A DNA stretch of 64,000 nt from Dehalococcoidia bacterium (lineage in GTDB: Bacteria; Chloroflexota; Dehalococcoidia; UBA6926): the NCBI GenBank assembly GCA_963666115.2, contig CAXXET010000004.1, forward strand, positions 352,001 through 416,000, in the 5' to 3' direction. The translations under genes and the position numbers were made by a program. The notes beneath the pieces are model-generated. The model was not told the DNA's origin. It made no database searches and worked only from the letters and a program-made list of their open reading frames with translations. This document shows, in pieces, positions 1-64,000 of the stretch. Each line of letters opens with the position of its first letter. Position 1 is the stretch's first letter.

Positions 1-183
1 GGACTCGCCGGCGACCATGCGCCGCAGCTTGCCCATGAATCCGCCGCCGGTCATGCCCGTGTGAAGCTCAAGGTTCTGTTGGGTGGCCATCGCGCCGGGC
101 TCAACCCTGACTGCCTCGCCCTCGTCCAATTCCATGGTCAGAAAGCTGTATGCCGGAGCGAATTCGGTCGTTACCTTCATCAT
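1..183 (-). CDS. AIM24/TIGR00266 (DUF124) family protein, 5' part (runs off window edge)
   Basis: Manual translation: MMKVTTEFAPAYSFLTMELDEGEAVRVEPGAMATQQNLELHTGMTGGGFMGKLRRMVAGES. The 'L..GE.V..EPGAM' and 'GG....L.R...GES' motifs are typical of the family, with a GGGGG RBS upstream. Not in the ORF track. Confidence 0.8.
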   Translation of the reverse strand, partial: MMKVTTEFAPAYSFLTMELDEGEAVRVEPGAMATQQNLELHTGMTGGGFMGKLRRMVAGES

Positions 184-229
184 GTCCCCCTCAGTCCAAT
201 CGTCCTGCCAACCGGCGATTGCCAGTCGG

Positions 230-1228
230 CTACTCAATCGTATCACTACGGACTGCGCCGCCCAACGCCCGCCACGCGTTAAGAACCGCGTCCAGTTCAT
301 CCGCAGTTGGAGCATCGCGCGTGCCGGGGCGCGAGACGTTGACGCCGGCGGCGGCAGTCGCGCCGAGCAGGACATCGGCAGCGTCATGTCCCTGCGCTTC
401 GAGGGCCGCGAGCGCGCCGTGAAAGGCGTCCCCTGCCCCAACGCTGCTGACAGGGACCATGTCCAGTTCAGCGAGCGGGAGAGGCGGGACGCGCGTCAAC
501 TCATCGCGCAGCAGGTCGATGACGACCGCGCCCTGAGCGCCCTGTTTAAGGATGATGCGGTTTCGCCAGCCGTCGGTGCGGAGGCGTGCGGCGATTTCAC
601 GCGGGTCGTCCTGCCCAAACAGATCGGCGGTCTCTTCCTCATTGAGGAGGAGGGTATCGACGCGGCGGGCAAGGGGGACAACGATGGCGGGATCGGCGGC
701 GGCAAGCACGCCGGGGTCCCAGGAAACGCGGCAATCCGTGGCGGTGGTGATGTAGAGGATTTCCTCGATGACGGGCAGCGGCGGGTCTGTTATGGCGCAG
801 TTGCGGGCGCGGGCGAGCATGGAACGGGCGGCGGGTTGGCGGACGTGGTCCGGCGTGAGGAGGGCGTTTGCGCCGAGGGCGCTGGCGATTATGTTCTGGC
901 TGTTGGCGTCCACGAGGATGAACGCCTGGCCGGATTCGGCGTTGGAAATGGTCGGGACTGCATCCGTTCGTATTCCTTCGCTGTGAAGCAGTTCACTTTG
1001 TAGACCGGCGATTGCATCGTCTCCGAGCGCGCCGATGAATGAAACGCTCTGTTTGGGGAGGAGGCGGGCGGCTGCAACGGCGACGTTGGCGCCGGTGCCG
1101 CCGGGGACACGGGCAACCTCGGAAACGGTGACCTCCTGGCCGGGCGCCGGGAGCGACTCCACGAAGAGTGTCACGTCCCAGTTGATGGCCCCCACCGCGA
1201 CGACGAGGGGCGTAGTCGAGTTGGTCAC
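230..1228 (-). CDS. PfkB family carbohydrate kinase (ribokinase-like)
   Basis: VGAINWD, PGGTGANVAVAAARL and C-terminal VGAGDAF PfkB signatures; overlaps the nucleoside hydrolase gene. Confidence 0.9.
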   Translation of the reverse strand: MTNSTTPLVVAVGAINWDVTLFVESLPAPGQEVTVSEVARVPGGTGANVAVAAARLLPKQSVSFIGALGDDAIAGLQSELLHSEGIRTDAVPTISNAESGQAFILVDANSQNIIASALGANALLTPDHVRQPAARSMLARARNCAITDPPLPVIEEILYITTATDCRVSWDPGVLAAADPAIVVPLARRVDTLLLNEEETADLFGQDDPREIAARLRTDGWRNRIILKQGAQGAVVIDLLRDELTRVPPLPLAELDMVPVSSVGAGDAFHGALAALEAQGHDAADVLLGATAAAGVNVSRPGTRDAPTADELDAVLNAWRALGGAVRSDTIE

Positions 1229-2172
1229 GCTTCCTGTGTCAGGCGGGAGAAGACGAGTTCAAGGAAACGCGGGCCGTCGACGGCGGTGACGACGTTGACC
1301 TGCCTGTCGTCGGTTGCCGCTCGGCGCGGACGCCTGTCGGCGATGGTCTGGCCGCGGACGGAGCCGTCCTGCGTGACGATCTCAACGGGATAGGGGCGCG
1401 TTTCGAAGAGGGTGGGGTCGATGACATAGGCGATGGCCTGCGCGTCGTGGATATTGACGACGCCGAATCGTCCCAGGGCCTGGATGGTGATGAGGGCGGC
1501 GGTCTGGGCGTACGTGTCGGTGCTGGCGGCGAGGACGGCATGGCGCTCGGGGTTGATGGAGCTTGTGGGATCGGTGGTGACATCGAGGCCGACGGCGGTG
1601 ATGGAGATGTCTGCGGCGAAGAGCTCGGCGGCGGCTTCGGGGTCGGCCCAGATGTTGAACTCCGAGACGGTGGTGACGTTGCCGTGGCCATAGGGGGTGA
1701 GGGCGAACGCGCCTCCCATGAGAACGATGTTGTTGAGCCGCGCAAAGGCATCCGGCGCCTCCCGCATCAGGTGTGCGACGTTGGTCATGGGGCCGGTGGG
1801 GATGAGGGTGATCTCGCCCGGTTCGCGCGCCATGACGATATCGGAGATGAACTGCACGGCGGGGCGGTCATCAAACGACATCTGCGTCGGTTGAGGGACA
1901 GGCGCGCCGCCGAGTCCATCGTTGCCGTGGACGTGTACGGCGTCTTCGGGTTCGCGGGTTAGGGGCTTGGCGGCGCCGCGCGCGACGGGGATTTCAGTGC
2001 GGCCAGCGGCTTCGAGGACGCGCAGGACGTTGTTAGCCGTGTGTTCAAGAGGAGCGTTGCCCGCGACAGCGGTGATACCGAGGATATCCAGTTCCGGAGA
2101 GCGGAGTGCAAGGAGGATAGCAAGGGAATCGTCGATGCCGACATCCATATCCAGAATGACTTTGGTGGGCAC
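1225..2172 (-). CDS. Inosine/uridine-preferring nucleoside hydrolase
   Basis: N-terminal DMDVGIDD (DxDxxxDD), HGNDGLG, PTGPMTN, EFNIWADPEAA and HD motifs. Confidence 0.93.
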   Translation of the reverse strand: MPTKVILDMDVGIDDSLAILLALRSPELDILGITAVAGNAPLEHTANNVLRVLEAAGRTEIPVARGAAKPLTREPEDAVHVHGNDGLGGAPVPQPTQMSFDDRPAVQFISDIVMAREPGEITLIPTGPMTNVAHLMREAPDAFARLNNIVLMGGAFALTPYGHGNVTTVSEFNIWADPEAAAELFAADISITAVGLDVTTDPTSSINPERHAVLAASTDTYAQTAALITIQALGRFGVVNIHDAQAIAYVIDPTLFETRPYPVEIVTQDGSVRGQTIADRRPRRAATDDRQVNVVTAVDGPRFLELVFSRLTQEA

Positions 2173-2177
2173 GATTA

Positions 2178-2214
2178 CCCCCTCACCTTAACCCTCTCCC
2201 CCAGGGAGAGGGGG
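2178..2214. repeat. REP-like palindrome, family D (CCCTCACC-TAACCCTCTCCC...GGGAGAGGG)
   Basis: Hairpin CCCTCTCCC-cca-GGGAGAGGG; remnant copy at 47992-48011; contains the stop codon of the 2188-2577 ORF. Confidence 0.6.
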
Positions 2215-2577
2215 CTGTGAATTACCTTCGGCGCTCATCTGTATTTTCCTGCGACGGCGCTTACCGAACATTGGACGAAGCATCATCATCCACATTATCT
2301 GTAAACCACGCCAGATATAGGCGACTGTAAAGACAATGAGCGCAACGACAAAGGGGTTTTCATCAAACCAACTCGTCTCCCAAATCATCCTTCCATCGCT
2401 GGAGTATGAAGGTTCCAGAGCATATGCCAATGACCCACATAGTAGCCCAGCGACGAAGGCCCAATTGAACCACCCGAGCTCACTCGCAATTGCCCCAAAT
2501 TGAGCCATGACTGAATTGAAAGTGTCCTCGTAGACGCGCTGCGCGTGGCGCAGATCTCTCAGCAGCCTCATTTTCAC
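2188..2577 (-). CDS. Hypothetical membrane protein (2 predicted TM helices)
   Basis: Two hydrophobic stretches; GTG start overlaps the stop of the upstream ORF (GTGA) with a GAGGAG RBS; visibly lower GC than flanks. Confidence 0.6.
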   Translation of the reverse strand: MKMRLLRDLRHAQRVYEDTFNSVMAQFGAIASELGWFNWAFVAGLLCGSLAYALEPSYSSDGRMIWETSWFDENPFVVALIVFTVAYIWRGLQIMWMMMLRPMFGKRRRRKIQMSAEGNSQPPLPGGEG

Positions 2578-2777
2578 GCGCTCCTCACCAATACAATTGG
2601 GCCATGTATAGCCCTGTCCCCCGAAATCGTGGACATAAGGTCGCGTGACCACAGACGTTCCGTCTCCGCGTCGTAACAGACACGGCAAAGATGCTCCACA
2701 CCTTCAAAGCATGGCGCGTCCTTGTAGTGAAAGGTGGCGGGCTGGCCACAGTTATCGCATTCGACGACAGGATTCAT
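2574..2777 (-). CDS. Small putative zinc-finger protein
   Basis: CDNC...HLCRVC pairs; AGGAGG RBS upstream; translationally coupled to the next ORF. Confidence 0.6.
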   Translation of the reverse strand: MNPVVECDNCGQPATFHYKDAPCFEGVEHLCRVCYDAETERLWSRDLMSTISGDRAIHGPIVLVRSA

Positions 2778-2821
2778 GGCGTCCTCCTGCTAGCTGCATC
2801 GCTACTTCCTCTGCGGCTTCT

Positions 2822-2846
2822 GGATTCCCGCTTTCGCGGGAATGAC
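2822..2846 (+). repeat. REP-like palindrome family A (GGATTCCCGCTTTCGCGGGAATGAC)
   Basis: Stem ATTCCCGC/GCGGGAAT, loop TTTC, TGAC tail; copies at 13390, 14784, 18119 and 18155. Confidence 0.9.
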
Positions 2847-2881
2847 GGGTGGTGACTAGGCAACGGATTGCTCCTGACGCG

Positions 2882-4573
2882 TCAGTGCGGCGTGGTGGCG
2901 GTGTGAGAGGATTTGCCGTTGATGTACTCCTCGAACTCGTCACGGAAGTAGCGGATGGCGCTGTTCAGGACGCCGGGGGCGAGTTGACCGAGCCCGCAGA
3001 GGGAGCCCTGCACCATGGATGCGCCGACGTTCTGGAGCTTCTCAATGTCGCCGTCCTGGCCGTAGCCCTCCGTGATGGTGGCAAGGACGTGGGAGATGTG
3101 GGTTGCGCCCTTGCGGCAGGGGAAGCACTTGCCGCAGGATTCGGCGTCGATGAACTCGGCGATGTTCTTGACGAGATCGACGATGCTAGTGTCTTCGTCG
3201 AGGACGAGGATGCCGCCGGAGCCGAGCGGGCTGCCCTTGGCGGTCATGGCCTGGAACTCCGTGGGCATATCCATTTCAGCGGCGGGCATGATGCCGCCGA
3301 GCGGCCCGCCGCATTGGAGCGCCTTCACTTTCTTGCCGCCGCGAATGCCGCCCGCGACGTTTTCAATGACTCCGGCCAAGTTGATTCCAACGGGGATTTC
3401 CGCAATTCCGGGTTTATTTATGTGGCCGGAGAGGGAGAGCATGGCGGTGCCGGAGGCGTTCTCCGTGCCGATGGCGGCGAATGCCTCCGCGCCCATGTCA
3501 AGGACGGTTGGCACATACGCGATGGTCTTGACGTTGTTGATGGTGGTGGGGCGGCCAAAGATGCCGTAGGCGGCCGGGAACGGGGGGCGGGGGCGGGGCG
3601 CGCCGCGCTTGCCCTCGACGGACTCCATGAGCGCGGTCTCCTCGCCGCAGATGTATGCGTGGCCGGTGGCCTCGATCTCAACCTCGTGGGAGAAGTCCGT
3701 GCCCATGATGTTGTGGCCGACAAGGCCGCGCTCCTCCATCTCATGGAGGGCGCGGCGGAGGCGTTCAAGCGGCAGCCGGTATTCGGCGCGGACGTGAATG
3801 TAGCTCTTGTTGGCACCCATGGCGTATGAGGCGATCAGGATGCCTTCCAGGAGGCGATGCGGGTCGTTTTCGACGATGGCGGCATCGGTGAACGCGCCGG
3901 GGTCGCCCTCCTCGCCGTTGATCGCAAGATAGCGGTCGCCGGGGCCGGGCGGGCCCATGAAGCTCCACTTGACGCCGGCGGGGAACAACGCGCCGCCGCG
4001 CCCGCGCAGGCCGGACTCGCGCACCATATCAACGACTTCCTGGGGAGTCATGTCATGGAGGGCTTTGTCGAGGGAGGCGAGGCCGCCGTTGGCGACGTAG
4101 TGGAGGATATTGCCGGGCTCGATGAGGCCGAAGTTGGCCATGAGGAGGCGGAGTTGGTCGCGCATCCAGGGCTGCTCGGCCAGGAGGGGGATATCGACGC
4201 CGTGGATGGGAGTTGCGCCATGGACGCCGAGGGCAAGATCGGGGCGAAGGTTGACGTCGACGAGGACATCGCGGAGGAGTTGGGGGGCAGTGTCGGCGTC
4301 GATATTGCCGTAGGAGACGCGGGGCATGTTTGGCGGGGCGATATGGACGACGGGGTCCGCCCATGAGAAGCCAATATCGCCGACCTCAAGGACGCGGGCC
4401 TCTATGCCGAGTTCGTCGATTGTGCGGCGGATGGCATTGAGGGTATCGCCCGCGCCGACGGTGAGGCTCGCGGCGGAGATGCCGACGCTGACGCGGGCAA
4501 CGGAGGGATCGTCCCACTGCGTCCAGGCGGCATCCGCCTCTTGCTTGAGTGATTGATAGAGTTCGGATGGCAT
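2882..4573 (-). CDS. NuoF/HoxF/HydB-like NADH-binding flavin/Fe-S subunit (diaphorase)
   Basis: SGLRGRGGALFPAGVKW, EEGDPGAF, YICGEETALMESVEGKRG.PR..PPFPA, ESCGKCFPCRKG and SLCGLGQ motifs; start taken at MPSELY just after the nuoE-like stop. Confidence 0.9.
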   Translation of the reverse strand: MPSELYQSLKQEADAAWTQWDDPSVARVSVGISAASLTVGAGDTLNAIRRTIDELGIEARVLEVGDIGFSWADPVVHIAPPNMPRVSYGNIDADTAPQLLRDVLVDVNLRPDLALGVHGATPIHGVDIPLLAEQPWMRDQLRLLMANFGLIEPGNILHYVANGGLASLDKALHDMTPQEVVDMVRESGLRGRGGALFPAGVKWSFMGPPGPGDRYLAINGEEGDPGAFTDAAIVENDPHRLLEGILIASYAMGANKSYIHVRAEYRLPLERLRRALHEMEERGLVGHNIMGTDFSHEVEIEATGHAYICGEETALMESVEGKRGAPRPRPPFPAAYGIFGRPTTINNVKTIAYVPTVLDMGAEAFAAIGTENASGTAMLSLSGHINKPGIAEIPVGINLAGVIENVAGGIRGGKKVKALQCGGPLGGIMPAAEMDMPTEFQAMTAKGSPLGSGGILVLDEDTSIVDLVKNIAEFIDAESCGKCFPCRKGATHISHVLATITEGYGQDGDIEKLQNVGASMVQGSLCGLGQLAPGVLNSAIRYFRDEFEEYINGKSSHTATTPH

Positions 4574-4575
4574 GG

Positions 4576-5055
4576 CTACGAGGGGCCTCCAAGGTTGGCT
4601 GCGAGTTGGGCGGCGGACTGGGGTGTGAGTTGGCCGCGCCACTGTTGATCATAGGCGACGACGGGGGCCTGGTTGCAGAGGCGGGGGCAGGAGATTGTTC
4701 GCACTTCAACGCCGCCGCTGCCGCCGGATTCGACGGCTTCGCGGATGGCGCGCTCGATGGAGCGGGCGCCGGTGACGTGGCAGGGGGCATCGATGCAGAC
4801 GTCGATGAAGTGGTCGCTGCCCTGCCCGACTGAGAAATCGGAGTAGAAGGAGAGGACGCCCCAGACTTCAGGCTGGGAGTAGCCGAGAATCTCGGCGGCG
4901 TCATCGACGGTGGTCTCAGGGATGTAGTTGAGCTGGTACTGGACGTCCAGCAAGGCCATGAGGAGCGCGCCCTTGTGGCCGACGTAGGCGGAGATGATGT
5001 CACGGGCGCGCTGGCGGGCGGCATCGGTGTTGTTGTTGGGTGTGGTGGTGGTCAT
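4576..5055 (-). CDS. NuoE/HoxE-like 2Fe-2S subunit
   Basis: LLMALLDVQYQLNYIP, V.GVLSFYS.F, VCIDAPCH and SCPRLCNQAP motifs. Confidence 0.9.
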   Translation of the reverse strand: MTTTTPNNNTDAARQRARDIISAYVGHKGALLMALLDVQYQLNYIPETTVDDAAEILGYSQPEVWGVLSFYSDFSVGQGSDHFIDVCIDAPCHVTGARSIERAIREAVESGGSGGVEVRTISCPRLCNQAPVVAYDQQWRGQLTPQSAAQLAANLGGPS

Positions 5056-5084
5056 GTGGACAGGATAGCAGAGGGCGGGTGCTC

Positions 5085-5390
5085 TTAGGGTGGGGCTTTT
5101 TGAGGGGGCGGAGTAGCGGTGATGGCGGCTTCCATTAGGAAGATGCCTATCGCTGTTAGCCAGAGGGCGGTGAGGGGTTGTTCGCTGAAGAAGAGGTTGT
5201 AGACGCCGTAGAGGATGAGGGCGGCTGCTCCCAGTTGGCCTATGCGGGCGGCGGTTCTTGTTGCGCGGTTTTGGTTGCCGGTGATTTTCCAGAGGGCGGC
5301 GGTGAGTAGGCGGCCGCCGTCCAGCGGGAAGAGGGGCAGCAGGTTGAAGGCTCCGATGATGAGGTTGGCCATGGCGATGTATTCAAGGGC
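5085..5390 (-). pseudogene. Truncated site-2 protease (peptidase M50), C-terminal half only
   Basis: NLIIGAFNLLPLFPLDGGR motif is present, but the frame meets a stop about 26 codons upstream of the ATG with no HExxH half. Confidence 0.7.
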
Positions 5391-5469
5391 ACGTCCATGA
5401 GGTACAGGCCGATGACTTGGGATTGTACAATGTGGGGGCAGTGAGGGTAACTAACATTGGCGGGCGGTT

Positions 5470-6225
5470 GTGTTTGAGATAGATATTAGCTCCGGGGCGC
5501 TGGCGGCGCTGACTCTTGGCTTTTTGCTAGGGCTGAAGCACGCGACGGACGCTGATCACGTGGTGGCGGTTTCAACCATCGCGATGCAGCAGCGGAAGGT
5601 GTGGAGCGGGCTGTGGGTTGGCACGTCGTGGGGGCTGGGACATACGACGCCGCTGTTGGTCTTAGGCATCATCATCCTGATTGTGAAGGAATCCGTGATG
5701 AGCCGCTATGAGGCGGTGGCGCCGGTTTTGGAGTTCGGGGTTGGGATCATGCTGGTGTTCCTGGGGGCGCAGGTGTTGTACAACCTGCGGCGGGGGCGCC
5801 TGCATACACACGTTCACACGGGGGAGGCGCAGCCGCACGTGCACGTTCACGCGACACACAGGCGGGCGAGCGATGATGAGCCGCCGGAGGAAGACGGGGC
5901 GCGTTCGCGGCCATCCGTGTTTCGGCTGCGGTCATTCGTGATCGGGACGGTGCATGGGCTGGCGGGGAGCGCGGCGGTGATGCTGGTGCTGCTGCCGAGC
6001 ATCGACGGGTTCTGGGTGGGCGTGGGTTATCTGCTTTTGTTTGGCGTGGGGACAATCATCTCGATGGGAGCGATCACGATTTTGCTGGGGGTGCCTTCTG
6101 CGCTCACTCAGGGGACGCGTCGGCTGAACCTGGCTGTGGCCGGGGTGGCGGGCATCGCCAGCCTGGGTTTCGGCCTGATGTTGATGAGCGACATTGGGCT
6201 GGGGACGAGCTTGTCGCCGTTATAG
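5470..6225 (+). CDS. HoxN/HupN/NixA/UreH-type nickel/cobalt transporter
   Basis: LGLKHATDADHVVAV, WGLGHT, His-rich loop (HTHVH...HVHVHATH) and GTVHGLAGSAA. Confidence 0.88.
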   Translation: MFEIDISSGALAALTLGFLLGLKHATDADHVVAVSTIAMQQRKVWSGLWVGTSWGLGHTTPLLVLGIIILIVKESVMSRYEAVAPVLEFGVGIMLVFLGAQVLYNLRRGRLHTHVHTGEAQPHVHVHATHRRASDDEPPEEDGARSRPSVFRLRSFVIGTVHGLAGSAAVMLVLLPSIDGFWVGVGYLLLFGVGTIISMGAITILLGVPSALTQGTRRLNLAVAGVAGIASLGFGLMLMSDIGLGTSLSPL

Positions 6226-6233
6226 GGGAAGGT

Positions 6234-6308
<75 letters not shown>

Positions 6309-6328
6309 TCGGTGGTGAATACCTGTCC

Positions 6329-6334
6329 AGTATA
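6329..6334 (-). promoter_or_regulatory. Putative -10 box (TATACT) for tRNA-fMet
   Basis: TATACT about 20 nt upstream of the tRNA 5' end; -35 weak. Confidence 0.45.
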
Positions 6335-6349
6335 CGCGGTTGGCGCCGA

Positions 6350-6419
6350 AACAAGTGAATAGGTCAAGGGCGGTCATTTTGCACTGACCGGCGGTCTTTT
6401 CCAGTGGGTAGGAAACGAG
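6350..6419 (-). other. 3' arm of the 23S precursor processing stem (pairs with 9435-9503)
   Basis: AACAAGTGAATAGGTCAAG (6350-6368) is the exact reverse complement of CTTGACCTATTCACTTGTT (9485-9503); GAAACGAG (6412-6419) pairs with CTCGTTTC (9435-9442). Confidence 0.85.
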
Positions 6420-6433
6420 GTTAAGTAGTAAGC

Positions 6434-9425
<2,992 letters not shown>

Positions 9426-9434
9426 CTACTTTGA

Positions 9435-9503
9435 CTCGTTTCTTCTGCATTGTTGAAGAACCGCGGTCAGTACATACTGACCGTCTTGACCTATTCACTT
9501 GTT
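9435..9503 (-). other. 5' arm of the 23S precursor processing stem
   Basis: Complementary to 6350-6419; overlaps a boxA-like GCGCCTTAACAAG on the minus strand. Confidence 0.85.
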
Positions 9504-9551
9504 AAGGCGCAAACCATCATGCCGCCCGTCCGAGGACGGCGGCGGACTACC

Positions 9552-9581
9552 ACTATACGGACGCGGGGCGCGGGGTGTCAA
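9552..9581 (-). promoter_or_regulatory. Sigma70-type promoter of the 23S gene
   Basis: TTGACA-18 nt-TATAGT on the minus strand about 125 nt upstream of the mature 23S. Confidence 0.8.
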
Positions 9582-9587
9582 TGAGCG

Positions 9588-9610
9588 CCCTTCGACAAGC
9601 TCAGGGTGAC
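9588..9610 (+). repeat. REP-like palindrome family C (CCCTTCGACAAGCTCAGGGTGAC)
   Basis: Same architecture as family B (stem-TCG N5 CTC-stem-TGAC) with a different stem; single copy in the window. Confidence 0.6.
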
Positions 9611-9670
9611 CGGAGGGTGGCTGGTAGAATTGGGGGGTAGCGACGGCCAGAAGGCGGCGAGGGGGGATGC

Positions 9671-10702
9671 ATGCAGCTTCGGAAACTATCCGGCGGACTC
9701 AAGGATGCGTACCGCGGGTCGAACGTCGCCGGCCGCGTGCGAGATTTCGACGGATGGCTCGCCAGGGCGTCCGCCGATGACGGGGACGGCTACGACCACG
9801 CGGCAACGGTCAAGGAATACTACGACCTGTGCAGCGAGTTCATGGTGTACGGATGGGGCGAGTCCCTGCACTTCGCTCCCCTTTCGCCCACGGAGAGCCT
9901 GGAGGAGTCCAAGGCACGGCACCAGCGGTTGATGATCGAGAAGCTGGAGCTTGCGGAGGGGATGACGGTCATCGACGTTGGCTGCGGGCTGGGCGGGCCG
10001 ATGCGCCGCGTGGTCAGCGAGGGCGGCGTCAGGGTCGTTGGAATCAGCAACAGCGAACTCCAGTTGGAGAAGGCGCGCGCGCTGAATGCCGAGGCGGGAA
10101 TCGACGACATGGTCGATTACGTGGCGTGCAACTTCATGGACATGGGCGTTATTGCGGACAACACGTTCGACCGGGGATACGCGATTGAATCCACGTGCCA
10201 CGCGCCGGACAAGGCAGGCGCGTTCGCGGAGATCTACCGGGTGCTGAAGCCGGGCGCGCTGCTGTGGGGCCAGGAGATGTGCATGACGGACGCGTTCAAT
10301 CCCGATGACGATCAGCATCGCACCATCAAGCAGGACCTCATGCGCGGCATTGCGCTCAACGGCATCGCGACGACGCAGGAGGTGGACTGGACGCTGGAAG
10401 CGGTAGGGTTCGAGGTGATCGAGGGTATGGATCGGGGCGTGGTGGAGGACGATTTGGCGACGCCGTGGTACAGGCCGATGGAGAATCGGCACGGGACGGT
10501 GGGCAACGCCCTGCGGAGGACGCCGCTGGGGCGCAAGGGGATCATGTGGGGGTCAAAGCTGGCGGAGTTGGCCAGGGTATTTCCCAAGGGGTCTACGGAC
10601 GTGATCGGGCTGCTGGACCGGACGGCGAATGCGTACGTGGCGGGCGGGAAGACGGGGATATTTTCGCCGCTCTATTGTTTTTTGGCGCGGAAGCCGGGTT
10701 AG
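9671..10702 (+). CDS. Sterol C24-methyltransferase-like SAM-dependent methyltransferase (SMT/ERG6 homologue)
   Basis: YYDLCSEFMVYGWGESLHFA, IDVGCGLGGPMR, YAIESTCHAP, EIYRVLKPG and C-terminal GGKTGIFSPLYCFLARKP follow the conserved regions of ERG6/SMT. Confidence 0.85.
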   Translation: MQLRKLSGGLKDAYRGSNVAGRVRDFDGWLARASADDGDGYDHAATVKEYYDLCSEFMVYGWGESLHFAPLSPTESLEESKARHQRLMIEKLELAEGMTVIDVGCGLGGPMRRVVSEGGVRVVGISNSELQLEKARALNAEAGIDDMVDYVACNFMDMGVIADNTFDRGYAIESTCHAPDKAGAFAEIYRVLKPGALLWGQEMCMTDAFNPDDDQHRTIKQDLMRGIALNGIATTQEVDWTLEAVGFEVIEGMDRGVVEDDLATPWYRPMENRHGTVGNALRRTPLGRKGIMWGSKLAELARVFPKGSTDVIGLLDRTANAYVAGGKTGIFSPLYCFLARKPG

Positions 10703-10745
10703 ATTCTTCGCTGCGCTCAGAATGACAAGCCGCGCTCAGAATGAC
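10701..10745 (+). repeat. REP-like palindrome family B (GATTCTTCGCTGCGCTCAGAATGAC) plus partial tandem copy
   Basis: Full copy 10701-10726 and partial GCGCTCAGAATGAC 10732-10745; overlaps the stops of both convergent genes. Confidence 0.9.
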
Positions 10746-11815
10746 AAAAGCAGGGCGCGGCAGAATTGGGCGCCCTGTTCGAGTTCTGAGATTTTGACGC
10801 TCTCACGGACGGTGTGGGCATCGTGCATGGCCGCGCCGACCACGACGGCCTCAATGCCGTTGAGGACGAAGACGTTGCCGTCCGTGCCGCCGCCGGAGAC
10901 CGCCATCTGGGGGGTCATACCGAGCCGCGTCAGGGTGTCCTTGACGCGGGCGAGCGCGCCGGCGGATTCATCCAGGCGGTAGCCGATGAATTGCTCTCGG
11001 AGGTCGCAGTTGATTGTGGCTTCCGTCCATCGCCCCTGCGTGTCCTGCACGATATTGAGGAGATAGGAGCGGACGCGCTCAAGGGCATCCGGGTCATGGC
11101 TGCGGGTTTCGCCGGTCAGGCTCGCGTGTTCCGGCACGGCGTTGCGGACGCTGCCGCCCTCGATGAGGCCGACGTTGAAGGTGGTGTTTTCGTCCAAGCG
11201 GCCGAGCCGCATCTGGACGATCATCTCTGCGGCGATCTGGATTGCAGAGATGCCCTTTTCCGGCTCGACGCCGGCGTGGGCGGCACGTCCGGTAATGTCG
11301 ATGTCAAAGGCCAGATAGGTGGGACTGCCCGTCGTGACCTGGTAGGCGGGGCCTTCGCCGTCAAAGACGACGGCTTCTTTGGCACGGAGCATGGAGAAAT
11401 CAAGGTTCTTGGCGCCGACGAGTCCGATTTCCTCTTCGCGAGTGAGGGCGATTTCAACGGGGCGGCGGGGCGCGCCGTCCAGTTGGAGGGATTCCAACGC
11501 TTCGAGGATGACAGACAGTCCGGCCTTGCAGTCGCCGCCAAGGACGGTGGATTGGTCGGTGTGGATGATGTCGCCATCGATGATGGGCCGGATGCCCCGC
11601 CCCGGCTCAACAGTATCCATGTGGGCGGAGAGGAGGATGGGGGAGTCGCCGGGCTCGGTGGCGATGACGTTGCCGTATGCGTCACGGGAGACTGTGAATC
11701 CGAGGGCTGCGAGGCGGGTTGAGAGGACGTCCGCGACGGCGGCCTCTTCGCCAGAGGGGCTGTCAATGCGGACGAGATCGGTGAATGTGGTGATGAGGCG
11801 GTCACGGTCAATCAT
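10736..11815 (-). CDS. M20 family metallopeptidase (peptidase T-like)
   Basis: SAHMDTV, LGGDCKAG, EEEIGLVGA, AAHAGVEPEKGISAI, GGGTDGN and HT.RE motifs. Confidence 0.9.
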   Translation of the reverse strand: MIDRDRLITTFTDLVRIDSPSGEEAAVADVLSTRLAALGFTVSRDAYGNVIATEPGDSPILLSAHMDTVEPGRGIRPIIDGDIIHTDQSTVLGGDCKAGLSVILEALESLQLDGAPRRPVEIALTREEEIGLVGAKNLDFSMLRAKEAVVFDGEGPAYQVTTGSPTYLAFDIDITGRAAHAGVEPEKGISAIQIAAEMIVQMRLGRLDENTTFNVGLIEGGSVRNAVPEHASLTGETRSHDPDALERVRSYLLNIVQDTQGRWTEATINCDLREQFIGYRLDESAGALARVKDTLTRLGMTPQMAVSGGGTDGNVFVLNGIEAVVVGAAMHDAHTVRESVKISELEQGAQFCRALLLSF

Positions 11816-11830
11816 TGGGAGGGTTCTCCT

Positions 11831-12940
11831 TTAGAGCATGATCATGGCGTCGCCGAAGGAGTAGAAGCGGTATTCGTTGGCGATTGCCTCGCGGTAGGCG
11901 CGATCCACGAGGTCTTTGCCCGCAAAGGCGGCGGCGAGCATGAGGAGGGTGGAGCGCGGGAGGTGGAAGTTGGTAATCATCGCGCCAATCACGTTGAATT
12001 GGAAGCCGGGGAGGATCATGAGTTCCGTTTCGCCGATTTCAGGAGCGATTCTTCGTGGTCCACGCTGACCGGCGGTCGCTTCCTGGTTGATGGCTATCGA
12101 CTCAAGGGCACGGACGGGTGTTGAACCAACGGCTACGATACGCCGTCCGTCTGCGAGCGCCTGTGAGATGGTCTGCGCCGCATCCTCCGGCAGCTCGTAG
12201 CGCTCCTGCCCCATGACGTGTTCGCGGGGGTCATCGACCTTCACGGGCCTGAACGTTCCGGGGCCAACGTCCAGCGTCAGGCGGGCAATGCGGACACCCT
12301 GTTCCTGCAGGCCGTCCATCAGTTCCGGCGTGAAATGGAGCCCTGCGGTTGGCGCGGCGACGCTGCCGGGCTTGGAGGCATAGATGGTCTGATAACGTTC
12401 GAGGTTGGGAATCTCCTGGCGGATGTAGGGGGGGAGGGGCACCTGGCCGACGTCATCGAGGACAAAGCCCTCCGGCAGGGTCACTAGGCGAGTGCCGTCC
12501 GTGTATTGCTGGCCGACGTGGACACGGGGCGCGCCGGGGGCGTCCAACTCAACGATGGTGTTCGCGGCGACGCGGCGCGATGGGCGCACCATGGCGGTCC
12601 ACATGCGCTCATTGGCTTCGACTCCCTCTCCTGTGCCCGCGACAGGGCGGATGAGGAGAATCTCAACGTGTCCGCCGCCGTCTCGCTTGGTGCCCAGGAG
12701 GCGGGCGGGGATGACGCGGGTCTCGTTGACAACGAGGACGTCTCCCTCCGTGAGCACGGAGCCGAGTTCATAGAAATGCCTGTGCTCGATCAGGCCGGAG
12801 TCGCGGTGGACGACGAGGAGGCGGGACTGGTCGCGGGGTTCGATGGGCTGCTGGGCGATGAGATGCTCAGGGAGTTCAAAGTCGTAATCGGCCACCATGA
12901 AGGAGGCGGAGCCGCCGTTGCCGGAATCGTCGGATGTCAT
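11831..12940 (-). CDS. queA: S-adenosylmethionine:tRNA ribosyltransferase-isomerase
   Basis: DYDFELPEHLIAQ.P, PLPPYI, YQTIYA, GSVAAPTAGLHFT, TNFHLPRSTLLML and YRFYSFGDAM. Confidence 0.97.
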   Translation of the reverse strand: MTSDDSGNGGSASFMVADYDFELPEHLIAQQPIEPRDQSRLLVVHRDSGLIEHRHFYELGSVLTEGDVLVVNETRVIPARLLGTKRDGGGHVEILLIRPVAGTGEGVEANERMWTAMVRPSRRVAANTIVELDAPGAPRVHVGQQYTDGTRLVTLPEGFVLDDVGQVPLPPYIRQEIPNLERYQTIYASKPGSVAAPTAGLHFTPELMDGLQEQGVRIARLTLDVGPGTFRPVKVDDPREHVMGQERYELPEDAAQTISQALADGRRIVAVGSTPVRALESIAINQEATAGQRGPRRIAPEIGETELMILPGFQFNVIGAMITNFHLPRSTLLMLAAAFAGKDLVDRAYREAIANEYRFYSFGDAMIML

Positions 12941-12948
12941 GAGTTCTG

Positions 12949-13434
12949 TCAGCCTTGCGCAACTGCCTGTACAGGTGATTCTACAACGGAGACGGTTCCC
13001 GTCATACCGGGGTCCGAATGGCCGGGGATGGAGCAGATGAGATCGAATTCGCCGACCTTCGTTGGCGTGAAGCGAACTGTCTTCTTGGAACCAATCCGCA
13101 TCGATCCCGTTGCGACGCTGAACTCCTCGATGACGAGATCGTGGTCGACGGTGCCGAGGTTCCTGAACTCGATGACGGCTTCCCGGTTCACGGGAATCTC
13201 GATGACATCCGGTTCAAATGCCCATTCGGTGCCGACGACGATGTAGCTGCCGTCGGGTTGGAGGCCCGTCGCGCCGATGTCCTGGTTGTTGTTGCAGGCG
13301 GCGAGGGCGAGGGTGAGGAGAAGGAGGAGGGGGAGATTCTTCGCTGCGCTCAGAATGACATAGCCGATGGATTGCGGGGCCGGCCCGATGGATTCCGGCT
13401 TTCGCCGGAATGAGGGGAAAATACGTTTCGTCAT
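12949..13434 (-). CDS. Cupredoxin-domain lipoprotein with REP-derived N-terminus
   Basis: Lipobox LAAC; type-1 Cu ligands H(DL)...C(SIPG)H...M; ATG overlaps the folD stop (TAATG). Confidence 0.8.
   Translation of the reverse strand: MTKRIFPSFRRKPESIGPAPQSIGYVILSAAKNLPLLLLLTLALAACNNNQDIGATGLQPDGSYIVVGTEWAFEPDVIEIPVNREAVIEFRNLGTVDHDLVIEEFSVATGSMRIGSKKTVRFTPTKVGEFDLICSIPGHSDPGMTGTVSVVESPVQAVAQG
13334..13359 (+). repeat. REP family B copy inside the cupredoxin CDS
   Basis: AGATTCTTCGCTGCGCTCAGAATGAC; reads VILSAAKNL on the minus strand. Confidence 0.9.
13390..13413 (+). repeat. REP family A variant inside the cupredoxin CDS
   Basis: GGATTCCGGCTTTCGCCGGAATGA, a compensatory stem change relative to other A copies; reads SFRRKPES on the minus strand. 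Confidence 0.85.
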
Positions 13435-14315
13435 TAGGGGTTTTGGGCGCGGGCGGCGGAGACGGTGTTGCGGAGGAGCATGGCGACGGTCATGGGGCCG
13501 ACGCCGCCGGGCACGGGGGTGATGGCGCTCGCCACTTCAGACACGGCGTTGAAGTCAACGTCGCCGACGATCTTGTAGCCGCTCTTTTGGCTCTTGTCCT
13601 CAACGTGATTGATGCCCACGTCGATGACGACTGCGCCCGGCTTGACCATATCGGCGGTAATGCCTTCGGGGATACCGACGGCAACGACGAGGATGTCCGC
13701 CTGCTTCGTCATTTCACCGAGGTCCGGGGCCGTCCTGTGGCAGACGGTGACGCGCGGATAAAACTTTGGGTCGCCCTGCATCCATGCTGTGGCGATGGGT
13801 TTTCCAACGATATTGCTGCGGCCAACGATGACGGCGTGCTTGCCGCCAAGCTGCACGCCCTCTCGCCGCAGCATCTCCATGACGCCGAACGGCGTGGCGG
13901 GAACGAACTGCGAATCGCCGATGGCGAGGTGGCCGATGTTGAGCGGGTGGAAACCGTCTGCGTCCTTATCGGGCCGGACGGATTCGATGATGGCGTGTTC
14001 CTCGATGTGCGCAGGCAGCGGCAACTGCACGAGGATGCCGTGGACACGGTCTGCGCGGTTCAGCGATTCGATGAGGTCCAGCAGGCCGTCCTGCGACACA
14101 GAGGAGTCGATGCGATGAATCTCCGTGTAGATGCCGACCTCGCGGCAGGCGCGCTCCTTGTTGGCGACGTAGGTTTGGGAGGCGGGGTCATCGCCGACGA
14201 CGACGGCGGCAAGGCCGGGCATGACGCCTTTCGCCTTGAGCGCGGCGACATCACGCGCGACTTCCCTGCGGATGTCTGCGGCGATGGTGCGTCCGTCAAT
14301 GATGCGCGCGGTCAT
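13434..14315 (-). CDS. folD: Methylenetetrahydrofolate dehydrogenase/cyclohydrolase
   Basis: MTARIIDG, GDDPASQTYV, GILVQLPLP, KDADGFHP, GRSNIVGKP and ITPVPGGVGPMT. Confidence 0.97.
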   Translation of the reverse strand: MTARIIDGRTIAADIRREVARDVAALKAKGVMPGLAAVVVGDDPASQTYVANKERACREVGIYTEIHRIDSSVSQDGLLDLIESLNRADRVHGILVQLPLPAHIEEHAIIESVRPDKDADGFHPLNIGHLAIGDSQFVPATPFGVMEMLRREGVQLGGKHAVIVGRSNIVGKPIATAWMQGDPKFYPRVTVCHRTAPDLGEMTKQADILVVAVGIPEGITADMVKPGAVVIDVGINHVEDKSQKSGYKIVGDVDFNAVSEVASAITPVPGGVGPMTVAMLLRNTVSAARAQNP

Positions 14316-14388
14316 AGGTTGAGTATAGCGTGGGGGCGGGTTCTGCCATAATTTGGGGGACTGCATCAACAGAGGAGCATCCACCAGT

Positions 14389-14778
14389 ATGTTGACCACC
14401 GGAATCGATATGTGCGAGGTATGGAGAATCAGGGAGGCGCGTGAGCGGTTCGGACAGCGGTTCCTTGATCGCGTCTACACGGAGGAGGAGCAGCGGACAA
14501 GCCGGATGCGAGACCCGGAGCTTGCGGCTCGGTTTGCCAGCAAGGAGGCCGTGATGAAGGCGCTGGGCACGGGGGCGCGCGGCGTCGGCTGGAAGGATAT
14601 CGAGATTCTGCCGATGCGGGGCGGCAAGCCGGAGGTGCGGCTGCATGGGCGGGCGAAAGCCGTTGCGGAGCGGATCGGGTTGACGGATTTGGCGGTGAGC
14701 CAGACACATTCGATCGAGTACGCGCTGTCGATTGTGGTGGGGACGGCGGAGTATCCTTCGCCGTATCACGCGCCGTAG
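14389..14778 (+). CDS. acpS: Holo-ACP synthase
   Basis: GIDMCE, F..RVYT.EE, LAARFASKEAVMKALGTG and SQTH motifs. Confidence 0.93.
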   Translation: MLTTGIDMCEVWRIREARERFGQRFLDRVYTEEEQRTSRMRDPELAARFASKEAVMKALGTGARGVGWKDIEILPMRGGKPEVRLHGRAKAVAERIGLTDLAVSQTHSIEYALSIVVGTAEYPSPYHAP

Positions 14779-14783
14779 GGGGT

Positions 14784-14804
14784 GGATTCCCGCTTTCGCG
14801 GGAA
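14784..14804 (+). repeat. REP family A copy (tail degenerate)
   Basis: GGATTCCCGCTTTCGCGGGAA between acpS and nnr. Confidence 0.85.
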
Positions 14805-14820
14805 AAACGGAGGGGGCGGC

Positions 14821-16395
14821 ATGAGGGCGGTGACGGCTGCGGAGATGCGGCGTATTGAAGAGGGCGCGATAGCGCGGGGCGTCCCCGTTGAGGAACTGAT
14901 GGGGCGAGCCGGGGGGGCGGTTGCGGATCATGTCGGCGACGTTCTCGGCGGACAGATTGCACAACGGCGGATTCTTGTGCTGGCAGGCCCGGGAAAGAAC
15001 GGCGGCGATGGCCTGATTGCTGCGCGGATACTGAGGCAACGGGGGGCAATCGTTTCGGTTGCGTGTCCCATTCCGCGAGCGGACGACCCGCTGCTGGAAA
15101 GATGCGCGGCAGCCGGTTGCTCAATCACCCAGGGTGATTTGGCCGATTTAGACGCGACTCCGGCTAAAGCCGAACTTGTTGTTGATGCGCTGCTCGGCAC
15201 AGGGCATTCTCGCGCCATCGAAGGGGCGATGCTTGAATCACTGAACCTCGTACACGGCGCGGAGAACAAGCCAACGGTTGTGTCAGTCGACGTGCCATCC
15301 GGCCTTGATTCGGATACCGGGGAGGTGGACCCGGCCACTTTGCCAGCCGATGTGACGGTGGCGCTTGGCAACACAAAAATCGGCTGCCTGACCGTGAAAG
15401 GCGCGGAGTACTGCGGGGCCATCCACGCAGTCGAAATCGGGCTTGGTGGAGATGCGGATGACGGAGGCGGCGTCCACGTTCTGACCGCCGGAGACATCCA
15501 GGGGCTCCTGCCTGAGCGGCGAGCAACAAGCAATAAGGGCACGTTCGGGCATAGCCTCATCGTTGGAGGGTCGGAGGCGTACCGGGGCGCGCCGGCGCTG
15601 GCAGCGCGGGCTGCGGCGCGGGCAGGAGCCGGTACGGTTGCGATAGCCGCGCCGGAAACGATAACGGATTCTCTCGCGCCGATGGCGCCGGAGGCGACGC
15701 ATATACCGCTCCCGCAGACGAACCAGGGTGGACTAAAATCACCGCAATCAGCTCAGAGGCTCTCCAGAACCTTTTCTGAGAGGAGGACTGCGGCTATCGC
15801 GATTGGGCCTGGGATGGGGCAATCCAAGCGCGTGTCGAATTTTCTCTCTGAACTTCTTGATGGTATTCCGGCGGATACGCCTGTCGTCTTTGACGCGGAT
15901 GCTTTGACAATTTTGTCGCAGATGCCGGAGTGGTGGACGCGGTTACGGGGGCCAGTTGTGGTGACGCCGCATCCTGGGGAGATGGCGCGGCTGTGCGGGA
16001 TTTCGGTAGAGGACGTGCAGTTGGCGCGGGAAGGGGTCGCGGCGGAGAAGGCGAAGGAGTGGGGTGTGACCATCGTGCTGAAAGGCGCTTACACGATCAT
16101 TACCGGCCCGGATCAAGAAACGGCCATTTGCCCGCTCACTATGCCCGCCCTTGCATCAGGCGGAACCGGCGATGCGCTTGCCGGAATCGTCACAGGCTTC
16201 CTGTCGCAAGGGCTGACAAACTATGCGGCGGCACAGGCAGGCGTGTACGTGCATGGGACTGCGGCGGCTTTGGCGGCTCAGGACAACGGCAACATGACGT
16301 CGGGCCTATTGGCGTCCGACCTGATTGAGAAGATTCCGGCGGCGATGGGGTTGATTGCGCGGGGGGAAGGGCCGGTTCCGCCTCTGTTTGCCTAG
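14821..16395 (+). CDS. nnr: Bifunctional NAD(P)H-hydrate epimerase/dehydratase
   Basis: YjeF-N (GPGKNGGDG, DALLGTG, DVPSG) plus YjeF-C (NKGTFG, GPGMG, DADAL, TPHPGE, VLKG, GGTGDALAG). Confidence 0.95.
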   Translation: MRAVTAAEMRRIEEGAIARGVPVEELMGRAGGAVADHVGDVLGGQIAQRRILVLAGPGKNGGDGLIAARILRQRGAIVSVACPIPRADDPLLERCAAAGCSITQGDLADLDATPAKAELVVDALLGTGHSRAIEGAMLESLNLVHGAENKPTVVSVDVPSGLDSDTGEVDPATLPADVTVALGNTKIGCLTVKGAEYCGAIHAVEIGLGGDADDGGGVHVLTAGDIQGLLPERRATSNKGTFGHSLIVGGSEAYRGAPALAARAAARAGAGTVAIAAPETITDSLAPMAPEATHIPLPQTNQGGLKSPQSAQRLSRTFSERRTAAIAIGPGMGQSKRVSNFLSELLDGIPADTPVVFDADALTILSQMPEWWTRLRGPVVVTPHPGEMARLCGISVEDVQLAREGVAAEKAKEWGVTIVLKGAYTIITGPDQETAICPLTMPALASGGTGDALAGIVTGFLSQGLTNYAAAQAGVYVHGTAAALAAQDNGNMTSGLLASDLIEKIPAAMGLIARGEGPVPPLFA

Positions 16396-17258
16396 CGCCA
16401 GCCGATGGCGCGGAGCCATTGTTCGAAGGTTAGGGTTGGGATTTGCCATTTGGATTTGAGGGCGGGGATGTCTTCGTCGTAGCCGTGGTTTTGGTACCAG
16501 CGTGTCATGGCGATGGTTGACGGGGGGGCGATTTGGGGCCAGTTTTCTTCGGGGATTTGTTCGTAGCGGACATCGTGGCCTGTTACACGGCTTAGGGCGG
16601 CGGCGATGTCGGTCATGGTGAGCGTTTCGGCGGCGATGTCGATTTCCTGCCCTTCGTATACGTCCGGGTTGTTGAACGCTGCGGCGGCGTAGGCTCCGAT
16701 GTCATGGCCGGAGATGACCTGCAGGGTCTTGTCCGGGGTTAACATGCCGCGAATGACGCCGTTGTCGATGCCCTTGCGGTCTGCGACGTAGTTCTCCGCG
16801 AATGAGACCGGGCGGAGGATGGTGTACGGGATGCCGAGTTGACGGACGTGGGCCATCACTTCAATCTTGGCGTCCCAATACGTGACGCCCCTGTTCGGCT
16901 CCTTCGCGCCGCAGGAGGCAGTGTAGACGAGGTGGCTCACCCCTGCCCTCTTTGCGGCATCCGCGATGGCGATTCCCTGCCGCGCCTCGTGCATCGGGTC
17001 GTCCTCAGCGGCCTGGTCCTGCACGGAGAAGACGCCGTACACGCCCTGCATGGCGGCATCGAGGGAGGCAACGTCGTCCATGTTTCCTGCCACGATCTCC
17101 ACGCCGCGCTGGGCGAGCGCCTGCGCCTTTTCACCCTGGGGGGAACGGGTTAGGCCGCGAACATGCCAGTCCTTGGACGACAGCAGGTGGCCGACGAGGC
17201 CGCCGCCCTGGTTGCCGGTGGCGCCGATGACGAGGATTGCCCGGGTTGGGTTGGTCAT
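16392..17258 (-). CDS. NmrA/HSCARG family NAD(P)-binding protein
   Basis: ILVIGATGNQGG, GVYGVFSV, AAKRAGVSHLVY and YTILRP. Confidence 0.9.
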   Translation of the reverse strand: MTNPTRAILVIGATGNQGGGLVGHLLSSKDWHVRGLTRSPQGEKAQALAQRGVEIVAGNMDDVASLDAAMQGVYGVFSVQDQAAEDDPMHEARQGIAIADAAKRAGVSHLVYTASCGAKEPNRGVTYWDAKIEVMAHVRQLGIPYTILRPVSFAENYVADRKGIDNGVIRGMLTPDKTLQVISGHDIGAYAAAAFNNPDVYEGQEIDIAAETLTMTDIAAALSRVTGHDVRYEQIPEENWPQIAPPSTIAMTRWYQNHGYDEDIPALKSKWQIPTLTFEQWLRAIGWR

Positions 17259-17331
17259 GTGTGGTTCTCCTTTTCCCCGATTGTTTCAGATTGGGGGGGT
17301 GGTGGATAGACCTGGCGCGTATAATTGCGTG

Positions 17332-18099
17332 ATGCTGCTGGCGGTTGATATTGGGAATACGAACGTGAAGTTCGCCGTTTTTGACGGCGAGCGGATTGTC
17401 GTGTCCGACCGGCTGCCGACGGGGGCGAGCAATTCGGCTGAGGAGATCGGCGCGTCTGTGTGCACCGCTTTGGCGCGGCACGGGGTCCGGGAATCCGCCA
17501 TTGAGGGCGTGTCACTGTGCTCGGTTGTTCCGCCCGTGACGACGATGATGGAGCGCACGGCGTCGGATGTCTTTAAGGTTGACGCGCTGGATGTCAAGAA
17601 GGCCAGAAATCGGGGCATCACGCTGGACGTGGACAAGCCGGACGGGGTGGGGACGGACAGGATAGTGAACGCGGCGGCGGCATACGGGCTGTACAGCGGG
17701 CCGGGCATCGTAGTGGATTTCGGCACGGCGACGACGTTCGACGTGGTAACAGCAGAAGGGGTGTTCATCGGGGGCGTCATCGCGCCGGGGATTGCGTTAT
17801 CGTCGGAGGCGCTGACGGAGCGTGCGGCGCAGCTACCGCCCATCGAGCCGGTGTTTCCCGAGAAAGTTATCGGGAGGGACACGGACCAGGCGATGCGCTC
17901 AGGGTTGATGTACGGGTATCTTGGGCTGATGGAGGGTGTCATCGGGCGGATACGGGCGGAGATCGGGTCCCCGGCGCGGGTGATCGCGACGGGCGGGCTG
18001 GTTGAGCACATCGCGGAGCGGACGGAGATAATCGACGTGGTGGAGCCGGACTTGACGCTGCGGGGGCTGCGGCTTATTTGGGAGCTTAACCGGGGGTAG
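17332..18099 (+). CDS. coaX: Type III pantothenate kinase
   Basis: MLLAVDIGNTN, SVVP, VGTDR, VDFGTATTFD, GGVIAPG and ATGG; next to coaBC. Confidence 0.95.
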   Translation: MLLAVDIGNTNVKFAVFDGERIVVSDRLPTGASNSAEEIGASVCTALARHGVRESAIEGVSLCSVVPPVTTMMERTASDVFKVDALDVKKARNRGITLDVDKPDGVGTDRIVNAAAAYGLYSGPGIVVDFGTATTFDVVTAEGVFIGGVIAPGIALSSEALTERAAQLPPIEPVFPEKVIGRDTDQAMRSGLMYGYLGLMEGVIGRIRAEIGSPARVIATGGLVEHIAERTEIIDVVEPDLTLRGLRLIWELNRG

Positions 18100-18118
18100 A
18101 GTGGGCGAATAATGATTG

Positions 18119-18178
18119 AGATTCCCGCTTTCGCGGGAATGACGAAGGTGAGTGGGTTCCTGCTTTCGCGGGAATGAC
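18119..18178 (+). repeat. Two tandem REP family A copies
   Basis: AGATTCCCGCTTTCGCGGGAATGAC (18119-18143) and GGTTCCTGCTTTCGCGGGAATGAC (18155-18178), direct orientation. Confidence 0.9.
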
Positions 18179-18194
18179 GGAATGGAAAGGCGTG

Positions 18195-19397
18195 ATGGAG
18201 GCGATTGCGGGCAAGCGGGTTGTGCTGGGGGTTTCGGGCAGCATTGCCTGTTACAAGGCGGCGGACATTGCGTCCAAGCTGATGCAGGCAGGGGCACTGG
18301 TGGACGTGGTGCTGACGCGGGCGGCTCAGGAGTTCGTGACGCCTCTCACGTTCCGGTCGCTGACGCACCGCCCCGTGATTACGGACATCTTCGACGCGCA
18401 GTCGGCGGACCCGCTGGAGCACGTGGAGATAGCGCACCGGGCAGACGCGGTGGTGATCGCGCCGACGACGGCGCACGTGATGGCCAAGCTGGCGCACGGG
18501 CTGGCGGACGATGCGCTTTCGACCATCATTCTCGCGACGGATGCGCCCGTGATCGTCGCTCCGGCGATGGAACACCATATGTGGACGAACGCGGCGACAC
18601 AGGAGAACGCGGCGACGCTGCGGGAACGCGGTTTCACGTTCGCGGGGCCGGATGCGGGCAGGTTGGCGTCCGGGGCCGTCGGCAGCGGTCGTCTCGTGGA
18701 GACGGCGGATATTCTCGACGCCCTCAACGGGCTGCTGTCGAAGGATCAAGACCTGCTGGGGCGGCATATCGTCGTGTCAGCAGGGGGGACGCAGGAGCCG
18801 ATTGACCCTGTGCGGGTGGTGACGAACCGCTCATCGGGCAAGCAGGGGTACGCGTTCGCTGAGGCGGCGCGGGACCGGGGGGCGCGCGTGACGCTGGTGA
18901 CGGCGGCGGGGCTTGCGAATCCGGCGGGCGTGAACGTGGTCAAGGTGGAGAGCGCGCGGCAGATGCTAGGGGCAGTCTCGGACGCGCTGAACGACGCGGC
19001 GGACGCACTTGTCATGGCTGCGGCGGTTGCGGACTGGGAGCCGGTGGCGGCGGCAGGGCAGAAGATGAAGAAAGTGGAGGGGCAGGACATCCTCACGATC
19101 GACATGAAAAAGACGCCGGACATCCTCGCGCAGGTCAGCGGCCTGCCAGGGGTCAAGGTGGGCTTTGCCGCCGAGACGGAGGACCTGCTTGCGAACGCGC
19201 GCGCCAAGCTGGAGGGCAAGAAGCTGGATATGATCGTGGCCAATGACGTTTCGGCGACGGATGCCGGCTTTGCGGTCGATACGAACCGAGTTGTGATTCT
19301 CGACAAGTCCGGCGGGCAGGAGGAGCTGCCGCTGATGTCCAAGCGCGACGTGGCGGACGCGGTGCTGGATCGCGTTTGCGCGCTGCTGAGCGGGTGA
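18195..19397 (+). CDS. coaBC: Phosphopantothenoylcysteine decarboxylase/ligase
   Basis: GVSGSIACYKA, APAM...MW, SAGGTQEPIDPVR..TNRSSGKQG, AAAVAD and VGFAAET. Confidence 0.96.
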   Translation: MEAIAGKRVVLGVSGSIACYKAADIASKLMQAGALVDVVLTRAAQEFVTPLTFRSLTHRPVITDIFDAQSADPLEHVEIAHRADAVVIAPTTAHVMAKLAHGLADDALSTIILATDAPVIVAPAMEHHMWTNAATQENAATLRERGFTFAGPDAGRLASGAVGSGRLVETADILDALNGLLSKDQDLLGRHIVVSAGGTQEPIDPVRVVTNRSSGKQGYAFAEAARDRGARVTLVTAAGLANPAGVNVVKVESARQMLGAVSDALNDAADALVMAAAVADWEPVAAAGQKMKKVEGQDILTIDMKKTPDILAQVSGLPGVKVGFAAETEDLLANARAKLEGKKLDMIVANDVSATDAGFAVDTNRVVILDKSGGQEELPLMSKRDVADAVLDRVCALLSG

Positions 19398-19416
19398 TGA
19401 ACGACAAGGAACCGGT

Positions 19417-20073
19417 GTGACCGAAACGGATACACGATTCGTTTCCCTGATTATTCTCGCCGCGGGCAGTTCATCGCGCATGGGGCGACCCAAGCAGACC
19501 CTGCCGTGGATGGGCAAGGACTTGCTGACTTACCAGGTTGAGCAGGGCGGGCTTTCGGGCGTCGACGAGTTGATCGTGGCGCTTGGCGAGAACGCCGAGG
19601 ACTATCGAGAGTTGTTGCCGGAATCGCTCGGGCGCGTGCCGGTCTACAAGATCATCGAGAACTCGGATTATGCGCGGGGCAAGACGACGTCGGTGCTTGC
19701 CGGGCTGGCCGCTGCCGACCCGCGCGCCACCGACTGGATCTTTCTCGCGATGGATGCGCCCAAGCCCGCGCACATCACGGACATGCTGGTGGAGGCGCAT
19801 CACGCAGGCAGACTGCCGATCACATACCCCTGGCACGGCGGCATCGAGGGGCATCCGCCAGTGATGAATCGGTCGCTGCGTTCAGAGATAGAGGCAATCA
19901 CGGAGGAGCGGCGGGGGCTACGTGAGATCACAGAGCGCGATCCGGCGCGGGTGAACCGCGTTGAGTTCGCGGACCCCATCGTGATCGTCAATATGAACAG
20001 CCCGGAGGATTATGAACGGGCGCTGGCGGTGACGGGGCAAGCATCCGGCGATGCCAGTAGAATTGACCCATGA
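19417..20073 (+). CDS. MocA-like nucleotidyltransferase (molybdenum cofactor cytidylyltransferase family)
   Basis: ILAAGSSSRMGRPKQ, G..TS...G, GHP and N.PEDY motifs. Confidence 0.8.
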   Translation: MTETDTRFVSLIILAAGSSSRMGRPKQTLPWMGKDLLTYQVEQGGLSGVDELIVALGENAEDYRELLPESLGRVPVYKIIENSDYARGKTTSVLAGLAAADPRATDWIFLAMDAPKPAHITDMLVEAHHAGRLPITYPWHGGIEGHPPVMNRSLRSEIEAITEERRGLREITERDPARVNRVEFADPIVIVNMNSPEDYERALAVTGQASGDASRIDP

Positions 20074-22892
20074 CGAACACGATTGCGGAGATGGCGGCGG
20101 CGTGGGACCCTGCGCGGTTTGAGGAGGCGCGTTACCAGTGGTGGGAGGAGCGCGGGTATTTTCAACCACGTATCGACCATGAGCAGCAGCCCTTCGTTGT
20201 GATCATGCCGCCGCCGAATGTGACGGGACAGCTTCACCTCGGCCACGCGCTGACGGCATCCGTGGAGGACGCGCTGGTGCGGTGGCACCGGATGCGTGGC
20301 GACCCGACGCTGTGGCTGCCGGGGACGGACCACGCGGGCATCGCAACGCAATACGTCGTTGAAAATCACCTGGCGTCGCAGGGAATCGACCGGCGCGAGA
20401 TCGGGCGTCAAAAATTCCTGGAGCACGTGTGGGAGTGGGTGCGAGAGTACGGCGGCGCGATACAGAATCAGCACCGCCGGCTCGGCGCGTCGTGCGATTG
20501 GACGCGGGAGCGGTTCACTCTCGATGAGGGACCGTCCCGGGCAGTGCGCGCAACGTTCGTCAACTTGTATGAGTCGGGGCGCATCTATCGCGGCGAGCGG
20601 ATGATCAACTGGTGCCCGACGGACCACACTGCCCTATCCGATTTGGAGACGGAGTACGAGGACGCGGCGGGCAAGCTGTGGCACATCAACTACCCGTACA
20701 CTGACGGCTCCGGGCGGCACGTGACGGTGGCGACGACGCGGCCCGAGACGTATTTGGGCGATACGGCGGTGGCGGTGAACACGAACGATCCGCGCTTTGC
20801 GGACGCGATCGGGCTGACGGTGCGGCTGCCGTTCATCGACCGCGAGATTCCGATCATCGGCGACGACTACGTGGACATGGAGTTTGGGACGGGCGCGTTG
20901 AAGGTGACGCCGGCGCACGACCAGAACGACTTCGAGATCGGACAGCGGCACGGGCTGGAGGCCATCGAGGTCATTGCGGCGGACGGCACGCTGAATGAGA
21001 ACGCGGGGCCGTTTGCCGGGCTGGAGCGGTTTGCGGCGCGGCAGAGCATCGTGTCCGAACTGGAGGCTGCGGGGTTCCTGGAGCGGACGGAGGAGTACCA
21101 GAACCGCGTTGGGCGGTGCTACCGGTGTCAGACGATCATCGAGCCGCGGCTGAGCATCCAGTGGTTCGTGGACATCGCGCCGCTGGCGGAACGGGCGGCG
21201 GAGGCTGTGAGGGACGGTCGCATTCGCATCGTGCCGGAACGGTTCACGGGGACGTATTTGAACTGGATGGACGGCATCCGGGATTGGTGCATCTCACGGC
21301 AGTTGTGGTGGGGGCATCGGATACCGGCGTGGTTCTGCGGGGAGTGCGACGGCGACCGGCTCCAAATCATCTTGGGAGAGGCCATAACGGGGCCGGACGG
21401 GCAGCCGCTGTGGGAGGCGACGTATTCACAGCTGCGGGAGATCGGGCTGACGCCTGAGGAGATTGTCGCGCGAGCCGACCGCGTGAACGCAGACAAGGAT
21501 GCGACGCCCATCGTGGCGGTGGACGGCCCGTCCGCGTGCCCTGAGTGCGGGCCGGCGGCGCTGCTGCAAGACCCGGACGTGCTGGACACGTGGTTCTCGT
21601 CCGGGCTCTGGCCGCATTCGACGCTGGGGTGGCCGGACGATGCGGAGGACTACCGCTACTTCCACCCGACGTCCGTGCTGGAGACGGGCTACGACATCCT
21701 GTTTTTCTGGGTGGCGCGGATGATCATGATGGGGCTGGAGAACACGGGCGACGTGCCGTTCCGGACCGTGTACCTGCACGGCCTGGTGCGGGACGCGCAG
21801 CGGCAGAAGATGTCAAAGACGCGCGGGAACGTGATCGACCCTCTGGAGAGCATCGCGGAGTACGGGACGGACGCGCTGCGGATGGCGTTGACGATTGCGA
21901 CGACGCCCGGCAATGATCTCGCGCTGACGCCGGGGCGCATGGAGGCGGGGCGCAACTTCGCGAACAAGCTGTGGAACGCGGCGCGATTCGTCGCGCGGTC
22001 AGTGGAGACATCGGGCGCGGCGGTTGGCGGCGAGATGCCGGAACCGTCGCACCGCGAGGATCGGTGGATCGTCTCGCGGCTGAACGGCGTGACGGCGCAC
22101 GTGAATCAGTTGTTGGAGGATTTTCAGCTTGGGCAGGCGGAGCAGGTCATCCGCGATTTCCTGTGGGACGAGTTCGCGGACTGGTATATCGAGCTTGCCA
22201 AGGTTCGTATCCGCAACGGCGACACCGCGCCGGTGGCATACCTGGTCGGCGCGCTGGAGCAGTCGGTGCGGCTGCTGCACCCGTTCATGCCGTTTGTGAC
22301 GGAGGAAATCTGGCAGAGCCTCGTGGCGCGCGCGCCGGGGCTTGCGCGGGGCGTGGAGTCGATCATGGTCAGCGCGTATCCGCAGGCGGACGTGGGAGAC
22401 GCGGATCGCGCATCGGAGGCCGAGGTTGGGGACGTGATCAACGTGGTTCGCGCCATTCGCAACGCGCGGGCGGAGGGAAACGTGGAGCACTCGCGGATGA
22501 TCGAGGTGTTCGTGGACGCGGACACGCGCTCGCGGCAGGCCATCGACGATTCACGAGAGGCGATTGGGACGCTGGCGCGGGTATCGTCGCTGCGCGTGTT
22601 GGAGGAGGACGATGAGCGCCCTGATCCGGCGTCGGTGATGACGGCGATCCTGGACGGGGTGACGGTGATGGCGCCGCTGGCGGGGCTGGTGGACGCGGAC
22701 GCTGAGCGGGCGCGGCTGACCAAGGAACTTGAGGAAACACAGGGACGCCTGACGGGTTTGGAGCAGCGGCTGGGGAACGAGGGGTTTCGCTCCAAGGCAC
22801 CGGCGCACGTGGTGGCGAAGGAAGAGGAGCGGTTGGCGGAATCCCGCCAGCGCGTGGAGCGTATCGAGGAGCAACTGGCGCGGCTGGGGTGA
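20070..22892 (+). CDS. valS: Valine--tRNA ligase
   Basis: PPPNVTGQLHLGH, GTDHAGIATQ, ATTRPET, DWCISRQLWWGH, DVLDTWFSS, KMSKT and C-terminal coiled coil. Confidence 0.98.
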   Translation: MTNTIAEMAAAWDPARFEEARYQWWEERGYFQPRIDHEQQPFVVIMPPPNVTGQLHLGHALTASVEDALVRWHRMRGDPTLWLPGTDHAGIATQYVVENHLASQGIDRREIGRQKFLEHVWEWVREYGGAIQNQHRRLGASCDWTRERFTLDEGPSRAVRATFVNLYESGRIYRGERMINWCPTDHTALSDLETEYEDAAGKLWHINYPYTDGSGRHVTVATTRPETYLGDTAVAVNTNDPRFADAIGLTVRLPFIDREIPIIGDDYVDMEFGTGALKVTPAHDQNDFEIGQRHGLEAIEVIAADGTLNENAGPFAGLERFAARQSIVSELEAAGFLERTEEYQNRVGRCYRCQTIIEPRLSIQWFVDIAPLAERAAEAVRDGRIRIVPERFTGTYLNWMDGIRDWCISRQLWWGHRIPAWFCGECDGDRLQIILGEAITGPDGQPLWEATYSQLREIGLTPEEIVARADRVNADKDATPIVAVDGPSACPECGPAALLQDPDVLDTWFSSGLWPHSTLGWPDDAEDYRYFHPTSVLETGYDILFFWVARMIMMGLENTGDVPFRTVYLHGLVRDAQRQKMSKTRGNVIDPLESIAEYGTDALRMALTIATTPGNDLALTPGRMEAGRNFANKLWNAARFVARSVETSGAAVGGEMPEPSHREDRWIVSRLNGVTAHVNQLLEDFQLGQAEQVIRDFLWDEFADWYIELAKVRIRNGDTAPVAYLVGALEQSVRLLHPFMPFVTEEIWQSLVARAPGLARGVESIMVSAYPQADVGDADRASEAEVGDVINVVRAIRNARAEGNVEHSRMIEVFVDADTRSRQAIDDSREAIGTLARVSSLRVLEEDDERPDPASVMTAILDGVTVMAPLAGLVDADAERARLTKELEETQGRLTGLEQRLGNEGFRSKAPAHVVAKEEERLAESRQRVERIEEQLARLG

Positions 22893-23185
22893 GTGAGCAC
22901 ATGTATTACGCGCTCCTGTATGACTATGCGGATGACGTCTTGGAGCGGCGGCCACCGTTCCGGGAGGAGCATCTTGGGCTGCTGCGGGAGTTGAACGCGC
23001 GGGGAATCGTGCCGCTGGCGGGGGCGTGGGACGAGCCGGTGGACGGGGCGGCTATCGTGTTTCGCACGGACGATACGTCCGTCATCGAGGAATTCGTCGA
23101 GAAAGACCCGTATTTCCGCAACGGGCTTGTGAAATCGTGGCGGATCAGGAAGTGGAGCGTGGTGATCGGCGGGGAGAGCAGCTAG
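22889..23185 (+). CDS. YciI family protein
   Basis: R.PFREEHL, LAGA and DPYF.NGLV..W.IR.W. Confidence 0.88.
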   Translation: MSEHMYYALLYDYADDVLERRPPFREEHLGLLRELNARGIVPLAGAWDEPVDGAAIVFRTDDTSVIEEFVEKDPYFRNGLVKSWRIRKWSVVIGGESS

Positions 23186-24153
23186 GGCGCATCGTCCCAC
23201 GTTTGGGGTTGGAAGCCGAGTTCCTGGGCGATTTGGTCGGGGCCGTAGCCGGTCGGGGTTTCCTTGCGCGTTCGGAGATCGGCGTACAGCAGGAAGATCA
23301 TGACGGCCTGGATAGGGCCGGCAACGGTGGGCGCGACAAGGTTCGAGTACCACGTGCCGACGGTTTCGAGGCCGGCTGCGGCGAATATGACGCTTGGGAA
23401 TTGAACTGCGAAGACGGCGAGCGCGACGATAATCAGGATGCCGAACGTCCGCCACCAGAAACCCTCGGTAAGCTGCCAGCTTCGCCGCAACGCCGCGACG
23501 CCGATTAGCCCGTCAAATGCGACGACCGGCCAAACGAACGTCCAGCGAATCAACACGTATACGGTGATGACAACCGCGCCGACCAGCCCGGTGAATGAAA
23601 GCAGGCCGAAGAGGGCGAGGAGCAGTTCAACGTCGGACATCGCGTTTGCGATGACGAACGGCACGAAGAACAGTACCGCCCACACGGCAAAGACCGTCCC
23701 CATGGCCATCACCGTCGTGACCAGCAGCGCGCCTGCCCGCGCGACCGCGAACGCGAGCGCCTCCGAAATCAGCACCCTGCCGACGACGTAATGCGCGCCG
23801 ATGACGTACATGTACGCGCCTGCGGCGAGGGCGGACACGGAAACGGTGGCGATGAGAACGAGGGACAGTTCCAGCAAGTCCAGCGGAATATCATCCAACT
23901 GGAGTTGGCTGATCTCCGCCGACTGCTCCTCTGTCGGAAGCTGCCCTTCGGGGACGGTGGCCAGGATCGCGTTGATCTGCGCGTCGTTGCCCTCCGGCAG
24001 GATGGCGTCGATGCCAGATACCGCGCCGAAGATGATGACGGCGCTGACGAACGCGATGACGACCAGCCGCACAACGCGCGCCAGGTAGACCGACCAGAGC
24101 TCGCTGAAGAGCTCGTTTATCCCCCTTTCAGGGAATGCGGTTTCGTTCTGCAC
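23182..24153 (-). CDS. Integral membrane protein (GDPD membrane-anchor-like)
   Basis: Multiple TM segments; ALRRSWQLT.G.WWRTFG and LLYADLRTRKE motifs; GTG start chosen. Confidence 0.75.
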   Translation of the reverse strand: MQNETAFPERGINELFSELWSVYLARVVRLVVIAFVSAVIIFGAVSGIDAILPEGNDAQINAILATVPEGQLPTEEQSAEISQLQLDDIPLDLLELSLVLIATVSVSALAAGAYMYVIGAHYVVGRVLISEALAFAVARAGALLVTTVMAMGTVFAVWAVLFFVPFVIANAMSDVELLLALFGLLSFTGLVGAVVITVYVLIRWTFVWPVVAFDGLIGVAALRRSWQLTEGFWWRTFGILIIVALAVFAVQFPSVIFAAAGLETVGTWYSNLVAPTVAGPIQAVMIFLLYADLRTRKETPTGYGPDQIAQELGFQPQTWDDAP

Positions 24154-24158
24154 CGTGT

Positions 24159-24602
24159 CTAGCTGCCGCCCCCGGCCGCGCCCATGCCTGCGGCGCCGCG
24201 CTGCTGGAGCTCGATGAACACCATCTTGGTGCCGAGAGGATGAACCCACGCGACGTTGGCGTTGCCCTCTTCGCGCTGGATGCGGCCGCCCTTCTCCTCG
24301 ATGTTCTTTATGGTCGCCTCGATGTCGTCCACTTCGAGGCAGACCATGTACATGCCCTCGCCCTTGGGGTTCCGCTCATTCTTGCGCTCCTCCATCATGC
24401 GGGCGAGCGCGGTCTCCGGGCCGGCGGGCGTCATGACCTCGATCACGGGCTGGCCGTTGTAGCCGAGCATCTGGGCGCGGATGCCGAACTGGTTGCCACG
24501 CGCCTGGTTGAGTTCCTCAAGGCCGAAGAGGTCTTTCCAGAGCTGGACTCCCTCCTCCAGGTCTTCCACCATGACGGCGTTGTAGCGAATATCGGTGATC
24601 AT
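24159..24602 (-). CDS. VOC/glyoxalase family protein (methylmalonyl-CoA epimerase-like)
   Basis: V.DLEE...W..LFGL, GEGMY.VCLEVDDIE and WVHP...MVFIEL. Confidence 0.82.
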   Translation of the reverse strand: MITDIRYNAVMVEDLEEGVQLWKDLFGLEELNQARGNQFGIRAQMLGYNGQPVIEVMTPAGPETALARMMEERKNERNPKGEGMYMVCLEVDDIEATIKNIEEKGGRIQREEGNANVAWVHPLGTKMVFIELQQRGAAGMGAAGGGS

Positions 24603-24683
24603 CGTCTCCCACCCCTTTCGCGCCCATGCGGCGCTTTCGCTTGCGTGTTGTAAGGGGAGTGTGGGGAATAGGGGCTAGTCGTG

Positions 24684-25292
24684 TCAACGACGCGGGCGTT
24701 CCAGCAGGGCGGGCGGCCAGACTGCGCTGTCCACAACGCCAACGAACGGCAGGTTGCGGTAGAAACCCTCGTAGTCGAGTCCATAGCCGACGACAAAGAC
24801 GGGGTCTATGGAGAAGCCGACGTAGTCGATTTGAACGTCAACTTCGCGGTGGGCGGGCTTATCCAGGAGGGTGCAGACCCTGACTGAGGCGGGGTTTTCG
24901 GCGAGCACCTTATCGACCAGCAGCTTGAGGGTGACGCCGGTGTCCACGATGTCCTCGACTATCAGGACATCGCGGCCCCGGAGGCTCTCGCGGAACGGGT
25001 TGGGCATGTCAACGGTGTGGCCGCGTTCGTCGATGAACCGGTCAACGTGGACAAGCTCTACCGGCGCGGGGATGTCCAATTCCCGCACAAGATCCGCGAG
25101 AAAGCAGATGACGCCGTTCAGCGCGCCGACGCAGACGACCTCGCCGTCCGCGTACTCGGCGCTCAACTGCGCGGCCAGTTCTCTCACGCGGCGTTGGAGG
25201 CGCGTCTTGCTGATGAGGACGCGGTCGACGCCCTTGGCGGCGGGGCCCGCAAGGCCGTTGCTGCGCAGAGGTTTCTGTGTGCCGGAGGCCAT
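24684..25292 (-). CDS. hpt: Hypoxanthine phosphoribosyltransferase
   Basis: VLIVEDIVDTGVTL, CTLLDKP and FVVGYGLDY...YRNLP. Confidence 0.93.
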   Translation of the reverse strand: MASGTQKPLRSNGLAGPAAKGVDRVLISKTRLQRRVRELAAQLSAEYADGEVVCVGALNGVICFLADLVRELDIPAPVELVHVDRFIDERGHTVDMPNPFRESLRGRDVLIVEDIVDTGVTLKLLVDKVLAENPASVRVCTLLDKPAHREVDVQIDYVGFSIDPVFVVGYGLDYEGFYRNLPFVGVVDSAVWPPALLERPRR

Positions 25293-25342
25293 GTGGAAAG
25301 CATAACGGACGCGGGTGAGCGGCGTATACTTACGTGAGAGTC

Positions 25343-25861
25343 ATGGATATTCTTGCCCTGATAGACCGCATTCGGCAGAATCACGCGATCGAGCACGCGA
25401 CTATTGCCGTGCTGGCGCGGAAGCACGACCAGTTTGGGCGGCTCGGCGGCAATGCCACGCAGGACGGGTTCTTCGTCTATGGCCCGACGACGGCAGACCG
25501 CATCCAGGAGGCGGGGCAGGAGGCGGTGCAGCGGCTGCGGGCGGGGGAATCCGATCTCGCTATTTCGCCGTTCTGCGGCACGAATTTCCTGCTGGGCGGT
25601 GCGACGACCGCCCTTGTGACCAGCATTATCCTCGGCAGGCGCAACAGGATCGGACGGCTGCCGCAGGCGATGAGCCTTTCGGCGCTGGCGCTGATCGGTT
25701 CGTTCAGAGCGGGCGCGTACGTGCAGCGCAGATGGACGACGAAGGCGGACATCGGCGAGCTGGAGATCAAGAGCGTGTCGCGGTTGGGGGGCGCGGGGAG
25801 GCCGCTGCACCGCGTGTACACGGGGTTGGCGAAGGGGGATTCTTCGCTGCGCTCAGAATGA
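25343..25861 (+). CDS. Conserved hypothetical membrane protein (DUF6391-like)
   Basis: RIRQNHAIEHAT and LAISPFCGTN motifs; the C-terminus DSSLRSE* is supplied by a REP. Confidence 0.75.
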   Translation: MDILALIDRIRQNHAIEHATIAVLARKHDQFGRLGGNATQDGFFVYGPTTADRIQEAGQEAVQRLRAGESDLAISPFCGTNFLLGGATTALVTSIILGRRNRIGRLPQAMSLSALALIGSFRAGAYVQRRWTTKADIGELEIKSVSRLGGAGRPLHRVYTGLAKGDSSLRSE

Positions 25862-25880
25862 CAGGTTTTGTCAGAATGAC
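25837..25880 (+). repeat. REP family B copy plus partial copy
   Basis: GGATTCTTCGCTGCGCTCAGAATGAC (25837-25862) and TCAGAATGAC (25871-25880). Confidence 0.9.
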
Positions 25881-25952
25881 GCCCGATGGCGGGATGGCGG
25901 CCAATGGCGGTTTGCGGCGGTATCATGGGGTAGGCGGATGCGCTGGCATCGC

Positions 25953-26030
25953 GTCCCTGTAGCTCAATCGGAGTAGAGCAGCGGACTTCTAATCCGCAGG
26001 TTGTGGGTTCGAGTCCCACCGGGGACGCCA
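25953..26030 (+). tRNA. tRNA-Arg (UCU)
   Basis: GTCCCTGTAGCTCAATCGGAGTAGAGCAGCGGACTTCTAATCCGCAGGTTGTGGGTTCGAGTCCCACCGGGGACGCCA; anticodon loop CTTCTAA. Confidence 0.95.
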
Positions 26031-26088
26031 GATATTCCTCTTGGGACACTTTCGGAATGGAACCGACCCAGGCGCTTGGTGGGAGAGA

Positions 26089-26658
26089 ATGCTTTACGAG
26101 ATGAACGGCGAGAATCTGACGGGGACCGAGCGGACGTCTTTCACGGCGAGAGGCATCCTTGAAGGCACCCTGCAGGAGGCGCGGGCAAGCATGGGCAGCG
26201 CGTCACGCAATGCAGTGCCGGGCATCTCAAGGTTCGAAAAGGCTATTGAGGAGTCCAGTGAGGTTCGTGCGCCGGATCAGCAAGAACAGTTCGAGCGCAT
26301 CCTTGCGTTCGTTAGGGAGTTGGAGGAGGCGGGTTTAGCCGAGCCCGTCAGTTACCCCTACTCGAGAGGGGGCGCGGCTGCTGTTGCCGGGGGGCGGAAG
26401 CATTTGGCCTATTTCAGCTGCGAGTCATCGGATCGCAAGCCATATATCGGCGTGAGGAAGGGCAGCTTTGATCGGTATGCGCCCGATGCTTTGGAGCGGG
26501 TCTGGGGTGCGCTTGGAAAGGGCGACAGGACCGGGCAGTCGGTTTGGGCTGCCGGGCCTTTTTCGGAGGAACTGTTTAAGGCGCTGCGGGAGGCTTATGG
26601 GGTGGCGAATGGGGGGGGGGTAGGTTGTGAGAGGGAAGGCACCACTGGGGTCACCTAG
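26089..26658 (+). CDS. Hypothetical protein (possibly a gene remnant)
   Basis: Protein-like composition, converges on the OLD-family gene; start uncertain; no motif recognised. Confidence 0.45.
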   Translation: MLYEMNGENLTGTERTSFTARGILEGTLQEARASMGSASRNAVPGISRFEKAIEESSEVRAPDQQEQFERILAFVRELEEAGLAEPVSYPYSRGGAAAVAGGRKHLAYFSCESSDRKPYIGVRKGSFDRYAPDALERVWGALGKGDRTGQSVWAAGPFSEELFKALREAYGVANGGGVGCEREGTTGVT

Positions 26659-28384
26659 CAACATCATCAGACGTGGCACTCGCCGCAACTTCCGTAATCG
26701 CATTGAGCTTGTCGGTCACCTCAGGATCAATTTCGTCCTCCGGCACATATTGAGCGAGAATGTAGTAGTTGCTCTTGCGCATCAAATTGGGAAGGCCAAG
26801 CTTCTCAAAATACGCGTCAAAAATTGGCTGCAAAACGTCTTCGCTCGCTTTCAGGTCTACGTCCCAGGGAGAGCGTCGCTGAAGGGTCTGTAAAGCACTC
26901 GTCACTGATTCAATGGCCTCAGTCATCGCGTTGAGTCGTCGAGAAACCTCGGCAGATTCAAATAGCGGTCCAGGCGCATCGATTCGCGCAGTCGCTTCCG
27001 CATAACCCTCAAGGGTCGCTTGGGAGCAGAAATAATTCTCAATTTCCCGGCGTTGCCACTCAAGGATCGGAACGTTTCCTGCCTCAGGCGACCCCCTATC
27101 CAATCGATCAAACAGCGCCAAAGCTTTGAGGCCCGGCAGAGCTTCCTTGAGTCCGTTGTAGTGACTCACAGCAGACTGGACGGCATTGCCAACGTACTTG
27201 ATGAACGGCCTGCTCAAGGCGCTTTCAGCATCCCTATGTGCGAGACGCCGGGCGAAAGAGCGCAGGACTGCCAGATCTGTCGAACCTTCCAAGTACAGCA
27301 CCCAGCCAGTCTGTTCGGCTTGATAGTACTGGTCAAATCCGATGTCTTGCAGGGCCTTGCGAACCTGGCTTCCCCGGTCATCGATCCTGTGAGGCTTCCC
27401 GACAAAGGCCACGACGACATCTCGCTCAGCCGCCTCGTTCAATATGACCTCGGAATGGCTAGCGGCGATAATCTGGCTCCCACTCTCAGCAGCGACCCCG
27501 CTTATCAGTTGATAGGTCTCTCTCTGTCGAAGTATTTCAAGATGCGCGTCGGGTTCATCCAGCAAGAGAACCGCCCCAGGATTAATGTACATATAGGCTA
27601 GGAGCAGGGTCGTCTGCTGAAGGCCTCTTCCACTAGACGACATGTCCAACGTTATCCCTCGTTCGGTGTAGGACATCGAGATTTCTCCCCTCTGTTCGAT
27701 GTAACGAGGGGGATTCAGTTCTGCGCCAAAGAGAGACCGCACCTGTTCGACAAGATGGTCCCACTTATCTTTGTGGCTTGTATAAACCCGATTGCACAGG
27801 TTCCGAAGGACTTCCGCAGTACGCCCCTCACCCACCCGGACATTGATTGCCCCCAGGTCGAGACGTGTTTCAGTGGCTGCGAGCCCAGACATGGGGGGCA
27901 GGAAGGCAAACTCGACATCTTCCATCTCTTCGGGAATGGGCATGCGTTCACCATCATTCTGGCGCAAGGGTCGACAATAGAATGACTCCTCGTTGGCGTA
28001 ATCAAATTCGAGCCCGCACAGCCACTGTTTTCCTGCTGTCATACCCTCCACAATGATGTCAATGCGCACATTCTGTGTCTGGGGGCTGTTGTCTGCCCGG
28101 ACGACATCTCGCACGTGCAAGTCATTCCACAGTTGCCGGGCGTTGGGAATGGGAATCGCGACCAAGTCACGCCGGTTGACCGTAACGCCTGGGCGACGTT
28201 CAGGAGTACCCCGGCCAGTTCGACGCTCTTTCCAACGCCTGATGCCAATATCCCATAGGGCCAAGGCTTGCATCGCGGACGTCTTGCCCGAGTTGTTCGG
28301 CCCGATGAAGGCGACAGTATCCCCGAGCTCGATTTCGACCTCTTCGAATCGCTTGAAGTTCCGGATTGTGAGTTTAGTGAGCAT
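26651..28384 (-). CDS. OLD-family ATP-dependent nuclease (ABC-type ATPase plus TOPRIM)
   Basis: Walker A GPNNSGKT, SSGRG signature, Walker B LLLDEPDAHL, ASHS H-loop, TOPRIM YLEGSTD and FDRLD; lower GC. Confidence 0.82.
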   Translation of the reverse strand: MLTKLTIRNFKRFEEVEIELGDTVAFIGPNNSGKTSAMQALALWDIGIRRWKERRTGRGTPERRPGVTVNRRDLVAIPIPNARQLWNDLHVRDVVRADNSPQTQNVRIDIIVEGMTAGKQWLCGLEFDYANEESFYCRPLRQNDGERMPIPEEMEDVEFAFLPPMSGLAATETRLDLGAINVRVGEGRTAEVLRNLCNRVYTSHKDKWDHLVEQVRSLFGAELNPPRYIEQRGEISMSYTERGITLDMSSSGRGLQQTTLLLAYMYINPGAVLLLDEPDAHLEILRQRETYQLISGVAAESGSQIIAASHSEVILNEAAERDVVVAFVGKPHRIDDRGSQVRKALQDIGFDQYYQAEQTGWVLYLEGSTDLAVLRSFARRLAHRDAESALSRPFIKYVGNAVQSAVSHYNGLKEALPGLKALALFDRLDRGSPEAGNVPILEWQRREIENYFCSQATLEGYAEATARIDAPGPLFESAEVSRRLNAMTEAIESVTSALQTLQRRSPWDVDLKASEDVLQPIFDAYFEKLGLPNLMRKSNYYILAQYVPEDEIDPEVTDKLNAITEVAASATSDDVAR

Positions 28385-28430
28385 GTCACTATCCTACGCT
28401 GTACTCCCTGTTCGGACTACCACACTAGCC

Positions 28431-29645
28431 CTACCCTTCTTCCTCCTCCGAGACGATGACGCCATCCGCCTTTAGCTTCTCCACCTGTTCCACGGTGTAC
28501 TGAGCGAGCCCTTGCAGGACTGTTTCGTTGTGCTGGCCGAGGTCTGGGGCGGGGTTTAGGGCTTCGATGGGGGTGCGGGAGAAGCGGAGGGGGGAGTTGA
28601 CTACGGGGATGGGGCCTACTCTTGGGTGGGGGACGTTTGTTATGGCGCCCCGATGTTGGACTTGGGGGTCTGCGAGGACCTGGTCTATTCGGTTTACTGG
28701 GCCGCAGGCTATTCCTAGGCGCCCGAAATCGCGGAGCCAGGTGGCGGCGGGTTTGGCGGCGAGAGCCTTTTCCAGTTCGGGGATCAGGTCGTTGTAATTC
28801 AGGGTGCGGTGGTAGCCGTCCACGTAGCGGATGTCATCGATCAGATCGATGCGGTCGATGGCGGCGCAGAACAGCGGCCACTGGTCGTTGACGCCGCCGA
28901 CAATCGCGACGACGATCCAGTCGTCCGCCGTCTTGAACGCCTGGAACGGGGTGAACGAGGGATGGCGCGTGCCGATGGGGCCGGGGACGTGGCCCGTCGA
29001 GACGTATCGCCCGACCGCCGCCTCAAGGATTGCCAGTTGGCATTCCAGCATGGAGACGTCGATGTACTGTCCCTGCCCGCTCCGCTCTCGCTCCTGCACG
29101 GCGGCGAGGATGGCGGTTGTGGCGAAAAGGCCGGCGATGATGTCGCCGAGCGAGCTGCCGGGGCGCATGGGGCCGCCGCCCGCCTCGCCGGTGATGCTCA
29201 TGATGCCGCCCATGGCCTGCACGATGATGTCCAGCGCGGGCCGCTGGGCGTAGGGGCCGGTCTGGCCGAAGCCGGAGATTGAGCAGTAGACGAGGCGGGG
29301 ATTCACGGCTTGCAGGTCGTCGTAGGAGAGGCCGAAATTGGCCATGGTACCGGGGACAAAGTTCTCCACGAGCACGTCGCATTCCGCGGCGATGTCCTTC
29401 AGCGCCTGCCTGCCGTCCGGGTGGGCGAGGTTCAGGCTGACGCTCTGCTTGCCGCGGTTGACGCTGACGAAGTAGTAGCTCTCGCCCTCGAAGAACGGGC
29501 CTGTGCCGCGCGAGAGATCGCCGCCCTCGGGTCGTTCGACCTTTATGACCTCCGCGCCCATGTCGGATAGAATCATAGTTGCGAACGGCCCCGCGAGGAT
29601 GCGGGTCAAATCGACGATTCGGAGACCGGCCAATGGTCCACTCAT
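28431..29645 (-). CDS. CaiB/BaiF family III CoA transferase
   Basis: GPLAGLRIVDLTRILAGPF, NRGKQS, ENFVPG, SISGFGQTGP and APDLGQH. Confidence 0.94.
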   Translation of the reverse strand: MSGPLAGLRIVDLTRILAGPFATMILSDMGAEVIKVERPEGGDLSRGTGPFFEGESYYFVSVNRGKQSVSLNLAHPDGRQALKDIAAECDVLVENFVPGTMANFGLSYDDLQAVNPRLVYCSISGFGQTGPYAQRPALDIIVQAMGGIMSITGEAGGGPMRPGSSLGDIIAGLFATTAILAAVQERERSGQGQYIDVSMLECQLAILEAAVGRYVSTGHVPGPIGTRHPSFTPFQAFKTADDWIVVAIVGGVNDQWPLFCAAIDRIDLIDDIRYVDGYHRTLNYNDLIPELEKALAAKPAATWLRDFGRLGIACGPVNRIDQVLADPQVQHRGAITNVPHPRVGPIPVVNSPLRFSRTPIEALNPAPDLGQHNETVLQGLAQYTVEQVEKLKADGVIVSEEEEG

Positions 29646-29746
29646 GTGCGTATGCCTTCCATGACTAGAGTCGCGCGTCAGGGCGCATCGGGTTTCATTG
29701 TAGACGGGGGAGCGCCGCCGACGCGCTGCCACGGCGCGGGGCGGCC

Positions 29747-30538
29747 ATGATTCCCCTCTCGGACAACGTTGGCGACCGCCAGGGGACGCCGTGGCTGACC
29801 GTCACGCTGATTGCGCTGAATGCCCTCGCGTTCCTGTACACGATCATCCTCGACCCCCAGGAGCGATGGATATTCCATTTCCGGTTTGGCGTCGTGCCGC
29901 TGGAGTTCACCGACGGGGATTGGTTTGACACCCTCGTCACGCTTCCGGTGAACGCGGAGGTTGCGCCCCTCGTCCCATCATGGATGACGCTGTTCACGTC
30001 CATGTTCCTGCACGGCGGCTGGGCGCACATCCTGGGCAACATGGTGTTCCTGTGGGTGTTCGGCGACAACCTTGAGCGCCACTTCGGACGGATAGGATTC
30101 CTCGCGTTCTACCTGGCGGTAGGCGTTCTCGCCTCCGGGATGCACATCCTGTTCAACTGGGACAGCAGGATACCGGCCATCGGCGCGAGCGGGGCGATCG
30201 CGGGCGTCCTGGGCGCATACCTGCTGCTCTTCCCGCGCCGGCGCGTTCGGACACTGTTCATGGCGGGGTTCATCACGGTGATGGAGATTCCGGCGGTGTG
30301 GCTGCTGGTCATGTGGATTGTGATCCAGTTGTTCAGCGGAGTGGGCGGGCTGGTTGTGGCGGGGGCCGGGGGCGGCGTGGCGTACTGGGCACACGTGGGC
30401 GGATTCATTGCCGGGGCGGGAATCATCGCGGGATGGCGCGTGCTCAAGCGGGAACCAATCTGGCAGCCAAACAGGTTCGAGCCGACGCGCTCAACGCTGT
30501 ACCAGTACGATGATGACGATGGGGGCGCATGGAGATGA
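29747..30538 (+). CDS. Rhomboid family intramembrane serine protease
   Basis: SMFLHGGWAHILGNM, GASGAIAG and AYWAHVGGF. Confidence 0.94.
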   Translation: MIPLSDNVGDRQGTPWLTVTLIALNALAFLYTIILDPQERWIFHFRFGVVPLEFTDGDWFDTLVTLPVNAEVAPLVPSWMTLFTSMFLHGGWAHILGNMVFLWVFGDNLERHFGRIGFLAFYLAVGVLASGMHILFNWDSRIPAIGASGAIAGVLGAYLLLFPRRRVRTLFMAGFITVMEIPAVWLLVMWIVIQLFSGVGGLVVAGAGGGVAYWAHVGGFIAGAGIIAGWRVLKREPIWQPNRFEPTRSTLYQYDDDDGGAWR

Positions 30539-30909
30539 ACGAGCACGAGCCGCAGGACACCATCGGACTGGCGCGAATGGTGTTCTATGGGCATCACGGC
30601 GCCACGGAGGAGGAGCAGGCCGTCGGCCAGCGATTTGTCGTCGACCTTGAGATGGCCTTGGACCTTTCTGCGGCAGGACATTCCGACGACCTGGCGGACA
30701 CGGCGGACTACGGGCGGGCGTTCGAGATTGTACAGGGGGTGGTGGAGGGGCCGCCGCACGCGCTGCTTGAGAGTCTTGCGGAGGAGTCAGCCCAGCGGCT
30801 GCTGGACGAACTGCCGGTTGAACGCGTACGCATCCGCGTCAGCAAGCCGTCCGCGCCGATCAGGGGGACGCTCGATGCGGCGTGGGTTTCTATCACGCGG
30901 CGGCGGTGA
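30535..30909 (+). CDS. folB: Dihydroneopterin aldolase
   Basis: FYGHHG...EEQ..GQRF.VD, SDDL.DT.DY, LLESLAE and KPSAPI. Confidence 0.94.
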   Translation: MNEHEPQDTIGLARMVFYGHHGATEEEQAVGQRFVVDLEMALDLSAAGHSDDLADTADYGRAFEIVQGVVEGPPHALLESLAEESAQRLLDELPVERVRIRVSKPSAPIRGTLDAAWVSITRRR

Positions 30910-30928
30910 CGATTGGCGTGTTGGGGCT

Positions 30929-31537
30929 TTAGAAGTTGTAGCGTTCCGAGCGCCAGGGGTCTGCGTTGTCGTTGTAGCCGTGGAGTTCCCAGAAGCCGCG
31001 CCTGTTTTCCGGCATGAGTTCCAGGGCCTTGATCCATTTGGCGCTCTTGTAGCCGTAGCGGTCAGGGACGATGAGGCGGGCGGGGCCGCCGTGTTCGGGT
31101 TGCAACGGCGCGCCATCGTGGCGATGGGCAATGAGGACATCGGGATTCAGGAGCGCCGAGAGGGGTATATTCGTCGTGTAGCCGCCGTAGCAGTGGGCCA
31201 TGACGTGGGTTGCGGTTGGACGGATGCGGGCTTCGTCAAAGAGGTCACGGACAAAGACGCCCTCCCATTGGTTGTCCAGACGGGACCAGCCTGTGACGCA
31301 GTGGAAGTCTGCGGTGACGGCATCGTTGGCGCGGGCCTGGAATTGCTGCCACGTGAGGCGGACCGGATTATCGACGTGGCCGATGACCTCGAATGTCCAC
31401 GTCGTGAGGTCTATCGGGGGGATGTTGCCGTAGGAGAGGACGGGGAATTTTTTGGTGACGGTCTGGCCGGGGGGGACGCGGTCTGCGTCCACTTCCGTTG
31501 AGCCGCCGAATACCCGCGCCCTATCGATGATGCTCAT
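30929..31537 (-). CDS. Sulfite oxidase-like molybdopterin oxidoreductase
   Basis: RVPPGQ, DFHCVTGWS, GYTTN, EHGGPARL, YGYKSAKW and GFWE..GY. Confidence 0.92.
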   Translation of the reverse strand: MSIIDRARVFGGSTEVDADRVPPGQTVTKKFPVLSYGNIPPIDLTTWTFEVIGHVDNPVRLTWQQFQARANDAVTADFHCVTGWSRLDNQWEGVFVRDLFDEARIRPTATHVMAHCYGGYTTNIPLSALLNPDVLIAHRHDGAPLQPEHGGPARLIVPDRYGYKSAKWIKALELMPENRRGFWELHGYNDNADPWRSERYNF

Positions 31538-31565
31538 GTGTATATCCTACATGGAGGAGGGGGAC

Positions 31566-32396
31566 ATGATGACGAATGAGGACTATGCGCATCCGGAGTA
31601 CCTGGTGGAGGCGGATTGGCTGGCTGAGCATCTGAACGATGACAACGTTGTTGTCGTGGACTGTGACGTGGACGCGGGGTATAACCGAGGGCATATCCCT
31701 GGGGCTGTTTTGATCCCGGACAACTTCGTGAAGGACCCTGAGACGAATCGCACCTTGATGATGACGCCCGCGCAGTTTGCGGCCATGTGCGAGGGGCTGG
31801 GGATTGGGAATGACACGTCGGTGATCTGCTACGACAACGGGCGGAGCGTGACGGCGGCGCGGCTGTGGTGGGTTCTGAACACGTACGGGCACCGTGACGT
31901 GAAGGTGCTGAACGGCGGGTGGCGCGGCTGGGTTGCTGGCGGCCACACGATCAGTTTCCAGCGTCCGACTCCTACAGAGGGCGTGACGTTCACCCCTGCC
32001 TTCGACGACTCATTGCTCGTCACGGTGGACGACCTGAAGGAGGCATGCACGCTGGAGGAGTCCGTCGTTTGGGACGTGCGGAGCGACGGCGAATGGGACG
32101 GGTCCAACAACCGCGCCAACGCGCGAGCCGGGCATGTCCCCGGCGCCGTTCACCTTGAATGGCTCAACCTGATGGATCGTGAGACACATCGATTCAAGCC
32201 GGCGTCCGAGATACGGCGACTGCTCTCGGAGCATGGCATTAATCCGGATAAGAACGTCTACACGTATTGACAGGGGGGCATCCGTGCGGCGCACGGAGTC
32301 TTTGTGATGCGGCTTGTGGGTTACGAGAAGACGCGGAACTATGACGGTTCCATGCGGGAGTGGGCGAACCGGGAGGATACGCCGCTGGAGGTCTAG
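31566..32396 (+). CDS. Two-domain sulfurtransferase (rhodanese/MST) with in-frame TGA at the catalytic residue; probable selenoprotein
   Basis: GHIPGA, AARLWW, VLNGG and GHVPGA; after TGA (32268-32270) the frame continues QGGIRAAHGVFVMRLVGYEKTRNYDGSMREWANREDTPLEV*, including the rhodanese C-terminal YDGS..EW motif. Confidence 0.88.
32281..32297 (+). promoter_or_regulatory. Putative bacterial SECIS hairpin
   Basis: TCCGTGC-GGC-GCACGGA stem with G-containing apical loop, 10 nt after the TGA. Confidence 0.6.
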
Positions 32397-32845
32397 TTGC
32401 CGGTGGAGCCGTGGCCTCCGGAGCCGCGTTCTGTTTCTCCGAGGGTTTCTGTGATTTCGAGTGAGACGCCGGCGCGGACTCCGACGACCAGTTGGGCGAT
32501 TCTGTCGCCGCTGCGGACGACGTGGGACGGGCGGTTTCCGACGGTGTACATGGTGACGAAGATTTCTCCTCGGTAGTCGCTGTCGATGGTTCCTACTGTG
32601 CTAATCACTCCCCTGCTGCCGAGGCCGGAGCGGGGGCGAACCTGGACGTCAAGGGTTGGGGGGAACTCAATAGCGATGCCTGTTGGGATCATGACGGGGT
32701 CTGCGCCGACGGTGACCTCGGTTTCTCCGTCAGGGAGGCAGGCATAGACGTCAAAGCCCGTCGAGGCCGGAGTGGCGCGGAACGGGAGCCTTGCTCCTTC
32801 GCGGAGCAAGGCGACGCGAATCACTCCATCAGTATGCGGCTGCAC
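32393..32845 (-). CDS. dut: dUTP diphosphatase
   Basis: GFD, PTGI, RPRSGL, GTIDSDYRGE, GDRIAQL and RGSGGHGSTG. Confidence 0.95.
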   Translation of the reverse strand: MQPHTDGVIRVALLREGARLPFRATPASTGFDVYACLPDGETEVTVGADPVMIPTGIAIEFPPTLDVQVRPRSGLGSRGVISTVGTIDSDYRGEIFVTMYTVGNRPSHVVRSGDRIAQLVVGVRAGVSLEITETLGETERGSGGHGSTGN

Positions 32846-32860
32846 CTACGGTGTCGAAGT

Positions 32861-33637
32861 CTAGCGGGTTCGGCGACCCACGACGCCGCGCGCCAGCATG
32901 ACGCCTGTGACGGCCATGGCGAATCCAAGCATGGCGATGACCAGCAGGGTCATGGAGTTGAGGGACACGTCTCCACCCTGGATGGGCGGCGGGGCTTCTT
33001 CCATGAACAGCGCGAACTGTCCAGCGCGAGCGACCTTGGCAGTGACGATCATATCGAAGGGGTTTGTCGAGGTTTCCACCGTCAGCCACTTGTTCCTGCC
33101 GGGGTCCCAGGCGCGAATAACGAACGCGTCCGGGTCATTATCCGCCTCTTCCCATTCGGAATCCGTCAGGTCGAGATTGAGCATCATGGGCGGATTGAAG
33201 CGGGCATCTTCGCTCCTGTCCTGGCCGGCGATAGTGATCGACACGGTGACGGCGCGGCCAAGATATTCCGCCGTGCTGCCACTCGGCTTGCTCGGGTTGG
33301 GCGCGATCAGCGCAGGCATCGTCTGGCTTTCCTCAAGGCGAAGGGAGTCAACGGTAATGGCGCCGGACGACATGCTGCTGCCATTGAGATGCAGCGTCCT
33401 GGACTGAACCATGAGTGAGCCCGTCACGTCGAATCCAGGGAAGAATGACCCGGGGATGTCCAGGGTGGCGCCCTTGTCGTACTCGAAATTGGTAGAAACG
33501 CTCTGATCCCCTTCTCCGCCTCCCGGCGTTTCCTGGGCCACAGCGACGGCGCCGGAGGCAAACAGCAGTCCACCGACAATTCCCAACACGCCGAGCAAGG
33601 TCAGGCGTCTCGTTAAGCCTGCATGCGTCCAAGGCAT
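32861..33637 (-). CDS. Hypothetical exported protein with C-terminal membrane anchor
   Basis: Signal peptide (AVA-QE), C-terminal PP..GG plus TM plus RRTR tail; AGAGGAG RBS. Confidence 0.75.
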   Translation of the reverse strand: MPWTHAGLTRRLTLLGVLGIVGGLLFASGAVAVAQETPGGGEGDQSVSTNFEYDKGATLDIPGSFFPGFDVTGSLMVQSRTLHLNGSSMSSGAITVDSLRLEESQTMPALIAPNPSKPSGSTAEYLGRAVTVSITIAGQDRSEDARFNPPMMLNLDLTDSEWEEADNDPDAFVIRAWDPGRNKWLTVETSTNPFDMIVTAKVARAGQFALFMEEAPPPIQGGDVSLNSMTLLVIAMLGFAMAVTGVMLARGVVGRRTR

Positions 33638-33720
33638 GACACACCACTCCTCTTTGGGCCTAAGCCCACTGTCTCAACCGCTCCCGTATCCCGCGCTTTG
33701 GCCCCCCTGGGGCCATATGA

Positions 33721-33791
33721 GTTCAGAACGAATCTAGAAATTTGTTTTGAACCGATTTTGGATTATAAGCCTGATTGGGCGCGGCGGTCAA
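33721..33791 (-). promoter_or_regulatory. Promoter (TTGACC-18-TATAAT) with downstream operator-like palindrome
   Basis: -10 at 33762-33767, -35 at 33786-33791; imperfect inverted repeat GTTCAGAACGAAT...ATTTGTTTTGAAC at 33721-33752. Confidence 0.6.
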
Positions 33792-33803
33792 TCGCTCAGG
33801 CGT

Positions 33804-34544
33804 TCAGGTTGAGGGCAACGCGCGGCCGGCCTGGGAGTGCATCACACGGACGCGGCGGGGAAGATCAAATCGAGCGCCCGGGTCGGCCCGCCATCCGTGA
33901 ACGCGGCCTTGCGCGGCGAGAGCGGGGAGGACATCCGTCACCCAATCCGCGTTCATTCCTGCCTTTTGCAAGGGTTCCACCGCCTCCGGCTCGATGATAT
34001 AGGCGCCGACTCCTACAAGGATTTCCGGTTCGTCCGGGAACGGCGGACCGATCAGGATTTCCCGCACGAGACGGGAGGATGGATCAATCCGCGCACGGGG
34101 CAATCCGGCTTTTTCGCTAATTTCGCCAGCCAGGCACATGGTGACATCCACGTTCGCGGAGCGGTGGGCGTCAAACATGGCGGCGAGATCAAAGTCCGTG
34201 ACGAGAGCGCCGTCAATCACGAGGGTTGATTCAGCTATGTGACTGCGGACAGCCATGAGCGCGCCGCCTGAGCCGGGCGCGCCGTCCTGGCGGACGTGGG
34301 TGGCGCCTAGCCCCCAGCGGCTGCCGTCGCCGAAGTAGTGGACGACCATGCCGGGCAGCGCGCGGGAGACGAGCCATGCCTCGGTTATGCCTTGCGTGGC
34401 GAGATGGCGGAGGAGGGTGTCCGCAGCGGGCGCACCGTTCACGTCCCTGAACGCCGGGTGGGGGCCTGAGGCCGGGAGGACGGCGCGGGGGTCAAGGCCG
34501 TCGATTAGGAGGATGGCGCGGGTTAAGTTGGTTAGGCGAGTCAT
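33804..34544 (-). CDS. Sugar-phosphate nucleotidyltransferase-like protein (degenerate catalytic motifs)
   Basis: YFGDGSRWG, GSGGAL, TDFDL.AM...H, G.YIIEPE and DW..DVLP fit the family, but the GGxGTR and K motifs are missing. Confidence 0.7.
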   Translation of the reverse strand: MTRLTNLTRAILLIDGLDPRAVLPASGPHPAFRDVNGAPAADTLLRHLATQGITEAWLVSRALPGMVVHYFGDGSRWGLGATHVRQDGAPGSGGALMAVRSHIAESTLVIDGALVTDFDLAAMFDAHRSANVDVTMCLAGEISEKAGLPRARIDPSSRLVREILIGPPFPDEPEILVGVGAYIIEPEAVEPLQKAGMNADWVTDVLPALAAQGRVHGWRADPGARFDLPRRVRVMHSQAGRALPST

Positions 34545-34567
34545 GGTGGTGTGCGGATCGGGTTGGG

Positions 34568-34609
34568 GGATTCTTCGCTGCGCTCAGAATGACATATGGG
34601 TGGAATGAC
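34568..34609 (+). repeat. REP family B copy plus partial tail
   Basis: GGATTCTTCGCTGCGCTCAGAATGAC (34568-34593) and GGAATGAC (34602-34609). Confidence 0.9.
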
Positions 34610-34638
34610 GGAGGGGCGCCCTTGCGGGGCGCCCCTCC
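34610..34638. terminator. GC-rich hairpin, probable terminator
   Basis: GGAGGGGCGCCC-ttgcg-GGGCGCCCCTCC 12-bp stem just downstream of the 34660-35673 gene; U-tract weak. Confidence 0.55.
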
Positions 34639-34659
34639 TTTGCGGTCTTGAGTTAGGGG

Positions 34660-35673
34660 CTAGTTGGGGACAAGGACGACCTTGCCCGCGACGGCCTCAG
34701 TCTCAAGGAGGGTCTGGCCTTCGCCCGCGTCCTTCATGGGCAGGACGCGGTCGATGACCGGCTTGATGTGGCCCGCCTGCACCTGGTCAAGGGCGTCCTG
34801 CAACTGGTGGACCGTGCCCAGGGTGGAGCCAACCAGCTTGACCTGCCGGAAGAAGATGTGGCGGAGGTCAATGTTGCCATCGTAGCCGCTGGTTGCGCCG
34901 CTGGTGACAACGGTGCCGCCCCAACTGGCGAGCTGGACGCTAAGGCCCATGGTCGCCTGGCCGGGGTGCTCAAACACGATCTCTGCGCCGCGCCGCCCCA
35001 CGATGTTGCGCATCTCCTGGCGAACGTCCTGCGTCTTGCGGTTGATCAGGTACTCCGCGCCGAGTTCCTTGCAGAGCTCGAGCTTTTCATCGCTGGAGGC
35101 AACGGCAATCGGATGCGCCCGGAACAGCGTGGCAATCTGGATGGCCATGACGCCAAGGCCGCCAGCCGCGCCCCAGATGAGGACGTGGTCGCCGGGCTTG
35201 ATGTTGGCCTTTTCGACCAGCTTGCGCCACGTGGTGACGAGGACGAGCGGGAACGAGGCGGCCTCCTCATGCGTGAGGTTGGTGGGCTTGGGAACGGCGT
35301 TCTCCGCCGGAACCCGCACATACTGGCCGTGCGCGCCGTCAAGCGCGGGCCAGTCATAGCCCCAGATGTTGCATTCCTGTCCGGTGCGATTGTTGAACGC
35401 CGGGCGTCCGCAGTGGACGACAACCTCATCTCCGACGGAATGAGTCGTCACCTCGGCGCCCTTGTCCACGACGACACCGGATGCGTCGCTGCCAGAGATG
35501 TGAGGCAGGGCCACTTCCATTGGCGCTCCGCGTCGCCCCCAAACATCGTTGTAGTTGATGGCCGTTGCCTTGACTTCAATCACAACGTCATTCGGCCCGG
35601 GCTTGGGGTCGTCAATGTCCTTCCACTGGAGAACTTCCGGGCCGCCATACTCATCGAAGACGAGTGCCTTCAT
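34660..35673 (-). CDS. Medium-chain dehydrogenase/reductase (quinone oxidoreductase/enoyl reductase-like)
   Basis: GGPEVL, PHISGSDASG.V, VLIWGAAGGLG and GKVVL. Confidence 0.9.
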   Translation of the reverse strand: MKALVFDEYGGPEVLQWKDIDDPKPGPNDVVIEVKATAINYNDVWGRRGAPMEVALPHISGSDASGVVVDKGAEVTTHSVGDEVVVHCGRPAFNNRTGQECNIWGYDWPALDGAHGQYVRVPAENAVPKPTNLTHEEAASFPLVLVTTWRKLVEKANIKPGDHVLIWGAAGGLGVMAIQIATLFRAHPIAVASSDEKLELCKELGAEYLINRKTQDVRQEMRNIVGRRGAEIVFEHPGQATMGLSVQLASWGGTVVTSGATSGYDGNIDLRHIFFRQVKLVGSTLGTVHQLQDALDQVQAGHIKPVIDRVLPMKDAGEGQTLLETEAVAGKVVLVPN

Positions 35674-35752
35674 GCCAATTTCCCTCCCTTAACTCCACCT
35701 CTACCCACCTTTCGCACTCTAGCACAGGGGGGCGTCTGCGGTCATGTTTGCT

Positions 35753-36643
35753 TTACGGCGCGCGGCTGGGGCGGGCCATCTGCTCGGCGGCGATGGCCTG
35801 ATCCTCGTCCGTGAACGCGTCGTTCATGTACTGGAATCCGGCGCGCATCCCCTGCTCCGCCGTCACGCGGTCAACGTCCTGCAGGCCCTTCGGCAGGTCC
35901 TCCGGCGACGCGGCGTAGGACACGTACATCAGGTTCTCGGCGTACTCATAGGCCTGGAACATGCCCTGCGACTCGTAGTAGTAGTTGATGGCGCGCTTGT
36001 TGAGTTCCGTGGAGGCAGGCGGCAGCTTGGAGATGGTGTTGGCGAGCGTCCAGACGTGGTCGTCCAGATCATCCCGCGCCACAACCTCGCTCACCAGGCC
36101 GACCCGCAGGGCCTCCTGCGCGTCCATCATGTTGCCGGTGAAGGCGAGCTGCTTCATCTTCTTCATGCCGACCAGTTCCGGCCAGATCATGTAGGTGGCC
36201 ACGCTGGCGTAGCGCGCGGGCGGGTAGCCGAAGAGCGCGTCATCAGAGGCGATGGTGATGTCGCAGTGGCAAGCCAGTTGGCCGCCGCCAGCGAGGCTGA
36301 ACGAATGGCACTGGGCGATGACCGGCTTGCGGTTGTTCCATATCCAGCGGCGATACATGGTCGTGGGGTGGTCGCTGGTAATCATGGTCAGGGCGTCGCG
36401 CGGGAGATTGCCCTCGGACTGCACATTCATGTCGTAACCCGCAGAGAATGCCCTGCCCGCGCCCTTGATGACGATGCAGCGGACTGTTTCGTCCTTGTCT
36501 GCCTCCTCCAACGCGCCGCCAAGGTCGGCCAGGAGCCCGCGGCTGAGCGCGTTCAGCCTTTCAGGCCGGTTCAGCGTGATGTAGGCGACGTTGCCGCCGG
36601 CTGCCTCACGCAGTTCATAGATGATGTTCTCGTAGTCCGCCAT
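35753..36643 (-). CDS. Enoyl-CoA hydratase/isomerase family protein
   Basis: ITLNRPERLNAL, GAGRAFSAGYD, KPVIA, LAGG and EALRVGLV. Confidence 0.92.
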   Translation of the reverse strand: MADYENIIYELREAAGGNVAYITLNRPERLNALSRGLLADLGGALEEADKDETVRCIVIKGAGRAFSAGYDMNVQSEGNLPRDALTMITSDHPTTMYRRWIWNNRKPVIAQCHSFSLAGGGQLACHCDITIASDDALFGYPPARYASVATYMIWPELVGMKKMKQLAFTGNMMDAQEALRVGLVSEVVARDDLDDHVWTLANTISKLPPASTELNKRAINYYYESQGMFQAYEYAENLMYVSYAASPEDLPKGLQDVDRVTAEQGMRAGFQYMNDAFTDEDQAIAAEQMARPSRAP

Positions 36644-36711
36644 TGTCCTCCTCCTTACCGTGTTCTCCAGGTTCCCCCTGTCTTTCCCTGTCCCACAAGA
36701 TTACAAGTTGT

Positions 36712-37272
36712 CTACGCGGTGACAACAGCCCCCGCAGGGAATCTTTGATGCCAGTCGGCAATTATCCTGACGTCGCGCTCAAAGGCCATGTCCGGCAGCG
36801 CATCGGCGGGGAAGTAGTCGACAGCCAGGCTTTCCGGGCCCGGCTGGGGCGCTCCCTCGACGATATGGCCCCGATAGACGACGAGGATCACGCGGTTGCC
36901 CGTTTCGGAGTGGATTCCCAGCAGACCGTCCAATTCGACGGTAACGCCAACCTCTTCCTGCGTTTCGCGGATTGCGGCGTCCTCCACCTTTTCACCGGCG
37001 TCGACGAATCCCGCCGGGTATGACCACAGGTCTTTGCGCGGGTGGTGGGCGCGCTGCATGAGCAGAACGCGGCCCTGGTCATCGCCGATCAGAACGCCAA
37101 CGGCCACCTTGGGGTCCGTGTAGTGGACGTAGCCGCAGGAATCGCACGCAAGACGCATGGCGCCGTCAATCTCACGCTCCTCGAGTTTGTCGCCGCAGTT
37201 CAGGCAGAATTTCGCCTTACCCTCCCCATGCATGATGGGCGGGTGGGCGGCCTGATTGTTGTCAGAGGTCAT
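36712..37272 (-). CDS. NUDIX hydrolase with N-terminal zinc ribbon
   Basis: FCLNCG...CDSCG; NUDIX box GFVDAGEKVEDAAIRETQEEVG. Confidence 0.92.
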   Translation of the reverse strand: MTSDNNQAAHPPIMHGEGKAKFCLNCGDKLEEREIDGAMRLACDSCGYVHYTDPKVAVGVLIGDDQGRVLLMQRAHHPRKDLWSYPAGFVDAGEKVEDAAIRETQEEVGVTVELDGLLGIHSETGNRVILVVYRGHIVEGAPQPGPESLAVDYFPADALPDMAFERDVRIIADWHQRFPAGAVVTA

Positions 37273-37277
37273 TTGGC

Positions 37278-38093
37278 CTAGCGGAAGGGGCCGTCACGCG
37301 CATCGAGGAACGCCCTCATGCCCTGTTCAGTTCGCACTTTACCGAGGTATTCGCGCTCCGGCACGTCCGGCGTGAGGCTCTCGATCATGCGGAGCATGAG
37401 ATGGTCATCCAGGCCCTTGCCGAAGCCCTGCGCGTCGTACACGGCAGTGATGGAGCGCTTCATCATCTGGAGGGCGAACGGCGGGACTTGCGCGATGCGG
37501 CGGGCCATGGCCATGGCTTCGTTCAGCGCCTCGCCGGCGGGAACGACCTTGTTGACGAGGTCCCACTTCTCAGCGGTTTCGACGTCGATGAAGTCTCCGG
37601 TGTAGTAGAACTCGCGCAAGTGGCGGTTGCTGGTGATGAACGGGAGCAGGACGTGGGGGGAGTGGGCGACGTGCCGGATCTCCGGCTCGCCAAACTGGGC
37701 GCGCTCTGAGGCGACGATGAGATCGCAACTCATGGCGAGCACGTTGCCCGCAGCAGCGGCAGGGCCGTCGACGGCGGCAATCCACGGCACGCGCGAGTAC
37801 CAGGGGCGCGACACGAGCCTGGCCTGCCAATGCGTGTGCTCCCACCGCTCCGTGGCGCTGTAGGTAGGCCGCTCCTGGTTGGGAGTCAGGTCATAGCCAG
37901 CGCAGAATGCGGGGCCTGCGCCGGTGATGACGGCGATGCGGACATTGTCGTCGTTCTCAACTGCGTCAAACACTTCCTCAAGCTCATGCAGCAACTGCGG
38001 GTTGAGCGCGTTGCGCCGCTCCGGCCGGTTCAGCGTGACCTGCGCGACTCCGTCGTCGCCAACCTCATAGATAACGGTCTCAAAATCAGCCAT
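37278..38093 (-). CDS. Enoyl-CoA hydratase/isomerase family protein
   Basis: TLNRPERRNAL, GAGPAFCAGYDL and FGEPEI. Confidence 0.92.
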   Translation of the reverse strand: MADFETVIYEVGDDGVAQVTLNRPERRNALNPQLLHELEEVFDAVENDDNVRIAVITGAGPAFCAGYDLTPNQERPTYSATERWEHTHWQARLVSRPWYSRVPWIAAVDGPAAAAGNVLAMSCDLIVASERAQFGEPEIRHVAHSPHVLLPFITSNRHLREFYYTGDFIDVETAEKWDLVNKVVPAGEALNEAMAMARRIAQVPPFALQMMKRSITAVYDAQGFGKGLDDHLMLRMIESLTPDVPEREYLGKVRTEQGMRAFLDARDGPFR

Positions 38094-38178
38094 GTGGATT
38101 ATCCCTCCCCCAAGTTTGTCCGGCGGCCACCGAAGCCGCCTACTGAGTATACGTCACGGAAGGGCGGGGCGAGCAGGC

Positions 38179-40122
38179 CTACACGTACTCCTTGACGCGT
38201 TCGGCGAGGCGTTTTGTCATGCCGGGGGCGGCTGAGAGGTCATCGATGGCGGCTTCGCGGATGGCGTCGAGGCTGCCGAAGTGGCGCATGAGCATTCGCT
38301 TACGGCGCGGGCCGATGCCCGGCACCGCGTCAAGCATCGATTCCATCCCCTTCTTTTGGCGCACGCCGCGATGGAACGTGATGGCAAACCGGTGGGCTTC
38401 GTCACGGGCGCGCTGGACAAGATAGAGGGCGGGGGACGTGCGCGGCAGCATGATCGATTCCGCCATCTCCGGCAGGAAGACTTCTTCTTCCTGCTTGGCC
38501 AACGACGCGAGCGGTATCTGGTGAAGGCCAAGCTCGACGCGCATCACCTCAGCGACGGCGTTGAGCTGCCCCTTTCCGCCATCGATCAAGACGAGGTCGG
38601 GCAGCGTCATGAACGAGCCGTCTGCTGTTTGCTTCTTCGCGCCGCTCCCATCGGCCTTGGCGCGAGCCGGGGCCGACTTGAACTGCGCCATGACTTCCTC
38701 GGCGTCCTCGGCTGACGACGCAAGGCCGCGGGCGGCGCTGCCCAACGCGCCGGAACGCTGGAACCGGCGGCGTATGACCTCCTGGAGGGAGGCGAAATCA
38801 TTCGCGCCCTCCACCGTCTTGATCCTGAAGCGGCGGTAGTGATCCTTGAGTGGCTGGCCGTCCTGGAACACGACCATGGACGCGACTGAGTTCGTTCCCT
38901 GGGTGTTGGAAATGTCGTAGCACTCAATGCGGCGGGGGAGTTCAGGCAGGTTGAGCTGCTCCTTGAGCTCCGCCAAAGCCGTTTCGGTAGCGGCCTCATC
39001 CGCGAGCACCTTGACGCGAAGGGCTTCAAGGCCCTGCAGGGCGTTTTCGGCAACGAGTTCCAACAGTTTCCTGCGCTCGCCGCGCTGCGGGACGATGAGC
39101 CGCACTTTCCGGCCCTCCCGCCGCTCCTCCAGCCATTCAGTGATGGCAGGGCCATCGGCGACGGGCGCTTGCGTCAGGATGCGGGGCGGCACGACGGGGC
39201 TGTTCACATAGAACTGCTTGATAAAACCGGCCAGCACTTCGCCGTCGGTTTCGCCGAGCGTGCCGTCCAGCAGGAAATTGTCGCGCTCCAGCAGTTTCCC
39301 GCCGCGGACGAAGAAGACCTCCGCCCATGCCTCATTGCCGGCGCGGGCAATGGCGATGATGTCTTCGTCGACGGCGCGGGTGGAGACGGCCTTTTGCTCG
39401 GCGGAGACGCGGTTGATGGCGTTGAACTGGTCACGGAAGAACGCGGCGCGTTCGTATTCGAGGTTGTCAGAGGCGTCCATCATCTTGCGCTTGATGTCTC
39501 GCGCGATCGCGGCCTGCTTGCCCTCCAGGAACGCGGCGACCTGGCCGATGACATCCCGATAGTCCTCGTTGGATACCGCGCCGATGCAGGGGCCAAGGCA
39601 GCGCTTGATGTGGTAATCAAGGCACGGACGCGGGTCTGTGCCCGTGATCTCCTTGGTGCAGGAGCGATAGGGAAACAGCTTGTTGAGCAGGTCCAGAGTC
39701 TTGCGGACACTCGACGCGCTGGCATAGGGGCCGAAATAGCGCGCGCCGTCGTCCTGCATCCGCCGAGTGATGTACACGCGCGGCCACTCTTCACGCACGT
39801 CGATCTTGAGATAGGGATAGGTCTTGTCGTCCTTGAGGCGGACGTTGAACCGGGGCTTATGGCGCTTGATGAGCGTGTTTTCGAGGATCAGCGCCTCAGC
39901 CTCCGTTGTCGTGACGATGCAGTCGATGTCTGAGGCGCGCTGGGCGATCTGGAATGCCTTTGTGCCCGGCGTCACAGCGTCAGAGCCGAAATAGGACCGG
40001 ACGCGGTTGCGGAGGACGGCGGCCTTGCCGACGTAGATGGGCTTGTTGCGCGCGTCGCGAAAGATGTAGACGCCGGGTTGCGTGGGCAGGCCGCGGGCGA
40101 CCTTGGCGAGATCAACGCTCAT
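38179..40122 (-). CDS. uvrC: Excinuclease ABC subunit C
   Basis: PGVY...YVGKA..LR.RV.SYF (GIY-YIG), RIECYDISN, PDLVLIDGGKGQ, RDEAHRFAI and HhH GIGP. Confidence 0.97.
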   Translation of the reverse strand: MSVDLAKVARGLPTQPGVYIFRDARNKPIYVGKAAVLRNRVRSYFGSDAVTPGTKAFQIAQRASDIDCIVTTTEAEALILENTLIKRHKPRFNVRLKDDKTYPYLKIDVREEWPRVYITRRMQDDGARYFGPYASASSVRKTLDLLNKLFPYRSCTKEITGTDPRPCLDYHIKRCLGPCIGAVSNEDYRDVIGQVAAFLEGKQAAIARDIKRKMMDASDNLEYERAAFFRDQFNAINRVSAEQKAVSTRAVDEDIIAIARAGNEAWAEVFFVRGGKLLERDNFLLDGTLGETDGEVLAGFIKQFYVNSPVVPPRILTQAPVADGPAITEWLEERREGRKVRLIVPQRGERRKLLELVAENALQGLEALRVKVLADEAATETALAELKEQLNLPELPRRIECYDISNTQGTNSVASMVVFQDGQPLKDHYRRFRIKTVEGANDFASLQEVIRRRFQRSGALGSAARGLASSAEDAEEVMAQFKSAPARAKADGSGAKKQTADGSFMTLPDLVLIDGGKGQLNAVAEVMRVELGLHQIPLASLAKQEEEVFLPEMAESIMLPRTSPALYLVQRARDEAHRFAITFHRGVRQKKGMESMLDAVPGIGPRRKRMLMRHFGSLDAIREAAIDDLSAAPGMTKRLAERVKEYV

Positions 40123-40130
40123 GGCCGCTG

Positions 40131-40520
40131 CTAGAGGAAGACTGCGGCGGCGGCAAGGGCAACGGCAGTAACAACGGCGGCAAGGCCGATGGAGCGCAGG
40201 TCCCTGACGGAATCACGGCGGATTCGCTCTTCACGCTGCGCTTCAAGGGCGCGGGCGGAGGACGTGGCTCCACGTCGGAGCGCGCCGACTCCCCTGCCCC
40301 TTGCCTGCACGCCGCCTTGCGCGGCTGCGGGCGGCTGGGGCTGCGCGGCGGCAACGGGTTCGGCGTCCACCAGCGCGGCGTCTTCGCTGGCGGCAGTGGG
40401 GCTGCCGGCGCGGGCGGCTCTAACGATGCGCCCGGGCGAGACCGGCGGGGCCGGGCGGGGGCGGCGTTCGGCGGGCGCGCCGCGTCGTCTTCGATCACGT
40501 CTGCTTGGTTTGCCAGGCAT
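40131..40520 (-). CDS. Hypothetical protein with C-terminal TM helix
   Basis: Basic, disordered N-terminus then DLR.IG plus hydrophobic tail; fits the co-directional gene run. Confidence 0.55.
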   Translation of the reverse strand: MPGKPSRRDRRRRGAPAERRPRPAPPVSPGRIVRAARAGSPTAASEDAALVDAEPVAAAQPQPPAAAQGGVQARGRGVGALRRGATSSARALEAQREERIRRDSVRDLRSIGLAAVVTAVALAAAAVFL

Positions 40521-40564
40521 TATTTCGTCTCCCCGTTTCCCGCGCTGCTTCGACCAAGTTCACC

Positions 40565-41278
40565 TTAAGTGTCATCGCAAAGGAGTTGTTCGTCCAGAGC
40601 GCGCGCGCCCGTCGAAACCATTTGGGCGTAGTGTTTGATGTCCAGCCTATCGACGCGGAGCACCATATCAAACCAACTGGGGTCAAAGGGATCGACACCG
40701 AAGAACTTTCTCAGGAAGGCCTGGCGGTGGTGTTCCTGATCATCGACCTCCCGGCGCGCTTCGTCCGCCGACAAGCTGTTGCGGTTGGCCCAGCGTTCAA
40801 TGCGGGCGTCACGGGGGGCCAGGGCGAGGACGTTGAAGACGCGGGGGTTGTTCCTGAGGATATACGTGGCTCCCCTGCCGATGATGACGACGCGGGGCAG
40901 GCGGGCAAGCTCCTGGATGATCTCCGTGGTCACTTCGAGGAAGCGCTGATCATCCAGGGTCTGTTCATCGGTGCGCGGCTCCGCAGCGGCTTGCTCATAG
41001 GTGCGGGAGAGGATCGGCTCGCCGCTCATGTAGGGATCAGCAGTGTAGCTCGCAGCGGATCGCTGAATGAACGTCTGAAAGACGCGGGCGATGCGATCAG
41101 TCAGGCTGTCAACGCGCATGTCACGCGCATCCCATTCTTCAATGCTCATGCCGGTGCGGCTCGCCGCCTCGCTGAGGAGGAAGTTATCGACGAATTCGGC
41201 TTCGATCTGGCTGGCGACTTCCTGGCCGATGTCCTGACCGCCGCTGCCGATCTGCCCCGCAATCGCTATAACAGCCAT
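40565..41278 (-). CDS. Cytidylate kinase-like family protein
   Basis: VIAIAGQIGSGG..IG, VIIGRGA and FDMVL; AGGAGG RBS before MAVIAI. Confidence 0.88.
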   Translation of the reverse strand: MAVIAIAGQIGSGGQDIGQEVASQIEAEFVDNFLLSEAASRTGMSIEEWDARDMRVDSLTDRIARVFQTFIQRSAASYTADPYMSGEPILSRTYEQAAAEPRTDEQTLDDQRFLEVTTEIIQELARLPRVVIIGRGATYILRNNPRVFNVLALAPRDARIERWANRNSLSADEARREVDDQEHHRQAFLRKFFGVDPFDPSWFDMVLRVDRLDIKHYAQMVSTGARALDEQLLCDDT

Positions 41279-41303
41279 GGCTCCTCCTGTGCTCCGGGAA
41301 ACG

Positions 41304-42254
41304 CTATCCGGCCGGGACGGCGTCGCGCTCTCGCTCACGTCCGTAGCGGGCGCGGGGGTGGGCACGGTCGTACTCGTCACGCAGTTGGTCATGGGCAAGG
41401 CGCGTGTAGATCTGCGTGGTGGAGATGCTCGAATGGCCGAGCAGCTCCTGCACGTGGCGCAGGGCCGCGCCGCCGCGCAGCAGGTGTGTTGCGAAACTAT
41501 GGCGGAGGGTGTGCGGCGTGATGCTGTGCGTGATGCCGGCCTCAGCCGCAAGCGATTTGAGCAGGAGCCAGAAGCCCTGCCGCGTGAGCCGGTTGCCGCG
41601 TCGATTCAGGAACAACGCGGGCTCGTCACGACGGCGGCGGAGCTTGGGACGGGCGTCATCAATGTACGCCCGCAAGGCGCGGATGGCCTCCGGGTAGACG
41701 GGGATAATGCGCTCCTTGTAGCCCTTGCCGCGGCATCGTACATAACCTTCGTCAAGATTGACGTCAGCGACGCTCAGGGACACGAGTTCCGAGACGCGCA
41801 TCCCCGTCGCGTAGAGGAGTTCAAGCATGGCGGATGCGCGCATGGACTCGGGTGAAGTTTTGCCGCGCGGCTGGTTCAGGAGCGCTTCGACTTCATCAAC
41901 GCCGAGGGGCGAGGGCAGCGCCCTGCCCACCTTTGGAGAACTGAGTCCCTCCGAGGGGTCAGCATCGATTTGGTCGTGGGTAATCAAGTAGTTGAAGAAG
42001 GACTTCACGGCGGCGATTTTGCGCGCGATGGTGGTGGCGGCGTACTCCCGGGCCTTGAGGTCGCTGACGAATCCGAGGAGGTGATCGCGTGAGACATCCG
42101 CCCAGGAATCCACAGCCTCCAGGCTGTCAGACGGGGCGGCAACCCACTCCGACAGCTGGGCGATGTCGCTGCGGTAGGCCTCGGACGTGTTGACGGAGAA
42201 GCCCTTGATGGTGGTGAGGTAAACGAGGAAGTCCCGCACACCCTGTTCAAGCAT
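41304..42254 (-). CDS. xerD: Site-specific tyrosine recombinase XerD
   Basis: LELLYATGMRVSEL, GKG.KER, LTRQG.W, TPHTLRHSFATHLL and LLGHSSISTTQIY. Confidence 0.9.
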   Translation of the reverse strand: MLEQGVRDFLVYLTTIKGFSVNTSEAYRSDIAQLSEWVAAPSDSLEAVDSWADVSRDHLLGFVSDLKAREYAATTIARKIAAVKSFFNYLITHDQIDADPSEGLSSPKVGRALPSPLGVDEVEALLNQPRGKTSPESMRASAMLELLYATGMRVSELVSLSVADVNLDEGYVRCRGKGYKERIIPVYPEAIRALRAYIDDARPKLRRRRDEPALFLNRRGNRLTRQGFWLLLKSLAAEAGITHSITPHTLRHSFATHLLRGGAALRHVQELLGHSSISTTQIYTRLAHDQLRDEYDRAHPRARYGRERERDAVPAG

Positions 42255-42413
42255 CGGCGAAGCCGTCCTTATCGACTAGTTATTGAATGCATTACGTCAC
42301 GTCAAGAGAATAGTATCACGATGCGCGGAGGGCAGGATCGGCGGATGCCGGGGCGCTGATTCGTCAGATGTAGCGGAGGGGGCATAGAATAGTGGGACGG
42401 GAGGTAGCGCAGG

Positions 42414-43280
42414 TTGAACGTTTTCGCCGCCATCAACATTGGGATTGATCCGACAATTTTCGAGATTGGCCCGTTCCTCGTGACGTGGCACGGTTTCTTC
42501 ACGGCGCTCGGCATTATCGCCGTCGTGATCTGGGCCGTGTACATGGGCCGCAAGCACGGCATCCACGAGGACGCCGTTTACGGGACGGCTGTGTGGGCGG
42601 TGCTGGGCGGGCTGATCGGCGCCCGGCTGGTTCACGTCGTCGATAACTGGGATTACTACATCCAGGACCCCATTCTCATCCTCCGCATTTACGAGGGCGG
42701 CATCGGGCTGCTGGGCGGGATTTTGGGCGCGACGCTTGCGGGAACATTCTACGCGTGGCGGCATCGCTATCCCGTGGGGCGCATGGTTGACCTAGTCACG
42801 CCGGGGCTGCTGCTCGGCATGTTCATCGGACGTTTCGGAGACATCATCAACGGCGAGCACCTGGGCGAAACGCTGGTGCGGCCGTGGGCGTTTCTGTATA
42901 CGCACCCGGGCAGCCCGGCGAACGGCGAGGGGCCGATGCACCCCGTGATTGTGTACGAGATGGCGCTCGACGCCTTCATCGGCATCGCGACGTATTTCAT
43001 GATCGGGCGGCTGCGCCCCGACGGCTCGGTCTTCTACATGTACCTGCTGATGTACGGGCTTGGCCGCTTTGTGATCCAATTCATGCGGCGAGACCCGGTG
43101 TGGTTCCTGGGGCTCCAGCAAGCGCATCTGCTGGCGATTTTGCTGGTGGTGGTCGCGTTGGCGTTCCTGATTACACGGGTGCGGCTGGCCGGGCCGGATG
43201 ACGAGGGCGGCGACGCGGATGACGCCAGCGGGGACGATGATGAAGAGGCGGCGGGAGAGGAGCAGGCGGCGACGGCTTAG
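42414..43280 (+). CDS. lgt: Prolipoprotein diacylglyceryl transferase
   Basis: GIDP, WHG, GARL, EGG, GRFGDIINGE, HP...YE and GRF..QF.R. Confidence 0.92.
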   Translation: MNVFAAINIGIDPTIFEIGPFLVTWHGFFTALGIIAVVIWAVYMGRKHGIHEDAVYGTAVWAVLGGLIGARLVHVVDNWDYYIQDPILILRIYEGGIGLLGGILGATLAGTFYAWRHRYPVGRMVDLVTPGLLLGMFIGRFGDIINGEHLGETLVRPWAFLYTHPGSPANGEGPMHPVIVYEMALDAFIGIATYFMIGRLRPDGSVFYMYLLMYGLGRFVIQFMRRDPVWFLGLQQAHLLAILLVVVALAFLITRVRLAGPDDEGGDADDASGDDDEEAAGEEQAATA

Positions 43281-43285
43281 GGGGA

Positions 43286-43311
43286 GGATTCTTCGCTACG
43301 CTCAGAATGAC
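43286..43311 (+). repeat. REP family B copy
   Basis: GGATTCTTCGCTACGCTCAGAATGAC; supplies the last codons and stop (SF*) of recJ. Confidence 0.9.
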
Positions 43312-45005
43312 ATGCGCGCTGGGCGGAAATCCTGGATGTTGAGTTCCAGCGTGGGGGGGCGGTTGGCGTTTGGGCCGCCGTCGTTCTCCTGGAATTGGAA
43401 GGCTACGTCGATTTCTCCTTGGGCCTGGCCGGCGTTATCACCCTGTCGGAAGGCGATTGCGTTCCACTCCCTGTCCGAGCCGAGTTCCGCCAGCAAGAGA
43501 CGCAAATGTGAGCCGTCCCCTACTCTTCGGGCCGACGTGACGCGCATGTTTTTCGCAAGGAACACCGGCTTCCTGTTGCCCTCGCCGAACGGTTCAAGCT
43601 TGGCCATGTGAGAGTTGAGGTCCGCGGCGATGCGGGCAGGCGCGCCCTCGGCGTCAATGGCAAGCACGGGACGCAGGTCGACGCCGTCCAGGGACTTGGC
43701 GGCCAGATCGCGCAGCCTGTCGCGGAATGCGGGGAGATTGCTTTCGAGGGCGGAGAAGCCGGCGGCGCGATGGTGGCCGCCGAAACGGGTGAGCAGTTCT
43801 GAGCATTGCTTGAGTGCGCCATCAACGTCGAACTCCTCGATGCTGCGGGCGGAGCCGCGGAGCAGGCCGTCGCCGTAGGTGGAATAGACGAAGCTTGGGC
43901 GGTAAAACTCATCCACGAGCCGGCCCGCCACGAGTCCCACGATTCCTGCGGGAATATCGGGCGCCCCGGCGACAATCACGGGGGCGTCGATATCCTGATC
44001 GCTCATGCGCTCCCGGACGTTCTTGTACGCCTCTTCCGTGAGTTCCCGGCGTCGCTGATTGAGTTCGTCAAGGTGAACGGCGAGAGTCCGGGCCTCATCC
44101 TCGTCCGCCGTGGAAAGCAGGCGCAGGGCATCATTTGCGTGGGTGAGGCGGCCGGCGGCATTGAGGCGCGGGGCGATCTGAAAGGCGATGTCCTCCGCCG
44201 TGATGCGCGCAAGCGGGCGGTTGGCAATTGCGGCGAGGATGCGGATGCCGGGGCGCCGGGAGTCACGCATCGTATTCAGGCCCTCGTTGACCAGGTAGCG
44301 GTTCTCCTCGATCAGGGGGGCGACGTCCGCGACGGTGCCGAGCGCCACGAGTTCCAGGAGGGAGTCCGGCAACTCCCGGTCGAGCTCCTGGTGGAGTCCC
44401 TGGGCGAGTTTATAGGCAACGCCCACGCCGGCCAGCTTGGGCGACGGGTACTTGGAGTCACGCCGCATGGGGTTAACGACGGCGGCAAAATCGGGCAGAC
44501 CATCGCCGGGCATGTGGTGGTCTGTGACAATGATGTCCATGCCTCTCGGCGGGGCTGCGCCGTCATTGACACCGCCGACGCCGCAGTCCGCCGTGATGAC
44601 AAGCGCGCAGCCCTGATCATGGAGAGACTTGAGGGCGGCTCGATTGATGCCGTGTCCCTCGGTACGGTCAGGGATGTAGGGCGTGACGAACAGGCCGAGG
44701 TGTTGGAGCGCCTCCATCAAGAGCGCCGTGCCGGTGACGCCGTCTGAATCGAAATCGCCGTAGATTCCGATCTTTTCACCGGCGAACATGGCCTGTCGGA
44801 CACGGTGGATTGCGGCATCCATGCCGGGGATGTCGGTTGAGTTTCCGCTCAGGCGCTCATCGGGGCGGAGGAAGAGGTCGGCGTCGGCGACTGTCTCTAT
44901 ACCGCGATTGGCGAGCACCTGGCGGAGATACGGGGGAAAGGCGACGAGGGCTTCACGGGCGTGGGGGGAGGGCGGGTCAGGGAGGAGCCAGCGGCGCTCA
45001 GTCAT
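43302..45005 (-). CDS. recJ: ssDNA-specific exonuclease RecJ
   Basis: YGDFDSDG, ITADCG, TDHH, LGTVADV, PRLNAAGR, GSARS, GGH..AAG and LEPFGEGN. Confidence 0.96.
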   Translation of the reverse strand: MTERRWLLPDPPSPHAREALVAFPPYLRQVLANRGIETVADADLFLRPDERLSGNSTDIPGMDAAIHRVRQAMFAGEKIGIYGDFDSDGVTGTALLMEALQHLGLFVTPYIPDRTEGHGINRAALKSLHDQGCALVITADCGVGGVNDGAAPPRGMDIIVTDHHMPGDGLPDFAAVVNPMRRDSKYPSPKLAGVGVAYKLAQGLHQELDRELPDSLLELVALGTVADVAPLIEENRYLVNEGLNTMRDSRRPGIRILAAIANRPLARITAEDIAFQIAPRLNAAGRLTHANDALRLLSTADEDEARTLAVHLDELNQRRRELTEEAYKNVRERMSDQDIDAPVIVAGAPDIPAGIVGLVAGRLVDEFYRPSFVYSTYGDGLLRGSARSIEEFDVDGALKQCSELLTRFGGHHRAAGFSALESNLPAFRDRLRDLAAKSLDGVDLRPVLAIDAEGAPARIAADLNSHMAKLEPFGEGNRKPVFLAKNMRVTSARRVGDGSHLRLLLAELGSDREWNAIAFRQGDNAGQAQGEIDVAFQFQENDGGPNANRPPTLELNIQDFRPARMSF

Positions 45006-46239
45006 CAAAGCGGCGGAAGATGATGGCGGTGTTGTGGCCGCCGAAGCCGAAGGTGTTGGAGAGGGCGCTGTTGACGGGACCGGAATGGGCATTGTGCGGC
45101 GTGTAATTCAGGTCGCAATCGGGGTCTGCGTTTTCGAGGTTGATGGTGGGGGGGATTTGGTCGTTGGCGACGGCAAGGGCGCAGATGGCGGCTTCGAGCG
45201 CGCCGCCCGCGCCGAGCAGGTGTCCGTGCATCGACTTCGTGGATGAGATCGGCACGGAGTAGGCGGCTTCGCCAAAGACGGTCTTGATGGCCTTGGTTTC
45301 CTCGCGGTCGTTGATGGGCGTGGACGTGCCGTGGGCGTTGATGTAGCCGAGTTCGCCGGGTGTGATGTCTGCGCGGTCGAGGGCCTTGCGCATGGCGCGC
45401 ACCGCGCCCTCGCCGTTCTCCGCAGGGTGCGTGATGTGGTAGGCATCGGCGGTGGAGGCAAAGCCGGAGAGTTCGGCAATGACGTTCGCGCCGCGCGCCT
45501 TCGCGTGCTCGAGGTCTTCGAGCACCAGCACGCACGCGCCCTCGCCCATGACAAAGCCGTCGCGATCACTATCAAAGGGCCGGGACGCCTGCGCGGGTTT
45601 GTCGTTGCGCTTGGTGGACAATGCGCCCGCCTGGCTGAAACCGGCGAACGCGATGGGGGTGATGGTGGCCTCGGCGCCGCCCGCCAATGCGACTTTAGCG
45701 TCGCCGCGCCGGATGAGATCAGCCGCCGCACCGATGGAGTCGGAGCCGGAGCAACATGAGGACGTGACGGAGTAGGCAGGGCCGCGCGCGCCGAGGGCGA
45801 TGGACACTTTTGCCGCGCCCATCTCCGTGACCATCATGGGCATGAGGAAGGGGCTGACGCGGTTGGGGCCGCGGGTGGAGAGGGTTTCGACGGCGTTCTG
45901 GACGGTGCCGATGCCGCCGTAGCCGCTGCCGATGATGGTTGCGACATCATTGCGGTTGTCGTCGGTGACTTCCAGGCCGGACTCCTTGACGGCCTGATCG
46001 GCGGCGGCCATCGCGAACTGGATATAGCGGTCGGTCTGCCGGACTTCCTTGCGGTCCATGAAGCCGGACGGGTCAAAGTCCTTGACCTCGCAGGCGATGG
46101 TCGTGGGGAACGGCTCGACGTCAAAGAGGGAGACGGTGTCCGCGCCCGACTGCCCGGCGAGCAGGGATTCCCACGTGGTCTGCGTATCAAGGCCGAGGGG
46201 CGTCACCATGCCGACGCCGGTCACAACGATTCGAGTCAC
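44998..46239 (-). CDS. fabF: 3-oxoacyl-ACP synthase II
   Basis: VVTGVG, catalytic Cys (TSSCCSG), GFVMGEGA, NAHGTST, STKSMHGHLLGA and NTFGFGGHN. Confidence 0.96.
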   Translation of the reverse strand: MTRIVVTGVGMVTPLGLDTQTTWESLLAGQSGADTVSLFDVEPFPTTIACEVKDFDPSGFMDRKEVRQTDRYIQFAMAAADQAVKESGLEVTDDNRNDVATIIGSGYGGIGTVQNAVETLSTRGPNRVSPFLMPMMVTEMGAAKVSIALGARGPAYSVTSSCCSGSDSIGAAADLIRRGDAKVALAGGAEATITPIAFAGFSQAGALSTKRNDKPAQASRPFDSDRDGFVMGEGACVLVLEDLEHAKARGANVIAELSGFASTADAYHITHPAENGEGAVRAMRKALDRADITPGELGYINAHGTSTPINDREETKAIKTVFGEAAYSVPISSTKSMHGHLLGAGGALEAAICALAVANDQIPPTINLENADPDCDLNYTPHNAHSGPVNSALSNTFGFGGHNTAIIFRRFDD

Positions 46240-46385
46240 TCTTTCTCACTCCTATAGACGATTCTCCGCGCTTGAGGCCGCTGCTGGCGCGGCTAGGTAG
46301 ATGATACGGGGGTGGGCGGGGTGGGGACAAGGTGGGGGAGGTGTTGGCCTTCGCCGAATGCGCGTCCATCCCCTATACTGAACTC

Positions 46386-46781
46386 ATGACGCGCGCTGAC
46401 AGACTCCGCGAGAACATCGACAAGTACAGCCGGCAGGCTGACATGTACATGACTCAGGCGAGCGAAGAGCTTGCTCGAGGCGATTTACGTCAGGCAAGCG
46501 AGAAAGCCTGGGGCGCGGCGACGCAGATCTCCAAAGCAGTGGCAACGCAGCGGAGATGGCGGCATGGGCGGCGCACAGATTTTGACGGGATCGTCGTTCG
46601 GGTTCTTGAGGAAACCCGCGATGACGAAATACCCTCGCTCTTCGGCCTGGCCGACCAACTGCACGTTCATTTCTATGAAGGCCATCTCAGGGACGAGCTG
46701 GTAGATGTCTATGTCCGGCAAATGCCACGGTTCGTGGAGAAGATGCGGGAGTTCCTGAGCGGCGGGGGACAGGTTAGTTAG
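46386..46781 (+). CDS. PaREP1 family protein (HEPN-like)
   Basis: GDLRQASEKAWGA and A..LH.HFYE motifs. Confidence 0.85.
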   Translation: MTRADRLRENIDKYSRQADMYMTQASEELARGDLRQASEKAWGAATQISKAVATQRRWRHGRRTDFDGIVVRVLEETRDDEIPSLFGLADQLHVHFYEGHLRDELVDVYVRQMPRFVEKMREFLSGGGQVS

Positions 46782-47591
46782 ATGACTGGTTCACGATTGC
46801 TTGGGCCGCTGATTGATGCCATTGAGACGGCGAGACGGCAGATGCTTGAGCGGCGTCGAGACCTTGCTGGCAACGAGATTCGAACAAGGAATGCGCTGAT
46901 AGATCCGATTTTGGGCGCGTTGGACTGGAATGTGTCCAACCCCTCGCAGGTCACAACAGAATATGAACTCCCTAGCGGACGCGTCGACTATGCGCTCTTG
47001 GGAAAGAACGGCAAAGCCGCGGCCATAATCGAGGCAAAGAGACTGGGAGAAGACTTGGGAGCGAAGCCTCGGAGTCAACTGGTGCGTTACGCCTACGAGT
47101 CCAGACCGTCATATGCTGTCCTCACTGACGGTGATGTTTGGGAGATCTATTCCGTCGAAGCAAGCGAGGGTGAATTCCATCTGCGGGAAGCAGTAAGGTG
47201 CATACTCTCTGAAAGCGACCCGCTACAATCGGCGCGGGAACTGCTTGTATTATGGCAAGCCAATATGGAGTCAGGTCAGCCGGCGGAGGTCGAGACTCCG
47301 ACTGGTGGGCTTCCAAGCAATGAGGGGGATTCCAATTTACCCAATAATACCGGGGGCGGAGGCACGAACGCGGACTCCAAGAGCGAAGACACGGATGTGC
47401 CGGGGCCTGACGAGCCTCAACCATCGCGCGGCTCCGGTCAGATTGAGCAGTGGCGTCTCAAGTACACCCTAAAGTTGCTCGACCATGGACTTACGCGCAA
47501 ACAGATTGCTAGTGCAATGGGTATCTCTCCTTATTACACATACTACCTTACCAAGAAGGCTCGCGAGCGACGCGAGGCAGGAGAGTTATAG
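46782..47591 (+). CDS. Restriction endonuclease-like protein (HsdR N-terminal-type PD-(D/E)XK domain, linker, C-terminal HTH)
   Basis: NE..TR..LIDPIL..L.W, EY, GRVDYAL, IIEAKR, QL.RYA and LTDG..W; C-terminus GLTRKQIASAMGIS. Confidence 0.8.
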   Translation: MTGSRLLGPLIDAIETARRQMLERRRDLAGNEIRTRNALIDPILGALDWNVSNPSQVTTEYELPSGRVDYALLGKNGKAAAIIEAKRLGEDLGAKPRSQLVRYAYESRPSYAVLTDGDVWEIYSVEASEGEFHLREAVRCILSESDPLQSARELLVLWQANMESGQPAEVETPTGGLPSNEGDSNLPNNTGGGGTNADSKSEDTDVPGPDEPQPSRGSGQIEQWRLKYTLKLLDHGLTRKQIASAMGISPYYTYYLTKKARERREAGEL

Positions 47592-47628
47592 GGCGCACAT
47601 TCGGTCTCCTAGTCATCGGCACGAACCC

Positions 47629-47991
47629 ATGAACGTTGAAACACGCCCCTACGTTGATCGTTGCGCCCACTATCTTGTACAGGCGACAGAGGAGCTTGGG
47701 CGGGGGGATTCTTTGCAGGCAAGCGAGAAGGGGTGGGGGGCAACCGCGCAGATCATCAAGGCTGTCGCCGAAGAGCGCGGATGGGAGCATATCCGCCATG
47801 CGCAGCTCATCGGGATCGTGCGCCGCGTGGTTGAGGAGACGGGGGATCAAGACCTTTGGGCCGCATTTGGCATGGCTCGGAATCTGCACGAGAATTTCTA
47901 CGAGGGCGAGATGGGTGAGAACGACGTGGACACGCATCTTGGCCAGATAAGCTGGTTTGTGGAGCGTATGCGTGGGCTGATTGACGATTAG
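47629..47991 (+). CDS. PaREP1 family protein, second paralog
   Basis: GDSLQASEKGWGA and ARNLHENFYE. Confidence 0.87.
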   Translation: MNVETRPYVDRCAHYLVQATEELGRGDSLQASEKGWGATAQIIKAVAEERGWEHIRHAQLIGIVRRVVEETGDQDLWAAFGMARNLHENFYEGEMGENDVDTHLGQISWFVERMRGLIDD

Positions 47992-48011
47992 TCCCCCCTC
48001 AGGGAGAGGGG
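47992..48011. repeat. Remnant of REP family D
   Basis: TCCCCCCTCAGGGAGAGGGG directly after the PaREP1 stop; resembles 2178-2214. Confidence 0.4.
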
Positions 48012-48099
48012 ATTCTGAATTCCCGCTACACTGGTGACAGCAGATGCCCGTTCAGGCGGGGATTTTGGTGTTTAAGCGGAGTGCGCGTGGAGGTCTCGG

Positions 48100-51000
48100 G
48101 TGAGTTTGGCGGGGTTGGGCGAGGGGCTGCGGCGGCGGTATGCGTACCGTCGGCTGGTGGAGGCTCTTCGCGCGGGGCAGGCTGAGCCTATCCTGCTCGA
48201 TCCGCTGGAGGGGGCTGCGCCGTTCATCGTGGCGAGCCTGTGGCGCGACCTGGGGCGGCCGGTGCTGTGGCTCCACGCGGGCGCGGAGGACGCGCGGCGC
48301 GCGTTTGAGCAGGTCAGCGTTTACGTGCCATCGTCCGCGGCGAACGCCGTCATTCCCTACCCTGAGCCGGACGCCCTGCCCTACGAACAGCTGGCGAACG
48401 ACGCGACGACCACTCGCGAACGTCTGCGAGCGCTCTCTGCCCTGGCGGATTTCAGCGGCGAGGCGCAGGAGGCCCGCCTGCAGGAGATCGTGGCGCGCCC
48501 TGCCCCGTTCATCATCGCCAGCGCATACGCCGCCGCCGCCATCACCCTGCCGCCGGAGGATTTTCAACGCGCCACCTTTACCTTGAGCGTGGGGGAATCG
48601 GTTTCCATTGACGGTATTTTGTCCGATGCAGTGGAGTTGGGGTATGAACCGGTCGCGGCAATCGAGACACCGGGGACGGTGAGCCGTCGTGGCGGCATCG
48701 TCGATATTTGGCCGCCGCAGGACGACAACCCGGTTCGCATTGAGCTGTTTGGTGACATCATCGACAGCATTCGTTGGTTCGACGCGGCAACGCAACGGTC
48801 AACGACGGAAGTGGAAGAGGTCGTCGTCACGCCGGCGCTGGAGTTGATTCCGCCCGCCGTGAGGGGCGCACCGGCCGTCGATCTTGACGGGCTTGGGGAT
48901 GATGAGGCGGTGGCGTTCAGGGATGAGTTGGGGCGGTTCGCGGAGGGGGCCGCCGTGCCGGGCGTCGGGTTCTACGCGCCGTATTTTCACCGTTCGATTT
49001 TGACCGACCACCTGCCGGACGAGACGGTGGTGATCGTTGACCGGCCTATCAGTGTGCGGGCACGGCTGGACGAGGTCATCCGGCGGGGCTTGGAGATACG
49101 CGATGGGCAGGTCGAGCGGGGCAAGCTGCCACGCGGCTTTCCAAGCCCCGTCGCCACATCCGAGCGGCTTGAACTGTCGCTGGCGGACGTGCCGCGCCGC
49201 CTCCACCTGCAGCCGTTCTCACAGCCATCGCCGGAATCGTCGGAGGCAGGTGCGCAGTCGTTTGGGAGCTTGGGATTCTCACCGCCGGAGACCTATGGGG
49301 GGCGAATCGACCGCCTCAGCGAGGACGCGGCGCGGGAGCGCAGCCGGGGCAACGCGGTCGTCATCGCGTCCTTGCAGGCGCAGCGGCTTGCGGAACTGCT
49401 GCGGGAGAACGGGCATGAGCTTTCGCTTCGCAAGGACATGGACGCCGTGCCCACGCCGGGGAGCCTCGTGCTCGTCCAGACGGCGTTGGCGGAGGGGTGG
49501 GAACTCAGCGGAGGCGAGTCTGGCGCCGGCGGGTCGATATTGACGCTTTCGGATACAGAAGTATTTGGGTTCATCAAGCGGGCGCGTCCACTGCGGCGCC
49601 GGGTGGCGCGCCGCGACGCGTTCCTGTCCGATTTCGTGGAAGGGGATTACATCGTCCACGTGGAGCACGGCATCGCGCGGTTTAAAGGGACGGTGGAGCG
49701 AACCGTAGACGGCGCGGAGAGGGAGTATCTCGTGCTGGGGTACGCGGGCGGGGACACGCTGTACGTGCCGACGGACCAGGTTGACCGCGTGGCGCGGTAC
49801 ACAGGCACCGGGAACAACCCGTCGCTGACGCGGCTGGGCGGCAACGAATGGGCCAACACCAAGCGGCGGGTGAAGGAGGACGCGCTGCGGTTCGCGGAGG
49901 AGCTGCTGCGGCTGTACGCGGAGCGGGAGGTCAGCTCGCGCGCGCCGTTCGGGGGGGAGACGGCGTGGCAGTGGGAGTTGGAGAGTTCGTTCCCGTACCA
50001 GGAGACGGAGGACCAGCTACAGGCTATCAATGACGTGAAGTCGGACATGGAGGCGGAAAGCCCGATGGATCGCCTCATCTGCGGCGACGTTGGCTACGGC
50101 AAGACGGAGGTGGCGGTGCGGGCGGCGTTCAAGGCGGTGGCGGCGGGATCGCAGGTAGCCGTCCTCGTGCCGACGACGGTTCTGGCGCAGCAGCACTACC
50201 GCACGTTCATGGAGCGGCTGGAGACGTTCCCGCTGCGCGTGGACATGCTGTCGCGCTTGCGGACGGACGCGGAACAGAAGGAAACGGTGGCGTCGCTGGC
50301 GCGCGGGGAAATCGACGTTGTCATCGGCACACACCGGCTGCTGTCCAGGGACGTGGGCTTTCGCAATTTGGGGCTGGTGATCATCGACGAGGAGCAGCGG
50401 TTTGGGGTGCGGCACAAGGAGCATTTGCGCAAGATGCGGGCGACGGTGGACGTGCTGACGATGACGGCGACGCCGATACCGCGCACGCTGCACATGGCGT
50501 TGTTCGGGATTCGCGACATGAGCCGCATCGACACCGCGCCGGAGGAGCGCATCCCCGTGACAACGTTCGTGGCGGAGCAGGAGGACCGGACGATCCGGGA
50601 GGCGATCCTGCGCGAGACGGATCGTGGCGGGCAGATATTCTTCGTCCACAACCGAATCCAGGACATTCACCAGACGCTGGAGCGTTTGCAGGAGCTTGTG
50701 CCGGAGGCGAGCTTCGGCGTGGCGCACGGGCGGATGCCGCCGGACTCGCTGGAACACGTGATGGACTCGTTCGCGTCGCAAGAGTTCGACGTGCTGGTCT
50801 GCACGACGATCATCCAGGCGGGGTTGGACATGCCGAACGCGAACACGTTGATCGTGGACGACGCGGACCGGCTCGGCTTGACGCAGTTGTACCAGCTTCG
50901 GGGGCGCGTGGGGCGCTCCTCTATACGCGCGTATGCGTATTTCCTGTTCAGGCGGGACCGCGTGCTGACCCCGACAGCGGAGCGGCGGCTGCGGGCGATT

Positions 51001-51696
51001 TTATCGGCGGCGGAGCTTGGCGCGGGGTTCCGGCTGGCGATGAAGGACCTGGAGATACGCGGCGCGGGCAACATCCTGGGCGCGGAGCAGAGCGGCAACG
51101 TGGCGGCGGTCGGATTCGACCTGTACACGCGGCTGCTCTCGGAGGCTATTGAGGAGGTACGCAAGGGCAAGCCGGCGCACGTGCCGGACGAGCCGGGGCT
51201 GACGGGAGGGAGAACGCTGCTGGCGGCGGGGGCGGCGCGCGCGCCCGTCGATCTGCCCGCCGACGCTCGCATCCCAACGGGCTACGTGGAGGACACGGGA
51301 ACGCGGCTGGCGGTGTACGAACGGCTGGCGAATCTTGTTGATCCGTCGGAAGTGGAGACGATTCGCGCAGAGTTGCGGGATCGGTTTGGGCCGCTACCGC
51401 AGCAGGTGGACGATCTGCTGCTGGCTGTGGACATTCGCGCGCAGACAGGGCAGCTCCGGGGGATGGCGCGGGCAATCGCGACGGAGGGGGCGGAAATCGT
51501 CGTGCGGCTCAGGGACGTCTATTGGCTTGATCGGGAGGCGATACGGCGGGCGCTGCCGAACGCGAACGTGGGACATCTACAGATACGAATTCCGGCGGGC
51601 GCGGGGGCAGGATGGCGTGAACAACTACGCCAACTGATGGAGGAGTTCCAGCAGATGAGTAGAACAGTGGCGACAAGAGACACGGCAATGGCTTAG
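48100..51696 (+). CDS. mfd: Transcription-repair coupling factor
   Basis: RRGGIVDI, GDYIVHVEHGI, MDRLICGDVGYGKTEVA, IIDEEQRFGV, TATPIPRTL, QLRGRVGRS and DLEIRGAGN. Confidence 0.98.
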   Translation: MSLAGLGEGLRRRYAYRRLVEALRAGQAEPILLDPLEGAAPFIVASLWRDLGRPVLWLHAGAEDARRAFEQVSVYVPSSAANAVIPYPEPDALPYEQLANDATTTRERLRALSALADFSGEAQEARLQEIVARPAPFIIASAYAAAAITLPPEDFQRATFTLSVGESVSIDGILSDAVELGYEPVAAIETPGTVSRRGGIVDIWPPQDDNPVRIELFGDIIDSIRWFDAATQRSTTEVEEVVVTPALELIPPAVRGAPAVDLDGLGDDEAVAFRDELGRFAEGAAVPGVGFYAPYFHRSILTDHLPDETVVIVDRPISVRARLDEVIRRGLEIRDGQVERGKLPRGFPSPVATSERLELSLADVPRRLHLQPFSQPSPESSEAGAQSFGSLGFSPPETYGGRIDRLSEDAARERSRGNAVVIASLQAQRLAELLRENGHELSLRKDMDAVPTPGSLVLVQTALAEGWELSGGESGAGGSILTLSDTEVFGFIKRARPLRRRVARRDAFLSDFVEGDYIVHVEHGIARFKGTVERTVDGAEREYLVLGYAGGDTLYVPTDQVDRVARYTGTGNNPSLTRLGGNEWANTKRRVKEDALRFAEELLRLYAEREVSSRAPFGGETAWQWELESSFPYQETEDQLQAINDVKSDMEAESPMDRLICGDVGYGKTEVAVRAAFKAVAAGSQVAVLVPTTVLAQQHYRTFMERLETFPLRVDMLSRLRTDAEQKETVASLARGEIDVVIGTHRLLSRDVGFRNLGLVIIDEEQRFGVRHKEHLRKMRATVDVLTMTATPIPRTLHMALFGIRDMSRIDTAPEERIPVTTFVAEQEDRTIREAILRETDRGGQIFFVHNRIQDIHQTLERLQELVPEASFGVAHGRMPPDSLEHVMDSFASQEFDVLVCTTIIQAGLDMPNANTLIVDDADRLGLTQLYQLRGRVGRSSIRAYAYFLFRRDRVLTPTAERRLRAILSAAELGAGFRLAMKDLEIRGAGNILGAEQSGNVAAVGFDLYTRLLSEAIEEVRKGKPAHVPDEPGLTGGRTLLAAGAARAPVDLPADARIPTGYVEDTGTRLAVYERLANLVDPSEVETIRAELRDRFGPLPQQVDDLLLAVDIRAQTGQLRGMARAIATEGAEIVVRLRDVYWLDREAIRRALPNANVGHLQIRIPAGAGAGWREQLRQLMEEFQQMSRTVATRDTAMA

Positions 51697-51782
51697 AAGC
51701 TAAGGACAGCGGTCATGGGTTTGGGGTACGCTTCTGACATTGTTGCTTACACTACTCTTGGCACAGTTTAGGAGGAGCGAAC

Positions 51783-52394
51783 GTGCGCCGGCGCAAAACG
51801 ACCTTAGGGCGAGGAGCATTCGGCCACTACGTGCCGCAAGACCAGCATCATCGCCAGACTCTCGGCCGGATTCTTCACAGAGGGGCGCCGCTTACGGAGG
51901 ACGCAGTGTTCCTGGCCCTAGCACTCATTCTCAAAGAGCGGAACGGCAGTCGCGTATTTCAAAAGGTTCGCGCAAGCAAGAGCCTCCCCGATGGCAGTTC
52001 CTTCTATTTCTCACCTGATATCGACCTGCTGGAAGTGCGGCCAAGCGGAACGGTTGTCGGCTACGAATTGAAGGGGTATCGCCGCTCCAAGACAATGCAA
52101 CCACCAACCTACTACGAGGGACTGGATCAAGCGATGACCATCCTTATGAATCCTGCGAGTTCTCCGTATTCGAGGTTCTTCGCAGGCAGTGTCTTCGACC
52201 ACAGCTATCTCGTTCATCCCGAAGGCTCAGGCATCAGCAAAATCGACGATTTAGTCCGTCTCTGTACGCCAGTCGGGCTGATCGTCGTGGACCACACAGG
52301 AACCAAAGAAATCGTCAAGCCGAAGATGAATCCCTTTCTGGACGAAGGGCTGAAGAAACTGTTTCTAGAGAACCTCGACTCGCTGAGCACCTAA
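51783..52394 (+). CDS. Hypothetical protein, putative PD-(D/E)XK nuclease fold
   Basis: TE...PDIDLL...GYELKG...GLDQA pattern; AGGAGG RBS; lower GC. Confidence 0.6.
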   Translation: MRRRKTTLGRGAFGHYVPQDQHHRQTLGRILHRGAPLTEDAVFLALALILKERNGSRVFQKVRASKSLPDGSSFYFSPDIDLLEVRPSGTVVGYELKGYRRSKTMQPPTYYEGLDQAMTILMNPASSPYSRFFAGSVFDHSYLVHPEGSGISKIDDLVRLCTPVGLIVVDHTGTKEIVKPKMNPFLDEGLKKLFLENLDSLST

Positions 52395-52480
52395 GAGAAC
52401 AACTGGAAAGTCAACCCAGTTCAGTAGACTGCGCGCAAACCGCGCACCGCTCGCAGTCGTCGCGAGAAAGTCGTAGCGGG

Positions 52481-52879
52481 TTAGCGGGGGCGGTTGCGGC
52501 GGTTGCGGATACGGTCCCAGAGGGAGGGGCCTGGGGGGCGTTCATAGAGGGTCTGGCCGCGCCATCGCTTTTCATAGCCGCCGGGGAGGTTGGCCGGCGA
52601 GCCGTTCCTGAAGTAGCTGAGGTAGGCCGCGCCGAGCAGGATGAGGCCGCCGAGGGCGCACGCGGCGCCAATCGAGCCTGAGACGCCCCATAGGAGCGCG
52701 CCGACGATGAGAAGGACGAGGCCGAGAACGGCGGCGTACTTGACACCGCCCATGAAGGAACGGCGCTGGCCCTCCGCAGGGCGGCGTCGCGGGGCGCGGC
52801 GGGCACGGCGGGGCGGAGGCGGCAGGCTGCCCGCCTTCTCCACGATGTCCTCAATCTCACGCTCGAAACGATCACTCAT
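52481..52879 (-). CDS. Hypothetical membrane protein
   Basis: MSDRFEREIEDI, two TM helices, YEKRWRGQ; -10 box 6 nt upstream. Confidence 0.7.
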   Translation of the reverse strand: MSDRFEREIEDIVEKAGSLPPPPRRARRAPRRRPAEGQRRSFMGGVKYAAVLGLVLLIVGALLWGVSGSIGAACALGGLILLGAAYLSYFRNGSPANLPGGYEKRWRGQTLYERPPGPSLWDRIRNRRNRPR

Positions 52880-52899
52880 GTTGGCAGTATACTCTGACG

Positions 52900-53493
52900 A
52901 TGACCGATTCACAGCACCTGCCGTCGCTTGCGCCGGACAGCGTCCGCGCCGCGCTTGGCTCCTACGAGCCTGAGCTCATCAATGATGAGTCGTTGATGCC
53001 GTCCGCCGTTTTGTTGCCGATCATCGAGGGGCCAGCGGGGCCGAGCATCCTGTTCACCGTGCGGACATCGCGGGTGGAGCACCACAAGGGGGAGGTTTCG
53101 TTCCCGGGCGGGGCGCGTGACCCGGAGGACGAGACTATCGAACGGACGGCCATCCGCGAGACACATGAGGAAGTCGGGATCGAGCCGGACAAGGTCGAGG
53201 TTCTCGGCAGGCTGAATGACCACACGACGCGGACGGGCTACCACATCACGCCGTTCGTGGGAATTGTACGGCCGGGGGCGGACTACGAGCATGACCGGTT
53301 TGAGGTGAACGAGGTCTTTGAGGTTCCGTTCGCGGATTTGTGGGGGACTTACCTGGAGGGGCGGCAGCCGTTCAGGTACGGGGAGCGAACCATCATGGCG
53401 TATGAGTTTCACCATGAGGGGTATCGCATCTGGGGGGCGACGGCGGGGATTTTGGCGGAGTTCTTCGATGTTTTGCGGGCGGGGTTCGCATGA
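52900..53493 (+). CDS. CoA pyrophosphatase (NUDIX, NudL/PCD1-like)
   Basis: SAVLLP, HKGEVSFPGG, AIRETHEEVGI and IWGATA. Confidence 0.93.
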   Translation: MTDSQHLPSLAPDSVRAALGSYEPELINDESLMPSAVLLPIIEGPAGPSILFTVRTSRVEHHKGEVSFPGGARDPEDETIERTAIRETHEEVGIEPDKVEVLGRLNDHTTRTGYHITPFVGIVRPGADYEHDRFEVNEVFEVPFADLWGTYLEGRQPFRYGERTIMAYEFHHEGYRIWGATAGILAEFFDVLRAGFA

Positions 53494-53668
53494 TAGTTCC
53501 ATGATTCCTGGTTAGGGGTTTGCAGGCTTTTGTCTGCTGTATGGCGCATTGCAGGCGCATTGATAGCGGCTTGTGGAAACCCGTATACTCGTGACAAACA
53601 CATTACGCCAATGGCGCCCTTTCAGGGTTTGGACACGCGCGTGATGAACCAGGAGCCTGCAAGCGTCT

Positions 53669-56600
53669 ATGGAGAAACGACTTACTCAGTCCAGACACTT
53701 CGTCTTCGCCCTGGCGGCCGTGCTGATCGCATTCCTGGGCATCCAGGCCCTCGCCGCGGCGCCCACTCCCGCGCACGGCCAGAGCGGCATCGCTCTAAGC
53801 GTTAGCAACATCAGCGCAGCGTCCCCAACGACCGCAACACTAACGAGCACGGCGAGCAGTTGGTCATACAGCCGCACCGCGCCGGACACGACGGACTGCA
53901 CGGCGGTCACCGGAACCACCGCAAACCTCACCGGCCTTGCGCCGGCAACGTCCTATACATACGGCGCATGGTCGACCAGCGACTGCACGGGATCCAACAC
54001 GGCCACCAAATCCTTTGCGACCGCCCCAACCTCGCCGGGCGCGTTATCCGCGACGCCCTATCACCAGAGCATCGGCATCTCGTGGATCCACGGGTCCAGG
54101 GTTGAGAACAGTCCCAACGGCAGCGCGATCAAGTATTGGCAATACAAGAAAGGCGCCGTCGCCAATAATCAGACCACCTGGGACGCCGACTGGACCAATC
54201 TCTGCGAGACGGATTCCACTACCGACCTCAATCTCCCTGTGGTGGATCAATGCCCCAACAGGAACAGCGGTACCGTGGCCAGCCTCACGAACGGCACGTC
54301 TTACCAGGTTCGAGTGCGCGCCTGCAACAACAACACCGACAGCAACATCAACAGCGGCAACCCGGTGTGCGGCCTGCCATCGCAGAATTCGAACGCCGTC
54401 ACGCCGGTCCCTGTTCCCCTGAAGCCGGATGATCCAACAGCGGCTGCCGGAGACGGACAGGCCACGCTGGGCTGGGCCGCGATTGCCGACAACGGGAGTT
54501 CGGTCACTTCCCTGCACTACATCAAGAAGGCCGGGACGGGCCAATTTGAGACCACGTGGATGACTATCTGCGTGACGGCGCCGACAACTGATCCCAACTA
54601 CGATGCCAATTGCGCCACCTTGAGGAGTTATGCGGTGACCGGCCTGACCAACGGCACGGCCTACCGGTTCAAGGTTCGCGCGGCAAACTCACACGGCAAC
54701 AGCCCGCCATCAATCCCGACAAACGAGGTGACGCCGGCGACGACCCCACCGGCGCCGAGCGCGACGGCGGATGCCCGCAACGCGAGCGTCAATCTCTCCT
54801 GGACGCCCGGCGTCGACCCCAACGGCGGCGGCGGGGACGGGGGCGACCCGATCACCAAGTGGCAATATGAGCAAAAGACCGGCAGCACGTGGAGCGGCAC
54901 GTGGACCGACATCTGCGTGACGTCGAGCGACAGCACGTGCCCCGCCAAGACGAGCTACACCGTCAGCAGCCTCACGAACGGCACGGCCTACCAGTTCAAG
55001 GTGCGCGCCGTGAACACCCTCGGCAACGGCGCGGAATCAGCGGAGACAACCGCAGTTACGCCGGCCACGGTTCCCGCCACGCCGACGAACCTGGCGGGGG
55101 CGGGCTACGACAGGAGCGCCAGGCTGTCGTGGGCGATAACCGGCACAAACATCACCAAATTGCAATACATCAAGAAGGCGGGAGCGGCTGCTTTCGAGAC
55201 GATGTGGACGGACATCCCGGGCAGCGGGGCGAGCACGATACTGCATACCGTGACCGGCCTGACGAACGGCACGGCGTATGAGTTCAAGGTTCGCGCGGTG
55301 AACGGCGACGTCAAGGGCGACGCCTCGGCCTCGTCGGGCGCCGTGACGCCTGCGGGAGCGCCATTCGCGCCGACCGCGGCGGCGAAGGCCGGCGTCATGA
55401 GCGCCATGCTGTCCTGGGGCGCCGTCAACGATAACGGCAGCGCGATCATAAAGTGGCAGTACATCAAGAAGGCGGGAACGGGCGCTTTCGAGGACACGTG
55501 GATCGACATCTGTGTAACGACGCCGACAACTGATCCCAACTACGATGCCAACTGCGCCGCCAGGACGAGTTATACCGTCACCGGCCTGACGAACGGCACG
55601 GCGTACCGGTTCAAGGTTCGCGCCGTGAATACTGCCCTCGACAACAACGGTGTCGGCGCGGAATCAGGGGCGACGACCGCCGTGACGCCGAATTCGAAGC
55701 CCGCGACGCCAACGAACCTGGCAGGGACAGGCGACGACAAGAGCGCCGCCCTGTCCTGGAGCATGACCGGCACGAACATCACCACGTGGCAGTACGTCAA
55801 GAAGACGGGAACGGGCGATTTCGAGACCACGTGGGCGGACATTCCGGGCAGCGGGGCGGACACGCGCTCATATACCGTGACCGGCCTCACGAATGAGACG
55901 ACATATGAGTTCAAGATTCGCGCGGTGAACGGGGAGATCGAAGGCGATGCCTCGGCTTCGTCCGGCCCCGTGACGCCCCGCGTTCCTTTTACCAGCAATG
56001 ATTCATGGAACCCAACGGCGCGGCGCGTGAATGCCGGAGGAGCGGCGCTCTTCATCGACCTCAACGACGGGTTCGACTCAGCGGGATTGGCGATGACGTG
56101 CCGGGCAACATCGGCGCGCCCGGCGGTGGCCACCGTGACCGTGCATGGGACGATGCTGCGAATCAGGCCGGTGGGGTCGGGAACCACGATGATCGAGGTG
56201 ACGTGCCAAGTGACGGTCGTCGGGAAGACGTACAGCGTGACGCATCCCACTCCGATGAGCGTGCGCGTAAACGAGGCGTACGTGCCGCCAACGCCAACGG
56301 CGGCGCCAATGCCGACGGCGACGCCGAGACCCACGGCCACGCCAACACCCAGGCCGACGGCCACGCCTCCGCCGCCGGTGCCGACGAACACGCCTACTCC
56401 AACGCCCGAGCCGACGGCGACACCCGAGCCGACAGCAACGCCGACGCCCACGAACACGCCCCTTCCGGCAACGCCAACCGCGACGGCTGAGCCGGACGGG
56501 GGCATCGGTGGTGGAGACATCCTCATTATCCTGATCGGCCTTCTGGCGCTCCTGGCAGCCGGGGCCTATCTGCTTTGGGTACGGCAAGGAGAGCGCGGCC

Positions 56601-56737
56601 CGTCCGGCAGTCCGCCGAGCGGCCCGCCGGCTACGGGACCGGGTCTTGACGTCAACGACAACCCAACATCATCAGGCATGACGGACGGGGACGACATGGA
56701 TGACGGTGACGGCGGGGAGGATGAACAGCGGGGATAG
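53669..56737 (+). CDS. Cell-surface protein with tandem fibronectin type III repeats, Pro/Thr linker and C-terminal TM anchor
   Basis: Signal peptide; repeated L.W...I.KWQY...W.DI...SYTVTGLTNGTAY.FKVRAVN units; (PTATP)n; TM helix and acidic tail. Confidence 0.9.
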   Translation: MEKRLTQSRHFVFALAAVLIAFLGIQALAAAPTPAHGQSGIALSVSNISAASPTTATLTSTASSWSYSRTAPDTTDCTAVTGTTANLTGLAPATSYTYGAWSTSDCTGSNTATKSFATAPTSPGALSATPYHQSIGISWIHGSRVENSPNGSAIKYWQYKKGAVANNQTTWDADWTNLCETDSTTDLNLPVVDQCPNRNSGTVASLTNGTSYQVRVRACNNNTDSNINSGNPVCGLPSQNSNAVTPVPVPLKPDDPTAAAGDGQATLGWAAIADNGSSVTSLHYIKKAGTGQFETTWMTICVTAPTTDPNYDANCATLRSYAVTGLTNGTAYRFKVRAANSHGNSPPSIPTNEVTPATTPPAPSATADARNASVNLSWTPGVDPNGGGGDGGDPITKWQYEQKTGSTWSGTWTDICVTSSDSTCPAKTSYTVSSLTNGTAYQFKVRAVNTLGNGAESAETTAVTPATVPATPTNLAGAGYDRSARLSWAITGTNITKLQYIKKAGAAAFETMWTDIPGSGASTILHTVTGLTNGTAYEFKVRAVNGDVKGDASASSGAVTPAGAPFAPTAAAKAGVMSAMLSWGAVNDNGSAIIKWQYIKKAGTGAFEDTWIDICVTTPTTDPNYDANCAARTSYTVTGLTNGTAYRFKVRAVNTALDNNGVGAESGATTAVTPNSKPATPTNLAGTGDDKSAALSWSMTGTNITTWQYVKKTGTGDFETTWADIPGSGADTRSYTVTGLTNETTYEFKIRAVNGEIEGDASASSGPVTPRVPFTSNDSWNPTARRVNAGGAALFIDLNDGFDSAGLAMTCRATSARPAVATVTVHGTMLRIRPVGSGTTMIEVTCQVTVVGKTYSVTHPTPMSVRVNEAYVPPTPTAAPMPTATPRPTATPTPRPTATPPPPVPTNTPTPTPEPTATPEPTATPTPTNTPLPATPTATAEPDGGIGGGDILIILIGLLALLAAGAYLLWVRQGERGPSGSPPSGPPATGPGLDVNDNPTSSGMTDGDDMDDGDGGEDEQRG

Positions 56738-56746
56738 TCAAACTTC

Positions 56747-56774
56747 TTGACAGCCATGCATAAAGGCTTATAAT
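56747..56774 (+). promoter_or_regulatory. Consensus sigma70 promoter for hsp20
   Basis: TTGACA-16 nt-TATAAT, followed by an AAGGAGG RBS. Confidence 0.8.
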
Positions 56775-56810
56775 AGTGTTATCAAGTTACTAACAAGGAG
56801 GTTAGGAACA

Positions 56811-57197
56811 ATGACGATGACACGTTGGAATCCCTGGTTGGCGCCCGCGTGGCGGCGGAACAGCGGCAATCTCCGCATCGACGTGGAGGACAAGCCGGAT
56901 CACTACAGCCTGACGGCGTCTCTGCCCGGTTTCGAGGCGGACGACGTGGACATCTCGATCACGGGCCGCGTGGTGACGGTGTCGGCGGAGTCCAAGTCGG
57001 AGTCGGAGGACACGGCGGAGGGCGCGTACGTGCTGCGGGAGCGGTACAGCGGCTCGCTGATCCGCCGGCTCATCCTACCCGGGTCGGTGGACGCGGCGAA
57101 CGCCACGTCCGAGTTCACGAACGGGGTGCTGAGGATCAGGCTGCCGAAGGCGTCGGGTTCGGAGACGCACAAGGTGGCTGTTGGGGCCGGGAGCTAG
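56811..57197 (+). CDS. Hsp20/alpha-crystallin small heat-shock protein
   Basis: IDVED, LPG, RER.SG...R...LP..VD and F.NGVL.I.LPK. Confidence 0.93.
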   Translation: MTMTRWNPWLAPAWRRNSGNLRIDVEDKPDHYSLTASLPGFEADDVDISITGRVVTVSAESKSESEDTAEGAYVLRERYSGSLIRRLILPGSVDAANATSEFTNGVLRIRLPKASGSETHKVAVGAGS

Positions 57198-57220
57198 AGG
57201 GTTACCGTGCCTCCCCAACC

Positions 57221-57248
57221 AGGGGCTCCGCCAAAGGGCGGAGCCCCT
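57221..57248. terminator. Hairpin terminator between convergent hsp20 and hicB
   Basis: AGGGGCTCCGCC-aaag-GGCGGAGCCCCT followed by a T-rich run on the + strand. Confidence 0.7.
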
Positions 57249-57251
57249 CTT

Positions 57252-57680
57252 CTATTTTTGGGTAACGGACGATGGCTGGGCGGTTACCTCCAGCCGGATT
57301 CCGATTGCCGAGAGGGCGGCGTCCATCTGATCAAGTCTCGACTTGTGGCGAATGTCCAGGACCCTGTCCACCTGCGGCAGATGCCAGCCGAGGCGCCTTG
57401 CCAGTTCGGCTTTGCCGACGCCCGTGTCTCTCATTCCCTTGTACAACATCACCTTGACAGACGTCAGGGTCGGGACGACGGCATAATAGTCACCCCGGGA
57501 AGGGGCCGGGATGTCCTTTCGGTCGTGAATGCGCGCGGCAATCGCCTCATCGATCGCGTCCACCACGCGCCTCAAGGACTCATCCCGGTTTTCGCCGAAG
57601 GTTGTAACCTCCGGGAGATCGGGACAGGTCACAAAGAGGGTGTCATCGTCATCCTCAAGCACAATTGGGTATGCCAGCAT
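57252..57680 (-). CDS. hicB: HicB family antitoxin
   Basis: YPI.LE.DD...VTCPDLPE..TFG plus C-terminal HTH (KAELARRLGW..PQVDR). Confidence 0.9.
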   Translation of the reverse strand: MLAYPIVLEDDDDTLFVTCPDLPEVTTFGENRDESLRRVVDAIDEAIAARIHDRKDIPAPSRGDYYAVVPTLTSVKVMLYKGMRDTGVGKAELARRLGWHLPQVDRVLDIRHKSRLDQMDAALSAIGIRLEVTAQPSSVTQK

Positions 57681-57868
57681 TAGTCCAACCCCAGATCCTT
57701 CTTTATCTTCTCAACAAGCTTCTTGCCGAGTTCCTTTCGACCGCCGTGCATTGGAAGCTGGCTGGTTCTCTCACCGCGGCGAATGGTGAGATGCCCGCTT
57801 CCGCCCTTGTGCGACTCAAAGGTGCAACCCTGCCTCCTCAGCCATCGGCGGAGTTCATTGGCGTTCAT
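57680..57868 (-). CDS. hicA: HicA family toxin
   Basis: 62-aa basic protein, GGSGH, PMHG..ELG...I.KDLGL; TAATG coupling to hicB. Confidence 0.9.
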   Translation of the reverse strand: MNANELRRWLRRQGCTFESHKGGSGHLTIRRGERTSQLPMHGGRKELGKKLVEKIKKDLGLD

Positions 57869-57925
57869 GCGTGGCCATTATGCGTACACATCGGGGGAAA
57901 GTCAACAGAAATGTTGACTTAGGGG

Positions 57926-58582
57926 CTATTCGTCATCTGAGATTAGGACGGCGCGGGCGGGGGCGCCGTCCAGGTTGGGGGTTTTGAGGGGGAGGAAGGC
58001 GAGGGTGTATTCGCGGCCTGCCTCGACGTTGGTGAGGTCTAGGCCCTCCATGATGACGCCGTTCGCGTTTAGGATGGCGAGAGTGGCAAGGGGGGCGTCG
58101 CCGCCGAATCGCTCTATCGAGAGGTAGTCGATGCCGATTGAGCGAATGCCTTTTTCGACGAGCCACTCTGCGGCCTCCGGGGTCAGGAACACGAAACGGG
58201 TCTGGAAGTAGTTCCTGCTGATCCAGAGGGCTGAGTTGCGTGTTTTGAGGAGAAGTCGTTCGACGGGGGTTTCCGGCAGCGCCTCTTCAAGGTGTTCGAC
58301 GGTGATGCCCGTGCCCATGGTCAGGCCGGTGAGGTCTGCGACCCACGCGGGGCCGACAAGCATTTCAAGGGGCAGGGTTTCGGTTTCCGCGCCACCCTGG
58401 ATGTAGCGCGCGGGGACGGTGACATGGGTGCCGTTGTGCGAGCCGATTTCGATGCGGGACAGCCTCATGCCGTCCTTGTGGATAGTTTTCTCCGTGCTGG
58501 CGAAATACGGGGCATCGCCGGGGTAGACGTGCGTGCCCTCGTTGAGGGGCAGCAGGGGAACGGAGATGTCGATGACACGCAC
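57926..58582 (-). CDS. Cyclase family protein (kynurenine formamidase-like)
   Basis: IDIS.P, YPGD, GSHNGTH, LLKT.N, IGIDYLS and DGAPARA; the usual metal-ligand D/H after GTH are altered. Confidence 0.85.
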   Translation of the reverse strand: MRVIDISVPLLPLNEGTHVYPGDAPYFASTEKTIHKDGMRLSRIEIGSHNGTHVTVPARYIQGGAETETLPLEMLVGPAWVADLTGLTMGTGITVEHLEEALPETPVERLLLKTRNSALWISRNYFQTRFVFLTPEAAEWLVEKGIRSIGIDYLSIERFGGDAPLATLAILNANGVIMEGLDLTNVEAGREYTLAFLPLKTPNLDGAPARAVLISDDE

Positions 58583-58617
58583 TTGTCTATCCGGGAATTG
58601 CTGCCAGCGCTCCGGCG

Positions 58618-59403
58618 TCAGCCTGTCAGGGCAAGGCCGCCATCGACGGCGATAAGCTGTCCGGTGATGTAGGCGGCGCGGTCCGTGCAGAGGAAGGCGG
58701 CAATCTCGGCGATCTCCCATGCGTGGCCGCGCCGTCCCAGCGGGATGTGATCGGTCAACTGCTGCTTGAGTTCTTCCGGCAGGTTTTCGGTCACGTCGGT
58801 GGAGATGTATCCGGGCGCGACGATGTTGGCGGTGACGTTTCTCGCGGCCAGCTCTTTGGCGACGCTGTAGGTGAAGCCGGTGAGGCCGGACTTGGCGGCG
58901 GCGTAGTTGGATTGGCCGGGGTTGCCGGCAAGCGCGACGACGGAGGAGATATTGATGATGCGCCCCCAGCGCTCGCGCATCATGGAACGGATGACGGCGC
59001 GGGTGCAGAGGAAGGGGCCGCGCAGATCAGTGCCAATGACGGTGTCCCAATCATCGTCCGTCATGCGGAGGAGGAGTTTGTCGCGGATGATGCCGGAGTT
59101 ATTGACGAGGATATCGACCTTGCCGAATTTCTCGACGGCGCCGTTGACCATCGCCTCCACCTGGTCGGTCTGGGACACGTCGGCCTGGAATGAGGCGCTC
59201 TCCACGCCAAGCTCCTTGATCTCCTCGACGACTCCCTGCGCAAGGCCGCCGCTCGCGTTGTAGTTGACGGCGATGTTGGCGCCCATGGAGGCGAGCTTGA
59301 GGGCGATGGCCTTGCCGATGCCACGGCCGGAGCCGGTGACGAGGGCGACGTGGCCCGCGAGTTCCCTGGATTCCTGGGTTGCGGATTCGGCCTGGGTCTG
59401 CAT
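58618..59403 (-). CDS. fabG: 3-oxoacyl-ACP reductase
   Basis: VTGSGRGIG, LVNNSGI.RD.L..RM, GNPGQSNYAAAK and VAPG.I.TD.T; next to plsX. Confidence 0.93.
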   Translation of the reverse strand: MQTQAESATQESRELAGHVALVTGSGRGIGKAIALKLASMGANIAVNYNASGGLAQGVVEEIKELGVESASFQADVSQTDQVEAMVNGAVEKFGKVDILVNNSGIIRDKLLLRMTDDDWDTVIGTDLRGPFLCTRAVIRSMMRERWGRIINISSVVALAGNPGQSNYAAAKSGLTGFTYSVAKELAARNVTANIVAPGYISTDVTENLPEELKQQLTDHIPLGRRGHAWEIAEIAAFLCTDRAAYITGQLIAVDGGLALTG

Positions 59404-59407
59404 GTGC

Positions 59408-60457
59408 CTATGCTCCCGGCGAGGCGGCGGGTTCGGCAGCCTGGCTCCGCGCGTGAATGGCGGCCAGTTCGGCCTTGATGGCGGCGACGACGTCATGGTC
59501 TTTCATCAGTTGGGCGGTGCGGATTGCGCCGTGCACCATGGGGGCGCGGGCGCGGCCATGGCCGACAATGACGATTCCGTTGACGCCAAGAATCGGGCCG
59601 CCTGCAGTTTCCATCAGATTGATCTTGCGGAAGATGCCCATTGCGATGTCGCGGGCTTTTTCGGGGCCGATTTCCGGGGCGAGCCGCTCGCCGAGATCGC
59701 GGGCGATTGCCTGTCCAAGGCCCTCGCTGTACTTGAGGAGCGCATTGCCGACGAAGCCGTCCGCGAGAATGACGTTTGCCCTGCCCTGCGCGGCTTCATG
59801 CGCTTCAAGATTGCCGATGAAGTTCAGGCCGGAGTTTTCAAGGCCGGCATAGGCCTCCTTGACCTGCTTGCTGCCCTTGGTCGGCTCCTCGCCAACGTTG
59901 AGCAGGGCGACGCTGGGGTTTTCGATTTCAAGGTAGGCGCGGGCAGTAGCGACGCCAATGGCGGCGAAGTCGAGGAATTGGGCGGGGCGGGCATCGACGT
60001 TGGCGCCCATGTCCAGCCAGATGGTGTTGGGGGCGTAGCCAAGCGCGGGACCGCCCAGGACGGGGCGGTCAAGGTTCTCAAGGGTGCCGAGCAGGAAGTG
60101 GGCGCTGGCCATAAGGGCGCCGGTGGAGCCCATGCTGACGACGGCATCGGCCATGCCTTCCTTGACAAGGCCGGCGGCGATGAGAACCGATGCCTTTGGC
60201 TTGCGGCGGAGGGCAAGGGCGGGCTGCTCCGTTTCCTCGATGGCGTCATCGGACGGAACAACCTGGATGGCAAGGCCGGCGGTGTCTTCATTGTCCAGTT
60301 CCGCCTGGACGCGCTCCGGCACGCCAACGAGAAAGACGGCCGCTCCCTCACGCGCCGCGGCAATGCCACCCTTGACGATCTCCGCAGGGGCATGATCGCC
60401 TCCCATAGCATCAAGCGCCACGCGGAATCCGCGTCCGTCAGGCGGGGGCATCGTCAC
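59408..60457 (-). CDS. plsX: Phosphate acyltransferase
   Basis: ALDAMGGDHAP, S.GSTGA, LDMGAN, LLNVGEE..KG, DGFVGN..LK and GHG. Confidence 0.95.
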   Translation of the reverse strand: MTMPPPDGRGFRVALDAMGGDHAPAEIVKGGIAAAREGAAVFLVGVPERVQAELDNEDTAGLAIQVVPSDDAIEETEQPALALRRKPKASVLIAAGLVKEGMADAVVSMGSTGALMASAHFLLGTLENLDRPVLGGPALGYAPNTIWLDMGANVDARPAQFLDFAAIGVATARAYLEIENPSVALLNVGEEPTKGSKQVKEAYAGLENSGLNFIGNLEAHEAAQGRANVILADGFVGNALLKYSEGLGQAIARDLGERLAPEIGPEKARDIAMGIFRKINLMETAGGPILGVNGIVIVGHGRARAPMVHGAIRTAQLMKDHDVVAAIKAELAAIHARSQAAEPAASPGA

Positions 60458-60504
60458 GATTCTGTCCTCCGGTCAGGCTCATCCCATGTAGGGACGGCAG
60501 TATT

Positions 60505-60909
60505 TCACTCCGATACTGTCAGCGTTGCATCGCCGGTCGCGAGTCGTTCGCGCGGATCGGCTTTCCAACATTCTACGATGCAATGCACATCTATTGTGCC
60601 ATCGTCTCGCGGATGCCGCGCGCGTTCTTGCAGCGCAACCTCCACGACATCGCCCGGGCGGGCGGGGGCGCGGAAGCGGGCGCGCATCCTGCCGGTGGCG
60701 GCCCACGGCACGCCGTACACCTGCGACAGGGCGTCCGACATGTAGCCGAACAGCATCATCCCGTGCGCGACAATGCCGCCGAACCGGGTTGTGGTCGCGA
60801 ATTCGGCGTCAAGGTGGACGGGGTTGTAGTCGCCTGATGCCGCGGCGTAGGCAGCGATGCGCTCCTGCGTCACCGTGCGCGTGAGGACCGGGGCGCCACT
60901 ATCCGTCAC
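60505..60909 (-). CDS. MaoC family (R)-specific hot-dog dehydratase (HadB-like)
   Basis: YAAASGDYNPVH hydratase-2 motif and GIVAHGM. Confidence 0.88.
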   Translation of the reverse strand: MTDSGAPVLTRTVTQERIAAYAAASGDYNPVHLDAEFATTTRFGGIVAHGMMLFGYMSDALSQVYGVPWAATGRMRARFRAPARPGDVVEVALQERARHPRDDGTIDVHCIVECWKADPRERLATGDATLTVSE

Positions 60910-60919
60910 CGGACCGCCC

Positions 60920-61369
60920 TCACTCGTCTCCGGGTGGCAGCATGACCGTGCCGGTTCCCGTCGCAAGCTGCTGGCCATCGCCGGATTCATCAAGCGTGCT
61001 CTCAACGTTGAAATCGAGCGAGACGAGCGTCATGCCCGCCCTGTTCGAGACATTGGCAACGACGGCCTCGCAGACCGCCTGCGTATCCACGGGAATGGGA
61101 CGCCAGACGCGGATTTCCTGGGAGGCGTGCATGGCGCCAGGGGGGAGCGCGACGTGGCGGAGGAGGACGCCGAGAGACAGGGACGCCATGACGGACGGCG
61201 GGACGAGTTCCACGCCGTTCTCATCCTGGGGCAGGCTTGCCTCCACGGAGTCCAGAAGGCTGACGACGGCCTCACGGCTGAGGTCAAGCCGGGTCGGCGT
61301 GAATTCCTGGCCGGCGTGGACGGTTTCAAGGTCGACGCGGGCGTGTGGCTCAGGCGTTGAGGAAGTCAA
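60920..61369 (-). CDS. MaoC-like hot-dog protein lacking catalytic motif (HadA-like)
   Basis: VPP, GAMHASQE and beta-strand pattern; adjacent to the MaoC gene; start uncertain. Confidence 0.7.
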   Translation of the reverse strand: MTSSTPEPHARVDLETVHAGQEFTPTRLDLSREAVVSLLDSVEASLPQDENGVELVPPSVMASLSLGVLLRHVALPPGAMHASQEIRVWRPIPVDTQAVCEAVVANVSNRAGMTLVSLDFNVESTLDESGDGQQLATGTGTVMLPPGDE

Positions 61370-62144
61370 GCAATGCCCTGTTGAACTCGTCCGGCTTGTC
61401 CAGGTTGGAGAGGTGGCTTGCGCCCGGGATCTTCACGAGGGTTGAGTTGTAGATCGCCTCCGCCATGGCCTCGGCATCGGCGGGGGGCGTGATTCCGTCC
61501 TCTTCGCCAACGACGATCAGGGTGGGAACGGCGATGGAGGGCAGGAGGTCAGACCGATCGGGCCGGACAGCCATGCCGCGGGCCGCGCCGGCGACACCGG
61601 CGGGGGAGGCGGCGCGGATCATGTCGGACGCCTTGGCGGCAACGTCCGGCTTGCCACTGACGGTGGCCTCGGTCAACATGCGAGCCGGCAGGGCATCGGC
61701 GAGGCCGCCGACGCCGTCCGCCTCAACCTGCTTCGCAAGGTTCTCCCGCCCCTCGGCAGCCTGCTCGGTATCCGGGAGGTGGCGGGTGTCCAACAGCATC
61801 AGGCTCGCAATGTGCTCGGGATAGGCCTCAGCGAACGCCAGGGCGACGTAGCCGCCCATGGAGAAACCGCCAAGGGCGACCTCCCCGAGGGAGAGTTCCT
61901 CGACGAGGATGTGCAAGTCCTTGGCAAGCATCTCCATCGTGTAGGTCTCGCTGGTCGCGCCGGAGTCGCCGTGCCCGCGCAGATCATAGGTGATGACGCG
62001 GTTGTTCTCGGCGAGAACGGGGACCTGGTCGTCCCACATGGACTTGTTGTACGGAAAGCCGTGGATGAGAACGACGGGAGGGCCATCGCCCTGCCCCTGG
62101 TCTGTGTAGGCGGTATCGATTCCGTTGGTCTGGACGGTCGGCAT
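61350..62144 (-). CDS. Alpha/beta hydrolase (enol-lactone hydrolase-like)
   Basis: LIHGFP, DLRGHG, GFSMGG nucleophile elbow, GEED and HL. Confidence 0.92.
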   Translation of the reverse strand: MPTVQTNGIDTAYTDQGQGDGPPVVLIHGFPYNKSMWDDQVPVLAENNRVITYDLRGHGDSGATSETYTMEMLAKDLHILVEELSLGEVALGGFSMGGYVALAFAEAYPEHIASLMLLDTRHLPDTEQAAEGRENLAKQVEADGVGGLADALPARMLTEATVSGKPDVAAKASDMIRAASPAGVAGAARGMAVRPDRSDLLPSIAVPTLIVVGEEDGITPPADAEAMAEAIYNSTLVKIPGASHLSNLDKPDEFNRALLDFLNA

Positions 62145-62287
62145 AGACGTATCCCCCTGCCCTTGCTTACTCAATCATGTGCGCTGTCTAGAGTGTATCA
62201 GCGCACGAAGAGACACCGCTACAGGGACAGCGGTGGGCATCCCTGCGTTACAATGCAATGGCGCAGTATGCAAGATTCTTCGGGGGT

Positions 62288-64000
62288 ATGACAGTGACAT
62301 CAACAGCGGGGAGCGGCGGTTCAAAGCTTGTGGGGGCGTCTGTGCCGCGCGTGGACGGCCCGGAAAAGGTGACAGGGTCCGCGATTTACGGGCTTGACGC
62401 GCAGGCGCCGGGCATGTTGTGGATGAAGATTTTGCGCAGCCCGTTCCCGCACGCGCGGATTGTGTCGGTTGACGCGTCAGCCGCGAGCGCGCTGCCGGGC
62501 GTCCACCTGGTTCTCACGGGAGAGGACGTCAAGGGCATGTTGACGGGCGCGATGATCAAGGACATGCCGCTGCTGGCGTGGGATCGCGTGATGCTGGTTG
62601 GGGACAAGGTTGCGGCGGTCATCGCGGACGATGAGGACATCGCGCAACAGGCCATCGGGCTGATCGACATCGAGTATGAGGAGCTGGCGGCGATCATCGA
62701 GCCGGAGGACGCGATGACCGATGACGCGCCAATCCTGCATCCTGACGCCGGCTCATACGAGGGAATGCCGCCGCGCGACGAGCACCCCAACCGCTACGCG
62801 GGCGTTCATTTCGCCAAGGGCGACATGGACGCCGGTTTCGCCGAGGCGGATCACATCATCGAGCGGACGTACAGGACGCCCCTGCTCCACCAGGGGTACC
62901 TGGAGCCGCACGCCTGCCTCGTGTACGTGGACGACGAGGGCGTTCTGCAGGTGTGGAACGCGAACGATTCACCGACGGGGGCGCAGCAGGAGCTTGCGCG
63001 GCTGACGGGCATTGACGAGGACAACATCAATTTCAACTTCAATTACGTGGGCGGCTCGTTCGGCGGGAAGTCGTCGGGCACGGACGTCGCGCTGGCGTAT
63101 GAGTTCACGAAGCGGACCGGCAGGCCGATCAAATGGACGATCGAGTATGACGAAGAGTTCCAGAACATGACGATGCGGCACCCGGCGACGATGCGGGTGA
63201 AGGCGGGCGTGAAGGGCGACGGCACGATCACGGCGTGGGAGTCCGAGATTCACTTCGCGGGCGGCGGCTACGCAGCGTACGCTCCCCTGCCCGCGATCAT
63301 GGGCATCCTCGAAATCGTGGGGCCGTACCGCATTGCGAACGTCAAGGTTGACTCGCACCAGGTGTACACCAATACCTCGCCGTGCACATACGCGCGGGCG
63401 CCCGGCCACGTGCAGGCGCACTTTGCCGGAGAATCGCACATGGACGTGCTCGCCAACGCCATTGGGATGGATCCGATGGACTTCCGGCTGCACAACGTGG
63501 TGGAGCCGGGCGAAGAGTATCCGGTTGGCGAGCAGTGGGAGAACGTGCAGGCGGGGGCGGCGCTGCGGCGCGCGGCGGAGGCGGCGGGCTACTACGACGC
63601 CAAGCCGGAGGGCGTTGGGCGGGGGGTTGCCATCGGCAGCCATTCGCAGATCGGCGCGACGGGCAGCGTGGCGGTCAAGGTGATGGAAGACGGGCGGGTG
63701 GAAATCAACCATCCTGTCTTCGATCCCGGCACGGGCACGGGCACAATCATCGCGCAGATCGTCGCCGACGAGCTTGATATTCCAATCGACCGCATCGACG
63801 TCGTTACGTGGTCGACGCGGGAGGGCAAGACGGGGGACATGGGGATCGCGGGCAGCCGCGGGGCGCGGATGTTCAGCACGGCGGGATTCAATGCCACGCA
63901 GGAAGTGAAGGGACGGCTGCAGCGTCTGACCTCAGAGTTCATGGGGTGGGACGAGGAGCGGTTGACCATCGAGGCGGGGCACATCGTTAACGGCGCGAAT
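62288..64000 (+). CDS. Xanthine dehydrogenase family molybdopterin-binding subunit (partial, runs off window)
   Basis: Manual translation: MTVTSTAGSGGSKLVGASVPRVDGPEKVTGSAIYG...ILRSPFPHARI, later HQGYLEPH, VGGSFGGK and RAPG. Not in the ORF track because no stop lies in the window. Confidence 0.92.
   Translation, partial: MTVTSTAGSGGSKLVGASVPRVDGPEKVTGSAIYGLDAQAPGMLWMKILRSPFPHARIVSVDASAASALPGVHLVLTGEDVKGMLTGAMIKDMPLLAWDRVMLVGDKVAAVIADDEDIAQQAIGLIDIEYEELAAIIEPEDAMTDDAPILHPDAGSYEGMPPRDEHPNRYAGVHFAKGDMDAGFAEADHIIERTYRTPLLHQGYLEPHACLVYVDDEGVLQVWNANDSPTGAQQELARLTGIDEDNINFNFNYVGGSFGGKSSGTDVALAYEFTKRTGRPIKWTIEYDEEFQNMTMRHPATMRVKAGVKGDGTITAWESEIHFAGGGYAAYAPLPAIMGILEIVGPYRIANVKVDSHQVYTNTSPCTYARAPGHVQAHFAGESHMDVLANAIGMDPMDFRLHNVVEPGEEYPVGEQWENVQAGAALRRAAEAAGYYDAKPEGVGRGVAIGSHSQIGATGSVAVKVMEDGRVEINHPVFDPGTGTGTIIAQIVADELDIPIDRIDVVTWSTREGKTGDMGIAGSRGARMFSTAGFNATQEVKGRLQRLTSEFMGWDEERLTIEAGHIVNGAN

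Follow-up and report, generated by a model that had tools for sequence, protein, structure and literature searches.

The closest described relatives of the gene analysed here are the bacterial sterol methyltransferases (SMTs) of sponge-symbiont and environmental metagenomes (PMC10070321; 10.64898/2025.12.19.695621), many of which are encoded in SMO-OSC-CYP51-ERG24-SdmAB clusters. No SMT structure has been solved (10.64898/2025.12.19.695621), and in published models positions 81 and 82 line the docked sterol side chain. In Botryococcus braunii, an acyclic triterpene is methylated by TMT-1, TMT-2 and TMT-3, SMT-like enzymes whose sterol-binding regions deviate (PMC3533583). A fusion of GPP34 and P450 domains is described as exclusive to sponge symbionts, with a proposed role in evading phagocytosis (PMC11706023). 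The ERG4/ERG24-type reductase Stmp1 (CBU1206) of Coxiella burnetii is described as the case of a host-associated bacterium that lacks sterol synthesis and tailors host sterol with eukaryote-like enzymes.

The gene described below belongs to a strongly conserved SMT branch, here named type O, and comes from a Dehalococcoidia genome that lacks sterol synthesis yet encodes several sterol-type tailoring and transport proteins. Side-chain-alkylated steranes (24-isopropylcholestane, 26-methylstigmastane) serve as the oldest chemical evidence for animals, and the type-O SMT bears on the origin of the unusual sponge sterols that are used as fossil biomarkers.

The type-O gene and its flanks

The window, i.e., the whole 64,000-nucleotide stretch of DNA that was analysed, is part of contig C4 of the source genome. 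The SMT gene and the features that surround it are the following (positions are those of the window):

9671..10702, plus strand: type-O SMT-family gene, 343 aa, ATG start (open reading frame and translation)
9654..9666, plus strand: purine-rich stretch GGCGAGGGGGGAT, a few bases 5' of the ATG (read from the sequence)
6432..9425, minus strand: 23S rRNA gene, the upstream neighbour of the SMT gene (Rfam LSU_rRNA_bacteria, 2685.8 bits)
9552..9581, minus strand: sigma-70-like site TTGACA-18-TATAGT, directed toward the 23S rRNA gene and divergent from the SMT gene (a consensus match only)
10710-10728 and 10729-10747, plus strand: two tandem copies of a dispersed short repeat with the core GCTCAGAATGACA, directly 3' of the SMT stop codon
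10736..11815, minus strand: M20-family peptidase, the convergent downstream neighbour, outside the system (Pfam Peptidase_M20 and M20_dimer)

The purine-rich stretch is likely to be the ribosome-binding site of the SMT gene, and the ATG start at 9671 is supported by the N-terminus MQLRKLSGGLK, which is kept in the alignment of orthologues. A gap of 245 bp separates the 23S rRNA gene from the SMT start and encloses the sigma-70-like site, which agrees with the consensus at 11 of 12 positions (one such site, where shuffled sequences average 0.3); the sequence-only reading of this DNA that preceded the present analysis had likewise located the gene next to the 23S promoter. The near neighbours of the SMT gene encode the M20 peptidase, QueA, a cupredoxin-like protein and FolD, none of them a sterol gene, as that reading had also stated. 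The order 23S rRNA, SMT, M20 peptidase, QueA is common to six other congeneric species in blastn synteny comparisons (G013, G007, G011, G019, G015 and G004), and at least six further species of the genus retain the SMT in this position, next to the 23S rRNA gene, with 78-88% protein identity.

The 13-nt core GCTCAGAATGACA of the repeat occurs in 88 copies in the 2.07-Mb genome, and the 15-mer GCGCTCAGAATGACA is found six times in the window, compared to none expected in shuffled sequences. The description of the gene as flanked by two REPs thus holds on the downstream side but not upstream, where a dispersed repeat was not found and three 20-mers drawn from 9519-9640 are each single-copy in the genome. 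The stretch 9519-9640 itself contains a hairpin and the promoter-like site. No terminator was matched 3' of the SMT gene. Among public sequencing runs, a search for this DNA listed no RNA data set, and the best-matching runs contained 0.20-0.29 of the sampled words, too little for any conclusion on expression or habitat.

Conserved regions and family placement

The 343-aa protein matches the Pfam profiles Methyltransf_11 (62.2 bits) and, over residues 281-342, Sterol_MT_C (PF08498; 51.8 bits against a cut-off of 21.7), the latter being the sole such match in the genome; the methyltransferase core additionally matches the CMAS family. Region I is EFMVYGWGESLHF and includes FMVYGWG. The SAM motif of Region II, DVGCGLGGP (residues 102-110), follows the class I pattern D-x-G-x-G-x-x-G-P and is intact, and none of its positions varies in more than one of 118 type-O sequences; Region III is IESTCHAP and Region IV is KPGALLWGQEMCMTD, with Sterol_MT_C following at the C-terminus. 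The ERG6/SMT signature regions with FMVYGWG and IESTCHAP, which the sequence-only reading had recognised, are present in the translation together with both Pfam domains.

Region I reads M58-V59-Y60-GWG-E-S-L66-H-F, in contrast to the canonical Y/F81-E82-Y/F83-GWG-x-x-F89-H-F. Under ERG6 numbering, transferred by motif offsets rather than via an alignment to the yeast protein, position 81 is Met (canonically Tyr or Phe) and position 82 is Val (canonically Glu). The protein keeps 23 of the 25 residues that are conserved in functional SMTs, the deviating ones being T78 (S55 here) and F89 (L66 here). The authors of the 25-residue list consider that such deviations possibly reflect inactivity on desmosterol and 24-methylenecholesterol, and the two deviations, together with Met81 and Val82, may count against a role in sterol methylation.

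These features are near-invariant across the 119 aligned type-O sequences. The Region III glutamate (E195, here E173) and the Region IV glycine (G217, here G195) are present in 119 of 119 and correspond, in the alignment, to residues of IEATCHAP and LKPG in named SMTs; D102, G104, G106 and L66 are identical in all 118 sequences that cover those columns, as is M58, and H67 is kept in 117 of the 118. The WGQ triplet (199-201), M203 and C204 are each found in all 119, and E202 in 117. All the hallmark residues of type O (M58, L66, S174 and WGQEMC) occur in the SMT of the source genome. The altered Region I is therefore not particular to this gene but a fixed hallmark of the whole subfamily. This rebuilt and invariant pocket (Met81, Val82, Leu89, the Region III serine and WGQEMC) suggests a substrate, or a position of methylation, other than that of the standard delta-24 reaction. 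The dN/dS ratio is approximately 0.11-0.12 when the gene is compared with the orthologues of loci L015 and L017, a sign of purifying selection.

In a phylogenetic tree of 114 rows, obtained by a quick IQ-TREE search with 44 of 150 representatives (<300 or >480 aa) left out and with a poorly resolved backbone, the type-O clade receives SH-aLRT support of 100% and is nested among SMTs that include rice SMT1-like, fungal ERG6-type and algal sequences; Sterol_MT_C is present in 82 of the 88 nearest full-length representatives. Phylogeny, which the sequence-only reading had proposed as a check, thus groups the protein inside the SMT clade and not with other methyltransferases. The label "eukaryote-type" was overstated, given that the clade is purely bacterial, strongly supported and located in a bacteria-dominated part of the tree. 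The protein is 69-88% identical to its counterparts at 80 related type-O loci, these being the best 80 of 309 GTDB loci, on which the locus counts given below rest. Type O was found in Dehalococcoidia, Acidimicrobiia, Dadabacteria and Rhodospirillaceae MAGs, and also in 39 metagenome contigs, several of which carry prefixes named as sponge metagenomes by Brown et al. (PMC10070321). By these sequence comparisons, the gene is a real, intact, full-length member of the ERG6/SMT family within a divergent bacterial subfamily. Type O is spread among sponge-associated bacteria of several phyla and is horizontally shared.

The displaced gene, its cassette and the lipid genes

Type O usually belongs to a cassette with the order LppX-like lipoprotein, MFS transporter, KshA-like Rieske oxygenase, RND pump with a sterol-sensing domain, and SMT, followed by a convergent GPP34-P450 fusion and an FAD amine-oxidase-like protein. 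The partners encoded at the 80 related loci are GPP34-P450 (60 loci), RND (59), Rieske (52), FAD oxidase (37), MFS (23) and LppX (17), and type O lies between the RND pump and the GPP34-P450 fusion in 59-60 of the 80. A cassette may contain as many as two SMT paralogues, type P accompanying type O in some of them. The Pfam domains of the cassette proteins are MMPL with Sterol-sensing/Patched, Rieske with KshA_C, and GPP34 with p450. Among solved structures, the Rieske protein is closest to 3-ketosteroid 9-alpha-hydroxylase (E 1.6e-28), and its score on the SdmA model is 36 bits versus a cut-off of 600; the RND pump is weakly similar to the hopanoid transporter HpnN (104 bits versus a cut-off of 752). 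In the source genome (G000), the cassette is located on a contig different from that of the SMT:

C6:349.9-360.0 kb: cassette without the SMT, which itself is on contig C4
C6:352145-354169: GPP34-P450 fusion

There, the place of the SMT has been closed up, with the RND and P450 genes overlapping by 4 nt at their 3' ends. The SMT is thus a displaced member of a conserved cassette, relocated next to the 23S rRNA gene in this genus. The earlier view of an orphan gene was wrong, because the rest of the cassette is intact elsewhere in the same genome; "solitary" is accurate locally but misleading genome-wide, with the usual partners on another contig and an ERG4/ERG24-family gene on a third. An intact GPP34-P450 gene is present in all 15 genomes of the genus that carry type O, whereas in the seven genomes without type O it is absent (two), a pseudogene (two), divergent (one) or intact (two). 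From the co-occurrence in 15 of 15 genomes, the SMT and the cassette are functionally coupled though unlinked. Paralogues of the RND and GPP34-P450 genes (51-60% identity) adjoin genes for squalene epoxidase and an OSC-like cyclase in G014, G101 and G089.

Searches of the source genome, which marker genes indicate to be 100% complete with 0.3% contamination, with the profiles PF13243, PF13249 and PF08491 detected neither squalene epoxidase nor a triterpene cyclase, so that the oxidosqualene cyclase for which the sequence-only reading had suggested looking is absent at this estimated completeness. A cyclase is also absent from 20 of the 22 genomes of the genus. The larger type-O genomes encode a cyclase in 55 of 77 cases and none in the other 22, and 75 of the 77 lack an OSC-like match; the seven high-scoring SQHop_cyclase_C cyclases checked with NCBIfam (six from larger type-O genomes and one from G011) are all squalene-hopene cyclases. 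The cyclase of G014 is lower-scoring and OSC-like. G014 is the sole species of the genus with both squalene epoxidase and an OSC-like cyclase, and it has no SMT, which counts against an external sterol as the substrate of type O.

Genes for HpnC, HpnD and HpnE are adjacent in the source genome, with HpnC (328 bits) and HpnE (433 bits) scoring above the cut-offs and HpnD (276.2 bits) just below its cut-off of 278.6. All 22 genomes of the genus contain hpnCDE, and 32 of the 34 larger type-O genomes encode an HpnD-like protein; a sample of 19 further genomes from the family, order and class to which the genus belongs yielded HpnD-like genes in only three, and an SMT in none. An ERG4/ERG24-family gene (115.6 bits; best PDB match delta-14-sterol reductase 4quv, E 2e-30) adjoins hpnCDE on the hpnC side in the source genome, where this locus is on the third contig, as well as in at least two congeners (G011 and G015), and the family is represented in 26 of 34 larger type-O genomes. 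This adjacency fits a squalene-based pathway equally well and in that respect counts against a sterol substrate. Two type-O genomes lack both SQS_PSY and cyclase genes while encoding two ERG4/ERG24-like proteins each, namely G071 (a 3.07-Mb record titled "chromosome", with the full cassette) and G073 (a Dadabacteria MAG). A lipid importer of the Mce/MlaD type was not detected in the source genome, and RND pumps usually export; both points count against uptake of an outside sterol. Matches to 3Beta_HSD are generic, being obtained in 14 of 14 control genomes too, and were not used as evidence.

Candidate substrates and comparison with known systems

The explanation that we consider best, at about an even chance of being right, is that the type-O SMT is an active SAM-dependent C-methyltransferase of the ERG6/SMT family that acts on an externally supplied sterol or sterol-like substrate. 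The enzyme would add the methyl group of SAM to an isolated C=C bond, as other SMTs do, acting on the side chain of a sterol or on an isoprenoid tail that closely resembles one, and the reaction would pass through a carbocation held by Region I. The substrate would not be made by the cell but would be supplied by the sponge host or by symbionts living nearby; the suggestion of the sequence-only reading that host sterols may be methylated agrees with the evidence as a whole. The methylated product may be tailored further by the oxygenases and the reductase, and the RND and MFS-lipoprotein systems are predicted to carry the sterol-like lipid across the envelope. Since the source genome cannot make sterols, the SMT probably modifies sterol-like lipids from outside, and the two type-O genomes devoid of squalene synthase (G071 and G073) make an external sterol the likeliest substrate.

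The main rival to an external sterol is squalene, an assignment that we regard as possible but rather unlikely. Squalene produced by HpnCDE would be methylated at its terminal double bonds by type O (and by type P where present), as in Botryococcus braunii, then tailored by the ERG4/ERG24-like, Rieske and P450 enzymes and exported by the RND pump. Such a pathway is compatible with the adjacency of the three hpn genes in the source genome, with the presence of HpnD-like genes throughout the genus and in nearly all of the larger type-O genomes as opposed to 3 of 19 SMT-less ones, with the location of the ERG4/ERG24-like gene next to hpnC in at least three genomes, and with the two SMT paralogues of some cassettes; moreover, the 20 genomes of the genus without a cyclase have no known squalene sink. 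However, G071 and G073 keep type O and two ERG4/ERG24-like genes without any SQS_PSY gene, the neighbours of type O are steroid-themed (the KshA-like Rieske protein and the pump with a sterol-sensing domain), three genomes have the paralogous RND and GPP34-P450 pairs next to squalene epoxidase and an OSC-like cyclase, and a substrate linked to the host is suggested by the confinement to sponge symbionts. The co-occurrence with hpnCDE, being observed in related genomes, may reflect shared ancestry.

That the substrate is another endogenous lipid with an isolated double bond, such as a hopanoid (diploptene), the tail of an isoprenoid quinone or an unsaturated acyl chain, appears improbable: the Sterol_MT_C domain and the position in the tree are those of an SMT rather than of cyclopropane or fatty-acyl methyltransferases, notwithstanding the CMAS match of the core. 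The cyclases of 55 larger type-O genomes (six of six checked being squalene-hopene cyclases) and the weak resemblance of the pump to HpnN would suit a hopanoid, but hopanoids cannot be the common type-O substrate because no cyclase is encoded in the source genome, in 20 of the 22 from its genus or in 22 of the 77 larger type-O genomes. A decaying or non-catalytic remnant, stranded after excision from the cassette, is a very unlikely description of the gene. Its separation from the cassette partners, the cassette pseudogenes in G008 and G009, the seven genomes of the genus (out of 22) in which type O was not found and the two deviations among the 25 "functional" residues could be read in this way; against it stand the intact frame, the dN/dS of about 0.11, the invariant residues of the SAM-binding and catalytic regions, the retention of the new site next to the 23S rRNA gene by at least six further species whose proteins are 78-88% identical, and the strict co-occurrence with intact GPP34-P450 (15 of 15 genomes). 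Hardly tenable, finally, is an ordinary C-24 SMT of a complete de novo bacterial sterol pathway like that of the published sponge-symbiont clusters (PMC10070321). Family membership by Pfam is shared, but the cassette is different, with a Rieske protein far below the SdmA cut-off, Region I is unlike that of every canonical SMT in the alignments, and a de novo pathway in the source genome is rejected, squalene epoxidase and cyclase not having been found at 100% estimated completeness.

If type O acts on host sterols, it would provide a concrete, clonable candidate for symbiont-made sponge sterols and a chemical role for the GPP34-P450 fusion that marks sponge symbionts. A more specific proposal, in our view doubtful, is that type O is the missing "unconventional" side-chain SMT of the sponge holobiont and that symbionts without sterol synthesis take up host sterols, methylate them at a non-canonical position or a non-delta-24 olefin (e.g., C-26/C-27, aplysterol-type, 26-methyl), oxidise or reduce them with the cassette enzymes and pump them out; part of the demosponge biomarker sterols would then be bacterial, made in several phyla by one mobile cassette. 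If squalene is methylated instead, type O would extend the activity of the Botryococcus enzymes to bacteria for the first time, and methylated acyclic triterpanes would gain a new source.

Compared with the bacterial SMTs of sponge-symbiont and environmental metagenomes (PMC10070321; 10.64898/2025.12.19.695621), type O is alike in family, domain pair and habitat (uncultured bacteria, many of them from sponges) and in conservation of the SAM motif and of the equivalents of H90, E195 and G217, and both groups matter for the reading of sterane biomarkers. It differs in Region I, which in the published active enzymes is canonical (GWGxxFHF, Y/F81) but in type O has Met81, Val82 and Leu89, and in its setting, a different cassette in a genome without OSC in place of the SMO-OSC-CYP51-ERG24-SdmAB clusters of many published enzymes. 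None of the assayed sponge-metagenome contigs of Brown et al. that were compared is among the 39 type-O contigs, in a search that would miss more distant type-O members. All four conserved regions and the C-terminal domain of Saccharomyces ERG6 and plant SMT1 align with type O, which is 30-38% identical to fungal, plant and algal representatives (the yeast sequence itself not being among them). Unlike ERG6 and SMT1, type O represents a bacterial lineage, from a genome without a sterol pathway, and differs at positions 81, 82 and 89 and by the change of YEW to QEM in Region IV, i.e., at residues that shape side-chain handling according to mutagenesis or docking.

The Coxiella enzyme Stmp1, as described, follows the logic proposed here for type O; it is a different enzyme, from an intracellular animal pathogen and with no methyltransferase involved, so that the parallel is conceptual only. 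As for the GPP34-P450 fusions (PMC11706023), the source genome encodes one, and they are the commonest neighbour of type O (60 of 80 loci). The words "sterol", "methyltransferase" and "MMPL" each have zero occurrences in the main text of that paper, where the connection to an SMT, a Rieske protein and a sterol-sensing pump is not made. The Botryococcus TMTs (PMC3533583) are a precedent for a non-sterol substrate within the SMT family; these enzymes are algal, whereas type O is tied to steroid-type neighbours.

Sequence and position of the methyltransferase gene

The window features relevant to the sterol methyltransferase (SMT, ERG6 family) are:

6234-6308, minus strand, tRNA-Met, downstream of the 23S rRNA gene
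6432-9425, minus strand, 23S rRNA gene (Rfam)
9581-9552, minus strand, TTGACA-18-TATAGT match, fitting a 23S promoter in the 245-bp gap
9671-10702, plus strand, SMT gene, intact ORF of 343 aa, member of the divergent bacterial clade denoted type O

The translation contains EFMVYGWGESLHF, DVGCGLGGP, AIESTCHAPD and KPGALLWGQEMCMTD. In Pfam, the protein matches Methyltransf_11 (class I methyltransferase core, 62.2 bits) and, at residues 281-342, Sterol_MT_C (51.8 bits, against a cut-off of 21.7). No NCBIfam model reaches its own cut-off with this protein, and the nearest solved structures are generic small-molecule methyltransferases (e.g., MitM, E 9e-22) that match the core only. The sequence-only reading had assigned the gene to the ERG6/SMT family and proposed a phylogeny with SMTs; the gene is real and the assignment right, given the Sterol_MT_C domain and a position inside the SMT tree. 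A search of 1.84 billion cluster representatives returned 230 proteins at E<=1e-30. A tree was built by a quick IQ-TREE search (LG+G4, SH-aLRT support) from 106 of the best 150 (the other 44, outside 300-480 aa, were excluded) together with two paralogues, five orthologues and the window SMT. The latter groups within a 9-row clade (99%) nested in a 12-row clade (100%); both type-O clades belong to a bacteria-dominated region of the tree, the backbone of which is weakly resolved. The named references, namely a rice cycloartenol-C-24-methyltransferase-like protein, Cladosporium erg6, two other fungal SMTs, Mesostigma and Rhodomonas, are located elsewhere. Sterol_MT_C is present in 82 of the 88 neighbours scanned.

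The 23S rRNA gene, with the SMT gene upstream and tRNA-Met downstream, lacks a 16S or 5S companion; it is the only rRNA gene that Rfam detects in these 64 kb, and the rRNA genes are thus unlinked at this site. The SMT gene adjoins the putative 23S promoter, as had been noticed earlier, and is followed by genes for an M20 peptidase, QueA, a cupredoxin-like protein and FolD. Its supposed location between two REPs holds on one side only: a short dispersed repeat, present as a tandem pair, follows the stop codon (10710-10747), and its 13-nt core occurs 88 times in the 2.07-Mb genome, whereas no dispersed repeat was found upstream, where the 20-mers tested are unique in the genome. Across the genome the core mostly follows a G-rich stretch, and GATTCTTCGCTGCGCTCAGAATGACA-like copies are found in the window at 10710-10747, 13346, 25849, 34580 and 43298.

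Conserved residues and the type-P paralogue

Residue conservation was surveyed across 119 type-O sequences, 80 from genome and 39 from metagenome loci, with SMT numbering transferred via motif offsets rather than by alignment to the yeast protein. According to section 9 of a 2025 preprint, 25 residues are conserved in all functional SMTs; type O retains 23 of the 25 listed there, with Ser at the T78 equivalent and Leu at the F89 equivalent, and has Met and Val at positions 81 and 82. The SAM motif, H67 and E173 are retained. Fixed in type O are M58 and L66 (118/118 each) and S174 (119/119) and, in Region IV, WGQ (199-201), M203 and C204 (119/119 each), with E202 in 117/119. The dN/dS ratio of the SMT gene is about 0.11-0.12 against two orthologues. 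The window SMT is accordingly predicted to be a functional enzyme whose pocket is rebuilt and conserved, and not a decaying copy.

A second SMT paralogue, type P, is about 38% identical, has a canonical Region I and, where type O has TCHAP, reads TCCAP. Its gene comes after that of the FAD oxidase in three genomes (G013, G010 and G006) and is absent from the genome that includes the window (hereafter, own genome). At L107 8245-9297, L109 8254-9339 and L111 8975-9994, type-P Region III reads IEATCCAPD, i.e., Cys replaces the conserved His.

A sterol-type cassette and relocation of the SMT gene

With each GTDB species represented by a single genome, a scan identifies 309 loci encoding a relative, of which the best 80 (69-87% identical to the window SMT) were examined. 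The majority are titled Dehalococcoidia, Chloroflexota or SAR202; the others include Candidatus Poriferisocius, Acidimicrobiia, Aldehydirespiratoraceae, Sva0996, Candidatus Dadabacteria and Rhodospirillaceae, and such high identity between phyla points to horizontal spread. Neighbour genes, predicted with a simple in-house ORF caller and clustered by blastp at >=30% identity and >=60% coverage, encode a 675-aa GPP34-cytochrome P450 fusion (60/80 loci), an 825-aa MMPL-type RND pump with Sterol-sensing/Patched matches (59/80), a Rieske protein with a KshA_C domain (52/80), an FAD amine-oxidase-like protein (37/80), an MFS transporter (23/80) and an LppX/LprAFG-type lipoprotein (17/80), with domain assignments from Pfam. 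The most frequent core order is RND, SMT and then P450 on the opposite strand.

In the own genus, the SMT gene has no cassette neighbours. The gene had been described as solitary, which is correct for its locus but not for the genome, where the rest of the cassette is on another contig, C6:

C6:349.9-360.0 kb, SDR, FAD oxidase, GPP34-P450, RND, Rieske, MFS and LppX-like genes

Here the RND and P450 genes share 4 nt at their 3' ends, which closes the SMT slot. Six further genomes (G013, G007, G011, G019, G015 and G004) also have the order 23S, SMT, M20, QueA, which makes the relocation old and not an assembly error. The "orphan" look of the SMT gene is the result of this relocation.

Two genes past the cassette, after a ferritin-like gene, lies an HTTM/vitamin-K-dependent gamma-carboxylase-like gene (448 aa, L151 14676-16022, C6:360675-362021; HTTM 290.5 bits plus a lumenal domain). 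A short GPP34-only gene (C3:83670-84272 in the own genome), about 40% identical to the N-terminal domain of the fusion, is present in every searched genome of the genus and also in G022.

Among the 22 genomes of the genus (own genome included), which are mutually related so that the counts are descriptive and carry no statistical test, type O is found in 15, type P in nine (one copy with a stop codon, one fragmented) and neither in four. GPP34-P450 is intact in 18/22 (78-100% identity), including 15/15 type-O genomes; G014 has a divergent copy, G008 and G009 each have a pseudogene, and none was found in G001 and G016. An ERG4/ERG24-like gene is intact in 14/22, with stop-carrying remnants in G009 and G021. 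Beyond the genus, the 19 genomes sampled across the rest of the family, order and class all lack both a full-length SMT and the GPP34-P450 fusion. The cassette is decaying in two species: G008 has a stop codon inside GPP34-P450 (C1:976127-978148), and G009 (C1:763669-765676, C1:755977-756897) a split GPP34-P450, type P with a stop and an ERG4/ERG24 remnant with stops.

Substrate of the enzyme and comparison with published systems

The own assembly (2,067,757 bp, 9 contigs, 100% complete, 0.3% contamination; the window is C4:352001-416000) encodes neither SQHop_cyclase domain, N or C, and no squalene epoxidase domain, which answers the proposed search for an oxidosqualene cyclase (OSC). It does encode adjacent HpnC, HpnD and HpnE on C1 (HpnC, 328 bits, and HpnE, 433 bits, exceed the NCBIfam cut-offs; HpnD, 276.2, is just below 278.6), next to one further gene:

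C1:85665-86726, ERG4/ERG24-family gene adjoining the hpn genes, 115.6 bits

Among solved structures, the delta-14-sterol reductase 4quv is closest to its product (E 2e-30), and 0/14 control genomes match the family. The locus of this cyclase-free genome (L004 7782-12730, C1:81.8-86.7 kb) comprises hpnE, hpnD, hpnC, a UPF0047 gene and the divergent ERG4/ERG24-like gene; the pairing recurs in G011 and G015. A second cassette type combines squalene epoxidase (SE), OSC-like cyclase, RND (sterol-sensing) and GPP34-P450 genes without SMT (L152 8414-16377 in G014, L153 5500-13368 in G101, L154 5978-13995 in G089); in G014, the RND gene is two ORFs. No MlaD/Mce domain, of the type found in lipid importers, was found in the own genome, which counts against uptake of an outside sterol.

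There is about an even chance that the SMT substrate is an externally supplied sterol. A sterol-type substrate is favoured by the steroid-themed neighbours, i.e., the sterol-sensing domain of the pump and the Rieske protein, whose best solved relative is 3-ketosteroid 9-alpha-hydroxylase (E 1.6e-28); by the location of RND and GPP34-P450 paralogues (51-60% identity) directly beside SE and an OSC-like cyclase (708 bits with the oxidosqualene-cyclase model vs 276 with the hopene-cyclase model) in G014 of the same genus, G101 and G089; and by the presence of ERG4/ERG24-like reductases with type O in 26/34 larger genomes. That the sterol is not home-made is suggested by the lack of epoxidase and cyclase in the own genome and by the cyclases of larger type-O genomes (55/77), which are of the squalene-hopene type in 6/6 checked and in G011, with an extra OSC-like match in only 2/77. 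Two genomes suggest the same: the Dadabacteria MAG G073, and the 3.07-Mb G071, whose record bears the title "chromosome" and which contains the complete cassette. Each has type O and two ERG4/ERG24-like genes, yet neither a squalene/phytoene synthase nor a cyclase.

The main alternative, methylation of squalene, is rated about half as likely and has several observations in its favour: hpnCDE occurs throughout the genus, in which no other sink for squalene is known, HpnD-like genes are present in 32/34 larger type-O genomes, the reductase gene adjoins hpnC, and, in the available part of PMC3533583, squalene is methylated by SMT-like enzymes of Botryococcus whose sterol-binding domains are variant. 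However, G071 and G073 speak against squalene as the common substrate. Other lipids, a relic gene and a canonical pathway, taken together, account for the remaining probability. Under the preferred reading of an external sterol, the SMT would act together with scattered genes for sterol-type tailoring and transport, in a bacterium incapable of sterol synthesis, and type O is, judging by sequence, a putative SMT subfamily specific to sponge symbionts.

In the accessible portions of Brown et al. 2023 (PMC10070321), alkylation of desmosterol and 24-methylenecholesterol is demonstrated for bacterial SMTs recovered from metagenomes of sponges and the environment, and many of these SMTs are encoded within SMO-OSC-CYP51-ERG24-SdmAB clusters; "Chloroflex" is absent from the main text and readable supplements. 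Kelly et al. 2022, as far as the text was available, describe enrichment of SMT1/ERG6 in Ircinia symbiont MAGs and ERG24-FDFT1 doublets that match the reductase-hpnCD pairing seen here. The available part of PMC11706023 presents the GPP34-P450 fusion as exclusive to sponge symbionts, proposes that it helps in escaping phagocytosis, and makes no mention of sterols or methyltransferases, whereas here the fusion is a member of the SMT cassette. The literature searched contains no paper with both "sterol methyltransferase" and "GPP34", so a cassette joining the two is, as far as this search reaches, not in print.
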